Source of the DNA: Escherichia phage vB_EcoM_NBG1 | Strand: one strand, 5' to 3' | Length of the DNA stretch: 64,000 nucleotides | Sequence record: MH243438.1 | Shown here: one piece after another, positions 1-64,000 of the stretch | Layout: each line of letters opens with the position of its first letter | How positions within the stretch are numbered: position 1 is the first letter of the stretch | Program-made: the position numbers and the translations under genes | Notes under the pieces: generated by a model | What the model was told of the DNA's origin: nothing | Database searches by the model: none | The model's input: only the letters and a program-made list of their open reading frames with translations

Positions 1-1028
1 AAGTTGATGAACTGACGCTTAGCATCAATTTGCAATACACGATACACGTCGATAATGTTATAAGAAATATATCGTTGGTGATTGCTTTCACGAAGCTTAG
101 AAATAGGGCCGTCATATTTCAGTTTACCAACGTTCAATTCAAATTCTGAAATGTAATCCAGAGAATACGACGGTTGATTGGTAAAAGAGAATTTTTTGTA
201 AAGGTCAATGTAATCAAGAACAGAGATACCGAACAATGTAATGATTTCACGAGAACCATACATGTTTTCGATAACTTTAACACGAGTTTTACGATGTGGC
301 GATAAACGTTTCGCAGTAGATTCGCCAAAAATATTCTTGATTCGGTTATACACATATGGAATATCAAATGACTCAACGTTCCATCCAGTCAAAATGACAG
401 GAGTTTTCTGTTGCCAGAAGTTGAGATATTCCATCAATAATTCTTTTTCATTATCAAACGGCATATAAACAATTTTGTCGATAATTTCGGATGGAACTTC
501 ATCACCACCTTGTTCTTGAAGCTTAGCAGCGATTTCAATAGACCATTCTTCTACATTACCGTATGGAGAATTCAATAGATCAAATACGTAGAACCTGTCA
601 TCAATTGAGTCATAATGGGTGATAGCATCAATCGGATGTTTTGCTTGTGACGGCTCAGGGAACCCGTCCGGAGATGTTACTTCGATGTCGAAGTTAGCCA
701 CACGAATTTTTGTATGGTCATATTTGATTTCATAGTTATAAGTGTCAGACAAATACGCCAATTTGAAATCGTCCATGCCAAGTGCTTCAAGTCCGATATC
801 TTCCATGCGTTTAATCCATTGGGAAGCATCACGCATATTAGCGAACAGCTTACGAGTACACGGCTTACCGTAGATATCGAAATATTTCGTAGCCTGACTT
901 TCTGGACAATGAGCAAACAGTGATGGTTTATATTCTACTTCACGAGTACGTTCACGGCCATTAGAATCGATGTAACGTTCAAAAATTGAATCACCAATCT
1001 GTTCAACCGTTAAGTAAAATTCTTTCAT
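1..1028 (-). CDS. 43: DNA polymerase gp43, N-terminal ~342 codons (gene continues beyond window edge)
   Basis: Minus-strand ATG at 1026-1028 reads MKEFYLTVEQIGDSIFERYIDSNGRERTREVEY..., matching the T4 gp43 N-terminus; AGGA Shine-Dalgarno upstream; not in ORF track because truncated. Confidence 0.9.
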   Translation of the reverse strand, partial: MKEFYLTVEQIGDSIFERYIDSNGRERTREVEYKPSLFAHCPESQATKYFDIYGKPCTRKLFANMRDASQWIKRMEDIGLEALGMDDFKLAYLSDTYNYEIKYDHTKIRVANFDIEVTSPDGFPEPSQAKHPIDAITHYDSIDDRFYVFDLLNSPYGNVEEWSIEIAAKLQEQGGDEVPSEIIDKIVYMPFDNEKELLMEYLNFWQQKTPVILTGWNVESFDIPYVYNRIKNIFGESTAKRLSPHRKTRVKVIENMYGSREIITLFGISVLDYIDLYKKFSFTNQPSYSLDYISEFELNVGKLKYDGPISKLRESNHQRYISYNIIDVYRVLQIDAKRQFIN

Positions 1029-1109
1029 TTAATTTCCTTTAGACGAGTTATTGTCTTTTGTTTGTTGATGAACTTATTATACTCCAAATGGGACCGAAGT
1101 CCCATTGCT

Positions 1110-1478
1110 TTAATTACCAATTGTATATTTTGCTTTCAGAGTCCAGTCATCTTTCTGTTTAAAAGAGATAACACGGAAGTTATTAGTCAGGCCAAACAGA
1201 TCTTCACGAGCGGAGTCTTCAATAACAATCAAGCCCCAGTCTTCAAGCAACTGAGCAATCGAATCACGTCGTTGGTAGTCTTCACCATTGATATCAACTT
1301 GACGTCCGTCCATACGCAGCATTTCTTTAAAGTGGACGATGTAGTATTTACCTTGCTTTTGGAGGATATGACAGGACTGATAAAGGATTTTATCCTTGTT
1401 ATTAGCGATACCCATACGGGTCAGAGTCTCTTTGACTTTCAGAAAATCTTCAGGGTTCTTCAATTTAATTTCGATCAT
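1110..1478 (-). CDS. regA: RegA translational repressor
   Basis: MIEIKLKNPEDFLKVKETLTRMGIANNKDK... 122 aa from internal Met of track ORF; close match to T4 RegA. Confidence 0.85.
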   Translation of the reverse strand: MIEIKLKNPEDFLKVKETLTRMGIANNKDKILYQSCHILQKQGKYYIVHFKEMLRMDGRQVDINGEDYQRRDSIAQLLEDWGLIVIEDSAREDLFGLTNNFRVISFKQKDDWTLKAKYTIGN

Positions 1479-1480
1479 TT

Positions 1481-2044
1481 TTACCATTCCAATGCTAATT
1501 TTTTAAATTGTTTTTGTTCTTTCACATTTTTTGTAACTTCTTTGAGAAACTCATCAGTGACCATGGCCTTCAGTTCTTTAAGGACTATTGGCAGCTTGTT
1601 ATTTTTTTCAAGGAGCCGCTTATACTCGGTAGCATCATTCATGTTGATTGTGTAATGTTTCATCAACAATTTGATAACTAGTAACTCTGAAGTGTCTTCA
1701 ACCAGTTTAGCCCATTTAGAGAATCGTCGGCCACGCGGAATGGCGGCCATCATGTAGTTGAAGTGTGCTTCATCACTTAATTCAGAACCGACCAAGTTCA
1801 TCATGTAAACTGCGGGCATACATTCTGGAAACTGGGACAATGAGTTTTCAACCATAAATTTTGAGTAGTCAACCTGAGCAATTGACATCGATTTCTTTTC
1901 ATTAATTGCGTTAATGATTTTAAAGAATTCGTTCTCAGGTTTTTCTTTAAACATGTCAGCACATTTTTGAATCGCATCAGCGTCGTTAGACTTCCATGCG
2001 ATTTGGTGCTCGTTAAGTTGGACGTCATCATCAAATAAGTTCAT
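1481..2044 (-). CDS. 62: Clamp loader small subunit gp62
   Basis: 187 aa, position between regA and gene 44 as in T4. Confidence 0.8.
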
Positions 2045-2045
2045 A

Positions 2046-3008
2046 TTATTTCCAAGTCAATTCACAAGTCAATTGAAGAAGCATATACATAACATGTAAT
2101 TCAATATTACTAGCTAGTCCATGAAACTTATTATTTTCACCTGCAATTTCATAAAGCGAAATAATACTTTTACCTGGTGCGACTTTGTCATAACACTCAG
2201 AAACTAATTTATCGATGAACCATGAATAATCAGCGGCATATTTTGGAGCTAATGCACGAAGCTGTTTGATATCTTTATTTTTCATTGCTTCTATGACATC
2301 ATCTACCGTGCCACGATCATTGGTTACAATCGACAAAATACCTGCATCAAGAACACCTTTAGACGAGTACTGGTCTAATTGACCAATTGTACGACGAAAG
2401 TCCGGGAAGTTCTTTTTAACCAGAGCTGCAACAACTTTCATATCAGCGATTTCGATATTTTCGTTCTTACAGATTTCAACCATACGATGAATCATTTTCT
2501 TCATCATTGAGATTTTATCTTCTTCGGTTGGACGTCCGAATTCGATAACTCGACAACGACTACGTAACGGTTCGATAATTCCATCGATGTTGTTGGCAGT
2601 AATAATAATAGAACAGTTACTAGAGAATTCTTCCATGAATGTACGAAGGTGACGTTGTGATTCAGCGAGGCCACTACGGTCAAATTCATCAATAACAATA
2701 ACTTTAGGCTTGCCTTCCATTGAGACTGAACGAGCGAATGCAGTTAATGGACCACGCACAAAATCAATCTTACAATCAGAACCGTTGACGAACATCATTT
2801 CGGCATTGATATCATTACATAATGCTTTTGCTACGGTTGTTTTACCGGTACCAGGAGATGGAGAGTGTAAAATAATATGAGGAAGTTTTCCTTTAGATAC
2901 TAAAGACTTGAATGTTTCATGGTCATACGCAGGCAGAATACATTCGTCAATGGAAGAAGGACGATATTTCTGTTCTAGAATGTGTTCTTTGGAATTGATA
3001 GTAATCAT
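2046..3008 (-). CDS. 44: Clamp loader ATPase gp44 (RFC-like)
   Basis: 320 aa, Walker A GTGKTT, Walker B VIVIDEFD. Confidence 0.9.
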
Positions 3009-3083
3009 GTAATTTTCCTCATTATCATTAAACTGGAGGATTTCTCCTCCATAATCGTATCACAATAAACGTAAAGCTTTGAC

Positions 3084-3770
3084 TTAGAAGTCGTGAGTAG
3101 AATCGGCTTCCATCGCAATAACATAACTTACTTGAGAGCTTTCAAACTTAGCTGCAACTTTATCACCAGCTCCCCACAACATTACTTTATAGTTACCTGG
3201 CTGGATTTTCATATTAGCCATATTGATTACGAAGTTAAAGTTATTAGAACCGTCATAATCAGTAAGAGTCAAAGAATACTTAGGACGAGTTAGTCCGGAA
3301 TCTTCAACTTTATTATAGCCATTGATAACAATTTTACCATCTTTATTTGTAATAGCAATTGTATCAATCTGAAGACCACGTGAAACTCGAAGCAATTGTT
3401 GAAGGTCTTCAGCTTTAATTTCAGTAATCACAGAAGCCACTGGGAATTGAATTGGCTTATTAGGAAAAACAATGGTGCTCTTGTCGGCAGCAGGCCAATA
3501 AACTGTGGAACGTGTATCTGCAATTTTAATATTGCCATCAGTATGCATTGAAATTTCGGCATCATCAGACACTAGACTCAAAATGCTTAAGAAGCTATTC
3601 AAATCATAAAGTGCTACGTCAAAATCAATTTCATCAGAGATATTTGCTTCCGCATAAGTGGTGCCATTAACTGCACGAGTCATAATAAATTTACCTTGAC
3701 TCAGCAGAATGCCAGAGTTAATAGAGGCAAAGTTTTTCAGAATAGCGATAGTATCTTTAGACAGTTTCAT
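3084..3770 (-). CDS. 45: Sliding clamp gp45
   Basis: MKLSKDTIAILKNFASINSG... 228 aa from second Met; near identity to T4 gp45. Confidence 0.9.
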   Translation of the reverse strand: MKLSKDTIAILKNFASINSGILLSQGKFIMTRAVNGTTYAEANISDEIDFDVALYDLNSFLSILSLVSDDAEISMHTDGNIKIADTRSTVYWPAADKSTIVFPNKPIQFPVASVITEIKAEDLQQLLRVSRGLQIDTIAITNKDGKIVINGYNKVEDSGLTRPKYSLTLTDYDGSNNFNFVINMANMKIQPGNYKVMLWGAGDKVAAKFESSQVSYVIAMEADSTHDF

Positions 3771-3812
3771 TTTATTTCCTTTCAAGACAATTCAAAGTTT
3801 ATAACAAATTTA

Positions 3813-4229
3813 TTATGCAGCAACCATCTGCTTTTTAATAGCTTCAGGCAGTGATTCAATATATTCTGGAATTTTAGAAGCAACAATTTCGCCAGCTGCA
3901 ATTAGTTGTTCGTCGGCATCAACACAGTAAAAATCTTCAAGGCGTTCAGAACCGTCTTTATCAAGAACGATTTTAGCACCTGCTTCGATAGAATCTTTAT
4001 AGTGCTTACGCATCAAATGAATCCACATATCAGACACATCGTTATCAATAAAACCATAAATCATAAAACGAGTTTCTTGTGGCAAAGATTGGAGTTTTTT
4101 AGCACTTGCGTCATCACAATGCAGGACCCATGCTTTACGAACACGATTATGGTTATGCGGGTTAGCGTCAGTACGGATAGAAGTAACTTTCAGATCAGCA
4201 GCGGTAAAACCTTTAGCAGTAGTAAACAT
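3813..4229 (-). CDS. rpbA: RNA polymerase-binding protein RpbA (by position and size)
   Basis: 138-aa ORF directly upstream of gene 45 as in T4. Confidence 0.55.
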   Translation of the reverse strand: MFTTAKGFTAADLKVTSIRTDANPHNHNRVRKAWVLHCDDASAKKLQSLPQETRFMIYGFIDNDVSDMWIHLMRKHYKDSIEAGAKIVLDKDGSERLEDFYCVDADEQLIAAGEIVASKIPEYIESLPEAIKKQMVAA

Positions 4230-4241
4230 ATTATTTCTCTC

Positions 4242-4442
4242 TTATTCGTAGAAGTCGGTAACTGTCCATGCGGAATTGCGATTAGACATTATTTTATTAT
4301 ACTCATCTTTAAAAGCAGATTTGAGCATTTGTTCAGTAACAATATGTTCTTCACCTGAAAACGTATTGGTCAAAACATATTTTTTAATTTCAGGGACAAC
4401 GAGAAGATGTTGTCCAGTTGAATACTCCATGTTGTTCTCCAT
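4242..4442 (-). CDS. hypothetical protein (T4 45.2 position)
   Basis: 66-aa ORF, co-oriented, tight spacing. Confidence 0.45.
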   Translation of the reverse strand: MENNMEYSTGQHLLVVPEIKKYVLTNTFSGEEHIVTEQMLKSAFKDEYNKIMSNRNSAWTVTDFYE

Positions 4443-4484
4443 TTAATTTGATGTGGTCATTATAACCACATCGTGTTAAAGCGT

Positions 4485-6173
4485 TTATGAAACAGTCATT
4501 ACAGTAAATCGTCCAACTTTGCTCATCTGAAGATGTTGTCCATAACGTTGAGGGTCATGGTCTCTATGAGAGATAATGAACACATTAGTATTTTGTAAAC
4601 TACCAAGGATGGTATCTATAGCCTTAACAGCTTCAGAATCCACAGCGCCGTCAAAAACTTCATCTAAAATCAGAGTGTTGATTTTAACACCAGAAACCTT
4701 TTCAGCAATATCTCGCCATGTAAACAACAGTGCGATATCGATACGTGCTTTTTCACCTTGACTAAATGAAGCATAACTGAACTCTTCACGGCCACGTGAT
4801 TTTATAGACTCATTGAATTCTTCGTCAATAGAAAACACGTAATCGGCTTCCATGATTTTAAGATAATGGTTAATCTGCTTATTGAACAAAGGCACGTATT
4901 TTTTAATGATAGCACCTTTAATACCAGAATCTTTTAACATATCTGTGATAATACCACGATGGTATTTTTCAAGAACGATGTCTGATTTTGTTTTAATGAT
5001 TTTATCAAGTTCTTTTTGAAGCAAAGCTATCTCATCAGCATGGTCGATAAATTCTGCTGAGGCTTGCTCTATTGCAGCTTTAACTTTCTTAGCTTTATCA
5101 ATAGTGGCAATCATTGCTTGTTTCTTGGTACGAATATCAGATGCAAGGTCCTGTTTAGTCTTAACATTAGCTCTATATTCGTCCACTAGGACACTCAGAT
5201 TATCTCTGTGACAGGTAAGTTGCTCGAATGAGTGATTACATTCATGAAGCTTATCGGTAATCTTAGAGACAATAGGATCACCCTGGTGCAACTGTGATGC
5301 ACAAGTAGGACATGTACCGCCATCATGATACATCTTAATAACTTTGTTATATGAGTCAATTTTAGATTTAATCAAGAATGCTTCTTGTCCTATCTTGTCG
5401 AATGCCTCAGTAGGGTCTTCATCAAGAACGATATTAAGTAGTCGCTCATTAGCTTCTTCGATTTCTGCTTTTAATGAACGAGCTTCTTTGGCTAGGTCGT
5501 CATACATATTCTGTAGACGCGCTACATTATCACCGGATAATTTCTTTTGACGTTCGATATTCTCATTATAAATCTTAATTTGTTGGATAACACCATCTTT
5601 CTTGGCGTCGAGAACTTGCCCCTGGGAATTAAGTTCTCGAACTTGAGACTTATTGATTTTATCCATTTCAGCGAGCGTGCCAACTTCTAAAAGGTCTTCG
5701 ACAAGTTTTCTACGAGCAGGGGTGCTAAGAGCCATGAAAGGGGTATACCCTGCCGTCCCAAGCACAACGATTTGTTTAAAAGACGCGTATGACATTCCGA
5801 TGCTACGTTCAAATTCTTCTTGGAAGTCACGACTGCTGGCAGATTCATCGAGACGAACACCGTCAACGGAGATTTCGAAAATATTGGGCTTTTGGCCACG
5901 TTTAATGAAGTATTTTTTATCATCGAATTCCATCCAAAGCTCAACTAAGAGCTCTTTCTTGTTCGTGCTATTAATGATTTGTCCTTTCTTAACATCACGA
6001 AATGGTTTACCGAAAAGTCCGAAAGTAATGGCTTCTAACATCGTAGATTTACCACCGCCATTTTTACCAGTGATTAATGTCTTTTGGACTTTATCTAATT
6101 GGATATCAATAGGATTCCCACCTACCGACATGATGTTTTGATAACGAACACGATTTAATTTAAATGATTTCAT
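4485..6173 (-). CDS. 46: Recombination nuclease ATPase subunit gp46 (SbcC/Rad50-like)
   Basis: 562 aa, Walker A GKNGGGKST, long coiled-coil middle, C-terminal signature/Walker B LILDEVFDG. Confidence 0.9.
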   Translation of the reverse strand: MKSFKLNRVRYQNIMSVGGNPIDIQLDKVQKTLITGKNGGGKSTMLEAITFGLFGKPFRDVKKGQIINSTNKKELLVELWMEFDDKKYFIKRGQKPNIFEISVDGVRLDESASSRDFQEEFERSIGMSYASFKQIVVLGTAGYTPFMALSTPARRKLVEDLLEVGTLAEMDKINKSQVRELNSQGQVLDAKKDGVIQQIKIYNENIERQKKLSGDNVARLQNMYDDLAKEARSLKAEIEEANERLLNIVLDEDPTEAFDKIGQEAFLIKSKIDSYNKVIKMYHDGGTCPTCASQLHQGDPIVSKITDKLHECNHSFEQLTCHRDNLSVLVDEYRANVKTKQDLASDIRTKKQAMIATIDKAKKVKAAIEQASAEFIDHADEIALLQKELDKIIKTKSDIVLEKYHRGIITDMLKDSGIKGAIIKKYVPLFNKQINHYLKIMEADYVFSIDEEFNESIKSRGREEFSYASFSQGEKARIDIALLFTWRDIAEKVSGVKINTLILDEVFDGAVDSEAVKAIDTILGSLQNTNVFIISHRDHDPQRYGQHLQMSKVGRFTVMTVS

Positions 6174-6424
6174 ATGTATTCTCTTCGAATGAAGTCCTCT
6201 ACATATTTTAACATGTCATCTCTATCAGCAAAATATTCATCTAGTTCTGCATACATAACAACACCTGGTGCGTACTCACAGGTAACATACATTGTTCCAA
6301 AGAAACGAGGAGTTGATTCCTCGTAATTCTCAGTCCATTCAACGATACCAATATAACCGTCACCAATACTAAATTCATGACGATGGATTTCATAATCAGT
6401 CTTCGTCATTATACGCATCCTCAA
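6170..6424 (-). CDS. hypothetical protein (46.1 position)
   Basis: 84-aa ORF overlapping gp46 start by 4 nt. Confidence 0.5.
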   Translation of the reverse strand: MRMRIMTKTDYEIHRHEFSIGDGYIGIVEWTENYEESTPRFFGTMYVTCEYAPGVVMYAELDEYFADRDDMLKYVEDFIRREYI

Positions 6425-6653
6425 TACACGCTTCAGCCATTTTAAGAATAGAGCCGGGAGTATCGTTGTCCATTATATTAAAGCTAAATTCAATAGCCCA
6501 GTCGGTGCAGACATGAACTGCTTTAACTTCATTGCCTTCAACGCGTAATGGCTCAATCCAATACTTGATGGTGTTCTCGAATCCATCATCATCTTTAACG
6601 TCTATTTCAACTTCAAGCCCGAGCCCAGCATTGTTAAATTCATCTAAAGTCAT
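6396..6653 (-). CDS. hypothetical protein (46.2 position)
   Basis: 85-aa acidic ORF between 46.1 and 47. Confidence 0.5.
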   Translation of the reverse strand: MTLDEFNNAGLGLEVEIDVKDDDGFENTIKYWIEPLRVEGNEVKAVHVCTDWAIEFSFNIMDNDTPGSILKMAEACIEDAYNDED

Positions 6654-7669
6654 TGTGTTGCCTCAATATAAAGTTCGTTGGAATATTTGACCAGCGCTTC
6701 TCTGTCTTCGTCTGAGATATCTGGAATCGCGTCAATATATTCTTTAATGATATCTTGAAGTGATTTAATCTCGATTTCCTGGTCATCATCAGATTCAACA
6801 CTGTTATCAACTTTAGAAACCATACGAAGAGAGTGAACTACTTTTTCAAGTTCAGATTCAAACTTAGTCAACTCTGAATCAATTTCTGATACTATAACAC
6901 GTACGGCTAGATTAGTATAATCAGAATAATTAATTTTGCCTTTAAACGGATAAGTGATTCGTCGATGCCATGTTGTTTCATTAGGAATAAATTCCATACG
7001 TTCAACATCAGTGTCAAATACCCAGAATCCGCGCGGGTCGTTCTCGTCACCTGCAGTAAGGGTCCATGGTGTCCCAATATATTTGACGTTAGCAGCTTCA
7101 GAGATTGTGTGGAAGTGGCCAGACCAGACTTGTTTATAGGTCTTTAAGAAATCAGGTTCAAGCCCATGAGACTTCATTCCTTTATAGAAATAAAAGCCAT
7201 TCAGTTCCCAGTGCCCAACACAATACGCTGCGGAAGAAGTCTTGATGTGCTCTAAGATTTCACCTGTATTTTCTTCACACATCCATGGAACGATATCAAT
7301 CAGACATCCGTCAAAATCTACAGTAGTCGGATGCTCGTAAATAGTAAAGTTTTCAAATTGAGTTAACAATTCAGAAACAGTGTTAGGTGTTATTGTATTC
7401 TTAAACGCCATGTCATGGTTTCCTATCGTGACATGAACGTGAATGCCTGCTTTAGAAATCATATCAACGATTTCACGATTGAATTCCATTGTACGATGTG
7501 TTATTGCTTTACGGACGTCAAACCAATCGCCGTACTGAATCCAAGTTTTAATCCCGTGTTTCTTAGAGTATTCAATTGCTTGACGAATACCATCACGTTG
7601 AATATCTTGAACCCATGGGTCGTCTTGTTTGACTCCGATATGGAAGTCGCCTAAGTGCAAAATTTTCAT
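6650..7669 (-). CDS. 47: Recombination nuclease gp47 (SbcD/Mre11-like phosphoesterase)
   Basis: 339 aa, MKILHLGDFHIG and GNHD metallophosphatase motifs. Confidence 0.9.
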   Translation of the reverse strand: MKILHLGDFHIGVKQDDPWVQDIQRDGIRQAIEYSKKHGIKTWIQYGDWFDVRKAITHRTMEFNREIVDMISKAGIHVHVTIGNHDMAFKNTITPNTVSELLTQFENFTIYEHPTTVDFDGCLIDIVPWMCEENTGEILEHIKTSSAAYCVGHWELNGFYFYKGMKSHGLEPDFLKTYKQVWSGHFHTISEAANVKYIGTPWTLTAGDENDPRGFWVFDTDVERMEFIPNETTWHRRITYPFKGKINYSDYTNLAVRVIVSEIDSELTKFESELEKVVHSLRMVSKVDNSVESDDDQEIEIKSLQDIIKEYIDAIPDISDEDREALVKYSNELYIEATQ

Positions 7670-7713
7670 ATTATTTCCTCATTAGTTAATTCATTCTATC
7701 ATCCGTTTATAAA

Positions 7714-7739
7714 GCAAAAAAGGAACTCCGAAGAGTTCC
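7714..7739 (-). terminator. Rho-independent terminator upstream of gene 47
   Basis: Minus-strand hairpin GGAACTC-TTCG-GAGTTCC followed by TTTTTTGC. Confidence 0.55.
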
Positions 7740-7912
7740 TATCCACATAGTACACCGTACAGAGGCTCATTTGAACTTTTAAATCGAATGGGCTTGTATG
7801 TAATAGTTCCTTCGGCTTTAGCTTTATCATAAGACTCTTTAAAACGTCTCATTCTTTCTGCTTTGCCTTTACGGATTTTATCGAAATTTTCAGAAGTCGG
7901 GATGTTCGTCAT
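7739..7912 (-). CDS. small hypothetical protein (57 aa)
   Basis: MTNIPTSENFDKIRKGKAERMRRFKESYDK...; below track cutoff, hand-translated. Confidence 0.3.
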   Translation of the reverse strand: MTNIPTSENFDKIRKGKAERMRRFKESYDKAKAEGTITYKPIRFKSSNEPLYGVLCG

Positions 7913-7951
7913 GCATAAGCACCTCTCAGAAAATGCCTAAATCAATTTCTC

Positions 7952-8173
7952 TCATCGTTTCCACCATTTCTTAACTTGAAATGAATCAACCCACACGAGT
8001 TGTTTTGGGTCTGCCTTTACAATAGGCGGACAAATTTCTGTAATAGAACCGTCGTGATATTCCTTTTCAGAAATTTTAACACAAAGAGGACCTCCCAATT
8101 TAAGGGTGAACCCTGCGTTCAGCTTCAGACGTTTAAACTTTGTTTGAACTAGCGCCATTAATGATGTCCTCAA
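7952..8173 (-). CDS. hypothetical protein
   Basis: 73-aa ORF in 47-55 interval. Confidence 0.35.
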   Translation of the reverse strand: MRTSLMALVQTKFKRLKLNAGFTLKLGGPLCVKISEKEYHDGSITEICPPIVKADPKQLVWVDSFQVKKWWKR

Positions 8174-8456
8174 TAGCCTGACGAGTAGTAACCCACTGGA
8201 TTTTAATTAACTTGTCATTGTATGGTTGTCGTAGAATATCCCGAGATTTCTTAATAGCATATTCGTAAGCTTCGAAGTTGTTTTGAATTGCTGCTTCTTG
8301 AGCATGAGCATAAAGACGGTTTAGTTCAAAACGATTCTTTTTAAGAATCTTTTCGGATTTTTTACGTGCTTCAGCTTCATTTTTCTTTTGGATTTCTTGT
8401 AGCATTTTAGCTACTGCATCTTCTGCTTCTTTATTTTCAATAATCTCGGTAGTCAT
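8133..8456 (-). CDS. hypothetical protein
   Basis: 107-aa charged/helical ORF. Confidence 0.45.
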   Translation of the reverse strand: MTTEIIENKEAEDAVAKMLQEIQKKNEAEARKKSEKILKKNRFELNRLYAHAQEAAIQNNFEAYEYAIKKSRDILRQPYNDKLIKIQWVTTRQAIEDIINGASSNKV

Positions 8457-8457
8457 A

Positions 8458-8751
8458 TTATCTCATTAAATTAAAATAAAAACGTCCATCCTCTTCAATA
8501 CAGAACTCATATTCAACTGGAGTCCCGTTTATCGAAAATGACACGTCATGTGGGTTCAAAGGGTCGATGTCAAAATTAATTTTAAATTCACGACCCAACA
8601 GTTTTACCAAATAAGGGATTGCTTCGTCAAAAGGTTCTTCTAAGTAGTTAGAGATGTCAATTGTCATCCTCATATAAAAAATCCAAACTAGGCGAATCGC
8701 TAACAACTTCCTTCTTTTCAGCCCCAGGAGCTTTATAAGCGGATTCTTCAT
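8458..8751 (-). CDS. hypothetical protein (start probably internal, near 8673)
   Basis: 97-aa ORF whose 5' part overlaps gp55 3' end. Confidence 0.35.
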
Positions 8752-9232
8752 AATGCGTCATTTTATCGTAGATGTCTTGAATAAACGTTTCATCTACCAA
8801 CGCTACCATATCATCGTCATGACTGTCGTAGACATTATGAACGAAGTAACTATATTTCTTTGCAACTTCCTTACGTTCTTTTTTGATACGTTGGACAAAA
8901 GCATTAAAACAAGCTCGAGTTATGTATGCATGTGGGTTATTGTACTTAGTTTCGTCGAAATTATGAAGTCCCTTAATAGAGGCTTCAATCCCATCTGCAA
9001 TCATCTCCTGCTTCCAAGACTGGGTATATCCTGAAAAGTTGAAACGTTTGGACAGGCCTTCGGCGATAAGCATAATTGCTAAACCGATAGTATCATTCTG
9101 ACGAATAATTTTGTTTGGGTCTTTATTATTTAAGAGCTCCTTTTTCCACTCGATTATAGCGGCGAGAAGCTCTTTATTATTCACATAGTTATTTTTAGGT
9201 TTTTGTTCAGTCATAAGTACCTCTTGGCTCAA
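8657..9232 (-). CDS. 55: Late-transcription sigma factor gp55
   Basis: ...[82 protein letters not shown]... close match to T4 gp55; start may be internal Met at 9211. Confidence 0.9.
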
Positions 9233-9286
9233 TTCATAGGTCTATTATATCATAATATTTAGAGACCTATCTTAAAGCACGAGATA

Positions 9287-9556
9287 CTATCGGAGCAAAC
9301 AATAAGCCTGAAACACTTTTTCCATTAAACGTTTGAACTCATGGATATCGATATAAAGCTCAGTAAGACCGGCATTATAAAGAAAATCTAAAAAGTTCTC
9401 ATGTGTTTCGTTATAGTCGCCTTCGTTTAATTGAGATACATGAGTTTCCCAAAAACCAACACCTTTAACGAATGGAAAATACGTGACTTTCATGTATTCG
9501 TCAACATAAAATTCGCCCAGCTTTTCTTCAGTTATACTGATTCGAGTTAATTTCAT
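9287..9556 (-). CDS. hypothetical protein
   Basis: 89-aa ORF. Confidence 0.45.
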   Translation of the reverse strand: MKLTRISITEEKLGEFYVDEYMKVTYFPFVKGVGFWETHVSQLNEGDYNETHENFLDFLYNAGLTELYIDIHEFKRLMEKVFQAYCLLR

Positions 9557-9780
9557 TCTAGTTCCTTTGCTGCTTCAAGAGCAGCATCCAGCGAATCAAA
9601 TTGGTCAACGAAATCAATATTCAACGCATCGTCAACCGTAGCATATAACCACCATTGTTTGAATTCGTATTCTAGAATAAATCCAGGACCTTCAATCTGA
9701 GGAAGACCTAGACTATTTGTACCAACTTCGTAACCAGCTAGACGCAGGTCATTAATCAAAGTTTCTGTTAATACGCTCAT
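9553..9780 (-). CDS. hypothetical protein
   Basis: 75-aa acidic ORF, 4-nt overlap with neighbour. Confidence 0.45.
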   Translation of the reverse strand: MSVLTETLINDLRLAGYEVGTNSLGLPQIEGPGFILEYEFKQWWLYATVDDALNIDFVDQFDSLDAALEAAKELE

Positions 9781-10109
9781 TTTACCGCCTTAACAATTTT
9801 AAGGTCAACGAATTTTTTCTTACGTTGATTTTTCATACGACGGATAGTCTTTTCAGAGATTTCATGTTTCTGATAAGCTTTAGATTCAACACCAAATGCA
9901 GCAACGTCAAATTCAGAAAGAATATATTGTACTAGAATTTCACGAATAGAATTACGTCCAATTTTCTGGTCGTGTTTTTGCATGATTTCATAAAGACGGA
10001 ATTCCCACGCATCAAGAACTTGAGGAGTAACAATATTGCCAGATTCCAGAAGAGCAACAACTTTATCGAAAGCGAAAGAATTAACTACGTTTTTGATTTT
10101 AGTAGACAT
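9777..10109 (-). CDS. hypothetical protein
   Basis: Start reassigned to MSTKIKNVV (10109) because promoter cassette lies inside the longer track ORF; GAGGA Shine-Dalgarno upstream. Confidence 0.5.
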   Translation of the reverse strand: MSTKIKNVVNSFAFDKVVALLESGNIVTPQVLDAWEFRLYEIMQKHDQKIGRNSIREILVQYILSEFDVAAFGVESKAYQKHEISEKTIRRMKNQRKKKFVDLKIVKAVK

Positions 10110-10140
10110 ATTATTTTCCTCGGTTATTTTATTATCCAAC

Positions 10141-10176
10141 GAGAGAATTATACTCATCTCTCAAGAGTTTGTATAC
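10141..10176 (-). promoter_or_regulatory. Early (sigma70-type) promoter inside hairpin cassette
   Basis: Minus strand GTATAC -35, 18-nt spacer, TATAAT -10 sitting in loop of GAGAGA/TCTCTC inverted repeat; cassette repeated near 40919-40977. Confidence 0.5.
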
Positions 10177-10415
10177 TATTTTTTAAGCATGAAAAGTAAG
10201 TAATTTGTATCACGTGGAGTAATATCAACACCCATATCAAAGATGCCTTTATAGATTGGGTATTTGTTTTCGGTTGTATCGAAGCTGAAACTATTTCCAT
10301 CACATCTAACAGTAATAGCATCTGTTAAAATGTCATACTCAATCCTAACAATTGAATCCCCAATTTTAACGTCGAGGTGTTTTTTGAATTTGATAAAATC
10401 TAATTCTTGGGCCAT
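10176..10415 (-). CDS. hypothetical protein
   Basis: 79-aa ORF. Confidence 0.45.
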   Translation of the reverse strand: MAQELDFIKFKKHLDVKIGDSIVRIEYDILTDAITVRCDGNSFSFDTTENKYPIYKGIFDMGVDITPRDTNYLLFMLKK

Positions 10416-10478
10416 GATATTTTCCTCATTTTAAGACGATAGGAAGTCATGTTATTATCTTCCTATCGTTGTACATTA

Positions 10479-10691
10479 TTAACCGAACTTTTTAGCGCCT
10501 TTCCAGCCTTCGTACATAACTGCGCAAGTCAATAGCACGGCATGTTGGCATTCTTTGTATTTGTAAATCCAGAACCAGCGTAAAAAGTCTTCATCCTCAA
10601 CACCGTTGAGTTTCATATTGGCAAAGAATTCGGCACGTTCTTCACGAAGCTTTTGCGATAACATAGATTCAGGATTCATTTTGTGTTCCAC
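10479..10691 (-). CDS. hypothetical protein
   Basis: 70-aa ORF. Confidence 0.45.
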   Translation of the reverse strand: MEHKMNPESMLSQKLREERAEFFANMKLNGVEDEDFLRWFWIYKYKECQHAVLLTCAVMYEGWKGAKKFG

Positions 10692-10903
10692 GCCCCATTT
10701 TCATCGATGAACTTAATCCAGTCATTTACAGACCATTTAGTTGTATCACCCTTTGGATTAACATTTAAAGTATATAATCCCTGCTTAAAAAGCATTCGTT
10801 TGATATTCATAATTTCCTCAACTGTAACGATAACATTCGTTAGCTTTACGTTTGGCTTCAGTATGAGAAGTATTATAATCATACTCTTCTTTACTGTAAA
10901 CAT
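10676..10903 (-). CDS. hypothetical protein (start uncertain)
   Basis: 75-aa ORF; N-terminal part overlaps the next gene, true start may be MNIKRM near 10810. Confidence 0.3.
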   Translation of the reverse strand: MFTVKKSMIIILLILKPNVKLTNVIVTVEEIMNIKRMLFKQGLYTLNVNPKGDTTKWSVNDWIKFIDENGAWNTK

Positions 10904-11138
10904 CTTTTTTCAACTTACGAACTTCTTTGCGGAGTTGTCGATTCATTTCGTTCTTGACTTCAGAATCAACGCCTTTCATACGTTTCCATTTATCTGAGCG
11001 GAAGATGTTTTCAACCATGTCTTTGTGGCTAACACCGTCAGGAGCTTTACGCTTACCAAAATAGTCGTAATCGCGAACTTTCAAATCTTTACGACGATAT
11101 GTTTTACCCATAAGTACCTCAGAGGTTGATTGATACAA
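10818..11138 (-). CDS. hypothetical basic protein
   Basis: 106-aa Lys/Arg-rich ORF. Confidence 0.45.
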   Translation of the reverse strand: MYQSTSEVLMGKTYRRKDLKVRDYDYFGKRKAPDGVSHKDMVENIFRSDKWKRMKGVDSEVKNEMNRQLRKEVRKLKKDVYSKEEYDYNTSHTEAKRKANECYRYS

Positions 11139-11367
11139 CGCGTTTGATAAAATTCACTTCACTTACTGAAAGGTCTTTAAGACCGATTGATTCTAAACGC
11201 TGAGTAAGCGTCAACATCGGGATATAATCCCAATGAGTTTTATTTGCTTGATAAGTACGAACGCCATTAGCAATTTCAACATGCAAATCGGAAATGGTAA
11301 CGAATACCGGACGTTCGTCATTAACTTTAAGGGTTAGAACAACTTTCTTTGAATCTAAACTAATCAT
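11119..11367 (-). CDS. hypothetical protein
   Basis: 82-aa ORF. Confidence 0.45.
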   Translation of the reverse strand: MISLDSKKVVLTLKVNDERPVFVTISDLHVEIANGVRTYQANKTHWDYIPMLTLTQRLESIGLKDLSVSEVNFIKRVVSINL

Positions 11368-11546
11368 GACTTAATTTCCTTCGCAATTGAACAGAAGATA
11401 CCACGGTCACAAAGCATTTCACCAATTTCTGGATATTTGATTGAACGGTACCAAACATCCAGGCTTGAAACTTTGGTTATCTGTATTGCATTACCGTTGA
11501 CAGAATAGTACTGGTCAACCTTAATTTCTTTATCTTCAATTGTCAT
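11364..11546 (-). CDS. hypothetical protein
   Basis: 60-aa ORF with GAGGAAAATAAA-ATG initiation region. Confidence 0.45.
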   Translation of the reverse strand: MTIEDKEIKVDQYYSVNGNAIQITKVSSLDVWYRSIKYPEIGEMLCDRGIFCSIAKEIKS

Positions 11547-11679
11547 TTTATTTTCCTCTATAGTAAGATGGTGTTAATCTTAACATATCTATCGAGGATG
11601 TAAACTGGTTTTATGAAAATATTTTTGATTTGAGAGGGGCACAAGGAGATAGTGAAGTGAAGATTCCAATGGATTATAT

Positions 11680-11716
11680 TAGAAATGAGATAAAGAAGAC
11701 CAGGCGGCACCTGGTC
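11680..11716 (-). terminator. Rho-independent terminator after nrdH-like gene
   Basis: Minus-strand hairpin GACCAGG-TGCCG-CCTGGTC followed by TTCTTTATCTCATTTCT. Confidence 0.45.
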
Positions 11717-12038
11717 AATCTTCTATGATATCGGAGTCATATCCTAATGAAATCAAGGACTTTTTAAACTCTGCAATATTCTTTTGTTTCTTATCATTTA
11801 AAAATATGACAGGATAACGAATATTAAGTGAAGTGAATCCTGCACGTTTAGCAAGAGATACGATTAAAGGACGGTCATATTCAATCTTACCATTATTAGT
11901 GAGGACTTTATAAAATGTATAAGGAGCATTGAGCTCCTTTAAAAGTTTTGTAACAGCATAACATCCTGGACAACGTCCTACTTCTTCAGGGATGCCATAG
12001 ATTTCAATCTTGTTCTTTAAGTTCGAGTTTTGTTCCAC
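11715..12038 (-). CDS. nrdH: Glutaredoxin/NrdH-like redoxin
   Basis: KIEIYGIPEEVGRCPGCYAVTKLLKE... thioredoxin-fold CxxC motif; no in-frame ATG, start provisionally GTG at 12038. Confidence 0.5.
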   Translation of the reverse strand: MEQNSNLKNKIEIYGIPEEVGRCPGCYAVTKLLKELNAPYTFYKVLTNNGKIEYDRPLIVSLAKRAGFTSLNIRYPVIFLNDKKQKNIAEFKKSLISLGYDSDIIED

Positions 12039-12321
12039 GAGAAATAATTCCTTGGTAAGCCCAATAAGGAGGATTAACAGAATCCTCACCAGAGTTTTCT
12101 TCAGGAAAATAAACCTGGATAACAAATCCAGACTCATCAAAGGTAAAATAAACCGTAGGCAGTTCACCTAACAAATCGGCACGAGCGTTGATTTCTTCGA
12201 GGTCTTGTTCACGTCCAGCCCAAAAACTAGGATTTAGATTACATTCGTAAAAATAATAGTCATTACCGAACATATCAAACCCCTTCCAACTCTCTACCAC
12301 ATACCGCTCAAAACTAATCAT
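12004..12321 (-). CDS. hypothetical protein
   Basis: 105-aa ORF. Confidence 0.45.
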   Translation of the reverse strand: MISFERYVVESWKGFDMFGNDYYFYECNLNPSFWAGREQDLEEINARADLLGELPTVYFTFDESGFVIQVYFPEENSGEDSVNPPYWAYQGIISRGTKLELKEQD

Positions 12322-12323
12322 AA

Positions 12324-12539
12324 TTAAGCCTTTTTATCAAGAACAGAATTCAGTTTATTAGTAATTTTGTCCAAACGTTCATTGAATTCGCTGGAGGATA
12401 AACCCTTTTCCGGAGAAATTAAACTAATCACGAAAAATACACCAGTAAAAGGAATAAGAAAAATAGCTCCAACTGCCATAAACAAAAAGAACGTTACAGT
12501 TGTAAGAAAATCAGCTAAACCTTTACGAAATTTGTACAT
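12324..12539 (-). CDS. small membrane protein
   Basis: 71 aa with one hydrophobic helix. Confidence 0.45.
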   Translation of the reverse strand: MYKFRKGLADFLTTVTFFLFMAVGAIFLIPFTGVFFVISLISPEKGLSSSEFNERLDKITNKLNSVLDKKA

Positions 12540-12649
12540 ATTTACCCTTAATTAACTAAGCATTGATAATCATTAAACTATATTGCGAATAAAATTCTGG
12601 ACCAAAACGAAAAATCATATCATTTATAGTATCCATAATGTAATTCAAT

Positions 12650-13120
12650 TTAATCATGTTTCCACACCCCATCGGTATTTGACCAAAGTCGCTGATTATC
12701 TGATCCTCGCCACAGCTTTTTGGTCGGAAGATTTTTCTCATACTTCCCATCAATAATAACATCAACATATTTAAGCATTTCTAGTTGTTTAATATCTTCA
12801 AACTTATATCCTGTCCACAACCAAATGCTTTTACTGGGATAAAGATTTTTAATAGTTTGAACCACAGAGTGAATCACATCTCGGTTATCAGGATAGAGAG
12901 GGTCACCTCCGGTTATAGTCAATCCTTCTATATAATCATTATTCAAACATTCAATTAATTGTTCTAGTGTTTCACCAGTGAATGGAATACCATTTCTAGC
13001 ATTCCATGTTGATTTATTATAACACCCTTCACATTTATGCAAACAACCTGTAACGAAAAGAACGACCCTGCAACCAGGGCCATTCACAAAATCGCAAGGA
13101 TAAAATCTATCATAATTCAT
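12650..13120 (-). CDS. nrdG: Anaerobic ribonucleotide reductase activating protein NrdG (radical SAM)
   Basis: 156 aa, cysteine cluster GCLHKCEGCYN. Confidence 0.9.
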   Translation of the reverse strand: MNYDRFYPCDFVNGPGCRVVLFVTGCLHKCEGCYNKSTWNARNGIPFTGETLEQLIECLNNDYIEGLTITGGDPLYPDNRDVIHSVVQTIKNLYPSKSIWLWTGYKFEDIKQLEMLKYVDVIIDGKYEKNLPTKKLWRGSDNQRLWSNTDGVWKHD

Positions 13121-14934
13121 TGGTGTTTAACCCTATGCATGATTTCTTTATTTTTACCGAGATTAAATCCGCGTTCGTTCGGATTTCCCAAATAGCCGCA
13201 TGTTCTTCTTATTGTGTTCATCTTTTTAGGATCAGTTTCTCCACAGATAGAACAAACAAATCCGTTTTCAGTAGGAGTCATTTCATGAGTACTTCCGCAT
13301 GTAAAACATTTATCTACTGGCATATTAACACCAAAATAATCTAAATGTTGTGCAGCATAATCCCACACGGCCTCAAGACCTTTTAAGTTATTTTTCATAT
13401 CAGGAAGTTCAACATAAGAAATGTGACCACCTGTCGCAATGAAATGATATGGCGCTTCACGAGAAATCTTTTCAAACGGAGTAATATTTTCTTCTACTGA
13501 AACGTGGAAACTGTTAGTGTACCAGCCTTTATCGGTAACATATTTTACACTTCCATATTTTTCTGTATCAAGTTTACAGAAGCGGTAACAAAGGTTTTCA
13601 GCAGGAGTCGAATATAAACTAAAAGCAAATCCAGTTCTTTCAGTCCATTGCTTAAGATGAGCATTCATTTTAGTTAAAATTTCTTGTCCAATATCACGAC
13701 CAACAAGAATATTCAATTCGTGAATACCAATGTATCCTAAAGACACTGAACTTCTACCGTTTTTAAATAACTCAATTATGTCGTCATCAGGTTTAAGACG
13801 AACCCCGAATGCACCTTCTTGGTAAAGAATAGGAGCAACAGTCGCTTTAACTCCTTTTAAGGAACTAATTCTACACATCAAAGCTTCAAAACACAGGTCC
13901 ATTCGTTCGTTAAATAGCTCAACAAATTTCTGTTCATTGAACTGTGTTCCAATATAAGAATCTAACGCAATACGAGGAAGATTCAGTGTTACAACACCAA
14001 GATTATTACGTCCATCAAGAATTTCATTACCAGTCGAATCTTTCCATACGCTCAAGAAACTACGGCAACCCATCGGAGAAACAGGAACTGAAGAACCGGT
14101 AATAGCTTTATTATTCTTAACCGAAATAATGTCAGGATACATTCTTTTGCTTGCACATTCTAACGCAAGTTGTTTAATATCATAGTTTGGATCATCTTTA
14201 TAAAGATTAACACCTTCTTCAACAAACATAACAAGCTTAGGGAAAATAGGAGTTATCCCATCACGACCAAGACCTTTAATACGATTTTTCAGAATTGCTT
14301 TCTGAATCATTCGTTCAGTCCAGTCAGTTCCCGTACCAAATGTAATTGTTACAAAAGGCGTTTGCCCGTTTGAACTAAAAAGAGTATTTACTTCATATTC
14401 ATAAGCTTGGAATGCATCGTATACATCTTTTTCTGTTTTAGATTGAGCATAATTCAACGCATCAGCGATTTGCCATTTTTCTGCATCCTCAATATGTTTT
14501 GCATAGGTGCGTTTAACATAAGGAGAAAGTACTTTATCTACATTAGCAAAAGTCGTTCCGCCGTATTGATGGGAAGCAACTTGTGCAGTAATTTGTGCCA
14601 TAACTGCAGTAGCAACACCAATCGATTTAGGCGTTTCAATTTGAGCATTGCCTAATTTAAATCCGTTCTCAAGCATCCCCTTTAAATCGACTAAACAGCA
14701 ATTAGTAAATGGAAGAGCAGGGGAATAATCAATATCGTGGAAATGGATAATTCCGCTTTCGTGTGCTTTCATAATAAAAGACGGGACCATATTTTTGGCA
14801 ATGTGTTTAGACACAATACCAGCCATAAGGTCCCGTTGAGTTGGAAAAACACGAGAATCTTTATTAGCATTCTCGTTTAAAAGGTCTTTATTAGTTTTAT
14901 GAATCAGTCCTTCAATTTCTTTTTCAATTTTCAT
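13117..14934 (-). CDS. nrdD: Anaerobic ribonucleoside-triphosphate reductase NrdD
   Basis: 605 aa, C-terminal glycyl-radical motif RTCGYLG and Zn-ribbon cysteines; uninterrupted. Confidence 0.95.
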   Translation of the reverse strand: MKIEKEIEGLIHKTNKDLLNENANKDSRVFPTQRDLMAGIVSKHIAKNMVPSFIMKAHESGIIHFHDIDYSPALPFTNCCLVDLKGMLENGFKLGNAQIETPKSIGVATAVMAQITAQVASHQYGGTTFANVDKVLSPYVKRTYAKHIEDAEKWQIADALNYAQSKTEKDVYDAFQAYEYEVNTLFSSNGQTPFVTITFGTGTDWTERMIQKAILKNRIKGLGRDGITPIFPKLVMFVEEGVNLYKDDPNYDIKQLALECASKRMYPDIISVKNNKAITGSSVPVSPMGCRSFLSVWKDSTGNEILDGRNNLGVVTLNLPRIALDSYIGTQFNEQKFVELFNERMDLCFEALMCRISSLKGVKATVAPILYQEGAFGVRLKPDDDIIELFKNGRSSVSLGYIGIHELNILVGRDIGQEILTKMNAHLKQWTERTGFAFSLYSTPAENLCYRFCKLDTEKYGSVKYVTDKGWYTNSFHVSVEENITPFEKISREAPYHFIATGGHISYVELPDMKNNLKGLEAVWDYAAQHLDYFGVNMPVDKCFTCGSTHEMTPTENGFVCSICGETDPKKMNTIRRTCGYLGNPNERGFNLGKNKEIMHRVKHQ

Positions 14935-15404
14935 TTTAAACTCTTTCTAAGCTGCTTTTTGAATGAAGCTATTAATTGTGTTTTAGTATCAGATTCATTA
15001 TATTCAAATCCTCTTTGAAGCATCTCAGCCATCATTTCCTCTTTACCTAGTCTTGAGAACTCTTTAGTTTTGTCTGGAACAAAATTAGGATGGATATTAT
15101 TATCAGAATAATCTTGTTTCAAATAAGCAAGAAGAGCTTCAAGCCATTTGAGGTAGTCGACATCACGACCTTTAAGACCAGAACGGTTGAACTTATGCTT
15201 CATTTGGCCTTCTGCTGCGTTGCACAGATTACAGAGTAACCCACGAACTCTACCTGCTTTTGGCCCGTTTAATTCGTGGTCGTGGTCAAGATGGTTACCT
15301 TGAACATCAGGGTCTAATTCACGGTGGCAAATAGGACACTTACCGTTCTGTGCATCATAAAATTTTTGTTTTTCTTCTTTGTATAATTTGCCAGATAATA
15401 ACAT
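14931..15404 (-). CDS. 49: Endonuclease VII (Holliday junction resolvase) gp49
   Basis: MLLSGKLYKEEKQKFYDAQNGKCPICHRELD... 157 aa, close match to T4 endo VII. Confidence 0.9.
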   Translation of the reverse strand: MLLSGKLYKEEKQKFYDAQNGKCPICHRELDPDVQGNHLDHDHELNGPKAGRVRGLLCNLCNAAEGQMKHKFNRSGLKGRDVDYLKWLEALLAYLKQDYSDNNIHPNFVPDKTKEFSRLGKEEMMAEMLQRGFEYNESDTKTQLIASFKKQLRKSLK

Positions 15405-15440
15405 AATAAACCCTTACCATATTAGATAAGGGTATTTATA
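15405..15440 (-). promoter_or_regulatory. Gene 49 leader: late promoter TATAAATA (15433-15440) overlapping a hairpin next to the start codon
   Basis: Minus strand reads TATAAATACCCTTATCTAATATGGTAAGGGTTTATTATG; inverted repeat ACCCTTA/TAAGGGT. Confidence 0.5.
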
Positions 15441-15442
15441 AT

Positions 15443-15622
15443 TTAATAAATGTTATAAAAGTCACGATGGAAACGTTTGTATTGACGAATCATTCTTTTA
15501 GTAGGACGTGTTACCGAAATGATTGAAGTCCTCATGTTCGGATTGTTTGGAGCACCAATTATAACAAATTTCCAAGATTTTTGGCCGTTTGTTCTTTCGC
15601 CAAAAAATAATGCAGTTTTCAT
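15443..15622 (-). CDS. small basic protein, paralog A (59 aa)
   Basis: Hand-translated MKTALFFGERTNGQKSWKFVIIGAPNNPNMRTSIISVTRPTKRMIRQYKRFHRDFYNIY; paralog of 16047-16244. Confidence 0.45.
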   Translation of the reverse strand: MKTALFFGERTNGQKSWKFVIIGAPNNPNMRTSIISVTRPTKRMIRQYKRFHRDFYNIY

Positions 15623-15631
15623 AATAAGCCC

Positions 15632-16045
15632 TTAACTTAAACGTCTTTCTAAATATTCAATGTATTCCGCTGCGGCTTGCATCAGATTACCTTCATAACC
15701 GTCATTATTTTCTTGACCGGCTAATTTAGCTAAAGCATAAGAAATACGTTCACCTTCGAATTCGCCAAGTCCACCATCACAAACTACTTGGTCAATTTCT
15801 TCGAGTTCATCTATTGAATGGGATTCCCAGAAGCACCAAAGAGAAGTATCACGGTCATAGATGCAAAGTTTCTCACCTGTGTTCAACATCACTTCGTTAA
15901 TGCCATGGTCGCCATAACCATCTTCGGTAGTAGTACCAATTACCTTGATGATTGTTCCTTTCTTTAATTCAGGAAACTTGACTTGTAGTTCTTCATCTTC
16001 TTTAACAATCTTGAACCATTTACCGCGAGTTTCAGAAATATTCAT
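15632..16045 (-). CDS. hypothetical protein (T4 pin/49.x region)
   Basis: Start reassigned to MNISETRGKWFK; hydrophobic N-terminal extension in track ORF judged spurious. Confidence 0.5.
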   Translation of the reverse strand: MNISETRGKWFKIVKEDEELQVKFPELKKGTIIKVIGTTTEDGYGDHGINEVMLNTGEKLCIYDRDTSLWCFWESHSIDELEEIDQVVCDGGLGEFEGERISYALAKLAGQENNDGYEGNLMQAAAEYIEYLERRLS

Positions 16046-16046
16046 A

Positions 16047-16244
16047 TCAATATTCTCTATAAAAGTTACGATGAGAACGTTTAGCTTTGCGAAGCTGACG
16101 TTTAGTAGGACGAACTGTAAATGGTTGTCCAGAGAAAAAATTAGGATCGGTTTTAATAAGCAAATACCAATCATGTTTGCCATTTTTTAATAAACGGTAC
16201 AATAATTTAACTTGCATAATAATCTCTTCCCATTTCCATATCAA
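16047..16244 (-). CDS. small basic protein, paralog B
   Basis: ...NGKHDWYLLIKTDPNFFSGQPFTVRPTKRQLRKAKRSHRNFYREY shares NG-K-W...VxRPTKR...HRxFY with paralog A. Confidence 0.45.
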   Translation of the reverse strand: MIWKWEEIIMQVKLLYRLLKNGKHDWYLLIKTDPNFFSGQPFTVRPTKRQLRKAKRSHRNFYREY

Positions 16245-16345
16245 TTAATTCATTTATTGAAGGTTCATCATAACACGTTTCTTCGTCGTTGTAAACTGTT
16301 TCGACGTCTGGCTCGACCGTCTCCCATCGAGCCGAATACCACGGT

Positions 16346-16702
16346 TTAACCGCGGAGCTTATTGAGCTCTTCATAATCAATCCAGGATTCTAACCCAGAT
16401 GGCAGGTCACATTCGATGTTCCACAGAAGCTCTTCAATGGCTTGTAGACGATTGAGTTCTTCAACGGTAATAGTAACCATTGGTTCAACCGGTTTTGCCT
16501 TTTTAACCATCATGTCATTCATCAGGACGTACAAGTCGTCACGAACAACGGTATCATTCCAACCCCATGATTTGGCTGCATACGCTAATGATGATGGGAG
16601 CACATTTAAAACTTCAATAATAGATGGAGATTCAGGACCAAGCTCAGATACACAAACTTCGTATACATCTTGGAAATCTTTAAGATTTAATGAATATGTC
16701 AT
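16346..16702 (-). CDS. hypothetical protein
   Basis: 118-aa acidic ORF; start codon inside 22-bp repeat. Confidence 0.5.
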   Translation of the reverse strand: MTYSLNLKDFQDVYEVCVSELGPESPSIIEVLNVLPSSLAYAAKSWGWNDTVVRDDLYVLMNDMMVKKAKPVEPMVTITVEELNRLQAIEELLWNIECDLPSGLESWIDYEELNKLRG

Positions 16703-16721
16703 TTAAAATATTCTCGCAGTT
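16700..16721 (-). repeat. 22-bp direct repeat, copy 1 (catttaaaatattctcgcagtt)
   Basis: Identical to 17015-17036; here intergenic between stop of 16721-17017 and start of 16346-16702. Confidence 0.7.
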
Positions 16722-17017
16722 TATTGTTCTACACATGCACAGGAAACTTCGAAATCAGGACCGTCGTACTTCCAGTGATATTCACCAACAGGAATCCAGT
16801 CACCATGCTCGTTTTCTTCATAGTCCTCAGGCTCAAGGCCAACGAATCGCCATTGGACACCGATGATTCTATTACCCATCATTACTCGAAATTCGCCCCA
16901 TGGATTATCAATAGCATACTGAATATCGTTCTTAGCACGAGAGCACATTTCTTGATATAACAAAGTTTCTAATTCGTCCTGGTCATAAGGGCCTGGGAAA
17001 GTTAAATCGATATTCAT
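16721..17017 (-). CDS. hypothetical protein (candidate inserted gene)
   Basis: 98-aa acidic ORF flanked by the 22-bp direct repeats. Confidence 0.5.
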   Translation of the reverse strand: MNIDLTFPGPYDQDELETLLYQEMCSRAKNDIQYAIDNPWGEFRVMMGNRIIGVQWRFVGLEPEDYEENEHGDWIPVGEYHWKYDGPDFEVSCACVEQ

Positions 17018-17277
17018 TTAAAATATTCTCGCAGTTGGTCAAATCCACCAATGTGACTTCCGTCAGGAGCAAACACTTGAGGCATCGTCAATCCAACATG
17101 TGTTTCACGTCCAAGCTTAGCCAGAAGCTCAGCAATTTTCTCATCGTCGAACACACCTTTTTCTGGCATAACATTAATGAATTCGAATGGTTGTTTCTTA
17201 ACAGTCAGCAATCGTTTCGCATTATCACAATAAATGCATTTATGAATAGTAGAGTCATACCCGTACACTTTAAACAT
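17014..17277 (-). CDS. nrdC: Thioredoxin/glutaredoxin NrdC
   Basis: MFKVYGYDSTIHKCIYCDNAKRLLTVKKQPFEFINVMPEKGVFDDEKIAELL... near-identical to T4 NrdC; start at internal Met. Confidence 0.85.
   Translation of the reverse strand: MFKVYGYDSTIHKCIYCDNAKRLLTVKKQPFEFINVMPEKGVFDDEKIAELLAKLGRETHVGLTMPQVFAPDGSHIGGFDQLREYFK
17015..17036 (-). repeat. 22-bp direct repeat, copy 2
   Basis: Identical 22-mer; here it encodes the nrdC C-terminus (LREYFK-stop) and overlaps the next start codon. Confidence 0.7.
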
Positions 17278-17683
17278 TATTTTTCCTTTCATCAATTAAA
17301 TATGCAATGCCAAATACAATACATGTAATAAAACCTGTGATACAGATAGAAACCAACAACACTGTACCAAAGAACCAAATCAAGTTATCTTTAGTAGTTT
17401 GTTTGATATCCATCTCACGAATTTCTATAGCTATCGTATCACCTTTATTCAGAAGCGTATAAAACGATGGCGATACACGTCTGTCAAAAACTCGTCCTTG
17501 CTCATCTTTATAGACTGCAATAAATTCTAATTTAGAATATTTTCCTGTAGATTGACCTGAGATTAGCTCTACTACCTCCACAGGAATTACTTTAGTTTCC
17601 ATGTAAGTATTCTGGCTGTTCCAAATGAATGGAATAATAGCAAAAACTAAAGCTGCGATAAAACAACGAAAGCTATATCTCAT
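17270..17683 (-). CDS. membrane protein
   Basis: 137 aa with N- and C-terminal hydrophobic helices. Confidence 0.5.
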   Translation of the reverse strand: MRYSFRCFIAALVFAIIPFIWNSQNTYMETKVIPVEVVELISGQSTGKYSKLEFIAVYKDEQGRVFDRRVSPSFYTLLNKGDTIAIEIREMDIKQTTKDNLIWFFGTVLLVSICITGFITCIVFGIAYLIDERKNNV

Positions 17684-17988
17684 TATAATGTTCTCTCAAA
17701 TTTGTGGAAGCATTTACGGCATTTCAATTTCAAGTTATCACTGGTCCAGTTAACCAGTTGGACTTGGATAGTTCCACATTCCGGACATGGATGTTTTGCT
17801 GCCGATTTGGCAGCATTTTCACGTCGTTCAACCATTTTCATTATTTCGTTCCATGCTGGAGGAACGAACTCTTCTTCACCATGAATTTTATCTCGCTGAA
17901 CAAATTCAATCTTTGAACTATCATCAATAAACTTAACCAAGTCATGATTAGTGCTCATATCAATATCCTCTAAAAGACGTAGTTTCAT
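17683..17988 (-). CDS. zinc-ribbon protein
   Basis: CPECG...CRKC cysteine pairs; start may be MSTNHD at 17958. Confidence 0.5.
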   Translation of the reverse strand: MKLRLLEDIDMSTNHDLVKFIDDSSKIEFVQRDKIHGEEEFVPPAWNEIMKMVERRENAAKSAAKHPCPECGTIQVQLVNWTSDNLKLKCRKCFHKFERTL

Positions 17989-18938
17989 TATAAAACCTCA
18001 ATGGCATTTCGTAAACCATCCGCTTTCGCATTCAGAGCTTTTAACGATTTAGTTTGTTCTTTAATCTGAGCTTCGACTTCTTTCAGACGAGATTTGAGAT
18101 ATTCACGTTCTTCGGCCATAATATCTACCTTTTCTGCTTTAGGTTCTTTAATAGGCTTAGGCTTATACGTATTAGGGTTCTTCAACTTAATTTGAATGCG
18201 AGAACTGAATAACATCGAACCGTTATCTTCGGTTTCATCATGCATTTCTACCACGTCCATGATTCTTAACATCATGCGAAGTTTATAAGACAGCGAACGA
18301 ACGGTTTTATTGTGCTTCTTAATTTCTTCAGCTTTCATGGTGCCGAGATTACGTGAGTAATAATAAGGAACCTGAATATCAATTGATAATGATGCAGTAC
18401 CATTACCGGTTGGTTTGAACACTGCAGTAACCCAATCTTTAGCATGAACTGTATTTGTACGATCATCGCCGCCTGTGAATAATTTACGAGAATGTTTAAA
18501 AAGCATATTCACTTGGTTATTGAATTCACAAGCAAATTTATCAGCAAATTTAGTTTCAGGAATGGTAGATAACCAATCAGCCAAATGAGTCTTTTTAACA
18601 TCATTAACAATAGTGAATTCAACCAAATCGGTTTTAGATGTCACAGATTTAATAAAGCTCGGCTTCATAAAGTTTTTAATGTTATCGCGAGCTACAGTAG
18701 AAGATAATAAACGAGAACGTTTGAACCATTGAAGCAGTGTCCCTAATGAATGAGAATATGCATTTTGAGTATCTTTACAGATATGATTTTCTTGGCCTAT
18801 GTATGTACCAAAATCTCGAAGAATACCACTTACTACATCTCGGTGTGGAACATCAAATCCTAGTGCACCAGAAGCACGTTGGGCATGAACGTTAGCGATA
18901 AGACCTGCAAAGTATTCAATGTAATGTGAACGTGTCAT
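17988..18938 (-). CDS. hypothetical protein with C-terminal coiled coil (316 aa)
   Basis: ~250-aa globular part then heptad-rich tail EEREYLKSRLKEVEAQIKEQTKSLKALNAKADGLRNAIEVL. Confidence 0.6.
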   Translation of the reverse strand: MTRSHYIEYFAGLIANVHAQRASGALGFDVPHRDVVSGILRDFGTYIGQENHICKDTQNAYSHSLGTLLQWFKRSRLLSSTVARDNIKNFMKPSFIKSVTSKTDLVEFTIVNDVKKTHLADWLSTIPETKFADKFACEFNNQVNMLFKHSRKLFTGGDDRTNTVHAKDWVTAVFKPTGNGTASLSIDIQVPYYYSRNLGTMKAEEIKKHNKTVRSLSYKLRMMLRIMDVVEMHDETEDNGSMLFSSRIQIKLKNPNTYKPKPIKEPKAEKVDIMAEEREYLKSRLKEVEAQIKEQTKSLKALNAKADGLRNAIEVL

Positions 18939-18966
18939 AATATTTTCCTCTCGTTAAGATAAATTC

Positions 18967-18996
18967 ATTATACTCCAACCATCCTTGGTTGTAAAC
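18967..18996 (-). promoter_or_regulatory. Early promoter with spacer hairpin
   Basis: Minus strand GTTTAC -35, 18-nt spacer containing CAACCA-AGGA-TGGTTG hairpin, TATAAT -10. Confidence 0.5.
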
Positions 18997-19000
18997 TATT

Positions 19001-19960
19001 TTATGATTTTAATGCATTCATTGCGTTAAAAAGTTTAGAATACTGCAACTGGAGATTCGTTACAACACTTTGAGCATCACGAAGCTTAGCTTGTGCTTTG
19101 TCAAGTTCAACAGACAGTTGGTCCATAGTGGCCTTGATTTGATTGTAATGGTAATCTTCGGCCGGAAGAAGGTCATTAGAAACATTTAGTTTTACTGCAG
19201 ACAGTTTGCACACATTTGGCAAACCTTTAAACATTGATTTAGCCGAAGTAGAATAAGCACTTAGGACTTCGGCTTGTTCAATTGGGGTCCCAGTAAGCGA
19301 TGCTTCAAACAATGCATTTTCCTTTTTAAGATTTTGATAGTATTCAGAGTCTTTGTGCCACCATGGCGCAGGAACCTTTTTACCAATAGATACACGAGCC
19401 TGGATAGCGATATTGCCCTTATTCTTGATAGGGTCGATAATATTAAGCTCACGAGAATAAATTGCTTTAATCTGGTGAATATTATCACCTAAAACTTCCA
19501 ACGCTTGGTGGAATACACGAGCAACGTTATCATTCTTAGGTTTATACGTGAGAGTGAACTCGTTCTCACTGATAACCATGATTTCCAACTTATCGTAAGT
19601 ATATTTCAAATGTTTCATGTTAATTGCTTGAGGACGAATACGAGAAGCAATGGCCATCAGATTGTTAAGGTTATTCCGGAACTGCTTAGCGAAATATTGT
19701 CCTTCACCGCCAATACAAAAATTACGAAGTTTCTGTTTGGCCAATAAACGGCTGAACTCGCCATTTTTAATGAACTCTTTAACGGGTGTGTTAGTAACGC
19801 ATTCAAATTGAGTAAACTTACGAGAATTAATCCCATAATACGAACAGATTTCCTCAATCTCTTCAGGAGTCTTTACAGGCATACGGATAGGATTAGGTCC
19901 TGGAGTATATGCGTTCGAGGTAAATTCTTTGATAAGTTCTCTACGTGTAATAAAAGCCAT
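19001..19960 (-). CDS. hypothetical protein with C-terminal coiled coil (319 aa)
   Basis: Same architecture as neighbours. Confidence 0.6.
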   Translation of the reverse strand: MAFITRRELIKEFTSNAYTPGPNPIRMPVKTPEEIEEICSYYGINSRKFTQFECVTNTPVKEFIKNGEFSRLLAKQKLRNFCIGGEGQYFAKQFRNNLNNLMAIASRIRPQAINMKHLKYTYDKLEIMVISENEFTLTYKPKNDNVARVFHQALEVLGDNIHQIKAIYSRELNIIDPIKNKGNIAIQARVSIGKKVPAPWWHKDSEYYQNLKKENALFEASLTGTPIEQAEVLSAYSTSAKSMFKGLPNVCKLSAVKLNVSNDLLPAEDYHYNQIKATMDQLSVELDKAQAKLRDAQSVVTNLQLQYSKLFNAMNALKS

Positions 19961-19986
19961 TTTATATTCCTCATGTTGAAAAATTT

Positions 19987-20016
19987 ATTATACTCCAACC
20001 ATCCTTGGTTGTACAT
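19987..20016 (-). promoter_or_regulatory. Early promoter with spacer hairpin (copy of 18967-18996 core)
   Basis: 24 bp identical to 18968-18993 (ttatactccaaccatccttggttgta); -35 variant ATGTAC. Confidence 0.45.
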
Positions 20017-21011
20017 CATTCCTTAAGAAGTTTTACTACTTGAATAAGATTAGCTCGTTCTGTTTTATTTTTACCATTTAAGCCTGCTAATCGTGAGATT
20101 TCATCGTCAGTCTGTTGAATAGTTACATTAAGTTCGTTAATCAAAGCTTCAAAGTATTTGATTTGCTCAGCATGTTTTGATTCAAATTTCTGAACAGGAA
20201 TAACGTCTTGGTTCAGTTCATCAATAAGGTCTTTAAGAGCATCTTCTTGGTTGATATCATATTCAACTTCTTTTATTTCTTCAACGAGCTCGTCTTTATA
20301 TCTAACGTCTTTTAGTCCTGGTGCTGGTCCTGAAATCTCTTCTTTAAGAGTACAAACATATCCAATACGGTATCCAATGCCGTCTCGCTTGATATCAACT
20401 TCGTCGATAAATCCACAATGTTTAAGCCCGGAGCCGATTATGTCAAAATATCCTTGACGTCGTCCTTCAAACGTTACACGAACTACTAAGACAGTTTTAC
20501 CTGCAACCTTTTGAAGCTCACATTTATAAAAGTCAGTTGAACCTGAATAACGTGGATTAGTTTTAAAGTTCATCTGACGATCTAGGCCCATTTGTAAGCG
20601 TGCTGTTACGGCCATAAAACGTGTTTGGTTCTCGTTAAGATGAGCAACAATCCATTTCAAAGGCATTTTACACTGTTCACGGCCGAACAAATCAGTACGT
20701 CCTAAATTACGCAGGATATTGTTAGAGTTAATCATCGACAGAACGTTAAGTTTATTCAGCGCGCTGAAGATTCCATCGGCCATTGATTTTCCGTAACCTT
20801 TACACGCTTTAATAAGTGCTCGCGGTAGATTAGTATAGATTTCAGACGGCATATGAAAATCAAATTTACTAACCAGTAATTGATGAACTTGGATAGCAAT
20901 TTGTTCATAATTAAGTGCTCTGCGATCATTATGGTCTTTAAACCACACTTTAATCTGTGAAGCACATAAACCGTTAATTTCATGTTTTACCGCATCAGAT
21001 GTAATGCTCAT
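20016..21011 (-). CDS. hypothetical protein with C-terminal coiled coil (331 aa)
   Basis: Globular N-terminal part plus acidic coiled-coil tail. Confidence 0.6.
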   Translation of the reverse strand: MSITSDAVKHEINGLCASQIKVWFKDHNDRRALNYEQIAIQVHQLLVSKFDFHMPSEIYTNLPRALIKACKGYGKSMADGIFSALNKLNVLSMINSNNILRNLGRTDLFGREQCKMPLKWIVAHLNENQTRFMAVTARLQMGLDRQMNFKTNPRYSGSTDFYKCELQKVAGKTVLVVRVTFEGRRQGYFDIIGSGLKHCGFIDEVDIKRDGIGYRIGYVCTLKEEISGPAPGLKDVRYKDELVEEIKEVEYDINQEDALKDLIDELNQDVIPVQKFESKHAEQIKYFEALINELNVTIQQTDDEISRLAGLNGKNKTERANLIQVVKLLKE

Positions 21012-21073
21012 AACTATTTCCTCAGATTGAATTGGAACTCAAAACCATTATAACCCGTCCTTGGGTAAAGCGT

Positions 21074-21601
21074 TTATGCGTGAACCGTCTTTAAACGTTC
21101 TTCAAATTTCCGAAGAGTACTAATACGTTCTGCTTTCTGTTTTGTATAGTTTGCAATACGTTCTGAAGTGAGAGCGTATCGTTCGTTTACTGTTTCTTTC
21201 ATGAAGTCAGGGATTTCACGAGAAGCTTTAATTTCATCAAACTTATCGAGTACTGCCTGGTCTTCAGCAATTAAATTTTCGTACATCTCGATATCTTTCT
21301 TGATGAAGTCGATATCTTCCTGGGTTACTTTGGATAAACGAGATGCTTTATCCTTTTTGTACTGCTCGTTAGTTTCACGAGACCAGAATAATGTACGTTT
21401 TTTGTTAGTGTTTTTGTAGACTTCCACAATTCCAACTGAATCGATGATAACAATCCAATTCCAGCGAGATTTGAAAATCTGACCTCCGTCCACGGTAATC
21501 TCGTTACCATAAGCAATGTCATTAAAGAACTTACTTTGTGCTTCAGATTTAAATTTACCGTCGTTATAATTTACCAGGTTGAAAATATCTTTAGCGTTCA
21601 T
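21074..21601 (-). CDS. hypothetical protein
   Basis: 175 aa; GGAGG Shine-Dalgarno. Confidence 0.55.
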   Translation of the reverse strand: MNAKDIFNLVNYNDGKFKSEAQSKFFNDIAYGNEITVDGGQIFKSRWNWIVIIDSVGIVEVYKNTNKKRTLFWSRETNEQYKKDKASRLSKVTQEDIDFIKKDIEMYENLIAEDQAVLDKFDEIKASREIPDFMKETVNERYALTSERIANYTKQKAERISTLRKFEERLKTVHA

Positions 21602-21628
21602 GTTTTACCTCCAGTAGTTGATAGGTCT

Positions 21629-21657
21629 ATAATAACATAACCATAGACCTTGTAAAC
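21629..21657 (-). promoter_or_regulatory. Early promoter with palindrome GGTCTAT...ATAGACC
   Basis: Minus strand GTTTAC, 17-nt spacer, TATTAT. Confidence 0.5.
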
Positions 21658-21659
21658 AA

Positions 21660-21947
21660 CTAAAAGAAACTTTTTTCGGTATTTTTTCCACTGAACCAAA
21701 CAGACTTCGGGATTTTTTGTAATTTTTCAGATTTAAGTTTCTCTTCCTGTTCTTTCTTATATACACCCTTGTCGTACTGGAGCATCTCTATGGCATTCTT
21801 TTGCAAACGATCTAAGGTAATTAAGGCTTTAGTTTTTCCTTTCAAGGAAGAGTCCTGGCGAACCTCCTCACTATATTGCATCGTAGAACTAACCATACGA
21901 TGAGCATACAGTTCGACTGCGGCTTTAATTTTTTGCATAAAATCCAT
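21660..21947 (-). CDS. hypothetical protein
   Basis: 95-aa ORF. Confidence 0.5.
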   Translation of the reverse strand: MDFMQKIKAAVELYAHRMVSSTMQYSEEVRQDSSLKGKTKALITLDRLQKNAIEMLQYDKGVYKKEQEEKLKSEKLQKIPKSVWFSGKNTEKSFF

Positions 21948-22084
21948 AACATATCCTCTTTGATTTGTACATCATTATTTTAAATATTTCTATGCCCTCA
22001 GTAGGTTCCTGGTGTCCTTCTTTGAGGTAAGCCATATGATTATTCATCTTTATGGCTTTTGTTACCTCAGAACTTCCTATAAGC

Positions 22085-23086
22085 TTATTTCAGTAAAGTT
22101 ACTTCAGAGATTTCCTCCCAACCATCTTTATCAGTTGAAATAAAATCTGCTACATAAAGAGCGGTACGTAATGATACATTGCGAAGACGAGATACATTAG
22201 CCTTCATCCAGGACAATGCTTTGTACGTTTCTGCATCCGTCAGGCCACGTTTCTGCATCATGTCAGTAGATAATATTACATCTTCAACTCGAACCATAAT
22301 CTCTTCATTAGAGTGTACTCCAAGGTCGAGATACACTGAACGAGATACTAAAGCTTGAAGGTGTGGAGCAAGTTTCGAACCCCGTTCTAACTCTTTATCG
22401 ATATCAACGTTTGTAATGAAAACGATAGTACCTTCAAACTCAAATTCTTTATCAATACCCTTATCCTCGAGATAAGATGACGCAGTGCTCCAACAAACTT
22501 TGCGTTTATCGCCTGTATCTAATGCTGCTTTAAGAAGGTTCAAGATGTCCATATCTGAGAATACGTCAACGTCGTCGATTAAGAGAACGCTGTCTGCATC
22601 ACGGTTGAGCCAAAGTTGTTCGTAAAGGCCAATACCAGAGATTTTACCATTAATGCTTTTGTATTTGATGAAACCATTACCATTAGCATTATTAAGTGCT
22701 TTATCCAGAGAGTACGTCTTACCAATACCGGCTGCACCTGAAATAATGAGTGAACGAATTTTGCCATCGATAATGCCATTCGTCATCATGTTCATTACTT
22801 TAAAGCGTTTGTTGATACGAGTTTTCATATCTTCAGCGCTTTCAATAACTGCAACTGGTGACGTCTCAACTCCTTCCATTACGATGTCTGATTTGAAGAC
22901 CCATACTCCACGTTCAGAACCATCAATCATAACGAAAATTTTACCATCACCTAAGTGGGAACATTCAGGATTAAGCTTTGCCGGGAACCATGTCTTTGTG
23001 GCGACATAAGAACCAGAGATTTCGTTATTACGATAGATACCTTTTTTGATTTGAACGTTGAACATTTTATTCTCCAATTTACTCAT
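22085..23086 (-). CDS. P-loop NTPase (AAA-like) of unknown function
   Basis: Walker A GAAGIGKT, Walker B VLLIDDVD, sensor-like FITN; ~110-aa N-terminal extra domain. Confidence 0.6.
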   Translation of the reverse strand: MSKLENKMFNVQIKKGIYRNNEISGSYVATKTWFPAKLNPECSHLGDGKIFVMIDGSERGVWVFKSDIVMEGVETSPVAVIESAEDMKTRINKRFKVMNMMTNGIIDGKIRSLIISGAAGIGKTYSLDKALNNANGNGFIKYKSINGKISGIGLYEQLWLNRDADSVLLIDDVDVFSDMDILNLLKAALDTGDKRKVCWSTASSYLEDKGIDKEFEFEGTIVFITNVDIDKELERGSKLAPHLQALVSRSVYLDLGVHSNEEIMVRVEDVILSTDMMQKRGLTDAETYKALSWMKANVSRLRNVSLRTALYVADFISTDKDGWEEISEVTLLK

Positions 23087-23184
23087 TTCGTTTCGATAGG
23101 TCTATAATAACATATCCTAAAAGCATGTACACTACTTTTTTAAAAATATTTTAACCCCCTAAAGGGACCCGAAGGTCCTCGCAT

Positions 23185-23451
23185 TTACTTATCGCACTTA
23201 GCAACATAATTAGGCATATCACAGAATACGGAGCGAGTAACTATTCGTCCCTTTGACCATGCTTCAGTTGCTTGTCCGGCCGTGCTATTAATATAGCTTG
23301 ATTTGATATTCTCAATACCCTGAGAATGTGATGCATTTACCGAACCGTTGGAAGGCCCAGAAGACTGGTTACCACCAGCTCCTGTACCTGTGGTAGCACC
23401 AACAGAGAATGCCATCATTACTGCGAATAAACCAATTACTAATTTTTTCAT
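23185..23451 (-). CDS. small secreted protein
   Basis: 88 aa, N-terminal signal-like MKKLVIGLFAVMMAFSVGA, Gly/Ser-rich. Confidence 0.5.
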   Translation of the reverse strand: MKKLVIGLFAVMMAFSVGATTGTGAGGNQSSGPSNGSVNASHSQGIENIKSSYINSTAGQATEAWSKGRIVTRSVFCDMPNYVAKCDK

Positions 23452-23482
23452 ATTTACCTCAAGTTAAGAGTTATTTATCTAC

Positions 23483-24472
23483 TTATTTATAGTAAGAATT
23501 ATGATTTTCGAGATAGACTTGCTCAAGGAAATCATCCCAGAAACTCATATCTACTTTTTGTTGCATACCGTTCTTAGCGGCTTGTTCTGATGCTTGTTCT
23601 ACCTGGTCAACAATGACTTCCAGGAATTCTTGTACAGTTTTAAACGTATGTTTACCAAGCTTAACATCGAGAATAAATGGAGCATCCTGAAGTGGGTAAA
23701 CCAAGTCACCGGTTTTGTAAATTTCCAATAATTGAAGTCCACCACGACATGCATGACTCAATGCTTTCCAGTCAATACCTTCGTTAGCTTCTGCCTTACG
23801 AGCACGTTCACCATAGTTCTCTTCCAGTTTAACCAGGATGGCATTGAACTCTTTATTGGTTAACGTATCTTGGAATTTACGGTCTAACAGATTATAGAAT
23901 GTTTGCTTACCTGTTTTCTCGTTTTCGGTTTCAATCCACGAAGCAAATTCACCTACAGGCAGAACATTCTTCATATGTGATAAACGAATTACTGCGCCAT
24001 TATCAAAGTATTGTCCCCATTCATTAGAACGTTTAAGGGCTTGACGAAGAACAGCCAGTCGAGAACCCTTGACACCGTATTTAGAAGCTTGCTTACGGAC
24101 ATACCCCAAATAAGATTTCATGTTAGTGGTATAGAAACGAGACCTGTTATCTTGAATATACTTCCACACGTCAGGCAAATCAGATTTAACCACTAGACTT
24201 GGTGGAGTGTGAAGCATATCTAATGCGACAGTTTCACCATCCGCAGCTAGTTTAAAGAAATATTTGAGACTATACAACTCATGGTCCACGTCGTCTTTTG
24301 TGTTCTTAGAAGATGTGTTATTCGTGTTCTTGCTCATGTGTTCTTTAACGTTACCGGTCAAGATATCACGAGCATGAGGGACATAAATTTCTTTAAAATC
24401 GACGTCAGATTCAGGAGTAGACGTTCCATAAAGGTGGCTACCAAAGTAGCCTTTCATAATTGTTTTCATCAT
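23483..24472 (-). CDS. Nucleotidyltransferase-fold protein (Pol-beta superfamily)
   Basis: N-terminal GSHLYGTSTPESDVDF (GS-x9-SDxD) plus downstream acidic residues; ~250-aa helical C-terminal part. Confidence 0.55.
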   Translation of the reverse strand: MMKTIMKGYFGSHLYGTSTPESDVDFKEIYVPHARDILTGNVKEHMSKNTNNTSSKNTKDDVDHELYSLKYFFKLAADGETVALDMLHTPPSLVVKSDLPDVWKYIQDNRSRFYTTNMKSYLGYVRKQASKYGVKGSRLAVLRQALKRSNEWGQYFDNGAVIRLSHMKNVLPVGEFASWIETENEKTGKQTFYNLLDRKFQDTLTNKEFNAILVKLEENYGERARKAEANEGIDWKALSHACRGGLQLLEIYKTGDLVYPLQDAPFILDVKLGKHTFKTVQEFLEVIVDQVEQASEQAAKNGMQQKVDMSFWDDFLEQVYLENHNSYYK

Positions 24473-24942
24473 TTAGCCTTATATTCAAGAGTAGGACAGA
24501 CTTTTTCTTTACGAGCTTTAAGGTATTCGCCTATTAATGATTTCTTACGTTCAATAGGCTCAAGTCCATTTTTAATTCGTTCTTGGTTTTGCGCAATGAG
24601 CTCAATTTCTTTATAATATTTTCTGTCGTTATATTTGTCTAACAGCCAAGACGGACCAATTACCAACCCGGTAGCAATAAAAGCCATGACTGCTACAATT
24701 AAAATGCCCACACCAATTGAGGCCGGAACTAATGTCCATAGACTGCTAAAAACAAAGAATTTAGTTAAAATTTCCTGGCCAATGATTGTGACTGCTGCTA
24801 AAATCGCAAATCCAATAATTGAAGCAGCCAATACCGGGATTAACGTTTTCCAAAAATAAGCACACAACGTTTTCGGACGATTCCATGTACTATTGAACGC
24901 GGCATAAATTTTAAAGTGCCAAGAGTTTTCATTGATAATCAT
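24469..24942 (-). CDS. membrane protein (about 3 TM helices)
   Basis: 157 aa; stop overlaps start of NTase gene by 4 nt. Confidence 0.5.
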   Translation of the reverse strand: MIINENSWHFKIYAAFNSTWNRPKTLCAYFWKTLIPVLAASIIGFAILAAVTIIGQEILTKFFVFSSLWTLVPASIGVGILIVAVMAFIATGLVIGPSWLLDKYNDRKYYKEIELIAQNQERIKNGLEPIERKKSLIGEYLKARKEKVCPTLEYKAK

Positions 24943-24951
24943 AATAATTCC

Positions 24952-25482
24952 TTATTTCAAAGTTGGGATAATAGAATCGAGATAAGCTTTAAGAGCAACT
25001 GCTTCATCTTTGTCTAATGTAATGATATGCTGACGAAGGTCATCAATTTGGCGAATAACTACGACATCACCGTCTTCATAAGAAGGATTAACGCCTAGGA
25101 CTGTTGTATAGTCAGGGCGGTCCTGATTTGTAATAAAAGCATTACGGCATTTAGCCCATTGAAGTTTGGCCTTTTTGGCAGTTTCAGATTCTATGAATTC
25201 TTTCACCTTAGTGACGAATGTTTTCCAATTATTGATAGAAAGGCATTCATCTTCTGTTTCGATATTAACCCCACTATAAAGACCGTGATAAAAACGAACT
25301 TGAAGGTCTTCATCAATGTTAATTACAGATGCATGGCCGGGCGGATTGAGTTTCAAAATCTTGTCCAGTTCCATAGGAAGAATAGTAACAGCATCATCTT
25401 CTTGTGTCAGAACGTAAGCATAACCACGTTTTTCGATACATAAATCGCCAAACAACTCGGTTGTTTCAATTACAGTTTTCAT
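24952..25482 (-). CDS. hypothetical protein
   Basis: Track ORF begins at TTG; likely ATG start MKTVIETTELF at 25482. Confidence 0.5.
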   Translation of the reverse strand: MKTVIETTELFGDLCIEKRGYAYVLTQEDDAVTILPMELDKILKLNPPGHASVINIDEDLQVRFYHGLYSGVNIETEDECLSINNWKTFVTKVKEFIESETAKKAKLQWAKCRNAFITNQDRPDYTTVLGVNPSYEDGDVVVIRQIDDLRQHIITLDKDEAVALKAYLDSIIPTLK

Positions 25483-25483
25483 A

Positions 25484-25663
25484 TTATTCACCAATTAAAG
25501 TTTCAACAAAATTCACCAAATCATTCAGACAAGCATCAACCTGATTTTCATAAAAGTCTTCGTTATCATTTACTGCATGATAAGCTACATCATTCAAATC
25601 TGAATCGGCTTCACGTAAGTTACGGATAAGTTCCATCAATTTATTAGCTTGTTCACGGGTCAT
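25484..25663 (-). CDS. small hypothetical protein (59 aa)
   Basis: Hand-translated MTREQANKLMELIRNLREADSDLNDVAYHAV... Confidence 0.35.
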   Translation of the reverse strand: MTREQANKLMELIRNLREADSDLNDVAYHAVNDNEDFYENQVDACLNDLVNFVETLIGE

Positions 25664-25827
25664 TTTACCATACTCGTTTCAATAAGATTCACTATGCCGT
25701 TTACCATGTTATAAGTAAACATCGGATAATTGTATTGTACTACAACATAAGAGATAAGCAAAAGTTTCATTTTGTTCTCCGTTCGTTTTGGTAGGACTAC
25801 TATAACATAATCCTACCAAGATGTAAA

Positions 25828-26061
25828 CTACCGATTGTGTTTTAAATGTTGATAAAGTTCTTCAACTTGTTTAGGGTCCAAAACAATTAGGTCATTTTCT
25901 TGACGAAGATAAATCCATCCCTTATCCCCAGGTCCATTTTTACAAAACATCACCACCATATCATCATCTTCAGCGCTTTCAGGTAAAAGTTCAAGTACAC
26001 CGTCTTCAGATTTTCCAGTATAATCGTAAAGCATAATATCCTCACATAATCTCGTTAACAT
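25828..26061 (-). CDS. hypothetical protein
   Basis: 77-aa ORF. Confidence 0.45.
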   Translation of the reverse strand: MLTRLCEDIMLYDYTGKSEDGVLELLPESAEDDDMVVMFCKNGPGDKGWIYLRQENDLIVLDPKQVEELYQHLKHNR

Positions 26062-26221
26062 ACATTTGCAATTCGGAGTGGGCGATGGTCATCTTTTTCA
26101 TAGCTCTGTTAATGTCGATGTCTCCATCTTCGCAACCATGAGCATTTTCCCAATCAGATACCGCATTAGCGTACTCTTCAATCAAAAACATTAACTTTGA
26201 AATCTTTTCTTTACGCGTCAT
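26042..26221 (-). CDS. hypothetical protein (59 aa)
   Basis: Start reassigned to MTRKEK downstream of GAGGAG; longer track ORF would include its own promoter and terminator. Confidence 0.45.
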   Translation of the reverse strand: MTRKEKISKLMFLIEEYANAVSDWENAHGCEDGDIDINRAMKKMTIAHSELQMYVNEIM

Positions 26222-26277
26222 AATGTTCTCCTCTAGTAAGTAAGGACTACTATAACACAACCTGAGGAGAAGTAAAC
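26222..26277 (-). promoter_or_regulatory. Early promoter/Shine-Dalgarno cassette (near-copy of regB cassette)
   Basis: Minus strand GTTTAC-TTCTCCTC...TATAGT...CTAGAGGAGAACATT-ATG. Confidence 0.45.
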
Positions 26278-26285
26278 TGATAGAT

Positions 26286-26316
26286 GCCAAAAAGCCCCAA
26301 CCATAAGGAAGGGGCT
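26286..26316 (-). terminator. Rho-independent terminator downstream of rI
   Basis: Minus-strand hairpin GCCCC/GGGGC with inner CC/GG, then TTTTTGG; ~22-bp arm identical to element at 41863-41884. Confidence 0.55.
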
Positions 26317-26322
26317 AGTAAA

Positions 26323-26625
26323 TTAGATAGATGTAGGCTCTAATTTTATTTTCATGAACTCGGCAAATTGTCTGGCTGTTTTTATGCCTTGTTCATGACA
26401 TTCAAATGCATCATCACAGGGGCTATTTTTGTAATGCTTTGCCATATACTTATAGAATTTTTCAGAATTCTCGACATTTTGAATTTCAAACAAAGTATAT
26501 ACGTTTTTAATCCCTGATTCCATAAAGTTATCAAAATATGGGTCAACATATGCAGTGCCAACAATAGGAGTTGTTACTGCAAAAAACCCCAGCATCACCA
26601 TGACGGCTATCGCTCTTAAGGCCAT
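26323..26625 (-). CDS. rI: Lysis inhibition regulator RI (periplasmic antiholin)
   Basis: MALRAIAVMVMLGFFAV...YVDPYFDNFMESGIKNVY...SPCDDAFECHEQG matches T4 RI. Confidence 0.8.
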   Translation of the reverse strand: MALRAIAVMVMLGFFAVTTPIVGTAYVDPYFDNFMESGIKNVYTLFEIQNVENSEKFYKYMAKHYKNSPCDDAFECHEQGIKTARQFAEFMKIKLEPTSI

Positions 26626-26637
26626 ATAGGCCTCCTG

Positions 26638-26850
26638 TTAATTTTGGCCAGTATTTATTTTTCGCCTTTGGACGGCCTTAACATCTGCGAGGTATTTTTC
26701 CAGCTTGCGCTTGCGTGTATAATCAGCTTTAGAACCAGTTTGACGGATATCCTCGTTTAAATGAGAAATAGAATGTCCTAATTCTCTTCGGATTTCATCC
26801 AATTGGGTTACAGTAAGATTACGAAGTTGTCTTTCGTTTAATTGCTGCAT
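26638..26850 (-). CDS. hypothetical protein (rI-flanking)
   Basis: 70-aa basic ORF. Confidence 0.5.
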
Positions 26851-26874
26851 ATATACCTCTTGGTTAGATATTAG

Positions 26875-26882
26875 TATTTATA
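26875..26882 (-). promoter_or_regulatory. Late promoter TATAAATA
   Basis: Exact octamer on minus strand ~25 nt upstream of ORF 26638-26850, overlapping tk stop codon. Confidence 0.4.
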
Positions 26883-27459
26883 ACAATCCTGTTAAATCAT
26901 TCCAATGCTTCCGGCATAATGACACATATCTATCGGTATCACCAATTTCAATTTGACTGCCATCTGTAATTGGAAGACCGTCTTCCGTGACTCTAGCTAC
27001 CATTGTGGCCTTTTTACCACAATGACAGACACCTTTAAGTTCAACAAGCTTATCGGCAATAGCCATTAATGCTTGAGAACCTTCAAATAGATTACCTTTA
27101 AAATCTGTTCGTAGTCCATATGCCATTACCGGCACATTGTATACGTCAACAATACGACTAAGTTGATACACCTTTTCAGTAGTTAAGAACTGAGCTTCGT
27201 CAACAAATACGCAGTGAATATCCTTTTGTGCTGCAGCCCATTTATAGAATTCAAAGATATCCATGTCTTTTGTAATTATATTGGCGTCCTGACGAATACC
27301 AATACGAGAGACTATTTCACCTTTTGAATCGCGAGTATCAATAGCCGGTTTAAGAACTAATACACCCATGCCACGTTCTTTATAGTTATGTGCGGCAGTA
27401 AGTAATGAAGCAGACTTACCAGCGTTCATAGCGGCATAGGTAAAAATTAAACTAGCCAT
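26878..27459 (-). CDS. tk: Thymidine kinase
   Basis: MASLIFTYAAMNAGKSASLLTAAHNYKERG... 193 aa, close match to T4 Tk. Confidence 0.9.
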   Translation of the reverse strand: MASLIFTYAAMNAGKSASLLTAAHNYKERGMGVLVLKPAIDTRDSKGEIVSRIGIRQDANIITKDMDIFEFYKWAAAQKDIHCVFVDEAQFLTTEKVYQLSRIVDVYNVPVMAYGLRTDFKGNLFEGSQALMAIADKLVELKGVCHCGKKATMVARVTEDGLPITDGSQIEIGDTDRYVSLCRKHWNDLTGLL

Positions 27460-27468
27460 AAGAGTCCC

Positions 27469-27651
27469 TTATAGTGAATTCACGTAGTCAATGAGTTCTT
27501 GTTCTTTCCTGTCAAATGATTCCAACAATGCTTGATATTCTTCGTCCGTCAAAGGAGCATATTCATCATACGCATTGGTGGCTGCTTGCTCATCCAATAG
27601 GTCATGGATAAGTTCAAACAGTTTAGTTTTCTCTTCTTTAGTCAATTTCAT
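27469..27651 (-). CDS. hypothetical protein
   Basis: 60-aa acidic ORF. Confidence 0.45.
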   Translation of the reverse strand: MKLTKEEKTKLFELIHDLLDEQAATNAYDEYAPLTDEEYQALLESFDRKEQELIDYVNSL

Positions 27652-27875
27652 TTAGGTTCACCTTCTTTAACGAAATCTGGGTAAGGGTAAAATCCTGAGT
27701 AAAACCATTCACCTTTATGATTGCTACAACCTTTGTTCGAACAGTAACACCAATAATCAAAATCACAAGCCATTTCGTCATTGCATAAAGCAAAAACTAC
27801 AGGCCATTCGCATTTTTCGCATTTAGCACCTGTAAGAATTTTTGTTTGACTCATAGCCATGTCACCTTTAAGCAA
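27648..27875 (-). CDS. cysteine-rich small protein
   Basis: 75 aa with multiple Cys pairs. Confidence 0.5.
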   Translation of the reverse strand: MLKGDMAMSQTKILTGAKCEKCEWPVVFALCNDEMACDFDYWCYCSNKGCSNHKGEWFYSGFYPYPDFVKEGEPK

Positions 27876-28078
27876 TATTCTTCTACATGTTGTTTACGGC
27901 CTTTCTTATCAATAAAGGTATATTCAACGAATGTTCCGATGTAGTCTTTATCTACATCATGTGGACTATTAATTGGACATTTAGTACGACAAATGCGTTC
28001 CCATTGACGAATAATTACTGCCTTATTCTTTGGATCGTATGGATGTGGATAATGTATATTCATAATAACGGTTCCCAA
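27851..28078 (-). CDS. hypothetical protein
   Basis: 75-aa ORF. Confidence 0.45.
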   Translation of the reverse strand: MGTVIMNIHYPHPYDPKNKAVIIRQWERICRTKCPINSPHDVDKDYIGTFVEYTFIDKKGRKQHVEEYCLKVTWL

Positions 28079-28557
28079 TCAACAATCACAATTTCTAGTT
28101 TAGTAGAATACGTATCTAAAATCTCTTCGATGACATCCCAGTTTCCACCACCAATACCTGCACCAATTCTTGGCATATAAATTACAGGCTTTGTTATCTT
28201 ATTCTTTCCGAATTCATTTAATTCTATTATACAATTCATTAAAGCAGAGTACTCAAAATTAGGTCCCGGCTCAAACTGTGTATAAAGATTAAAGCAATAA
28301 GCTTTATAGGTCTTAAAATATTTTTCATAAACCGAATAAGTCCCGAGTTTAGACTTGTCTCCGAATTCGGTTTGAAGTTTATCGGCTTCTAAAATTTTTG
28401 GATAAGCCTTTGCTAATTGGCCTGCTACACCGGCGCCCATTGTATGAAAACAATTACACCCATGAGCAATATTATTACCTTTAGAAAACAGGGCGACAAT
28501 ATCGCCCTTGATATAGTTTTTAATCACTTGCTGCAAGTCCTCTATTATAAGAGTCAA
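28060..28557 (-). CDS. Macro-domain-like protein (possible ADP-ribose binding/processing)
   Basis: GNNIAHGCNCFHTMGAGVAGQL and MPRIGAGIGGG resemble the two macro-domain glycine-rich motifs. Confidence 0.5.
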   Translation of the reverse strand: MTLIIEDLQQVIKNYIKGDIVALFSKGNNIAHGCNCFHTMGAGVAGQLAKAYPKILEADKLQTEFGDKSKLGTYSVYEKYFKTYKAYCFNLYTQFEPGPNFEYSALMNCIIELNEFGKNKITKPVIYMPRIGAGIGGGNWDVIEEILDTYSTKLEIVIVDWEPLL

Positions 28558-28867
28558 CTAGACGGTCCACCATAGAATTGCATGCTGCCTTATCTTTAGG
28601 TTCCGCCACTGAGCATTCTAATATTTGCCATTTTTTATAGTATCTTTTAATTAAGGTAGACGCCTTGAACCTACTAGACGCCCCATCTTTTTCTCCGTCT
28701 TTATACGCGTATAACAATTTTTGTGAAAAATCTACTTTACACTCTTGACTTTTACCACAATAATCAGACGCCGTTCTGTTTGTATACTCCGTTACATCAG
28801 TATATGTAGTATTAGCAAGAGCGTTAAATGAAACCAAGCTAACTATTAAAGCCAACATTTTGGTCAT
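28520..28867 (-). CDS. secreted protein
   Basis: 115 aa with N-terminal signal-like MTKMLALIVSLVSFNALA and four Cys. Confidence 0.5.
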   Translation of the reverse strand: MTKMLALIVSLVSFNALANTTYTDVTEYTNRTASDYCGKSQECKVDFSQKLLYAYKDGEKDGASSRFKASTLIKRYYKKWQILECSVAEPKDKAACNSMVDRLVDSYNRGLAASD

Positions 28868-29406
28868 TCTTTTATTTCCAGTAGTTTATTTGATTTAAGG
28901 TAATTAGCCTTTTCTAGGACTTCAGAAGCATATTTACTTCCAGCACTTGTCTTCCATCCCGCATTATATGAGGATATAGCTTTTCTTATATCCCCGTTAT
29001 GTATATTTAACCAATAAGAAAATTCGATATAAGCCCATCTGGCTGAATTAGACCGCTTAGATAGCATTTTCTTAATTTGGGCATCAGTCATATTATAACC
29101 AAGCTGGTTAATTCTTGCCCTCATTGTTGGTAGATAATTTTGGAACATTCCATACGCATGGTGACCTTTCTTATCTTTAAGATTAATACCGGCAGATGAT
29201 TCCTGCCATAGTATTGCGGCCATTATGTATCCAAGTCCTTTCTTATGCATATTTTCATGCGTTTTAAATTTTCCGTCCTTAGAAAACTGTTCCCCAAACT
29301 GATAAGCATAATTCAAGTTATCGAGTTGGACATTACTAAAAGTATGCTCGGAGCTATGTGCTGATAACGAAAGAGCAAATAGACCAGCGAGTAGTGCTTT
29401 TCTCAT
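28864..29406 (-). CDS. Periplasmic lytic transglycosylase-like protein (SLT domain)
   Basis: Signal peptide MRKALLAGLFALSLSA; motifs LWQESSAG, GMFQ, SSYNAGW. Confidence 0.6.
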   Translation of the reverse strand: MRKALLAGLFALSLSAHSSEHTFSNVQLDNLNYAYQFGEQFSKDGKFKTHENMHKKGLGYIMAAILWQESSAGINLKDKKGHHAYGMFQNYLPTMRARINQLGYNMTDAQIKKMLSKRSNSARWAYIEFSYWLNIHNGDIRKAISSYNAGWKTSAGSKYASEVLEKANYLKSNKLLEIKE

Positions 29407-29414
29407 GTTTACCT

Positions 29415-29873
29415 CTAGATTTTAATCACTGCTTTAGAAGCTTTTCCTGGTAGTCGTTTACTGTTAATAATAGCCATTCTGCATTGAAGAGTCTTCATTT
29501 TGAATGCCGGATTTTCGCGACAAACTGTAAGTCCTAACCAAAGATTTCCGTCAGTTATTTCTAAACGGCCTGGACGATACTCGACACCTTCGACAAAATC
29601 TTCATCAACATCTGGACGTGCCGGCATTGATAAAAATTCTGCAACTTCTTTAACGTGATTTTTTACTTTATGAAATAATTCAAAAACGTAATTCTCATCT
29701 ATTTCTCTCTGGATGGCACGATCTAAGAGATGTTGAGAATACTTGATATGAAAGCCTGGTAGTCCAAGAGACTTTGCAGCATCTTTTATACCGGCATTTA
29801 TTTTGCGGAACTCCGTTTCAAAGATTCGACGGAGTTTATTACGGCGGATAAAAACTTCCGAATTGATAGTCAT
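29415..29873 (-). CDS. regB: RegB endoribonuclease
   Basis: MTINSEVFIRRNKLRR...LKYSQHLLDRAIQREIDE...RPGRLEITDGNLWLG...QCRMAIINS.RLPGKASKAVIK matches T4 RegB. Confidence 0.85.
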   Translation of the reverse strand: MTINSEVFIRRNKLRRIFETEFRKINAGIKDAAKSLGLPGFHIKYSQHLLDRAIQREIDENYVFELFHKVKNHVKEVAEFLSMPARPDVDEDFVEGVEYRPGRLEITDGNLWLGLTVCRENPAFKMKTLQCRMAIINSKRLPGKASKAVIKI

Positions 29874-29880
29874 TTTGATT

Positions 29881-29930
29881 TCTCCTCTAGTTGACAAGTC
29901 TATAGTAACACAACTAGAGGAGAAGTAAAC
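29881..29930 (-). promoter_or_regulatory. regB early promoter with anti-SD/SD stem
   Basis: Minus strand GTTTAC-TTCTCCTCTAG-TTGTGT-TACTAT-...-CTAGAGGAGA-AATCAAA-ATG; 10-bp perfect inverted repeat. Confidence 0.55.
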
Positions 29931-30229
29931 TACTCTTTGAAAGGAATTAACTTTTTAACTGCTTTAGATACTTCGTCACGAACCTGATGGAAGTTCTTGA
30001 GCTGTTCAAGGCGTTGTTCGTAATACGCAATCTCATCTTCTTCAAGACAATCGTCAGCGTCTTCTTTCAGATATGCCTTGTACTCATTAAAGAGGGCCCA
30101 TAGGCGGTTCTCAAAGTCATCAAGGCTTTGAATTTTCTTGTGCTTCGGAACAAGGCCAAAAGGATTGCTTTCAGTTATGCGTCTAGATGCTTCATAATGA
30201 GTTCCAAAGCCTGATAGGATTTGAGCCAT
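29930..30229 (-). CDS. hypothetical protein
   Basis: 99-aa ORF. Confidence 0.5.
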
Positions 30230-30510
30230 TAGTATTTTTCCTCAGGTCGAAATACTGCACGACATGCCCACATGCTGGCTTCTTTTAGATGTTGCTTAGC
30301 ATACTTAAGAGCCTGTACTGCATCCATATCTTCTTTGGTTTGTTGCTCTGTTTCATTTTCTTTCAAGATATATGCTTCTTCAATCAGAGCATCAAACAAC
30401 AATCCAAGACGGACTTCTGCATCTTTAATAGCGTTCACTTTACCGATTTTATCATCGGTATGCGGCTTGTAGCCTTTGATGTCTTCAATCGACATAAGGA
30501 ATTTCCTCAT
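30229..30510 (-). CDS. hypothetical protein (T4 vs.4 position)
   Basis: 93 aa from internal Met [13 protein letters not shown]; assignment positional only. Confidence 0.4.
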
Positions 30511-30709
30511 CGGTGGCAAGGTCATATTCGACCAATTGGATAGGCTCATTAATACCATATCCACGTACAGTGATATCAGTTGCCGGATAGTTTCCAGTAA
30601 TATCACCCATTCTAAATGCTTCAATGAATGATTGCTCGCCTGAGCAACTAAACCAGGCGGCAAAACATTTTAAAACATCTTCAGACCCTTCTATAATCAA
30701 TTTAGCCAT
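30485..30709 (-). CDS. hypothetical protein
   Basis: 74-aa ORF. Confidence 0.45.
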   Translation of the reverse strand: MAKLIIEGSEDVLKCFAAWFSCSGEQSFIEAFRMGDITGNYPATDITVRGYGINEPIQLVEYDLATDEEIPYVD

Positions 30710-31071
30710 TATAGACTCTCAGTAAAGGTACGAGCGATAACGTCGCGCTGCTGTTCCGGAGTCAGAGAGTTAAAGCGAACTGCATAACCGGATACACGGA
30801 TGGTCAACTGCGGATATTTTTCTGGATGCTTAACTGCATCTTCCAGAGTTTCACGACGCAGAACATTAACGTTCAGGTGTTGACCACCTTCAATTTTAAC
30901 TTTAGGTTGATGTTCAATTTCAATTTCACGGGCATTCAAACCGTAGAAAATTTCCGGGTCTACAATAGCGTCTTCTTTAAAAGTCTTAGAGACAATAATC
31001 CGGGCTTGAGTACCGTCTTCAAAATAAATAGTGCCTTTGTGTGTGCCTTCAAGAATTTGATATGCTTTCAT
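30709..31071 (-). CDS. Autonomous glycyl-radical cofactor (GrcA/YfiD-like; T4 Y06I equivalent)
   Basis: C-terminal [29 protein letters not shown] is the glycyl-radical motif. Confidence 0.8.
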
Positions 31072-31077
31072 ATAACC

Positions 31078-31386
31078 TCAATTAGAAAATAAATTTATCC
31101 AAGTTTTTTCTTTAATCAAAAATGGGTCGGAATTAAACGCCATTAAACTTTGAGTGATTAATCCCTTAAATGGCCCATCAATAAATTCCATTTTGAAATG
31201 TGGAATACTAGTCATCAACCGTGCATTAGGAGCAGTACAAAGAACCTGCTGCCCTGCGAACGGACCTTTAGTCAAACGGTATCGTTTAGGTTTAAAATGG
31301 TAAATCTCGTAATTTTCTACAAGGGCCCTTTTATTGCATACTGGGCTGGTATAACAATATTCAAAAACTTCAATAGTGGTCATCAT
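31078..31386 (-). CDS. hypothetical protein
   Basis: 102-aa ORF. Confidence 0.5.
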   Translation of the reverse strand: MMTTIEVFEYCYTSPVCNKRALVENYEIYHFKPKRYRLTKGPFAGQQVLCTAPNARLMTSIPHFKMEFIDGPFKGLITQSLMAFNSDPFLIKEKTWINLFSN

Positions 31387-31958
31387 TGCATTCCAATCAC
31401 AAAAAATTGAGGACGAGCATTACCGCCGATGCAATATTTGCTTTTGCAACAGTGTTGGACTGTTTTAATATGTACATTGTAAATCTTATCCATATCAGGA
31501 GCTTTAATAGGCTCGTCAATTATATACAGAATACGAGAAAGCGTTAATCCACGGAATTTAGAACCTTCATTGCCAATAAAACTACGAACAGAATCAGTAA
31601 ATAAACGGAATCGAATATCGTCGCTAGAATAACGAGAAAATTCTTTTTCAATGTTGCCAGCAGAAATTTTAGCATAAGCTGAAGTATTAGAAAGAACAAT
31701 AACTGTTCCGCCATCATACAGCCAATTAGCAGCAAAGTTAGTCACAGCAATTGATTTACCTGATTGTCGGCCGCCGTCTAAACGAAGTGTACAGTACTGC
31801 TTGAGTACGTCTTCAAATGGTGGGACGTAACCGTTCTTACAAATTTCTTCTACTCTAGCATCAGAATGGTGTGTAAAAGCATTCATCAGGGATAGATAAG
31901 GTCCAGTTAAAAATGTTCTCATATTATTTCTCTTAAGGTTGGGGCCCTTCCGTGGCAC
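31383..31958 (-). CDS. hypothetical protein with P-loop-like motif
   Basis: 191 aa; GGRQSGKS motif. Confidence 0.45.
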   Translation of the reverse strand: MPRKGPNLKRNNMRTFLTGPYLSLMNAFTHHSDARVEEICKNGYVPPFEDVLKQYCTLRLDGGRQSGKSIAVTNFAANWLYDGGTVIVLSNTSAYAKISAGNIEKEFSRYSSDDIRFRLFTDSVRSFIGNEGSKFRGLTLSRILYIIDEPIKAPDMDKIYNVHIKTVQHCCKSKYCIGGNARPQFFVIGMQ

Positions 31959-32094
31959 ATGTTAGGTCCTTCGACTCGCTATGTAAACCCATTACCGCAT
32001 TGCGCTCGACCTTATTACAGGTTGGAAAAGGTACATCACTCAGAGGACTCGACGTTCATGAGGAGAGGTTGCGTTTCCCTTTATTAGGCAAGAA

Positions 32095-32424
32095 TTATAC
32101 TCTAGGCTTTTGAGCTTGTTTGGTATTGGATTCCCATGCGGCTTTGGTAATTTTGTTAGCGGCATAACCAAAGGCATTAGATAGAACACCTTTAGAGTTG
32201 AATACATCCAATCCAATAAGTACACCGGCTGTGTTAAATTTAGGAGCAAAGTACGCATTAGTTTTAGAAAGAGCTTTTTTCAATTCAGGGTCTTGAACCA
32301 AGCCATCAAAAACGCCTTTACTATTTACTTTGTATGTTACTTTGGGATTTTTACCTTCTTCGATAGCAGCTTTCTGTTCCGCAGATAATGTAACTTCAGT
32401 GATAAACTCCTGATATGTTTTCAT
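32095..32424 (-). CDS. Internal-protein-like capsid protein with N-terminal targeting sequence
   Basis: Starts MKTYQEFITE, the conserved T4 internal-protein targeting sequence. Confidence 0.6.
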   Translation of the reverse strand: MKTYQEFITEVTLSAEQKAAIEEGKNPKVTYKVNSKGVFDGLVQDPELKKALSKTNAYFAPKFNTAGVLIGLDVFNSKGVLSNAFGYAANKITKAAWESNTKQAQKPRV

Positions 32425-32449
32425 TTTGTTCCTATTGTTTTAATTTATG

Positions 32450-32764
32450 TTATTCTTTAGGGAAGTTTTTAGAGTATGCATCATAAAGTTTATTACCAAT
32501 ACGACGGAAGACTTTAGCTGCAAAACGGTTTTCAGGGTTTTTAATCATGATTTGCATCATGTAAGTTCCTGCATCCGAAAGAGCTTCTTCATAGTACCCA
32601 TTAATTTCTTTAAGAGTCCTACGTTTACCACCAGGACCATCAACAGTAATTTTCCATTTACCTGTAGAAGTGCGGCTCGGTGGCTCAACTTGTTCAATCC
32701 AAATATAACCACCTTCAACGCGTTGGTTGGCGGATTCTGCAATAAATTCTTTATACGTTTTCAT
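32450..32764 (-). CDS. Internal-protein-like protein
   Basis: Starts MKTYKEFIAE. Confidence 0.6.
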   Translation of the reverse strand: MKTYKEFIAESANQRVEGGYIWIEQVEPPSRTSTGKWKITVDGPGGKRRTLKEINGYYEEALSDAGTYMMQIMIKNPENRFAAKVFRRIGNKLYDAYSKNFPKE

Positions 32765-32828
32765 TTTTTGTTTCCTTGTTTGTTTTGATAGAGTAATTAT
32801 ACCATATTAATACTTAAGCGTAAACAAT

Positions 32829-33089
32829 TTAAGCTTTACCGCCAGAAATAATTCCGAAGTTGTTAAAATCGTATCCAGTATCGTCAACATCCACTTTAGG
32901 ACTTGCTACAACATAAGCAATTTCACTACGTTTTGCATAGGTGTTGATTTCTTTACCATCGCCACCTAAGAAAGAATACCCATTACGTTTTAATGAGCCA
33001 AAGTCTTCGGCATCACCAATGAAAGCTTTAACTTTAAATTTAGGACATTTGGCATCTGCTTCAATGATAAATTCTTGATACATTTTCAT
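32829..33089 (-). CDS. Internal-protein-like protein
   Basis: Starts MKMYQEFIIE. Confidence 0.55.
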   Translation of the reverse strand: MKMYQEFIIEADAKCPKFKVKAFIGDAEDFGSLKRNGYSFLGGDGKEINTYAKRSEIAYVVASPKVDVDDTGYDFNNFGIISGGKA

Positions 33090-33095
33090 TTTTCC

Positions 33096-33509
33096 TTAGT
33101 AAATTGATTTACCATAGTATTTGTACCAAGTCGGACGTTGAGCAATTTTTTCATCTAAGCGTGCTTGACTTATCGCAATGGACTCTTCGGACGGGATGTA
33201 ATTATTACGAAATTCTACAGGAATGTCGGAAATATCCTGGACTGTCGTGTCCTTGATTTTGAAACCACGTTTCAAACATTCGGCTATTAGCTCGATTTGA
33301 CGTAAACGTAAAAATTCGAGTTTGTCGTAAAAGAATGTTACGTGACCTGTGCCTAAGATAAATGTTGGAGAGATTTTAAAATCTTTTACACGTTTACCAT
33401 TTTGAACATGTTTACGGACTGCACCAAATACGCGTGGTAATTCACGATACTCAGCCATAAGATGTTGGTCGGACAGTTCAGAAACAAGTGTTAAATTGAT
33501 ACGAGTCAT
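33096..33509 (-). CDS. denV: Endonuclease V (pyrimidine-dimer DNA glycosylase)
   Basis: [35 protein letters not shown]... close match to T4 DenV. Confidence 0.9.
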
Positions 33510-33513
33510 AATT

Positions 33514-33566
33514 TCCTCCAAGTAGTTGATAGATGTATAGTATCAAAGTCCTTGGAGGAAGTAAAC
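33514..33566 (-). promoter_or_regulatory. denV early promoter with anti-SD/SD stem
   Basis: Minus strand GTTTAC-TTCCTCCAAG-...TACTAT...-CTTGGAGGAA-ATT-ATG; 10-bp perfect inverted repeat. Confidence 0.55.
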
Positions 33567-33567
33567 A

Positions 33568-33849
33568 CTATTTTTCTGAAGCGCCTGAAATATATTTTTC
33601 AAGACGTTGTTTCATTAGCGAGCCGTTCTTAGCGATTTCTTCTGGTTTATCGCACATACGCAACAAGGCTTCAAGCTTAGCGATATCGCTGGTACGTTCA
33701 AATTTGCGAGTATCTATCTTACTAGCAAGTTCAGAAATACGTGCTAATAGACTTTCGGCTTCAACCAAAGCTGCACCTAACTTAGTTGCAAATGTGTCAG
33801 TAGCTTCATTAAGAATAGATTCTGATAAAAATTCACTATATGTTTTCAT
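33568..33849 (-). CDS. Internal-protein-like protein
   Basis: Starts [10 protein letters not shown] at internal Met of track ORF. Confidence 0.55.
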
Positions 33850-34334
33850 ATATACGCTTTCCAAGTTCCTGTTTTAAATGTTGAGATTACGCGTTTCGCG
33901 CGATTAGGTGTCTGACGATACCATTTAGATTGGGCTAGATTTACTGCCGCTTCATCCCAACGTTTCTGTTGAAGCATACGAAGAGAATTAGTAAAACCGG
34001 CGACGCCTGCTACGCCCATTTGGAAGACCATATTGACCAATGCACATCGACGAACCGCATCTAAAGAATCATATACCGGTTTAAGTTTAGCATTACCCAA
34101 GATTCCGCGAACGGCTTTATCAACGTCTTCATTAAATAGCTTTTCAGCCTCATCAAGGGTAATTGTACCGTTGCATTTACGACCGATCATTCTGTCAAGT
34201 TCAGCTTTAGCTACGGCTAAAGACGGGTTCTTTGTTACTAAATGGCCTATGCCAATCGTCCAAAAGCCTTCAGTGTCTTTGTATAAAGTCAGTCTAAGAC
34301 CTTCGTCATTACGAAGCATTTCAAATATATTCAT
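33846..34334 (-). CDS. e: Lysozyme (endolysin) e
   Basis: [32 protein letters not shown]... near-identical to T4 lysozyme. Confidence 0.9.
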
Positions 34335-34362
34335 AATACCTCCCACGTTTATAGGAGGTATT
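34335..34362 (-). promoter_or_regulatory. Hairpin sequestering the lysozyme Shine-Dalgarno
   Basis: 9-bp stem AATACCTCC/GGAGGTATT; 3' arm abuts ATG; loop TATAAACGTG resembles late-promoter core. Confidence 0.55.
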
Positions 34363-34368
34363 TATTAC

Positions 34369-34827
34369 TTATAGTAGGGTAGTGAGTACCTTATATAACG
34401 ATTTGCCCATCACATATTCCCATTGAGAAGGTTTAATTAAAGCGAATGCATCAAATTCAGGAATCTGTCGTCCGTCTGGGAATGTATGATAGGAATTACA
34501 AACACTGTTTCTGAATTGCTCGTGCTCTACAGGGATGGTATATAGGAACAGATGAATATTCTTATTGTCTGAGTAATGATGTTCACCTAGGTCTTTCAGG
34601 AAGGCAGGGTCGTATTGTGTAAACCCAGTTTCTTCTTCGCATTCACGAATAGCGGCTTCAATAGGAGATTCGCCAGGTTCGACACGGCCTTTAGGAATAT
34701 CCCACCTATGAGCTAATGCACCTTTAGAACGAGAACCAGTTACACGCCCCATGAATAATTCTTTATCTTCGGTAAGGAAAATAATACCGGCTGATAGTTC
34801 TTTCACTTTATTTTTCTTACTCATCAT
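34369..34827 (-). CDS. nudE: Nudix hydrolase
   Basis: Nudix box GRVEPGESPIEAAIRECEEETGF. Confidence 0.8.
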   Translation of the reverse strand: MMSKKNKVKELSAGIIFLTEDKELFMGRVTGSRSKGALAHRWDIPKGRVEPGESPIEAAIRECEEETGFTQYDPAFLKDLGEHHYSDNKNIHLFLYTIPVEHEQFRNSVCNSYHTFPDGRQIPEFDAFALIKPSQWEYVMGKSLYKVLTTLL

Positions 34828-35068
34828 CTCGGTCCCATGATTTGGCCATTAATTCGGACATAAATTCTTCAATGCGCGTTTCTTTAGATGGACTTTCACT
34901 ATTAGAGACCGCAAGTTTGTAATCTGCAATAGGACAGAACATATCAAGGTCCATATTAAGGTCGTCTTTGATTTTTTCTTCTGACACATCTTTATCGTAT
35001 GTGTACAGATAACTATCACATGATTCTGATTTAATGTAAATTGCTATACTCATCTCAAATTCCTGCAT
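34817..35068 (-). CDS. hypothetical protein
   Basis: 83-aa acidic ORF. Confidence 0.45.
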   Translation of the reverse strand: MQEFEMSIAIYIKSESCDSYLYTYDKDVSEEKIKDDLNMDLDMFCPIADYKLAVSNSESPSKETRIEEFMSELMAKSWDRDDE

Positions 35069-35541
35069 TCGGTAATAAAACGTTCAACTTCATTATTCTT
35101 GGCCTTTATCTTGTCTTTACGTTCCTGTAAACTACTTTTAACAAGATTAATAATGATGCCTACAGTACCGCCGCCAATGATGCCGCCAACAACACTTATG
35201 ATAATAGATGCTAATAAGATAGCAATAATATCAACAAAACCGAAAGAACTCACCTTAGTACTAAAAAACCATACCGACGGTACAAATATAATCCATCCTG
35301 TTATCCATTGGCACTTATTGAAAAACTTTTCAAGCTCAGCTTGAGTTGTTCGTATTACTTCATCGATAGGTTGATATCCATTAATGTATCTGTTCACGAT
35401 AATACCTGCTGGCTGGTCGATTTTAAATTCTTGGCAAATATGTTTCACTAAGTAGGATGGACATCCTGTCCAATCTACTGAATAGTATGAAATACCTTCG
35501 TTGCCATCGTCTATATTAGACCAATATGTTTTGTTAATCAT
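35050..35541 (-). CDS. membrane protein with C-terminal FITECR tail
   Basis: 163 aa, two hydrophobic helices, ends ...EVERFITECRNLR. Confidence 0.5.
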   Translation of the reverse strand: MINKTYWSNIDDGNEGISYYSVDWTGCPSYLVKHICQEFKIDQPAGIIVNRYINGYQPIDEVIRTTQAELEKFFNKCQWITGWIIFVPSVWFFSTKVSSFGFVDIIAILLASIIISVVGGIIGGGTVGIIINLVKSSLQERKDKIKAKNNEVERFITECRNLR

Positions 35542-36227
35542 TACCAGCCTTCCATAGGGAATTCCAGATAAACTTGAGCATTGACACGAATTTCATTGGT
35601 AATCTTTTTAACTCGGTCTGTATTACGAGATACACGTCCGAACCAACGCCATCCGTTACTAATTGCACGAGAACCAGTGTGCCATGTTTGCCAATCAAAC
35701 TGAAGAAGAGTACGATCTGGAGCTTCCCATTTCTCTAGTTCACCTTTTTCAATTTTTTCGAGGACTTCTTTGTGCCACTGGCGATAGATAAGTTCGCCAT
35801 CAGGAATCTGACTGAACTCTGCAGTTCCTGTTGCAAAATGAGTAGGACACACGTCAGCGTTAACAAGACCAAGAATATGTTCAGAATGGTAACGAGGGTT
35901 GTCATAGTCAGGTTGTCCTGCAGTAATAAAGTGTTGACCAACTGGAATATCAGGGCGAGGAACATCATCATGGTGGTATCCAGGAATAGCAGGATACCAA
36001 CCAGGCATCAGCATATGAACCCGAGAATCAAATACAACATGTTGATTAGTCCAATCAATTGGGAGATTGGCAATAAAGCTACGAGTGATTGAGCCACCAT
36101 TATCCCAAGCAAAACCCAAATCACAATTAAAGAACATTGGTTCATTTTTGATTCGGTCATTTTGTACGTTATGTGCAAAACTACCAACTGCACGAGCTTG
36201 ACTATTAAAAGTTTTAGAACTATTCAT
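35541..36227 (-). CDS. hypothetical protein (228 aa, His/Trp-rich)
   Basis: No recognised motif. Confidence 0.5.
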   Translation of the reverse strand: MNSSKTFNSQARAVGSFAHNVQNDRIKNEPMFFNCDLGFAWDNGGSITRSFIANLPIDWTNQHVVFDSRVHMLMPGWYPAIPGYHHDDVPRPDIPVGQHFITAGQPDYDNPRYHSEHILGLVNADVCPTHFATGTAEFSQIPDGELIYRQWHKEVLEKIEKGELEKWEAPDRTLLQFDWQTWHTGSRAISNGWRWFGRVSRNTDRVKKITNEIRVNAQVYLEFPMEGW

Positions 36228-36228
36228 A

Positions 36229-36534
36229 TTATTTTCCTCGACATTCTTTAATGAAATTTTCTAGATTGGTAGATTCAATAGCTTTTTTACGAGCTTCTGC
36301 ATGTTCTTCTTCAGACAATTTACATTTATAATTAACCCAGACATTATGGTCGAAACTAGTCGTGGCATATAATAACAATGCTCCAACGAATAGCAAAAAC
36401 GGCGATAAGAATACAAAACCAGGAACACCATCCATATCGTAAGCCTTTTGTAATACTGCAACAGAAAGAGCTGCGTAAAAAGGTGATGCAAATATTGTTA
36501 AAAGACCAATTCGGTTGGTTTCGCCTAATTTCAT
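36229..36534 (-). CDS. membrane protein with C-terminal FIKECR tail
   Basis: 101 aa, two TM helices, ends ...NLENFIKECRGK. Confidence 0.5.
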   Translation of the reverse strand: MKLGETNRIGLLTIFASPFYAALSVAVLQKAYDMDGVPGFVFLSPFLLFVGALLLYATTSFDHNVWVNYKCKLSEEEHAEARKKAIESTNLENFIKECRGK

Positions 36535-36592
36535 AATATTCTCCTCATGTTTTAATAGGACTACTATAATATATCCCTATCAGTTTGTACAC

Positions 36593-36811
36593 TTATTTTG
36601 ACATTTCTTCGATGTCACGACGATACCCATCACGAACTTCACGAAGAGCTTCAAGGCCACACATAGGCTCGATACCAGTAATGTGAACTTGATTAATCTG
36701 ATACTCTACATCTTCTAACTGAGCGAAAACATAACGACGTTCTGCTGCACAACCGGGTTTAGCTTTACCGAAACGTTTATTCAAAGTAGTCATTTTTATA
36801 TCTCCATTCAC
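36593..36811 (-). CDS. hypothetical protein
   Basis: 72-aa ORF. Confidence 0.45.
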   Translation of the reverse strand: MNGDIKMTTLNKRFGKAKPGCAAERRYVFAQLEDVEYQINQVHITGIEPMCGLEALREVRDGYRRDIEEMSK

Positions 36812-36873
36812 TCATTTGTTTTGATAGGTCTATAGTATCAACAACTACAGACCTTGTAAACTGTTTTGTGAAA

Positions 36874-37830
36874 TTATTTGAAAGGTTTTACCATATGAAA
36901 GTTTTGTTTGAAACGCTTGACGTAATCGTCGTGTCCTAAGCTTTGGTACATACTTACTACTTTGCTATAATTTTCCCAAGCGAACTCACGGAACCATCCT
37001 GATGTGATTGATGTACAGACCTTTTCAAGGGCCATCATAAAACTATCACGTGGATGGATTTTAAAGTCGTTAGGAATCTGTGAACGTTCAAGAGCTAATA
37101 CACAAGCTTCTTCATATACACCGGCTAATTTAACCATTTCTGGTAATGATTTGAACTTCTCGCGTGATGTCATAACTTCTGAGCCTTCTTTCATATAAAA
37201 CTTATAAGCAGGCTGGTCAGTTAGTGCAATGGCTTCATGAATAGTATCATGGTCATATGTATAGATGTCATCTTTAAAGAACGCACTTTTAGAAGTGTCA
37301 AGAACTGGGTGAGCATAATTCAAGGTTTCTTTCTGGCGTTTCAGCATAATTTCAGTAAGTTCATCGTTCAGTGTAACACCTTTACCACGAAGATACTGAA
37401 TATGATTCATAGTCTTTAAAAAGAATGGATTATTTTTCTTGAAACGATGAGACATCTTAATTGCAAGACATATCTCGGGAGTTGCCCAGTAAAACCCGTT
37501 CAAACGGTCTTTAGTCAAATTTTTCTTGGCGTATTTTAAAAGGTCATAAGAAGACGTGAAATCTTCAGGAGTGAGTTCACCAACTAATTCACGGACATTA
37601 GTGATTGCCGGAACAATATATGCTTCAAAATGAGTTTCGCGTCCATTATGGAAGCATTTGAAAACTTGGACGTCAGGGTTATCTTGGTGAACGTATACAC
37701 CCATCATTTGATTTTTGAATGCATTCCAAGAACATTGGTCCGCAATAAAATCCCAATCACTATTTTTGATAGCGCTAGAATCAATAAGACCATGATAGTG
37801 AAGTGCACGAGAACCAATAACTAACATCAT
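36874..37830 (-). CDS. hypothetical protein (318 aa)
   Basis: N-terminal GSRALHYHG...DWDF loosely nucleotidyltransferase-like; not convincing. Confidence 0.5.
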   Translation of the reverse strand: MMLVIGSRALHYHGLIDSSAIKNSDWDFIADQCSWNAFKNQMMGVYVHQDNPDVQVFKCFHNGRETHFEAYIVPAITNVRELVGELTPEDFTSSYDLLKYAKKNLTKDRLNGFYWATPEICLAIKMSHRFKKNNPFFLKTMNHIQYLRGKGVTLNDELTEIMLKRQKETLNYAHPVLDTSKSAFFKDDIYTYDHDTIHEAIALTDQPAYKFYMKEGSEVMTSREKFKSLPEMVKLAGVYEEACVLALERSQIPNDFKIHPRDSFMMALEKVCTSITSGWFREFAWENYSKVVSMYQSLGHDDYVKRFKQNFHMVKPFK

Positions 37831-37855
37831 AATAATTTCCTCGAATTTAGATTAC

Positions 37856-38107
37856 TTAAATTTCACGACATGCGATATTATATTCATCCCAGAGGTCATC
37901 ATGTGAAGCCTCTACCAATGGAACGATTGTACCGTTTATGTCTTCATTATAAGGGCAAATTGTACAGTGCGCATCTTCGAATCGGATGCCTTTGTGTTCA
38001 GATTTTTTATAACGCATATCGAATATCTTTGCAAACTTTTCACGAGTAATAGTTTTAGCAACCACTTTGGTTCCGATACTTTCGTAATAAATCATTGTGG
38101 ACTCCAT
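37856..38107 (-). CDS. hypothetical protein
   Basis: 83-aa ORF. Confidence 0.45.
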   Translation of the reverse strand: MESTMIYYESIGTKVVAKTITREKFAKIFDMRYKKSEHKGIRFEDAHCTICPYNEDINGTIVPLVEASHDDLWDEYNIACREI

Positions 38108-38157
38108 TTGTTTTGATAGGACTACTATAACATAGCCCTATCTTGTTGTAAACTGTT

Positions 38158-38355
38158 TTAGCAAGAATAACTAGATGATACCCAGCCTTGAACAGTGATA
38201 CTATTGTGGGATAATGAGATCGCGTCCTGGAGATTCAGACCTGCGTTATCTTCAATCCATAATGTAACTTCTTCGCGTTCTTCTGTTGCAATTTGGAACA
38301 GGTTTTCCAGAGCAGCTACTGCCGTACGTACAGCACAATCTAATTCACGAGACAT
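38158..38355 (-). CDS. small protein, GxWVSSSxxC family member A
   Basis: 65 aa ending QGWVSSSYSC. Confidence 0.5.
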   Translation of the reverse strand: MSRELDCAVRTAVAALENLFQIATEEREEVTLWIEDNAGLNLQDAISLSHNSITVQGWVSSSYSC

Positions 38356-38364
38356 ATTGTTTCC

Positions 38365-38637
38365 TTAGCAAGTGTGAGAAGATGCGACCCAACCACCAGT
38401 TTCGAGGCTCAGGTTGTAGTCGTATTGGTAAACGTCAGCCCATTCAGCATAGCCGTTTTTTGTACAACGTTCAAGATCGGCTTTAAGATGTCCGGGTGAA
38501 TGATAGGTTCCACCCATACCATAAGCTGGATACAAGTCGAATGTTGTGTTTTGTTTATCAGCAATTTCTTTGGCAGCCTCAATAGCTGCATAGATTTTTG
38601 CTACAGCTTCAGCCAGTTCGGTTTGTTCTTTAGACAT
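38365..38637 (-). CDS. small protein, GxWVSSSxxC family member B
   Basis: 90 aa ending GGWVASSHTC. Confidence 0.5.
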   Translation of the reverse strand: MSKEQTELAEAVAKIYAAIEAAKEIADKQNTTFDLYPAYGMGGTYHSPGHLKADLERCTKNGYAEWADVYQYDYNLSLETGGWVASSHTC

Positions 38638-38646
38638 AATGATTCC

Positions 38647-38952
38647 TTAGCACAACGCAGAAGACGAAACCCAAGCACCTTCAGTAATAACGTAACCGTT
38701 ACCTTCACGCTTAACATCGCCACCATTATTTTCAATTTCATCTTTCATCCACTGGGATACGATTTCACCCTTAGGATAATAAGTACGACCACTACCATAA
38801 TCACCTACAGAAAATGATACAGCATATTGGTCTGCGATCTTTGTTGCTTCTTCTTCGATACGTTCAGCTTGATTCAGAAGTTTATAAATTGCATCTGAAG
38901 CGGATTTGGCATCATTAAACTCTGGTACTTTAATTTCAATAATCTTACTCAT
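38647..38952 (-). CDS. small protein, GxWVSSSxxC family member C
   Basis: 101 aa ending GAWVSSSALC. Confidence 0.5.
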   Translation of the reverse strand: MSKIIEIKVPEFNDAKSASDAIYKLLNQAERIEEEATKIADQYAVSFSVGDYGSGRTYYPKGEIVSQWMKDEIENNGGDVKREGNGYVITEGAWVSSSALC

Positions 38953-39308
38953 TTTCTACATTCCTTAATAAAGTTTTCGATTGTTTCATTTTCACGTTTA
39001 GCTAGGAGTTCATTATAACTAATCATTTGAGAAGCGTAAACCTTTTTATTTTTCTTGTTATGGTTTATAAAATCGTAGTAAAAATAGACCACAGTACAAA
39101 ATGATGCGATGGATGCAAAGGCTTGGGTATACCGTAAGTCCTGCCATTGGTCTGTGAATCCACCGGTATTCCCTATAAATCCTAACACAACTCCGTCAAT
39201 AAGAAATCCAACTAATCCAAAGGCAAATCCCATGCCAATACTCATAATAAAAATTAGAATGTTCTCGCCGAGAGAAGGCCGAACAGTTAAGAGTTTAGGT
39301 TTTTGCAT
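38949..39308 (-). CDS. membrane protein with C-terminal FIKECR tail
   Basis: 119 aa, ends ...ETIENFIKECRK. Confidence 0.5.
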   Translation of the reverse strand: MQKPKLLTVRPSLGENILIFIMSIGMGFAFGLVGFLIDGVVLGFIGNTGGFTDQWQDLRYTQAFASIASFCTVVYFYYDFINHNKKNKKVYASQMISYNELLAKRENETIENFIKECRK

Positions 39309-39712
39309 CTTATTTCCTTAACGAATTCCATAGCTTCTTCGTATTCGTACTTTTTAACAGCTTCGTCATACTGAGCTTGGGCTTTTGCGCACTGAACTTT
39401 CCATTCGCGTACTCGAGCTCTATAATGACGTCCTTGGTACCAATATCCCACCCAGTTAATAGGCATTAATAAAAATGGCACAATAAACGACCCGGCTATA
39501 ATAAGTAAAAACACTGCATCAGACGATATAACTTCACTAGAATCTAAAACAGCTCCTATAATCATAAAGATTAAAAATGCTAAAGCTAAAATAGGGCCAA
39601 ATAGTACTTCGTTTGGGATTAATTTACGTTTGTATTCGTATGCCCAGGGCTTAATTGGTTGATAAAGGGTTGGCTTTGACATATTCTCTACATTCCATAA
39701 TAAATTGCTCAA
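39287..39712 (-). CDS. membrane protein with FVKEIRC tail variant
   Basis: 141 aa (or 131 from MSKPTLY), ends ...EEAMEFVKEIRCKNLNS. Confidence 0.5.
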   Translation of the reverse strand: MSNLLWNVENMSKPTLYQPIKPWAYEYKRKLIPNEVLFGPILALAFLIFMIIGAVLDSSEVISSDAVFLLIIAGSFIVPFLLMPINWVGYWYQGRHYRARVREWKVQCAKAQAQYDEAVKKYEYEEAMEFVKEIRCKNLNS

Positions 39713-40253
39713 GGATTAAATTGTTAGTGAAATTAGGACTAACAACCATAGTTTCATAAAGCGCATCAATAGCACTTAAAGCATCAACTCTCTTAAGCAA
39801 AGGCTTGCCTTCATACATAGTTTCAGAATCGACGATTAAAGTGAAGTAGTATTTTTTATTATTGACCAGAACTTCTGTATCAATATAAAACATGTTAGAC
39901 CTCAGAAGCTTATCTCTAAAACCATAATAATCTTTAGAGCGTTCGCTGATATATTCCCATTCAGTGTTTAAACAACAAACAGACCATGTAGGAGCAACGA
40001 AATCGGTGAATCTAATATCATGGTCTGCAACTAGTTTAGCAATAGCTCCGATATCATGAATCATAATACCTGGGGTTAATAAAGATTTTCTGCTATGGCT
40101 AGCCGTTTTCTCAGTAGTCTCATAAGAAGACGACCAGTACCATTTACGTCCAGTTGCAACATATCGTAATGAATCAACTAAAGACGTAGGTGGATTTACC
40201 TTATCTCGGAACTCTTCGAACATTGAGTCAATATCATTATTTTGGTTTCGCAT
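39651..40253 (-). CDS. hypothetical protein with FIMECR near C-terminus
   Basis: Start reassigned to MRNQNNDIDSMFEEF (AAGGAG upstream); ends ...LEQFIMECREYVKANPLSTN. Confidence 0.5.
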   Translation of the reverse strand: MRNQNNDIDSMFEEFRDKVNPPTSLVDSLRYVATGRKWYWSSSYETTEKTASHSRKSLLTPGIMIHDIGAIAKLVADHDIRFTDFVAPTWSVCCLNTEWEYISERSKDYYGFRDKLLRSNMFYIDTEVLVNNKKYYFTLIVDSETMYEGKPLLKRVDALSAIDALYETMVVSPNFTNNLILEQFIMECREYVKANPLSTN

Positions 40254-40272
40254 GTTAACTCCTTTATTATCC

Positions 40273-40294
40273 AAAAGGAGGACCGGAGTCCTCC
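40273..40294 (-). terminator. Hairpin terminator after gene 40303-40896
   Basis: GGAGGAC-CGGA-GTCCTCC with T-rich tracts on both sides. Confidence 0.5.
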
Positions 40295-40302
40295 GTATTA
40301 TT

Positions 40303-40896
40303 TTATTTCAAAGAGTTAATATATTCTTGTACATCAGCAGAAGTGGTTTCGACACCAGCTGGAGTGCCATTGAACGTTTCAACACGAGTCAGAGTGTCTT
40401 CGATATCAACCTTAGTCAGTGCAGCGATTTCAATTACATCATCAGCCGTAGAGATACCAAGGGCATTGGCTGCTCGAGTTTCACGAATGTATTCGAGTTT
40501 GATTGCCAGATTCTGACGAGCATCATCAAGTTCAACCACCTTACGAGCAATTTCAATTCGCATAGCGGCATACCCGTCAGCTTTTGTATTAAGTTGTTCG
40601 GCAGTTCGACGATACAGAAGACCAAGCTTAGCATGCATAGTAACATCTTGTCCTTCAGCCAGGAGCTTACGAATTTCACGTTCCTTAGAAGCGGCTTGCT
40701 TGTTCTTTTCATTAACAAGTTCGCGAATACGTTTTTCTTCATTAATAGATTTAACAGAAGCCGTTTTTAGTTCTTTGATTTGGGTAATCAACTTATCTGC
40801 AGCTGCGTTATACTGTTCTTCGACAGTCAGATTTTTAGCCATAGCAGTACCCAGTTTAGTGCGGATGAATTCAACAAGTTTCTTCAGTGTGTTCAT
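40303..40896 (-). CDS. coiled-coil protein
   Basis: 197 aa from [14 protein letters not shown] (track uses upstream TTG). Confidence 0.5.
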
Positions 40897-40918
40897 ATTA
40901 TTACCTTTCAATTGGTGG

Positions 40919-40977
40919 TTTATTATCCAACGAGAGCATTATACTCTGCTCTCAAGAGTTTGTAAATTATTTTTTAA
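40919..40977 (-). promoter_or_regulatory. Early promoter hairpin cassette (copy of 10128-10186)
   Basis: ~59 bp, 5 differences from the 10.1-kb copy; stem arms GAGAGC/GCTCTC show compensatory change. Confidence 0.5.
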
Positions 40978-41194
40978 TCAAATTGACATAAAACTCGGCG
41001 TCTTCCGGGTGCATGCCTTCGCAGTATTCTTCAACCATGAACTTCTTAACAGCTTCATAAGGACCACTCAGATTAAGCTCAGTTGTCCAGAACTTGGAAT
41101 CTTGGGCTGAATCGATACGAACTTCAGGGTGTCGGTTGCGAATAACTTCTTCGGTGTATTCATAATCAACGACATCAATACTAACTTTAGCCAT
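40967..41194 (-). CDS. hypothetical protein
   Basis: 75-aa ORF. Confidence 0.45.
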   Translation of the reverse strand: MAKVSIDVVDYEYTEEVIRNRHPEVRIDSAQDSKFWTTELNLSGPYEAVKKFMVEEYCEGMHPEDAEFYVNLIKK

Positions 41195-41240
41195 TTTGTT
41201 TTCCTCTTGATTTGATGTGATTACTATAACATAAACTTAC

Positions 41241-41405
41241 TTAGATGTAAATTATTTCAACGTCACCTTTAGCTGCTTTATAACCTTCAGCCCAAGATAC
41301 AACAGAGTTTTTATCCGAGGATTCAAATTCAGGCATTGGACTTTCACCAATATTCACACAGTATGTTTCTTCATTTTCATCGAACCAAATAATTAAAGTA
41401 GTCAT
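41241..41405 (-). CDS. small hypothetical protein (54 aa)
   Basis: Hand-translated MTTLIIWFDENEETYCVNIGESPMPEF... Confidence 0.3.
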   Translation of the reverse strand: MTTLIIWFDENEETYCVNIGESPMPEFESSDKNSVVSWAEGYKAAKGDVEIIYI

Positions 41406-41473
41406 TTTGTTTACTCCTCTGTAGTTGATAAGTCTATAGTATCACCGTCCTTGGTGCTTGTACATCGTTATTT

Positions 41474-41779
41474 TTAATTTTTCCAACTTAACAACTTGTA
41501 GTGTCCTTCATTCATACATGGTTTATCCCAAGAAATACTAATATATGATTCACCGTCAATAGAAGTCGCCGGGTTTTTCTCTACCGTAAGACCTTCACTT
41601 TCCAGCCATTCAATAGTATTTGCGCATAAATCGGAAGAACACCTCATCGGAAACCTGCAAGATTTTTCACCTTTAGCTGCAGTGTTATACATCTTTTCTA
41701 AAATACGCTTTTGCACGTTTTTAAAAATAGTTTCAGCAGATTCTTCAGATTTTTTATTCAGTTCAGTGTAAAGACTCAT
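41474..41779 (-). CDS. hypothetical protein
   Basis: 101-aa ORF. Confidence 0.5.
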   Translation of the reverse strand: MSLYTELNKKSEESAETIFKNVQKRILEKMYNTAAKGEKSCRFPMRCSSDLCANTIEWLESEGLTVEKNPATSIDGESYISISWDKPCMNEGHYKLLSWKN

Positions 41780-41865
41780 AATATTTTCCTCATGTTTTTA
41801 TAGGTCTATAGTAACACATCTAGGGAAGAAGTAAACAACTTTATGAAATATTTTTATGCCCTAGA

Positions 41866-41896
41866 TGCCAAAAAGCCCCAACCTTTCGGAAGGGGC
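41866..41896 (-). terminator. Rho-independent terminator closing the tRNA transcription unit
   Basis: Hairpin GCCCC..CC-TTTC-GG..GGGGC followed by TTTTTGG; sequence copy of terminator at 26286-26316. Confidence 0.55.
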
Positions 41897-41939
41897 TATG
41901 CCTTGCGGCAACCTTGTCGGGGTTCCACCTGCTAAGGCA

Positions 41940-42205
41940 AGTGTTTGTACGAAACGCCGGGATTCGAACCCGGTTATTAAGCAGTTGACGCTACTCAATA
42001 TTTTTAAAAGGCCATATCTCGACCATATCCGAACGTTCCGTCAAAAACGCTACTCGGCTTACGGCAAATATATTTCCTCGAATCGATAATTCTGTGCGCC
42101 GTTTCTGCTGTGATGTAAGGGGATATTAACAAATCGTAAAGATTTATTAAGACCAGTCCTTACTCAGGGAACATCAGTCCGACGACTTACCGGTAGCGAC
42201 CCGGC
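41940..42205 (-). ncRNA. candidate small stable RNA(s) with tRNA-like 3' domain
   Basis: Perfect T-arm ACCGGG-TTCGAAT-CCCGG followed by acceptor-like CGTTTCG able to pair with upstream CGGAACG; no canonical cloverleaf found. Confidence 0.3.
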
Positions 42206-42208
42206 TTC

Positions 42209-42553
42209 TTATTTTGGCATATCATCAATTTGCTCTCGACGCCGACGCCATAGATTAATCGCTTCATTGGCACATTCTGCGTTTGGTATATGACGGCAGT
42301 AATATAATGATTCGCGTTTCTGGAACCGATGTTGCAACGGGATTTCGTTTAAAAGGTCTTTACGGTCAAAGTATTCAAAACTAGTTAACCCAGAACGGTT
42401 TTTAATGAACTTCCAATGGCCGAATTCATTTTGAACATAGATGTAATCTGCATGTTGGTATAACAAATTAATCAATCGGTCTGAAATAACTGTATCATTT
42501 TCGTTAAAATAAAACGTTAAATCATGAACTACCAAATAAATATTGCCTTTCAT
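42209..42553 (-). CDS. hypothetical protein abutting tRNA-Arg
   Basis: 114 aa from MKGNIYLVVHDL; longer track ORF would overlap the tRNA. Confidence 0.45.
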   Translation of the reverse strand: MKGNIYLVVHDLTFYFNENDTVISDRLINLLYQHADYIYVQNEFGHWKFIKNRSGLTSFEYFDRKDLLNEIPLQHRFQKRESLYYCRHIPNAECANEAINLWRRRREQIDDMPK

Positions 42554-42571
42554 ATTTTCCTCACTTAAAGT

Positions 42572-42648
42572 TGGCCGAGACAGAAGGATTCTAACCTTCA
42601 ACCTACGGATTAGAATTCCGTTGCTCTATACAATTGAGCTATGCCTCG
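42572..42648 (-). tRNA. tRNA-Arg (anticodon UCU)
   Basis: 77-nt cloverleaf folded by hand with 7-bp acceptor stem, GCTC/GAGC D-stem, anticodon loop AUUCUAA, T-arm GAAGG-TTAGAAT-CCTTC, encoded CCA. Confidence 0.7.
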
Positions 42649-42654
42649 AATATA

Positions 42655-42728
42655 TGACCCAGACCAGATTCGAACTGGTAACCTTTCCCTTATGAGGGGA
42701 CTGCTGCTAACCATTGAGCTACAGGGCC
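42655..42728 (-). tRNA. tRNA with CAU anticodon (Met or Ile2 type)
   Basis: 74 nt, anticodon loop CUCAUAA, T-arm ACCAG-TTCGAAT-CTGGT; one acceptor mismatch and unclear D-stem in my reading. Confidence 0.6.
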
Positions 42729-42805
42729 TAAATAACTTTCTATTATGAAAGGCACTTTAGAGCACCTTTGGTAATAGAGGGTAGATTAATAATAACACAT
42801 AATTC

Positions 42806-43321
42806 TTAAAGCAAATCAATCATTTTAACAGTCGGCAAAACAATTTCTTCTTCAATATAAGCGAATTCAACACGTTCAACTACACGCAAGAAATCATAGT
42901 CGTAGTATTCGGAAGCATAGCCAAGAATATCAATAAGTCCTTGAGATATCTCATCGCCTTTCACAAAGAACAGGTCGAATACGCGGGCTTCGTCTTCTTC
43001 AGATTTATCACCAAGGTCTACTTCGATACCAAAGACCTTTTTAATAAATTCCGGTTGGAGTTGGTCTGAGAACAGTCCTTCAACCAAGTATTCATAGATT
43101 AAAAGCGAGCAATCACTGAATGGTGTATTACCACAATAACGTTCGGCTTTAGTGCTAGAATGACGACTCTTAAATTTCTTCAAGAGATATTTAAACTGTT
43201 GGAGCTCATGCTCTTCTACACCAAATAATGTTTTGGTTTTATAGTTGTCGCCGTCATTTTCCCAAGTAGTGACATCAATTACGTAACCCTTAGGAATTGT
43301 ACTGCCTAAACAAATATTCAT
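42806..43321 (-). CDS. hypothetical protein
   Basis: 171-aa acidic ORF. Confidence 0.5.
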   Translation of the reverse strand: MNICLGSTIPKGYVIDVTTWENDGDNYKTKTLFGVEEHELQQFKYLLKKFKSRHSSTKAERYCGNTPFSDCSLLIYEYLVEGLFSDQLQPEFIKKVFGIEVDLGDKSEEDEARVFDLFFVKGDEISQGLIDILGYASEYYDYDFLRVVERVEFAYIEEEIVLPTVKMIDLL

Positions 43322-43325
43322 TTAC

Positions 43326-43616
43326 TCACCGTACCATATTAATGTAATTATATTCAATGCAACGTAATTTCAAAGGATTCTTGAAAATATCATATTCAAG
43401 AGGGCCTTTTTCTGTTTCAATAAAGAAATCAAAGTTAACTGTGTTAAATTTATCGTCTTCACAAAATAATTTAACCTGTGAAGATGAACGGTCGATATAA
43501 ACCTTTTCAACCTCAAAGTTGGTCAGAATACCGTAGTCATCGACTAGTGCTTTAGCTGCACGTTGATCGCTTTCGTATCCGTTCTCAATAGATGACACTT
43601 TAGCATAAAGAATCAT
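43326..43616 (-). CDS. hypothetical protein
   Basis: 96-aa ORF. Confidence 0.5.
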   Translation of the reverse strand: MILYAKVSSIENGYESDQRAAKALVDDYGILTNFEVEKVYIDRSSSQVKLFCEDDKFNTVNFDFFIETEKGPLEYDIFKNPLKLRCIEYNYINMVR

Positions 43617-43993
43617 GAGTGTTCCACCACTTCAAAGGTATGAGCATCAACAATATGATACCAGTCAAAATTTTCTTCTGCGTTTTTATAAATTTCACGA
43701 AGAGCCTCAACAGTTTTTCCTGTAGCAACAAGGTCGTCAATACCGCCAAGAGGATAACAGTCGTAACCAGCAAACAGAAGGAAATTAACAGTTTCTGTAG
43801 GTTCTGGATGCAGAACACCGTTATCGTCTACCACTTCAAAGAAAGTGTAAGAAGGAGTACAAGTTTTAATCCAAGCCCATGCTTGAGCTGCTGAATCAAA
43901 TGGTCTGCGTATCAAACGACAATCAGGGTCTTTAGAAGGATTTGCTTCAAAATCAGCATATACGTGATATTTCATTTTACTCACCTTTTGCAA
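43613..43993 (-). CDS. hypothetical protein
   Basis: 126 aa; start may be MKYHVY at 43975. Confidence 0.5.
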   Translation of the reverse strand: MQKVSKMKYHVYADFEANPSKDPDCRLIRRPFDSAAQAWAWIKTCTPSYTFFEVVDDNGVLHPEPTETVNFLLFAGYDCYPLGGIDDLVATGKTVEALREIYKNAEENFDWYHIVDAHTFEVVEHS

Positions 43994-44183
43994 TTTTATC
44001 CATAACGATAGCGATTAAACCGATTAGAAATGCTACTACCAATGAGATAGAATTTTCTGTTGTTGTCAGTAGTCCACAAATGAATCCTACAAACATCGAA
44101 AAACTAAAAGCCATTGAAGCAATTACTACAGCAACATTACGAATCAGTTCAGCGCGTTTCATTTTATTTCTCCATTTACTCAT
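43977..44183 (-). CDS. small membrane protein
   Basis: 68 aa, one or two hydrophobic helices. Confidence 0.45.
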   Translation of the reverse strand: MSKWRNKMKRAELIRNVAVVIASMAFSFSMFVGFICGLLTTTENSISLVVAFLIGLIAIVMDKIAKGE

Positions 44184-44232
44184 TTGTTTTGATAGGACTA
44201 CTATAACATAGTCCTATCAGCATGTAAACTAC

Positions 44233-44520
44233 TTACAGAAGAGTTTTTGCAATAATTTTAAGCTGAGCTACAGAAATATGCTTAGCTTTAAACAGTGCAG
44301 TCTCTTCGGCCGGAGAGATAACAATAGTAGCGCCGTCTTTCTTAGCAGACCATCCATCCCCTAAGTAAACAGTACCTTTTACTTCTTCACCGTCAACCAG
44401 ACTAATCATTGGTTTACCCTCACGTCCTTTATTTGCTTTAATAACTTCGGAAGTAAGGGTTGCTTCGGTCAGAGTAGAAACGTTAGCAACAGGTGATATA
44501 AATTCTTTATAGGTTTTCAT
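44233..44520 (-). CDS. ipI: Internal protein I-like
   Basis: 95 aa starting MKTYKEFIS; positioned upstream of 57B as T4 ipI. Confidence 0.6.
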   Translation of the reverse strand: MKTYKEFISPVANVSTLTEATLTSEVIKANKGREGKPMISLVDGEEVKGTVYLGDGWSAKKDGATIVISPAEETALFKAKHISVAQLKIIAKTLL

Positions 44521-44597
44521 TTTATTTCCTTGAGGTTGTTTATTTGATAGGATGATAGTAACACACCATCATCCTTATGTAAACTGTTTTGTGAAAA

Positions 44598-45283
<686 letters not shown>

Positions 45284-45287
45284 TTTA

Positions 45288-46022
45288 TTACCTTAAGATT
45301 GTTTCAATTTTAGAATAAAGCTCTTCTAAAGAGCCGTCGTTTGTAATAACTAAATCGCCTTCTTCAATAGGCAACCCAGCTTCTGTAATATGTTTATCAG
45401 TGGATTCCGTACCAGAGCGAACCACATGAATAACTGTAGCACCCATCGCTCTAGCGGTTTCCATTTCATGGACTTGGCGTGTATCGGTCACAACATAGTA
45501 ATCGAAATCACTTCCAATATAATCCATATAGTTTAATGCAAAAAGTTTAACCCAATACATACGGTCAAATAAATTAACGACAACATCCGTACCGAGGGCT
45601 TGCATAAGACGGCGGATTGACCATGTGTCGTTGATATTATTTATAGCTTCACGCAGGGCTTCATATGGTTTAATATCTAGATACGAATATCCACCTTCTA
45701 ACGATGATAATACTTTAACATTATTAATCGGTAAATATTGACTTTGCAAATAAATTAGCGCTTCTTCCAATAATTCAATAACATCCAACTTATTGAGATT
45801 TAATGGTGTTTCACGGTCGTATCCAATGCCTTCAAAGTATTCGTATTTCAACTCTGTGAATACATCAGGATTTTCAGCATGTTTACGCCCCCAGGCTATT
45901 GCTAGAGCGTCTTTAATCGGATACGCCAATTGGTATTTTACGGATTTAAAGTTTGAATTGATGTAATCAGCAGTGGTGTCTTTACCACTACGTTTGATGC
46001 CACTTAAAAAGATTAGCTCCAT
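45288..46022 (-). CDS. 1: Deoxynucleoside monophosphate kinase gp1
   Basis: MELIFLSGIKRSGKDTTADYI... P-loop; close match to T4 gp1. Confidence 0.9.
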   Translation of the reverse strand: MELIFLSGIKRSGKDTTADYINSNFKSVKYQLAYPIKDALAIAWGRKHAENPDVFTELKYEYFEGIGYDRETPLNLNKLDVIELLEEALIYLQSQYLPINNVKVLSSLEGGYSYLDIKPYEALREAINNINDTWSIRRLMQALGTDVVVNLFDRMYWVKLFALNYMDYIGSDFDYYVVTDTRQVHEMETARAMGATVIHVVRSGTESTDKHITEAGLPIEEGDLVITNDGSLEELYSKIETILR

Positions 46023-46076
46023 AGGTTTTTCCTCATATAATTTATGAGTGATTATAACATACGGAGCTAGAAGCGA

Positions 46077-46667
46077 TTAACGCAAGGAAGGGTGTCTAGA
46101 AATGGATTTAGATTCGACTGCTTGACGTGGTTGTTGAGATACAATGACTTCACCATCCTTTTCTATCGTCATATACGCATAGTGAATAGTTGCTACGCAC
46201 GTAACGGCAGGGTCAGAGTCTTCGGTGTAACTAAATTCAATTTCACTCAAATCAGAAATCCATGGTTTATAGAAATTCGCCGTCAAAACTACTTCTGTCT
46301 TATTGTTATTTAAAATGTGCAAAGTAACAAACTCAGGACCATCGGAGTGGGCCGTATTATGTCCGGTTATATAGTTATTAGTGCTGAGCATCCATTTATA
46401 CATGTTCAACCAGGACGTCATGTCTTCATCAACTATAAATCGTACAATAAAAGGGTCATATTCAAATGTGGTGCCTGCACGCATTGCACGTCCTAACCCC
46501 ATCGTGCCTGTCACAGTTTCAACAACAGGAATTCTCACACCTGGCAATGGAGCTGTTTGGGCATTGAGCACAAAACCTGAAGTTCGTGTACTATCTGGGA
46601 TATCCACAACAAAGTTTGTTATATTTGTTTGGTTAAAAATCTGTCTCGTTGGACGAGTCATAAGCAC
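46077..46667 (-). CDS. 3: Tail completion/sheath stabiliser gp3
   Basis: Position between genes 1 and 2; start may be a few codons internal. Confidence 0.6.
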   Translation of the reverse strand: MLMTRPTRQIFNQTNITNFVVDIPDSTRTSGFVLNAQTAPLPGVRIPVVETVTGTMGLGRAMRAGTTFEYDPFIVRFIVDEDMTSWLNMYKWMLSTNNYITGHNTAHSDGPEFVTLHILNNNKTEVVLTANFYKPWISDLSEIEFSYTEDSDPAVTCVATIHYAYMTIEKDGEVIVSQQPRQAVESKSISRHPSLR

Positions 46668-46763
46668 CTCAAAAACGCTTTAATAAAAATGCAGTATAAT
46701 GGTTTTAGGTCTCTTCCATTAATCCGGTTCAACAGAATATCAGAAGAACGGAAGAGAATAGAA

Positions 46764-47585
46764 TTAAGATTTCCAAACAGTATTCGCGGAGAAACGTTTT
46801 CCTTTTGACATAAACTGCTGAGTAGGTAACATGATTATGTTAGCCCAGTCTTTAGGAGCTATTTCTGTTATTGTTCCTCTAATGTGGCCTGGCAGGTATG
46901 CTTTAATCATTTTGTCAGCACCTTGAAATCCTTTCACCTTGCTCCAGTCTATCTTCAACTTTGTGTTATTAGTAATAGTGGTTGTGCTAGCATATTGCTT
47001 CAGCAATTCTTCAAGAAACTGTTGTCGTGCTTTAGGTGGGATGTAGTGCAAGTTTAACCCATACATCAAATTATGTTTACCTAATCCTAAATAAATAATC
47101 AAAGGATATCTGTCCCAGTATGGCAGAGTATCTTTATGTTTAGCATCATACACGTAAGTATAAATTTTGCCTGGCGTAGGCTTGACTACTTTATGGCCTT
47201 TTACACTTTTCTTAATTGTTTCAACAAACCACTTAGATGATTTGTTGTTTACTGCTGCGCCTTCATTTCTAATCTTTTCTCGTATTGAACTGCGAAACGA
47301 GTTTATCATCAGAAGTTGACGTTCTTGCTTATTGAGTTTATTTTTAGGTTTAGATTCAAGCGTTTCAATTTTCTGTGCAGTCTTAATAGATGATGCATAT
47401 CTAGACATTGCAGATGTAAATGACGAGTATTTTATTCCTTTTGATTCTGCAAATGCTTTTGCAGTGATTCCTTTCTCTTTAGCTTTCTTGTATTCTAATC
47501 CTATCTCAATCCATTTTCTTTCATTCATAGACTGAGCAATCTTAGGGGCTTGTACGCCTTCAGATATAATTTGGAATATGCTCAT
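46764..47585 (-). CDS. 2: DNA end protector gp2
   Basis: 273 aa, position and size as T4 gp2. Confidence 0.7.
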
Positions 47586-47587
47586 AA

Positions 47588-48040
47588 TTACCCCTTGTAT
47601 CCGAGTTTTCTAAGACCATCTTCGGTTAGAACTCGAAATTTTATATTTCTCTTTTCAGCAACAGCTGAGGCAGCTTTCCATTTGTCACAGTTCACAGACC
47701 AGGTATATATTTCATTCATATAACGTTTCTTTGCTGCGGTAGTAAGATTTGCAGGCTTAATAGGTGGTTGAGTTTCTTTCTTTGGTTTTATTTCTACAAA
47801 GAACTCTTGACCTGATGCATCTTTCATCCATATGTCCATATAGTATCGACGTTTCTTACCTTCTGCGTTACAGAAATATGGAATTACTGCTGTTTCACTA
47901 CCCCATGCAATAATTTCTGGATTTTTATCCAACCATTCGAAAAAGAATTTTTCCCAGTTTGAACGATACGTTATTTTGGTATGGTCTCCACGGTATTTTT
48001 TTAAATTTTTTGGGACCCATTTACCAGAGTAGGCCATGTT
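47588..48040 (-). CDS. 4: Head completion protein gp4
   Basis: [18 protein letters not shown]... 150 aa from internal Met; near-identical to T4 gp4. Confidence 0.85.
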
Positions 48041-48048
48041 GTCCTCCT

Positions 48049-48056
48049 TATAAATA
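48049..48056 (+). promoter_or_regulatory. Late promoter TATAAATA for gene 53
   Basis: Exact octamer ~43 nt upstream of gene 53 start. Confidence 0.6.
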
Positions 48057-48063
48057 GTATTAT

Positions 48064-48071
48064 TATTTATA
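48064..48071 (-). promoter_or_regulatory. Late promoter TATAAATA for gene 4 (divergent)
   Basis: Exact octamer on minus strand ~24 nt upstream of gene 4 start. Confidence 0.55.
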
Positions 48072-48098
48072 CCAATTTCATATTGGAAGGAGACTATC

Positions 48099-48674
48099 TT
48101 GTTATTTACATTCTTCGACCCAATAGGATATAGTGCTAAAACAGTTGATAAGAATGCACCTACTATTCCTATGACAGACATATTTCGTAACTATAAAGAG
48201 TACTTTAAGCGTGTTGCTGCCAATTATAGATTACGTTCTTATTATATTAAAGGCTCTCCACGTCCTGAAGAACTAGCTAATATCATTTATGGCAACCCGC
48301 AATTATACTGGGTTCTTTTGATGTGCAACGATAACTACGACCCGTATTATGGTTGGATTACATCTCAGGAAGCAGCGTATCAAGCTTCTATTCAGAAATA
48401 TGCTAATGCCGGTGGAGACCAAATTCTTTACCATATTAACGAGAACCGTGAGAAATTTTACAATTTAGTTTCATATCCAGACGAGCCTTTAGTGTGGTAC
48501 GATAAAGGTGATGAAGCTCGTAAGTATCCGCAATATAAAGGACCTTTAGCTGCAGTAGATATTTATGAAGCGGCTGTATTAGATAACGAAAAACTTCGTA
48601 AAATAAAAATTGTTGCAAAAGAAGATATAAACTCGTTTATTACTGATTTGATTCGTGAGATGGAGATTGCATAA
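48099..48674 (+). CDS. 53: Baseplate wedge protein gp53
   Basis: MLFTFFDPIGYSAKTVDKNAPTIPMTDIF...; apparent TTG initiation codon. Confidence 0.85.
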   Translation: MLFTFFDPIGYSAKTVDKNAPTIPMTDIFRNYKEYFKRVAANYRLRSYYIKGSPRPEELANIIYGNPQLYWVLLMCNDNYDPYYGWITSQEAAYQASIQKYANAGGDQILYHINENREKFYNLVSYPDEPLVWYDKGDEARKYPQYKGPLAAVDIYEAAVLDNEKLRKIKIVAKEDINSFITDLIREMEIA

Positions 48675-50407
48675 TGGAAATGATTAGCAGTAGCCTTAAT
48701 TGGTTCGTGGGTGTTGTCGAGGACAGAATGGACCCATTAAAACAAGGGCGAGTTCGAGTGCGAGTGGTTGGACTTCATCCCGCACAGAGAGTACAAGGCG
48801 ATGTGCAGGGTATTCCTACAGAAAAACTTCCATGGATGACTGTTATTCAACCTATTACGTCTGCATCAATGTCAGGTATTGGTGGTTCTGTTACAGGTCC
48901 TGTTGAAGGAACTCGAGTATATGGTCATTTCTTAGACAAATGGAAAACAAACGGGATTGTACTTGGTACATACGGCGGAATCGTACGTGAAAAGCCTAAT
49001 AGACTTGAAGGTTTTTCAGACCCGACAGGCCAATATCCGCGACGTTTAGGTAATGATACGAACGTATTAAACCAAGGTGGTGAAGCTGGTTATTATTCGA
49101 ACTCTAACGTAATTCAAGATAACAACTTGGATTATGGTATAAACCCAGACGATACAGATTTAGCAAATATTCCAGAAGATGATGACCCTAATTTTACAAT
49201 AACAGAAATGTTACGTCGTGACGAAGGTCTTCGTGATAAAGTGTATTGGGACCATCTCGGATATCCTACCGTAGGTATTGGACACCTTATCGTAATGGAA
49301 AAGACCCGAGATATGTCTCGAATTAATAAATTGTTATCCGATCAAGTAGGGCGTGAAGTAACAGGAAATCCGGGAACTATTACATTAGAAGAAGCAACAG
49401 CGTTATTTGAGAAAGACCTTGCTAAGATGCAGAAAGACATTCGTTCTAATTCTAAAGTAGGTCCTGTTTATGCTAAAATGAACAGGTCTCGTCAAATGGC
49501 ATTAGAAAACATGTGTTTCCAAATGGGCGTTGGTGGTGTAGCAAAATTCAATACTATGCTTAAAGCAATGGCCACAGGCGATTGGAAAACTGCATACAAA
49601 TCTGGACGCGATTCATTATGGTTCCAACAGACTAAAGGACGCGCTTCACGTGTAACAACAATTATTTTAACCGGTAACATGGAATCATACGGTGTTCCTG
49701 TTAAAACTCCGCCTTCACCAGGAGTTGGTGCCGATTTAGTTACTAGAAATACCGATCCAGAAGACCCGGCCGGTCCTCCTGTTCCATTAGATTCACGTAT
49801 CCTTTTTAAAGAACCAGAATCAAGTTATCGTGGTGAGTATCCATACGTTCATGCTATGGAAACAGAAAGTGGTCATATCCAAGAATTTGACGATACTCCA
49901 GGTAATGAACGTTATCGCTTAGTTCATCCAACAGGGTCATATGAGGAAGTTTCTCCATCCGGCCGTCGTACTCGTAAAACTGTAGAAGACCTTTTTGACA
50001 TCACTAATGGCGATGGGAACTTTTTGATTTCTGGCGATAAGCTTGTTAACGTTGGTGCTAATGAAATATATTATAACATGGCAGACCGCCTCCATCAAAT
50101 AGACGGCAATGACACAATCTTTATTCGTGGTAACCAATCTAAAACTGTTGAAGGCGATGGAACTCTTTACGTTAAGGGTAATATCAAAATAGTTGTTGAC
50201 GGAAATGCAGATATTCTTGTTAAAGGTGATGCTAAAACTCAGGTCGAAGGGAATCATGATTACACCGTCAACGGAAACGTTAAATGGACTGTTAATGGTA
50301 ATGTTGATATGACTGTTGCCGGGGATTGGGCAGAAACAATGTCTACAATGAGCTCAGTAGCTTCAGGACAATACACCGTTGACGGATCTCGTATTGATAT
50401 TGGGTAA
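48674..50407 (+). CDS. 5: Baseplate hub/cell-puncturing protein gp5 with lysozyme domain
   Basis: 577 aa; OB-fold N-terminus, lysozyme domain (DEGLRDKVYWDHLGYPTVGIGHL), C-terminal beta-helix repeats. Confidence 0.9.
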   Translation: MEMISSSLNWFVGVVEDRMDPLKQGRVRVRVVGLHPAQRVQGDVQGIPTEKLPWMTVIQPITSASMSGIGGSVTGPVEGTRVYGHFLDKWKTNGIVLGTYGGIVREKPNRLEGFSDPTGQYPRRLGNDTNVLNQGGEAGYYSNSNVIQDNNLDYGINPDDTDLANIPEDDDPNFTITEMLRRDEGLRDKVYWDHLGYPTVGIGHLIVMEKTRDMSRINKLLSDQVGREVTGNPGTITLEEATALFEKDLAKMQKDIRSNSKVGPVYAKMNRSRQMALENMCFQMGVGGVAKFNTMLKAMATGDWKTAYKSGRDSLWFQQTKGRASRVTTIILTGNMESYGVPVKTPPSPGVGADLVTRNTDPEDPAGPPVPLDSRILFKEPESSYRGEYPYVHAMETESGHIQEFDDTPGNERYRLVHPTGSYEEVSPSGRRTRKTVEDLFDITNGDGNFLISGDKLVNVGANEIYYNMADRLHQIDGNDTIFIRGNQSKTVEGDGTLYVKGNIKIVVDGNADILVKGDAKTQVEGNHDYTVNGNVKWTVNGNVDMTVAGDWAETMSTMSSVASGQYTVDGSRIDIG

Positions 50408-50410
50408 TAT

Positions 50411-50926
50411 ATGGCACAAATACTTCCTTTAAATACCGACTTAGGAGAAGACATGGAAGGGGCGTCTATTGACGTCCTTTTTACTCCACAGTTAGAAACA
50501 ACCGAAACTTTGGTGTCAATAAATATAACAGATTATGAACCGACACAAGGCATTACGGTAGATGGTAATCGTTTATATGGAACATATGAAAGTGTGTTTA
50601 GCTTTTCTTCGGACGCATTGAAATACCGATTAAATGATGATTTTGAAACTGCATCTTCATGGGATGATTTACCAAAAGATGAGTCTACACAGTTATATTT
50701 GTGGAGAGCTCCTCAGAATCTTCGTAAAGTGTTTAGTTATACGGTTGAAATGATTTATAACTACCAAGAAGAAAGTTCATCAGGCGGTTCTAGAAGTGAC
50801 TCTGGTACAGAACCTCCACCGGCTCCAGTACAAAAAACTCTTACTAAGGTTTATACAAAAACTATAGTAGGAAATTGGAGCAAATGGGCTCATCAATTAC
50901 GAAACTATGTTTATGTGAGGCCGTGA
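50411..50926 (+). CDS. gp5.1-like protein
   Basis: 171-aa ORF after gene 5. Confidence 0.55.
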
Positions 50927-50928
50927 AA

Positions 50929-51222
50929 ATGTCTGGCTTAAGTTACGACAAGTGCGTTACAACAGGTCATGAAGCATGGCCTCCTACTGTAATAAATGCT
51001 TCCCAATCTAAAGTGTTCACCGGCGGTATTCCTGTTCTTGTGGCAGGAGACCAAATAACACCTCATACAGAAATTAAAAAACCATACGAGACTCATGGAG
51101 GTGTTACTGAACCTCGTACATCTAAAGTATACGTCACCGGTAAAAAGGCCGTTCAAATGGCTGACCCAATTTCATGCGGGGATACTGTTTCTCAGGCCTC
51201 GTCAAAAGTCTTTATAAAATAG
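50929..51222 (+). CDS. 5.4: PAAR-repeat spike-tip protein gp5.4
   Basis: 97 aa from [16 protein letters not shown]...; small Gly/Pro-rich PAAR-like fold. Confidence 0.7.
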
Positions 51223-51230
51223 GAATTAAA

Positions 51231-53204
51231 ATGGCAAACACTCCTGTAAATTATCAATTAACCCGAACAGCGAATGCTATTCCCGAGATTTTTATCGGGG
51301 GCACATTTGCCGAAATCAAACAGAACATTATCGAATGGCTTAATGGGCAGAATGAATTTCTTGATTATGATTTTGAAGGTTCGCGTTTAAACGTATTGTG
51401 TGACCTTTTAGCATATAACACTCTTTACATCCAACAGTTCAGTAATAGTGCAGTGTATGAAAGTTTTATGCGTACTGCAAACTTGCGTAGTTCTGTTGTA
51501 CAAGCGGCTCAAGATAACGGATATCTGCCTTCATCTAAATCAGCGGCACAAACAGAAATTATGCTCACATGTACGGATGCATTAAATAGAAACTATATCA
51601 CCATTCCGCGTGGCACTCGTTTCTTAGCATACGCTAAAGATACTTCTGTTAACCCGTATAACTTTGTTTCTACTGAAGATGTCATTGTAGTTAAAGACAA
51701 AAATAACCAATATTTCCCACGTCTTCGATTAGCTCAGGGTCGTATTGTTCGCACTGAATTAACATTTGATAGATTAAAACCTATCATTATTCGTGATAAG
51801 AATATTGACCGTAATTTGGTTAAGTTGTATGTTGACGGGGCAGAATGGATTAACTGGACTCGTAAGTCGATGGTTCACGCTGGTTCTACGTCAACAATCT
51901 ATTATATGCGTGAAACAGTTGATGGGAACACCGAATTTTATTTTGGTGAAGGCGAAATCTCTATTAACACGTCAGAAGGTGCGTTAACATCTAACTATAT
52001 TGGTGGCCTTAAACCTGTTCAGGGTTCTAAAATCGTAATTGAGTATATTTCTACTAATGGCGCAGATGCTAACGGTGCTGTAGGATTTTCTTATGCTGAT
52101 ACATTAGCTAATATCACGGTAATCGATATTAATGAGAACCCTAGCAATAACCCAGACTTTGTCGGGGCCGATGGTGGCGGTGACCCTGAAGATATTGAAC
52201 GTATCCGCGAATTAGGCACAATTAAACGCGAAACTCAACAACGTTGTGTAACCGCTTCCGACTATGACACATTCGTCTCTGAGCGGTTTGGTTCTATTAT
52301 TCAAGCGGTTCAAACATTCACAGATTCATCTAAACCAGGGTACGCATATATTGCTGCTAAGCCTAAATCTGGATTGTATTTGACTTCTGTCCAACGCGAT
52401 GATATCAAAAACTATTTGAATGATTATAACTTAGGGACTATTACACCTGTTGTTATTTCGCCTGATTATTTGTTTATCAAAATGAATATCAAAGTTACAT
52501 ACGCGTTGAATAAACTCCAAGAATCAGAACAATATCTTGAAGGGCAGATTATTAATAAAATAGACCGTTATTATATTGAAGATGTAGAAATTTTTAACTC
52601 ATCGTTTGCAAAATCTAAAATGCTAACTTATGTCGATGATGCAGATATTTCTATTATTGGTTCTTCAGCTACTATTCAAATGGTTCGCGAAGTACAAAAC
52701 TTCTATAAAACGCCTGAGGCCGGTATTAAATACAATAATCAGATTAAAGATAGATCGATGGAATCTAATATATTCTCGTTTGATTCGCACAGACCTAATC
52801 CAGAAAATGCAAACGAAACTATTAAATATGGTGTTCGCATAGTATCTTCTGACCGTAATGACCGTGGCATAGGTCAAGTTATTATTGGTCCATTTGCAGA
52901 CGGTGATGTTGTTGAAAACGAAAATATACAACCTTATACAGGTAATGATTTTAATAAACTTACTGTTACTGACGGACGAAACAAATACTATTCAATTGGT
53001 GAAGTGAATTATCCTGCCGATTCGATTTATTGGAACATTGCTAAAATTGACCTCACTTCAGACCGTTTTGAAGTTCAAACAATTGAACTTTATTCCGACC
53101 CTGCAGATGATATTATTTTTACAAAGGATGGTTCTTTAATCGTATTCGAAAATGACTTACGTCCTCAGTACTTAACTATAGATTTGGAGCCTATTTCACA
53201 ATGA
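51231..53204 (+). CDS. 6: Baseplate wedge protein gp6
   Basis: MANTPVNYQLTRTANAIPEIFIGGTFAEIKQN... matches T4 gp6 N-terminus. Confidence 0.9.
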   Translation: MANTPVNYQLTRTANAIPEIFIGGTFAEIKQNIIEWLNGQNEFLDYDFEGSRLNVLCDLLAYNTLYIQQFSNSAVYESFMRTANLRSSVVQAAQDNGYLPSSKSAAQTEIMLTCTDALNRNYITIPRGTRFLAYAKDTSVNPYNFVSTEDVIVVKDKNNQYFPRLRLAQGRIVRTELTFDRLKPIIIRDKNIDRNLVKLYVDGAEWINWTRKSMVHAGSTSTIYYMRETVDGNTEFYFGEGEISINTSEGALTSNYIGGLKPVQGSKIVIEYISTNGADANGAVGFSYADTLANITVIDINENPSNNPDFVGADGGGDPEDIERIRELGTIKRETQQRCVTASDYDTFVSERFGSIIQAVQTFTDSSKPGYAYIAAKPKSGLYLTSVQRDDIKNYLNDYNLGTITPVVISPDYLFIKMNIKVTYALNKLQESEQYLEGQIINKIDRYYIEDVEIFNSSFAKSKMLTYVDDADISIIGSSATIQMVREVQNFYKTPEAGIKYNNQIKDRSMESNIFSFDSHRPNPENANETIKYGVRIVSSDRNDRGIGQVIIGPFADGDVVENENIQPYTGNDFNKLTVTDGRNKYYSIGEVNYPADSIYWNIAKIDLTSDRFEVQTIELYSDPADDIIFTKDGSLIVFENDLRPQYLTIDLEPISQ

Positions 53205-56200
53205 CAGTAAAAGCGCCAGCAGTCACAAGTCTCAGAATATCCAAGTTGTCCGCTAACCAAGTTCAAATACGCTGGGATGACGTTGGTGCTAATTTCTACT
53301 ATTTCGTAGAAATCGCTGAGACTAAAACGGCAGACGGGGAAATAATTCCCCCTGCCAGCTACAGATGGATAAATTTAGGATATACTCCTAATAGCAACTG
53401 GTTCGAAAGTAGCTTAGACCCATTAACTTCTTATATTATTCGTGTATCAACTGCCGCCGAAGGCTTCGAGAGATCTGATTGGGTATATACCGAAATATTT
53501 GAATCATTTCAGACTAACGCGTATACATTTCAACATATGATTGAAATGCAATTGGCTAACACTTTTATTAGAGAAAAATTTACAAATAACAACATGGCTT
53601 ATGTCGATTTTAATAACGACACTATAATGGCAGCTCTAATGAATGAATCGTTCCAATTTAGCCCTGCTTATGCGGATATTTCATCTATTAAAAATTTCAT
53701 TATTGGCGAAAATGAGTATCATGAAATTCAAGGTTCGATTCAACAGGTGTGTCATGATATAAACCGTGTTTATTTGATGGAATCCGAAGGAATTCTTTAT
53801 TTGTTTGAACGGTATCAGCCCGTGGTTAAAGTCTCTAATGATAAGGGACAAACCTGGAAATCGGTTAAATTGTTTAATGACCGTGTAGGGTACCCTGTAT
53901 CAAGAACAGTGTATTACCAGACAGATTACACCACGTATGTTCTTGGGTATGATAAGTTATTTTACGGTCGTAAATCAACTGACGTTCGTTGGTCTGCTGA
54001 TGATGTGAGATTTAGTTCTCAAGATATAACATTTGCTAAAATTGGTGACCAGTTAAATTTAGGATTTGACGTAGAAATATTTGGTAACTACGCATCATTA
54101 CCTGCTAACGTATCACGTATTGCAGAAGCTATCGTTTGCAATGACGATTATGTGTACGTCGCTGCTCGAGATAAAGTTCGTTTTATTAAAACTAGTAATG
54201 CCCCTATTGATTCAGACCCGTTATCTCCGACATATTCCGAACGTTTGTTTGAACAAGAAACATTTAACATCACAGGTAACCCTAAGGCAGTTTGCTATAA
54301 AATGGATTCTGTCGGTGGTAAAATATTTGCACTGATTATCGGCGAAGTTGTTAATCTTAACGACGACCCGAGGACCACTCCTATTGTTGATTCTGCTGAT
54401 AAGGGTGTTTACGTTCTAGACCATGATGCTGGCACATTTAAACGTGTGTTTGGTAATACTGAAGAAGAACGTCGTCGTATTGAACCTGGGTACACCAGTA
54501 TGTCTACTGATGGTGTTGAGTTATCTATTTCATCTAGTAATTTTAAATTTCTAGAATCGGATATTGTTGATGACCCAAAAACACAAATCAAGTACGGTTT
54601 AATCGGTGCTGTTAAATATGAGTATCCTCGCGAATGGTTGGCTGATAAACATTATCATATGATGGCATTTATTTCAACTGAAGACTCTCAATGGGAATCG
54701 TTCACTCCTCAACCGATGGAATACTATGCTGAGCCATTCTTTAGTTATTCTAGAAAGTCCGGTACTCGATGTTGGATTAATAACTCAGACAAGGCTGTTG
54801 TAATTTATTCTGATTTACTTTACACTAAGGTTATTGAGAATCATCCACTTAGTTCTTCAGACCGTGAAGTTCATGAATATTGGAAGGACGGTGACTGTAC
54901 AATAGTGATGCCTAACGTAGATTTCACCGGATTTAAAAAATATGCATCCGGCATGATTTTCTATAAATCATCAGGTGAGATTATTTCTTATTATGATTTT
55001 AGTTATCGTGTTAGAGATAATGTTTCTATAATTTGGAAGCCTACTAATATATTCTTAACAGCATCGTTACAAAACCAAGAAAAAGATACCACATGGACTC
55101 CTGTAGAAGAGAACGGTATTGCAGACCCAGATTTACGACCATTGCTCACTACAATGATGCCGGAGTCTTATCTTTTAGATAATACAAACTTCGAAGCATT
55201 CTGCGAGGCTTATATTCAGTATCTTTCTGACGGTTATGGGACTCATTATAACAACCTTTTAAATCTTATTAAAAATCAATATCCGCGAGAAGAACATGCG
55301 TGGGAATATTTATGGTCTGAGATTTATAAACGAAACATTTACTTAAACGCCGAAAAACGCGACTTAGTGTCTCGTTTCTTTGAATCAAGAAGTTATGACT
55401 TCTATTCAACTAAAGGAACTGAAGCATCATATAAATTCTTGTTTAAAGTGCTTTATAACGAAGATGTTGAAATTGAAATTGAATCTAGTTCCGGGACCGA
55501 ATATGATATCATCATTGAATCTGATTCGTTGACAGAAGATTTGGTCGGACAAACCATATACACCGCTACAGGACGTTGTAATGTGACGTATATCGAGAGA
55601 AGTTACTCTAAAGGTAAATTACAATGGACTGTAACAATTCACAACCTCTTAGGTCGTTTAATCCAAGGACAGGAAGTTAAAGCTGAAAGACTCCCTGGTT
55701 TTGAAGGTGAAATTGTTCGTGGTATTAAAGGTAAAGAGCTTTCTCAGAACAACATCGATTACATAAATCGTGGTAGAGCATACTACGTAATGAAGATTAA
55801 ATCTAAACTTCCATCATCTCGTTGGAAATCAGACGTATTACGTTTTGTTCATCCGGTTGGATTTGGATTTATCGCAATTACCCTTCTCACAATGTTTATT
55901 AACACCGGATTAACACTTAAACATGTTGAAACCATTATTAATAAATACAAAAACTATAAGTGGGATTCTGGATTACCGACTAAATATGCAGACCGAGTGG
56001 CTAAATTAGACCCACAAGGAAATGTTGAGTTTGACCCTATTACAGGTAAAGCGATATATGAAATAGGCCCTATGGCTGGTCAAGATTATCCATTGCCTGA
56101 AGATTATAACGCTGAAAACAATAACTCCATATTTCAAGGTCAACTTCCATCGGAACGACGTAAATTGATGAGCCCATTATTTGATGCGTCCGGAACAACA

Positions 56201-56299
56201 TTCTCTAGATTTAGAGATTTGGTTGAACAACGGTTAATCGATAATGTAGGAAATCCAAGAGACCCCGTGAATCCACCACAGGTTAAATTAGATGAATGA
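53201..56299 (+). CDS. 7: Baseplate wedge protein gp7
   Basis: 1032 aa, same length as T4 gp7; 4-nt overlap with gene 6. Confidence 0.85.
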   Translation: MTVKAPAVTSLRISKLSANQVQIRWDDVGANFYYFVEIAETKTADGEIIPPASYRWINLGYTPNSNWFESSLDPLTSYIIRVSTAAEGFERSDWVYTEIFESFQTNAYTFQHMIEMQLANTFIREKFTNNNMAYVDFNNDTIMAALMNESFQFSPAYADISSIKNFIIGENEYHEIQGSIQQVCHDINRVYLMESEGILYLFERYQPVVKVSNDKGQTWKSVKLFNDRVGYPVSRTVYYQTDYTTYVLGYDKLFYGRKSTDVRWSADDVRFSSQDITFAKIGDQLNLGFDVEIFGNYASLPANVSRIAEAIVCNDDYVYVAARDKVRFIKTSNAPIDSDPLSPTYSERLFEQETFNITGNPKAVCYKMDSVGGKIFALIIGEVVNLNDDPRTTPIVDSADKGVYVLDHDAGTFKRVFGNTEEERRRIEPGYTSMSTDGVELSISSSNFKFLESDIVDDPKTQIKYGLIGAVKYEYPREWLADKHYHMMAFISTEDSQWESFTPQPMEYYAEPFFSYSRKSGTRCWINNSDKAVVIYSDLLYTKVIENHPLSSSDREVHEYWKDGDCTIVMPNVDFTGFKKYASGMIFYKSSGEIISYYDFSYRVRDNVSIIWKPTNIFLTASLQNQEKDTTWTPVEENGIADPDLRPLLTTMMPESYLLDNTNFEAFCEAYIQYLSDGYGTHYNNLLNLIKNQYPREEHAWEYLWSEIYKRNIYLNAEKRDLVSRFFESRSYDFYSTKGTEASYKFLFKVLYNEDVEIEIESSSGTEYDIIIESDSLTEDLVGQTIYTATGRCNVTYIERSYSKGKLQWTVTIHNLLGRLIQGQEVKAERLPGFEGEIVRGIKGKELSQNNIDYINRGRAYYVMKIKSKLPSSRWKSDVLRFVHPVGFGFIAITLLTMFINTGLTLKHVETIINKYKNYKWDSGLPTKYADRVAKLDPQGNVEFDPITGKAIYEIGPMAGQDYPLPEDYNAENNNSIFQGQLPSERRKLMSPLFDASGTTFSRFRDLVEQRLIDNVGNPRDPVNPPQVKLDE

Positions 56300-57296
56300 T
56301 TCAAGTGTTATCTATCGTGCAATAGTTACATCAAAATTTAGAACAGAGAAAATGCTGAATTTTTATAATTCAGTTGGGGATGGAGATGATAAGAACTCCA
56401 TTTATATTACGTTTGGACGTTCAGAGCCTTGGGCGTCAAATGAAAATGAGGTGGGCTTCGCCCCACCTTATCCTACAGATTCTGTTCTTGGTGTTACTGA
56501 TATGTGGACCCATATGATGGGTACCGTTAAAGTTTTACCTTCAATGTTAGATTCTGTTATTCCTAGACGTGATTGGGGAGATGTGCGATATCCAGACCCT
56601 TACACGTTTAGAATTAACGATATAGTCGCATGTAATACTGCTCCGTACAACGCGACAGAAGTTGGAGCTGGTTGGTTAATTTACCGTTGTTTAGATGTCC
56701 CTGACGTAGGGCTCTGTTCAATAGAATCTTTAGATAATAAAGATGAATGTCTTAAATTAGGTGGTAAATGGACCCCGTCTGTTCGTTCTATGTCTCCTCC
56801 TGAAGGCAGAGGCGATGCTAATGGGGTTATCGAAACCGGTGATGGATATATTTGGGAATACCTTTATGAGATTCCTGCCGATGTGTCAATTAACCGTTGC
56901 ACTAACGAATATCTTGTAGTTCCATGGCCGGAAGAAATTAAAGAAGACCCCACCCGTTGGGGATATGAAAATAACTTAACTTGGCAACAAGATGACTACG
57001 GTTTGATTTACCGTGTTAAAGCTAATACGATGCGGTTTAAAGCATATTTTGATTCTGTTTATTTCCCTGAGGCAGCTTTGCCTGGTAACAAGGGTTTTAG
57101 ACAGATATCAATTATCGCAAACCCGTTAGAAGCTAAGAAAAATCCAAATGACCCTAATGTTAAAGCAGAAAAGGATTATTACGACCCTAGAGACCTGCAA
57201 CGTCATTCCGGTGAAATGATTTATATGGAAAACCGACCACCTGTTATTATGGCAATGGACCAAACAGAAGAAATTAACATTTTGTTTATGTTTTAA
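56292..57296 (+). CDS. 8: Baseplate wedge protein gp8
   Basis: 334 aa, same length as T4 gp8. Confidence 0.85.
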   Translation: MNDSSVIYRAIVTSKFRTEKMLNFYNSVGDGDDKNSIYITFGRSEPWASNENEVGFAPPYPTDSVLGVTDMWTHMMGTVKVLPSMLDSVIPRRDWGDVRYPDPYTFRINDIVACNTAPYNATEVGAGWLIYRCLDVPDVGLCSIESLDNKDECLKLGGKWTPSVRSMSPPEGRGDANGVIETGDGYIWEYLYEIPADVSINRCTNEYLVVPWPEEIKEDPTRWGYENNLTWQQDDYGLIYRVKANTMRFKAYFDSVYFPEAALPGNKGFRQISIIANPLEAKKNPNDPNVKAEKDYYDPRDLQRHSGEMIYMENRPPVIMAMDQTEEINILFMF

Positions 57297-57299
57297 TTA

Positions 57300-57324
57300 G
57301 GGAGCCTTCGGGCTCCCATTTTTG
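57300..57324 (+). terminator. Rho-independent terminator after gene 8
   Basis: GGGAGCC-TTCG-GGCTCCC followed by ATTTTTG. Confidence 0.65.
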
Positions 57325-57328
57325 TATC

Positions 57329-57336
57329 TATAAATA
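57329..57336 (+). promoter_or_regulatory. Late promoter TATAAATA for gene 9
   Basis: Exact octamer 33 nt upstream of gene 9 ATG. Confidence 0.6.
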
Positions 57337-57368
57337 GAATATAATATCGGACAACAAAAGGCAGAATT

Positions 57369-58241
57369 ATGGCATTTTTTAAGCAAACTCCTAAACAATT
57401 AATCGATACCGGCGAAATTGGTAATGCCTCAACAGGTGATATCTTATTCGACGGTGGTAATAAAATAAATGACGATATCAACGCTATTTACAATGCATTT
57501 GGCGATCAACGTAAAATGGCCGTAGCAGATGGAACCGGACCTACAGGTCAAACTATTCATGCCACAGGTTATTATCAAAAAGGAAAGGCGGTCGATTATC
57601 AAACTCCTATTAAACCAGGCACTATGCATGATATTGATGCTTCTGATGGTGGTGTGATTGTTATTATTGACCGTCCTGAATTAGGTGACTCTGTAGAATT
57701 CATAAACTCTAATGGGTCTATTTCTGTTAACAATCCTTTAAGTATCCAAGTAACCGATGGTTCGATTAAAGGTGTTCTTAATAATCTTGTTATTTCAACC
57801 CCTTATACCCATGTTGTTCTTCGTTGTGTTGAACTTAATGGGCCAACTTCAGTATGGAATTATTCTACTGATAGCATGTTTGGGCAGAAAGAATCTCCTG
57901 TCGATGGGACTTGGAGTCTTACAGGAAACACAGTTTCTATTCCTCTGTTTTATCGCACAGATTATAACATGGCTAAATTGCTTGTTACATGCCAATCCGC
58001 TGACGGTAGAAAAATAAAAACATGCGAAATAAATATTCTAATAGATACAATTAACTCAGAAGTTCTTTCTACCGAATTTGCAGTAATGCGAGTTGGTAAT
58101 GTAGATGAAACAGACGAGATTGCTAATATTAGCTTTAGTATTATTAACAACTTTGCTACTATGACGATTACATCCGATATTATTGGATTACGTTCAGCAG
58201 TTAAAATTATCTCAACTCAGAAAATTGGGGTCGCTCAATAA
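57369..58241 (+). CDS. 9: Baseplate wedge/long tail fibre socket gp9
   Basis: 290 aa; position and size. Confidence 0.8.
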   Translation: MAFFKQTPKQLIDTGEIGNASTGDILFDGGNKINDDINAIYNAFGDQRKMAVADGTGPTGQTIHATGYYQKGKAVDYQTPIKPGTMHDIDASDGGVIVIIDRPELGDSVEFINSNGSISVNNPLSIQVTDGSIKGVLNNLVISTPYTHVVLRCVELNGPTSVWNYSTDSMFGQKESPVDGTWSLTGNTVSIPLFYRTDYNMAKLLVTCQSADGRKIKTCEINILIDTINSEVLSTEFAVMRVGNVDETDEIANISFSIINNFATMTITSDIIGLRSAVKIISTQKIGVAQ

Positions 58242-60046
58242 TGAAACAAAATATTAAAATTGGTAACGTCGTTGATGACGGACAAGGCGATTACCTTCGT
58301 CGAGGTGGTGAAAAAATAAATGAGAACTTTGACGAAATCTATTATGAATTAGGTGATGGTGAAGTTCCTTACGCCGCTGGTGCGTGGAAGACTTATGATG
58401 CGGCTGATGGTCTTAATCTTAAGGCCGCTTGGGGTAAATCTTATGCAATTAATACTACTTCTGGACGAGTTTCGGTAAATCTTCCTAAAGGGACAATTGC
58501 AGACTATAATAAAGTTATTCGTGCTCGTGACGTATTTGCAACTTGGAACATTAACCCTGTTACTTTAATTCCGGCAAACGGAGACACGATTAAAGGTTCT
58601 TCATCTCCGGTAGAAATTAACGTTCAGTTCTCTGATTTAGAATTAGTTTATTGTGCTCCTGGACGTTGGGAATACATCAAGAACAAACAAATTGATAAAA
58701 TAGTTAGCTCTGACATTAGTAATGTTGCTCGTAGAGAATATCTGGTTGAAACCCAAGGTCAGACCGATTTCATGGATGTTTTTAATGGAACCTCTTATAA
58801 CGTTAACAACATTCGCGTAAAACATCGTGGCAACGAATTGTATTATGGTGATGTATTCAGTGATAATAGTGATTTTGGTTCTCCAGGCGCTAATCCTGGT
58901 GAACTGGTTGCACTCGATGGATTTAATATTAGATTACGCCAACCATGTAATGTTGGCGACACTGTACAAATTGAGACATTCCTAGACGGTGTTTCTCAGT
59001 GGCGTAGTTCATATACTCGTCGCCAAGTTCGCATTTTAGATAGTAAATTGACTGCTAAAAAGTCTATTGACGGAAGTATTTACGTCACTGATTTGAGTAC
59101 ATTCAGGTCTATTCCATTTACAGCATTTGGTATTAATCCTACGGAACCACCTAACCCGAATTCATTAGAAGTTCGCTTCAATGGTATTCTCCAAGAATTA
59201 GCTGGTACTGTTGGAACTCCTATTTTCCGTTGTGAAGGTGTGGATGCTGATTCTGAAGAGTCATGCGCTAATCTCGGTGGGACATGGACTCAATCGTATA
59301 CAGATTATGCGATTGAATATACTGATAATATCCCTAGCGCAATTCTGTTTGACCGTCAATTTGAAGACCAAGACATTATTACCATCACATGGTTTAATAA
59401 CGATTTAGGAACTCTTCTTGAAATGGAAGAAATCCTTGATGCCACTGACGAGAAATATGTTTCTCAAGGGTCTAACATTGAAATTACTGGCGATGTTGCA
59501 TTAACCGATTTTGATAAAATCGGCTGGCCTAATGTAGAACCTGTTCCTACATATGAACGTGAATTCTCGACTATCTCAGCAATATTTGACACAATTTATC
59601 CTGTTGGGACTATTTACGAAAATGCGGTTAACCCTAATAATCCAGCCACTTATTTAGGTTTTGGTTCGTGGAAAATTTGGGGACAAGGCAAAGTATTAGC
59701 AGGTTGGAATGATGACGCGTCGGATCCTAATTTTGCATTAAATAATAATGACCTTGACATCAATGGTAACCCTACTCATACCGCAGGTGGTACCGTTGGT
59801 GTAACAACCATCACATTAGAAAATGCTGATTTACCAGCTACACAAACCGATGAAAAGGTTCTTATTTCTGATGATAATGGTACAGTAATTATAGGCGGTT
59901 GCCAATATGACCCGGATGAAGAAGGTCCTATTTACACTAAATATCGTGAAGACCATGCAAAGACTAATGGATCTCATGTTCCAGCGCGTTCTATAACTAA
60001 TATTCAGCCATCTATAACTGTATACCGTTGGGTAAGGATTGCATAA
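58241..60046 (+). CDS. 10: Baseplate wedge protein gp10
   Basis: 601 aa; position and size. Confidence 0.8.
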
Positions 60047-60705
60047 TGACTGTACTTAATACAAAGGCGGGAGTTATTTCCCGTCATGCTGATTTTTTGA
60101 ATTACAGAAAAAATCCAGATCAAATTGATGTTTTAAACAACCAAGCTGTAGGTTCCGTGACTATTTCTCAGTTAGCTCGCGGTTTTTATGATGCTAACGT
60201 AGAATCTGCAATAAATGATGTCCATAATATGGCACGAGCTGATATTGGTACTGTTGTCACAAACACTTCAGGCATATCGCCTGAAGGTACAGCACAAGTT
60301 GATTATTGGACTTTTTCTGGTGATGTTCTCGACGATACTTTGGCCCCTGGAACGCCGGTCGTTATTAACGTATTTGGACTTGCGGTTAAAGCAACAATCG
60401 GTATGACTGATAACGAATTAACGGCACAAGTTCGTATAGCTTTACAAGAAGCCATTGCTAATCAAATCGCTATTTCTTCTTATAAAGACCATCCGTCCGA
60501 AGGTAATAAACTTCAGGTGACATATTTAGATAACCAACGTCATGTGTTGCCAACATATGCTTCGTTTGGTGTAACAATTTCGCAAGAAATTTTGTCTGAA
60601 GCAAAATCCGGATACGGAACATGGAATTTATTGGGTGCCCAAACGGTTACTCTTGATAACCATAATACTCCTACCGTTTTCTACCACTTTGTGAGAGCCT
60701 CATGA
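60046..60705 (+). CDS. 11: Baseplate wedge/short tail fibre connector gp11
   Basis: [22 protein letters not shown]... 219 aa from internal Met; matches T4 gp11. Confidence 0.85.
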
Positions 60706-62285
60706 GTAATAACAATACATACCAACACGTTTCAAACGAATCCATTTACGTTGAATTCGACCCTACGGGGTCGAATTTTCCAGATACAGTCACTAATGTC
60801 CAAGCCGCATTAGCTGCTATTTCTCCTTCAGGTGTTAATGGTGTACCGGAAGCAACAACTACTACACCAGGAATTATTCAAATAGCTACTCCACAAGAAG
60901 TTATTGATGGATTAGATAATAGTAAAGCTGTTACTCCGGCATCACTGAATGCTCGTCTACAATATCCTAATGCAACCGAAACTCAATATGGCTTAACTCG
61001 TTATGCTACTGAAGATGAAGCAGTAACAGGAACTATTGACGATGCATCAATTACTCCGCTTAAATTGAATCAAAAAATAGACGATGTATTTCAGACAAAA
61101 GTGTCAACAGAAGCAACAAATGGTGTAATTAAAATTTCAACTTCTGCTGCGGCATTAGCTGGTTCTGATGATACAACGGCAATGACCCCGTTAAAAACAC
61201 AACAATTAGCAATTAAACTTATTTCACAAATTGCTCCAAATAATAGTGACGCCACCGAATCTATTACCGGTGTTGTTCGTTTGGCTACAGTTGCTCAAGC
61301 ACAACAAGGCACCCTGCGTGAAGGCTATGCAATTTCACCTTATACCTTTATGAATTCAGTAGCATCAGAAACTAATAAAGGTGTCGTTAAACTAGGGACA
61401 CAGACTGAAGTAAATAGTAACAACTCTTCAGTTGTAGTGACCGGCGCAACATTAAACGGACGTGGTGCTACAACTTCTTTACGTGGAGTTGTTCGTTTAA
61501 CTACACAAGCGGGTAGCCAATCAGGTGGTGATGGTTCTTCTGCCCTTGCTTGGAATGCTGATGTTATCCACCAACGAGGCGGACAAACTATTAATGGCAC
61601 GCTTCGCATTAATAATACGTTGACGGTTGGTTCTGGTGGCGCTAATATAACGGGTAATGTCAATATGACCGGTGGTTATATTCAAGGCAATCGTATTGTG
61701 ACTCAAAATGAATTAGACCGAATTCTTCCAGTTGGCGCTATTACAATGTGGGCTGCAGATAGTTTACCGAGTTCTGACTGGCGCTTCTGTCACGGTGGGA
61801 CCGTTTCTGCTTCAGAATGTCCGGTATATGCTTCCAGAATTGGGACACGATATGGCGGTAGTTCTTCTAACCCAGGCTTGCCTGATATGCGTGGATTATT
61901 TGTTCGTGGCTCAGGTCGTGGCTCTCACTTAACAAATCCAAATGTTAATGGTAATGACCAGTTTGGTAAGCCTAGATTAGGTGTAGGTTGTACTGGTGGA
62001 TATGTTGGTGAAGTACAGAAACAACAGATGTCTTATCATAAACACGCTGGCGGATTTGGTGAGCATGATGATTCTGGAGCATTTGGTAATACCCGTAGAT
62101 CAAATTTTGTTGGTACACGTAAAGGACTTGACTGGGATAACCGTTCATACTTCACCAATGACGGATACGAAATTGACCCGGCATCACAACGAAATTCCAA
62201 ATATACATTAAATCGTCCTGAATTAATTGGAAATGAAACACGTCCATGGAACATTTCTTTAAACTATATTATTAAGGTAAAATAA
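60702..62285 (+). CDS. 12: Short tail fibre gp12
   Basis: 527 aa, same length as T4 gp12. Confidence 0.85.
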
Positions 62286-63733
62286 TGACTGATATAACTC
62301 TGGTAGATTTACCATATGTTGACGGTCCGCCAGACGCGGGTCAGAGTCGTATTGAATGGATTAAAAACGATGAAGAAATAACAGGCGCTGACACAAAATA
62401 CGGTTCTGAAGGTGTAATGAACCGTCCTATTGTTGAAGTTCAACGTAACGTAGAAGCGTTAGATGTTAATATTAAAACTATAGCATCTTCTTTGAATACG
62501 GCCAATGAAGATATCAAAGTTATTCAAGGTATTTTAGATGTTTCTGGGGATGTTGATGCTCTTGCACAGATAGGTCAGAACACCCAAGATATCGATGTCA
62601 TTAAAGTCACAGTTCAAACCCATGCTAGTGAATTGAATGATTTGAATGAACATATTGATGCGAATACTGATGATATTGGTGTTTATAATCAGGAAACAGA
62701 TTCAGTTTATAGAACGGTTCGTAACGACCTGCTTTGGATTAAAAATGAATTAGGACAATATACTGGTCAAGATATTAATGGGGTTCCTACTCCAGGAAAT
62801 GATAGCACTGGTATGAAACGCCGTATTATGACTAATAGCTCCGTAATTGTTGACCATGGCGTTCGATTAACTGATTTAGAAACTAAATTTGCTGATTCTG
62901 ATGTTGGCTCTTTAACTATTGAAGTCGAACACTTGCGCGAAGAAATGGGGCCTCGTACTTCTTTCACTACCCCGGTGTTTAGTCGTCTTTCCAGTATTGA
63001 TTTAACTTTGTCGCGTCAAAATGCTGACTTGGATGGCATTAAACAGTCTATTGGGTATCCTAATACGACTTCTATTATTACTACCACTAATGCAAATAGT
63101 TCAGCAATAAATGACATTAATCTTGAGCTCAATCAATCAGGTGGTATTAAACCTCGTTTGACTACGGTAGAAACTGCCATTGGCGCTGATGATTTGCCTA
63201 CTACAATCCAAGGACGTATTAAACTCAATACTGATGCTATCGGAGCATTGAACACTGTTGTCGGCTCTGATTCTTCGTCAGGACTGCGTTTTAATGTGTC
63301 ATGGTTAAATAACGTAGTCGGTGTTGACGCTTCAGGTGGGAAACCGGAACCAGACGGCTCTTTGCTTTATCGTACTCGAGAGCTTGAAGGAACTATCAGT
63401 GGGATGAGTAATGACATTCAGAACATTCAAACTGATGTTGGGACTAATAGCACAGGAATTAAGGGTTCTGTAAACACATTAAATACTCTTATAAATGGCA
63501 CCAACCCAAATGGTTCGACTGTTGAAGAACGCGGTATATTGCCTACAGTTAAAAGTCATGATACGACAATTAATGGTTTAACTTCTAGAATTGCTACTCT
63601 TGAAACTGATTTGGCCGCTGCAGAAGCTGAAATCCAAACTCTTAAGGAAGCTGGATATATTGAAGATGCTCCTTCAGACGGTAAATTCTATGTTCGCAAA
63701 GATGGTGCATGGGTTGAACTTCCTACAGCTTAA
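62285..63733 (+). CDS. wac: Fibritin (whisker) wac
   Basis: 482 aa coiled-coil-rich; ends ...GYIEDAPSDGKFYVRKDGAWVELPTA (foldon-like). Confidence 0.85.
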   Translation: MTDITLVDLPYVDGPPDAGQSRIEWIKNDEEITGADTKYGSEGVMNRPIVEVQRNVEALDVNIKTIASSLNTANEDIKVIQGILDVSGDVDALAQIGQNTQDIDVIKVTVQTHASELNDLNEHIDANTDDIGVYNQETDSVYRTVRNDLLWIKNELGQYTGQDINGVPTPGNDSTGMKRRIMTNSSVIVDHGVRLTDLETKFADSDVGSLTIEVEHLREEMGPRTSFTTPVFSRLSSIDLTLSRQNADLDGIKQSIGYPNTTSIITTTNANSSAINDINLELNQSGGIKPRLTTVETAIGADDLPTTIQGRIKLNTDAIGALNTVVGSDSSSGLRFNVSWLNNVVGVDASGGKPEPDGSLLYRTRELEGTISGMSNDIQNIQTDVGTNSTGIKGSVNTLNTLINGTNPNGSTVEERGILPTVKSHDTTINGLTSRIATLETDLAAAEAEIQTLKEAGYIEDAPSDGKFYVRKDGAWVELPTA

Positions 63734-63739
63734 TGAAAA

Positions 63740-63753
63740 GGGCCTTCGGGCCC
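63740..63753 (+). other. Stable stem-loop (UUCG tetraloop) after wac
   Basis: GGGCC-TTCG-GGCCC; no clear U-tract. Confidence 0.4.
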
Positions 63754-63765
63754 TAAAGGATTTAT

Positions 63766-64000
63766 ATGTCAGGTTATAATGCACAAAACCCTAAAGAATT
63801 AAAGGACGTAATATTACGTCGTTTAGGCGCTCCTATTGTAAATGTTGAATTAACTACAGACCAAATTTATGATTGTATTTCACGAGCGTTAGAACTTTAT
63901 GGCGAATACCATTTTGACGGGTTGAATAAAGGTTTCCATGTATTTTTTGTTGATGACGAAGAAAAATACCGTCACGGCGTATTTGATATGCGTGGTTCTA
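63766..64000 (+). CDS. 13: Neck protein gp13, N-terminal part (continues beyond window)
   Basis: [57 protein letters not shown]... matches T4 gp13 N-terminus. Confidence 0.85.

Follow-up and report, generated by a model that had tools for sequence, protein, structure and literature searches.

The tRNA and Stable-RNA Region of Escherichia Phage vB_EcoM_NBG1, a Probable Mosigvirus Version of the Phage T4 Transcription Unit

Introduction

What kind of locus is formed by the two tRNA genes, the small protein gene and the structured stretch that succeed one another around positions 41,866 to 42,728 of the vB_EcoM_NBG1 sequence? An earlier note, made from the letters alone, described a reduced tRNA cluster, a protein gene wedged against tRNA-Arg, and a noncoding region resembling stable RNA. 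The window, which here means the whole 64,000-nt stretch of record MH243438.1 that was analyzed, comes from a Mosigvirus (RB69-like) T-even phage genome, and the tRNA/stable-RNA unit lies entirely on its minus strand. Comparison with related phages indicates, with a probability of about 0.93, that the locus is the T4 tRNA/stable-RNA transcription unit in its Mosigvirus (RB69-type) form. This kind of locus is already known, and its two stable-RNA genes, rnaC and rnaD, are without annotation in Mosigvirus records. In T4 both RNAs are real, accumulate late and have no known function (PMC3014915; PMC9697503). The features discussed below are as follows; the ends of rnaD and rnaC are transferred from the T4 annotation.

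42789..42815, minus strand: putative T4-type middle (MotA-dependent) promoter, a consensus match upstream of the tRNA pair
42655..42728, minus strand: tRNA with anticodon CAU, orthologue of T4 tRNA-Ile (ARAGORN; Rfam tRNA, 54.0 bits)
42572..42648, minus strand: tRNA-Arg with anticodon UCU, reading AGA, with an encoded CCA (ARAGORN; Rfam tRNA, 65.6 bits)
42209..42553, minus strand: 114-aa ORF of the RB69ORF150c family (phrog_3355), a protein specific to T4-like phages
42093..42212, minus strand: orthologue of rnaD (T4 species 2 RNA), by alignment to the T4 misc_RNA rnaD
41948..42086, minus strand: orthologue of rnaC (T4 species 1 RNA), a tRNA mimic, by alignment to T4 70908-71045
41898..41947, minus strand: conserved 3' trailer containing small hairpins (alignment and folding of 13 distinct homologues; MFE fold)
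41870..41897, minus strand: predicted intrinsic terminator, AGCCCCUUCC-GAAA-GGUUGGGGCU followed by UUUUU
41808..41836, minus strand: match to a T4-type early promoter (GTTTAC-N17-TACTAT), which would serve the next gene (41779..41474)

Identity and Boundaries of the Unit

The closest matches are Mosigvirus genomes, in which the order is trna.4, trna.3, trna.2, a 171-aa ORF, tRNA-Met/Ile, tRNA-Arg, ORF150c, a gap and the next genes. The segment 42212..41870 is 92.5% identical over 347 nt to T4 70822-71168, which bears the misc_RNA features rnaC and rnaD, and the match takes in rnaD, rnaC, the conserved 3' trailer and the terminator; in the T4 record NC_000866 the two RNAs span 70908-71171. The description of this region as "reminiscent of T4 stable RNAs" was therefore correct and understated, since it is the direct rnaD and rnaC orthologue. 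The noncoding DNA had been placed at 41940-42205; its noncoding status stands, but the unit is slightly wider (42212..41870) and comprises rnaD, rnaC and a 77-nt trailer and terminator, of which only the T-arm of rnaC had been recognized.

The locus would be read as a single minus-strand transcript, starting at or upstream of the middle promoter match (42815..42789) and running through tRNA-Ile(CAU), tRNA-Arg(UCU), the 114-aa ORF, rnaD, rnaC and the structured trailer to the intrinsic terminator at 41897..41870. The putative promoter consists of a MotA box, TTTGCTTTA (42815..42807), a 12-nt spacer and a -10 element, TATTAT (42794..42789), and T4 carries the same arrangement, ATGCTTTA-N12-TATTAT, upstream of its tRNA-Gln gene. 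The MotA middle-promoter consensus is well established for T4.

At the other end, the trailer hairpins include CACUUGC-CUUA-GCAGGUG and GCC-GCAA-GGC, and the trailer is retained in phage JS10 despite the deletion of rnaC. The earlier note had the region end at a strong terminator, and a predicted hairpin followed by a U-run is indeed found at 41897..41870. Its stem contains a 2x2 U.U internal loop, whereas that of T4 is fully paired; because of this loop, a simple terminator scan missed it. In the relative SA79RD this terminator is annotated as such. The early promoter match beyond it is kept in relatives, similar early-promoter features being annotated in SA79RD, and it appears to mark the downstream boundary of the unit.

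The tRNA Pair

Scanning of the 64-kb window yielded exactly two tRNAs, separated by 6 nt (ARAGORN), and no scanner match under the ORF. Both form cloverleaves with a 7-nt anticodon loop (Rfam, ARAGORN) and exceed the RF00005 gathering threshold of 29; nothing else in the whole window matches Rfam at gathering level. The cluster is thus reduced as had been claimed, with two tRNAs against eight at the same locus in T4 (ARAGORN, Rfam RF00005 and the T4 annotation).

The CAU tRNA is called tRNA-Met by the scanners, and it is identical to the annotated T4 tRNA-Ile at 73 of 74 positions. By orthology and by the published assignment (PMC1524935), it is most probably a lysidine-type tRNA-Ile that reads AUA after modification. 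The number of tRNAs varies among T4-like phages, and a CAU lysidine-type tRNA-Ile is universally retained (Nolan et al., 2006; PMC1524935). The two-tRNA set is the published RB69-type arrangement. The tRNA-Arg belongs to a lineage distinct from the T4 tRNA-Arg and, by alignment, is near that of Dhakavirus JS10. It has A32 and G73 where three Mosigvirus relatives have C32 and A73. In this tRNA, A56 is found in the T-loop and U19 in the D-loop.

In the long ORFs of the window, AUA and AGA are used 10.7 and 7.7 times per 1000 codons, respectively. The tRNA pair would supply these two codons, which the AT-rich phage uses commonly and E. coli rarely.

Structure and Conservation of rnaD

The rnaD element matches its T4 counterpart in sequence and in its position directly upstream of rnaC. 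Its 5' end, as aligned to T4, overlaps the stop codon of the ORF by 4 nt. The RNA folds, with an MFE z of -3.1, into two hairpins: one at the 5' end with 5 bp and the loop GUCGCUA, and a long, irregular one whose base is invariant and whose tip varies. RNAalifold gives 28 pairs, 8 of them with compensatory changes. The invariant parts common with T4 are the 5' 45 nt and the 3' 25 nt. Four diverged rnaD variants share this architecture, the variable tip being a hairpin in every one, and the alignment indicates that the tip has been replaced several times around the invariant core. A reading of the rnaD motif CUGAUG...GAAAC as a hammerhead or K-turn was rejected, there being no Rfam support and no third helix.

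Structure and Conservation of rnaC

As in T4, rnaC is found where the tRNA cluster ends distally, with rnaD on its upstream side and the trailer and terminator on its downstream side; it differs from T4 rnaC at 3 positions in 138 nt. When 26 distinct homologues are compared, a cloverleaf-like structure emerges, made up of an acceptor stem of 7 bp, a canonical T-arm, a long (~70-nt) arm and a 10-bp arm with the loop CGUCAA. The perfect T-arm and acceptor-like stem noticed at the outset correspond to CCGGG-UUCGAAU-CCCGG at 41973..41957 and to the pairing of CGAUUCG (42085..42079) with CGUUUCG (41956..41950), which includes two U.U pairs. Across the alignment the structure has 46 pairs, 21 of them with compensatory double changes, and 97.9% of cells paired; the slid-partner controls gave 37-48% paired and 3-7 double changes. 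Within the acceptor stem, an A-U pair has switched to G-C in 12 of the 26 sequences, and in phage PM2 both U.U positions are U-A pairs.

The loop UUGACG (42044..42039) is complementary to the loop CGUCAA (41990..41985). All six loop-loop pairs are intact in 26/26 homologues, including one lineage in which an A-U pair has become G-C (UUGGCG with CGCCAA); in PM2 only the 4-bp GACG/CGUC core is kept. Invariance together with this one evolutionary event supports a putative kissing contact between the apical loops of rnaC.

Neither ARAGORN nor RF00005 matches rnaC, even at E <= 10, and there is no Rfam match to rnaD or rnaC at E <= 10 over 41000-43500; weak isrK and YrlA matches were set aside, as they fall on the wrong strand or in the wrong place. 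A covariance model built from 18 homologues, the window sequence included, has one match in the 64-kb window, rnaC itself, at 152 bits; this score is expected by construction, and what the search shows is the absence of a second copy. In Moon-, Karam-, Kanagawa- and Mosugukvirus, rnaC lies between tRNA genes with tRNA-like spacing, and in four other T4-like loci a full-sensitivity search with the covariance model returned tRNA-level noise only. Two pattern searches were discarded: the loose pattern GCGTCAAC...GGTTCRANTCC found mostly ordinary tRNAs in unrelated contigs, and a three-motif pattern found eight more contigs, seven of them by chance within coding DNA. The eighth contig (L141) contains a true rnaC copy with its 3' part missing, which was left out of the alignments.

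Possible Roles of the Stable RNAs

In infected cells T4 rnaC is a discrete, stable RNA of ~140 nt (PMC9697503). In the NBG1 phage, the acceptor stem of rnaC stacked on its canonical T-arm would form a tRNA "top half", which would let the host tRNA-maturation enzymes excise the RNA (RNase P at the 5' end, trimming at the 3' end) and keep it stable. We infer this tRNA-like route from the top half itself and from the tRNA-like placement of rnaC in other genera. The long arm and the 10-bp arm would replace the D and anticodon arms, and pairing of the loops UUGACG and CGUCAA would lock the body. With no 7-nt anticodon loop and no CCA end, the NBG1 molecule would be unable to decode; it would instead occupy or titrate a factor that recognizes the tRNA acceptor/T-arm. 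This decoy or titration role is a conjecture. The second RNA, rnaD, would act separately, as a host-specific infection factor.

A wider reading takes rnaC and, independently, rnaD as trans-acting anti-defence or host-takeover RNAs. The rnaC top half would decoy or block a tRNA-recognizing factor, such as an immunity nuclease that cleaves tRNAs or an enzyme of tRNA processing or modification, and rnaD would be a host-strain-specific determinant of infection. It fits with how extremely the loops and core are conserved, with the gain and loss of the two RNAs as modules across genera and with the case of phage BW1, whose adaptation to E. coli ECOR34 was accompanied by a single rnaD SNP common to all three evolved lines (PMC12685909). 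That SNP could, however, pre-date the evolution in the stock or act in cis. A search of the window for antisense targets of the rnaD core and the rnaC loop matched only the elements themselves or chance-level 8-mers, and no similarity to or antisense target of rnaC or rnaD was found in 5,426 E. coli genomes. This anti-defence or host-takeover reading is put forward tentatively and is rather improbable.

The structured region could also be a cis-acting 3' processing and stability module for the maturation of tRNA-Arg and for the ORF mRNA, with entry sites for RNase P, RNase E or RNase III and a terminator that together protect or limit that mRNA; the stable RNAs would be by-products. Co-transcription with the tRNAs and the ORF is in keeping with this, as is the survival of the trailer hairpins and terminator after rnaC deletion. 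It also agrees with T4 studies of the 1970s-80s, in which host processing nucleases acted on precursors that included both species 2 and species 1. However, 260 nt with loops and single-stranded segments invariant across genera exceed what a cis function needs, rnaC also occurs in mid-cluster among tRNAs with no adjoining ORF or terminator, and both T4 RNAs accumulate as discrete late species (PMC9697503). A cis-acting module of this kind is unlikely.

Nor is it at all probable that the region is functionless, with rnaC a degenerate tRNA gene, rnaD and the trailer junk spacer, and all of it transcribed through its place in the tRNA operon. Such a relic would explain why rnaC retains an acceptor stem and T-arm but has no usable anticodon loop or CCA end, and why rnaC is missing in JS10 and rnaD in Moonvirus and others. 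Deletions of the whole T4 cluster are viable on laboratory hosts, which points the same way. Against decay, rnaC shows its 3/138 differences from T4 where the dNMP kinase encoded nearby keeps only ~63% identity between the Mosigvirus and Tequatrovirus loci, compensatory changes maintain the helices over at least six genera, and both rnaC loops are invariant or co-varying. The rnaD core has likewise stayed invariant through the repeated replacement of its tip, and the rnaD SNP carried by every evolved BW1 line points to a phenotype (PMC12685909).

The 114-aa ORF

The ATG of the ORF is the 19th base past the end of tRNA-Arg, in agreement with the first description, and is preceded by GAGGAAAAT. 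Homology searches assign the product, 91% identical to RB69ORF150c, to phrog_3355, a very narrow family of T4-like phages. To call the gene wedged is right as to its placement between tRNA-Arg and rnaD, but slightly misleading if taken as a peculiarity of the NBG1 genome: T-even phages with the ORF at this site number in the hundreds (425 phage records; also Sf22), and in more distant genera it is found at the distal end of the cluster of tRNAs. The ORF is thus a regular resident of the tRNA-Arg/rnaD site.

That this gene entered the tRNA cluster as a mobile or homing element substituting for SegB is highly improbable. T4 does have the GIY-YIG homing endonuclease SegB in a neighboring intergenic position and has no copy of the ORF, one homologue carries the label "endonuclease" in its database record, and short CCAA repeats flank the ORF cassette. 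Yet the protein has no Pfam domain at E <= 1 beyond sub-threshold noise, no match in PADLOC and none among PDB sequences or in a fold search, which gave no nuclease fold, and its BLASTP comparison with T4 SegB (E = 1.5) reveals no similarity; the earlier observation that it lacks the GIY-YIG motif and is not SegB agrees with these searches. The eight representatives of the family are all phage-like and short, save for one spurious repetitive match, and in four genera proteins 29-99% identical are encoded at the same place at the distal end, which looks like vertical inheritance.

Coding Status of the rnaD-rnaC Stretch

Every frame across rnaC is interrupted in at least one homologue, and the homologues vary in length by 1-3 nt, which identifies the region as noncoding. 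Many GenBank T-even records annotate one or more small proteins over the 340-nt stretch, a coding role that has next to no likelihood. The ORF listing does give a 74-aa plus-strand ORF with an ATG start (41865..42089) and minus-strand ORFs of 42-45 aa with TTG starts, and several database records place CDSs ("hypothetical protein") here. Against coding, besides the variation in length, the frame open in the window has a stop in T4 and four in PM2, the substitutions are compensatory across helices and not codon-periodic, and T4 rnaC and rnaD are experimentally known RNAs (PMC3014915; PMC9697503).

Significance

Taken alone, the locus is of minor interest, as it is the expected RB69-type tRNA region. 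Few phage noncoding RNAs have been known for as long as the T4 stable RNAs, for which reviews still give no function; in many database records they are unannotated or over-annotated as hypothetical proteins. The comparison supplies a covariation-supported tRNA-mimic fold for rnaC and a testable loop-loop contact. It also presents rnaD, rnaC and the trailer as separable modules, whose natural variants (CCA-ended rnaC, JS10 without rnaC, and Moonvirus and other genera without rnaD) allow comparison.

Comparison with Known Systems

The tRNA region of RB69 and other Mosigvirus phages has the same gene order and the same two-tRNA set as the window. Many of these relatives contain an additional 154-aa ORF behind a duplicated terminator, which is absent from the window and from PHB12.

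In T4, by contrast, the 114-aa ORF is missing and rnaD begins 1 nt from tRNA-Arg. In the window the 345-nt ORF intervenes and the T4-like 5' context is not found; since rnaD here follows the ORF, its 5' end may arise in another way. The 3' end of rnaD is ...CACC(A) in T4 and ...CACAG in the window, and the apical hairpin also differs. SegB of T4 is likewise encoded among the RNA genes of a tRNA cluster, but between tRNA-Ile and tRNA-Arg, a different intergenic site from that of the ORF.

With a canonical tRNA (RF00005), rnaC shares a 7-bp acceptor continuous with a 5-bp T-stem and the GGUUCGAAUCC T-loop, and in other genera it is placed and spaced like a tRNA gene inside clusters. It departs from a tRNA in its length of 139 nt, in its 3' end (U-ACA, not N-CCA) and in having neither a D-arm, replaced by the arm of ~70 nt, nor a 7-nt anticodon loop. 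The loop in its place has 6 nt, is invariant and is complementary to another loop.

By architecture, rnaC resembles the tRNA-like domain of tmRNA and the tRNA-like module of the bacterial Y RNA YrlA, in which an acceptor/T-arm is likewise set on a non-tRNA body. ARAGORN found no tmRNA, and rnaC has no tag ORF and no G3.U70; the sole YrlA match (17.8 bits, E = 2.4) falls on true tRNAs and not on rnaC. What sets rnaC apart from both is its body, consisting of two arms joined by a putative loop-loop contact.

Gene Order and Boundaries

The region 41866-42728 is the known T4-type tRNA and stable-RNA unit in its RB69-type form. The genes around it lie on the minus strand, as do its own features:

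42728..42655, minus strand: tRNA(cat) (ARAGORN; Rfam tRNA model, 54.0 bits)
42648..42572, minus strand: tRNA-Arg(tct) (ARAGORN; Rfam tRNA model, 65.6 bits)
42553..42209, minus strand: 114-aa ORF with a good ribosome-binding site
42212..42093, minus strand: rnaD, by alignment to T4
42086..41948, minus strand: rnaC, by alignment to T4
41947..41870, minus strand: conserved trailer and terminator, by alignment to T4
41897..41870, minus strand: hairpin and U-run closing the noncoding stretch

An earlier note, made from the sequence alone, described this arrangement with correct coordinates and counts throughout; the observation as a whole is confirmed and its interpretation supported. The ~340 nt located 3' of the 114-aa ORF contain no credible ORF and end at the hairpin and U-run (41897..41870), the predicted terminator that the note had placed there. 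Beyond it lie a match to a T4-type early promoter and then the next gene. The closest relatives of the region are Mosigvirus (RB69-like T-even phages; 93-96% identity by megablast), in which the order is gene 1, 57A, 57B, ipI, trna.4, trna.3, trna.2, a 171-aa ORF, two tRNAs, RB69ORF150c (the family of the 114-aa ORF), a gap, and the e.x genes. Mosigvirus, JS10, and Sf22 all have this 171-aa ORF (window 42806-43321, minus strand; phrog_2290, function unknown), which separates trna.2 from the tRNAs; T4 is without it at the same site. Many Mosigvirus and Tequatrovirus relatives carry an extra ORF of 154-157 aa right behind the rnaC terminator (L001:3481-3945 and L003:3480-3944 in two related loci), followed by a second terminator copy. 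The insertion point corresponds to ~41870, and the ORF is absent from the window and from phage PHB12.

The sequence TTTGCTTTA-N12-TATTAT (42815..42789), upstream of the tRNAs, is conserved ahead of the cluster in T4 too. It fits the T4 pattern of MotA-dependent middle promoters, and this consensus match makes it a candidate middle promoter.

The tRNA Genes

By ARAGORN the 64-kb window has two tRNA genes and no more, the number given in the earlier note, and these are also its only gathering-level Rfam matches. In the long ORFs of the window, AUA and AGA are used at 10.7 and 7.7 per 1000 codons, respectively, well above E. coli host usage, which fits a codon-supply role for both retained tRNAs. 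The CAU tRNA is identical at 73/74 positions to the one annotated as tRNA-Ile in T4, and the CAU tRNAs kept in all tRNA-bearing T4-like phages have been described as lysidine-type tRNA-Ile (Nolan et al., 2006; PMC1524935).

The tRNA-Arg(UCU) is not of the T4 lineage and is near the JS10 and Sf22 copies. In Mosigvirus (window 42572-42648, minus strand) its T-loop is UUAGAAU, with A at position 56, and its D-loop AAUUGUAUA, with U at position 19, so that the elbow tertiary pair G19-C56 is apparently replaced by U19-A56; the genes of JS10, Sf22, and T4 are canonical. The window copy further differs from three relatives at position 32 (A against C) and position 73 (G against A).

Identity of the Stable RNAs

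Window 42212..41866 aligns to T4 70822-71168 at 92.5% identity, with only 3 differences in 138 nt between the two rnaC copies. By this alignment the noncoding stretch corresponds to rnaD followed by rnaC, which turns the suggested likeness to T4 stable RNAs into an assignment. The region is found in about 800 phage records; rnaC and rnaD are annotated in T4's own family, and most other records are blank or hold "hypothetical protein" CDSs. Homologues vary in length by 1-3 nt and no reading frame stays open throughout the set, which marks the region as noncoding. The short ORFs over rnaC and rnaD (window 41865-42132) have 74 aa on the plus and 42-45 aa on the minus strand; many GenBank T-even records list their counterparts as hypothetical proteins, and such ORFs are most likely spurious.

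Structure of rnaC

The comparison included 26 distinct homologues from Tequatro-, Mosig-, Dhaka-, Moon-, Karam-, and Kanagawavirus and uncultured contigs, together with a divergent copy in Mosugukvirus PM2. The four-way, cloverleaf-like fold predicted by RNAalifold has a 7-bp acceptor stem in which two U.U pairs are conserved. A 3-bp stem then opens into a long arm of ~70 nt, followed by an A-rich linker and a 10-bp arm capped by a loop of 6 nt. Last comes a canonical T-arm of 5 bp with loop UUCGAAU, continuous with the 3' acceptor strand. Over 18 aligned sequences, paired cells make up 97.9% of the total and 21 pairs are changed on both sides, against 37-48% and 3-7 double-changed pairs in slid controls. 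The acceptor stem shows an A-U to G-C switch in 12/26 sequences, and both U.U positions are U-A pairs in PM2.

Two loops are exactly complementary, UUGACG at the apex of the long arm and CGUCAA on the 10-bp arm, and both stay invariant among sequences in which the rest of the arms cannot be aligned. One uncultured T4-like lineage (L158, L159, L170) has UUGGCG and CGCCAA instead, an A-U to G-C change that is compensatory, and in PM2 the GACG/CGUC core alone is kept. A loop-loop (kissing) contact is therefore likely, although the co-change is a single evolutionary event and falls short of proof.

The RNA is without a 7-nt anticodon loop and is not called by tRNA finders. Its 3' end is stem-U-ACA in the window and stem-U-CCA in the L158 lineage (L158:1728-1960, minus strand), where it reads ...CGUUCCG-U-CCA with the CCA encoded; upstream of these copies lies a ~52-nt mini tRNA-like sequence, GGGGUGG...CCCACUCCA. 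In Moon-, Karam-, Kanagawa-, and Mosugukvirus, rnaC is located between ordinary tRNA genes with tRNA-like spacing, a placement that argues for its release by the tRNA-processing machinery. In Kanagawavirus (L006:~1655-1795 and L009:~1575-1715) rnaC is directly followed by another oversized element that resembles a tRNA; it is ~135 nt long, with acceptor GAUUUGU/ACAAAUC and T-arm GUAGGUUCGAGCCCUAU, and has no ARAGORN or Rfam call.

Structure of rnaD and Modularity

The 5' hairpin of rnaD has 5 bp and a GUCGCUA loop, and its closing pair switches from A-U to G-C. It is followed by a long irregular hairpin with internal loops and an invariant base, whose tip has been replaced at least three times, forming a hairpin every time. 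Within the invariant core (window 42093-42212, minus strand) CUGAUG and GAAAC face each other across an internal loop, in letters reminiscent of hammerhead or K-turn cores; that reading has neither an Rfam match nor a third helix in its favour. The trailer, with small hairpins ahead of the terminator, is nearly invariant.

The modules are separable, since Dhakavirus JS10 (L005:1497-1700) retains rnaD and the trailer with rnaC precisely deleted. Moon-, Karam-, Kanagawa-, and Mosugukvirus (L006, L007, L008, L009, L173) have rnaC embedded among tRNAs without rnaD, which was found only in genera close to T4.

The 114-aa ORF

The ORF matches phrog_3355 (function unknown; E = 1.3e-50), a narrow family with homologues in 425 phage records; a profile search over 1.84 billion representative proteins returned 8 matches only. 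Identity is 90-99% in Mosigvirus, ~69% in many Tequatroviruses, and 29-39% in Winkler- and Mosugukvirus. Sequence searches of Pfam, PADLOC, and PDB gave no match, and direct comparison found no relationship to the homing endonuclease SegB, as the lack of a GIY-YIG motif had led the earlier note to expect. The gene occupies the distal end of the tRNA cluster in every case examined, between tRNA-Arg and rnaD in T-even phages, and this constant tie is the sole lead to its function.

Function and Comparison with T4

RNAC and RNAD were classed as late RNAs of unknown function, and RNAC was confirmed by Northern blot (2022 omics study, PMC9697503). During adaptation of phage BW1 to E. coli ECOR34, a single rnaD SNP was common to three of three lines, and the score for relative bacterial growth changed from 0.17 to 0.98 (2025 evolution study, PMC12685909). 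No antisense targets were found within the window and no similarity in E. coli genomes. A decoy or anti-defence role for rnaD and rnaC is conjecture, and rather improbable.

The T4 cluster (NC_000866) consists of seven tRNAs, segB, tRNA-Arg, the misc_RNAs rnaD (species 2) and rnaC (species 1), and the trailer. To this the present analysis adds the exact boundaries of the unit and a model of rnaC as a tRNA mimic, supported by covariation and with a probable kissing-loop lock. It also shows that rnaD and rnaC are distributed as modules and that the 114-aa ORF has a narrow range bound to tRNA clusters.
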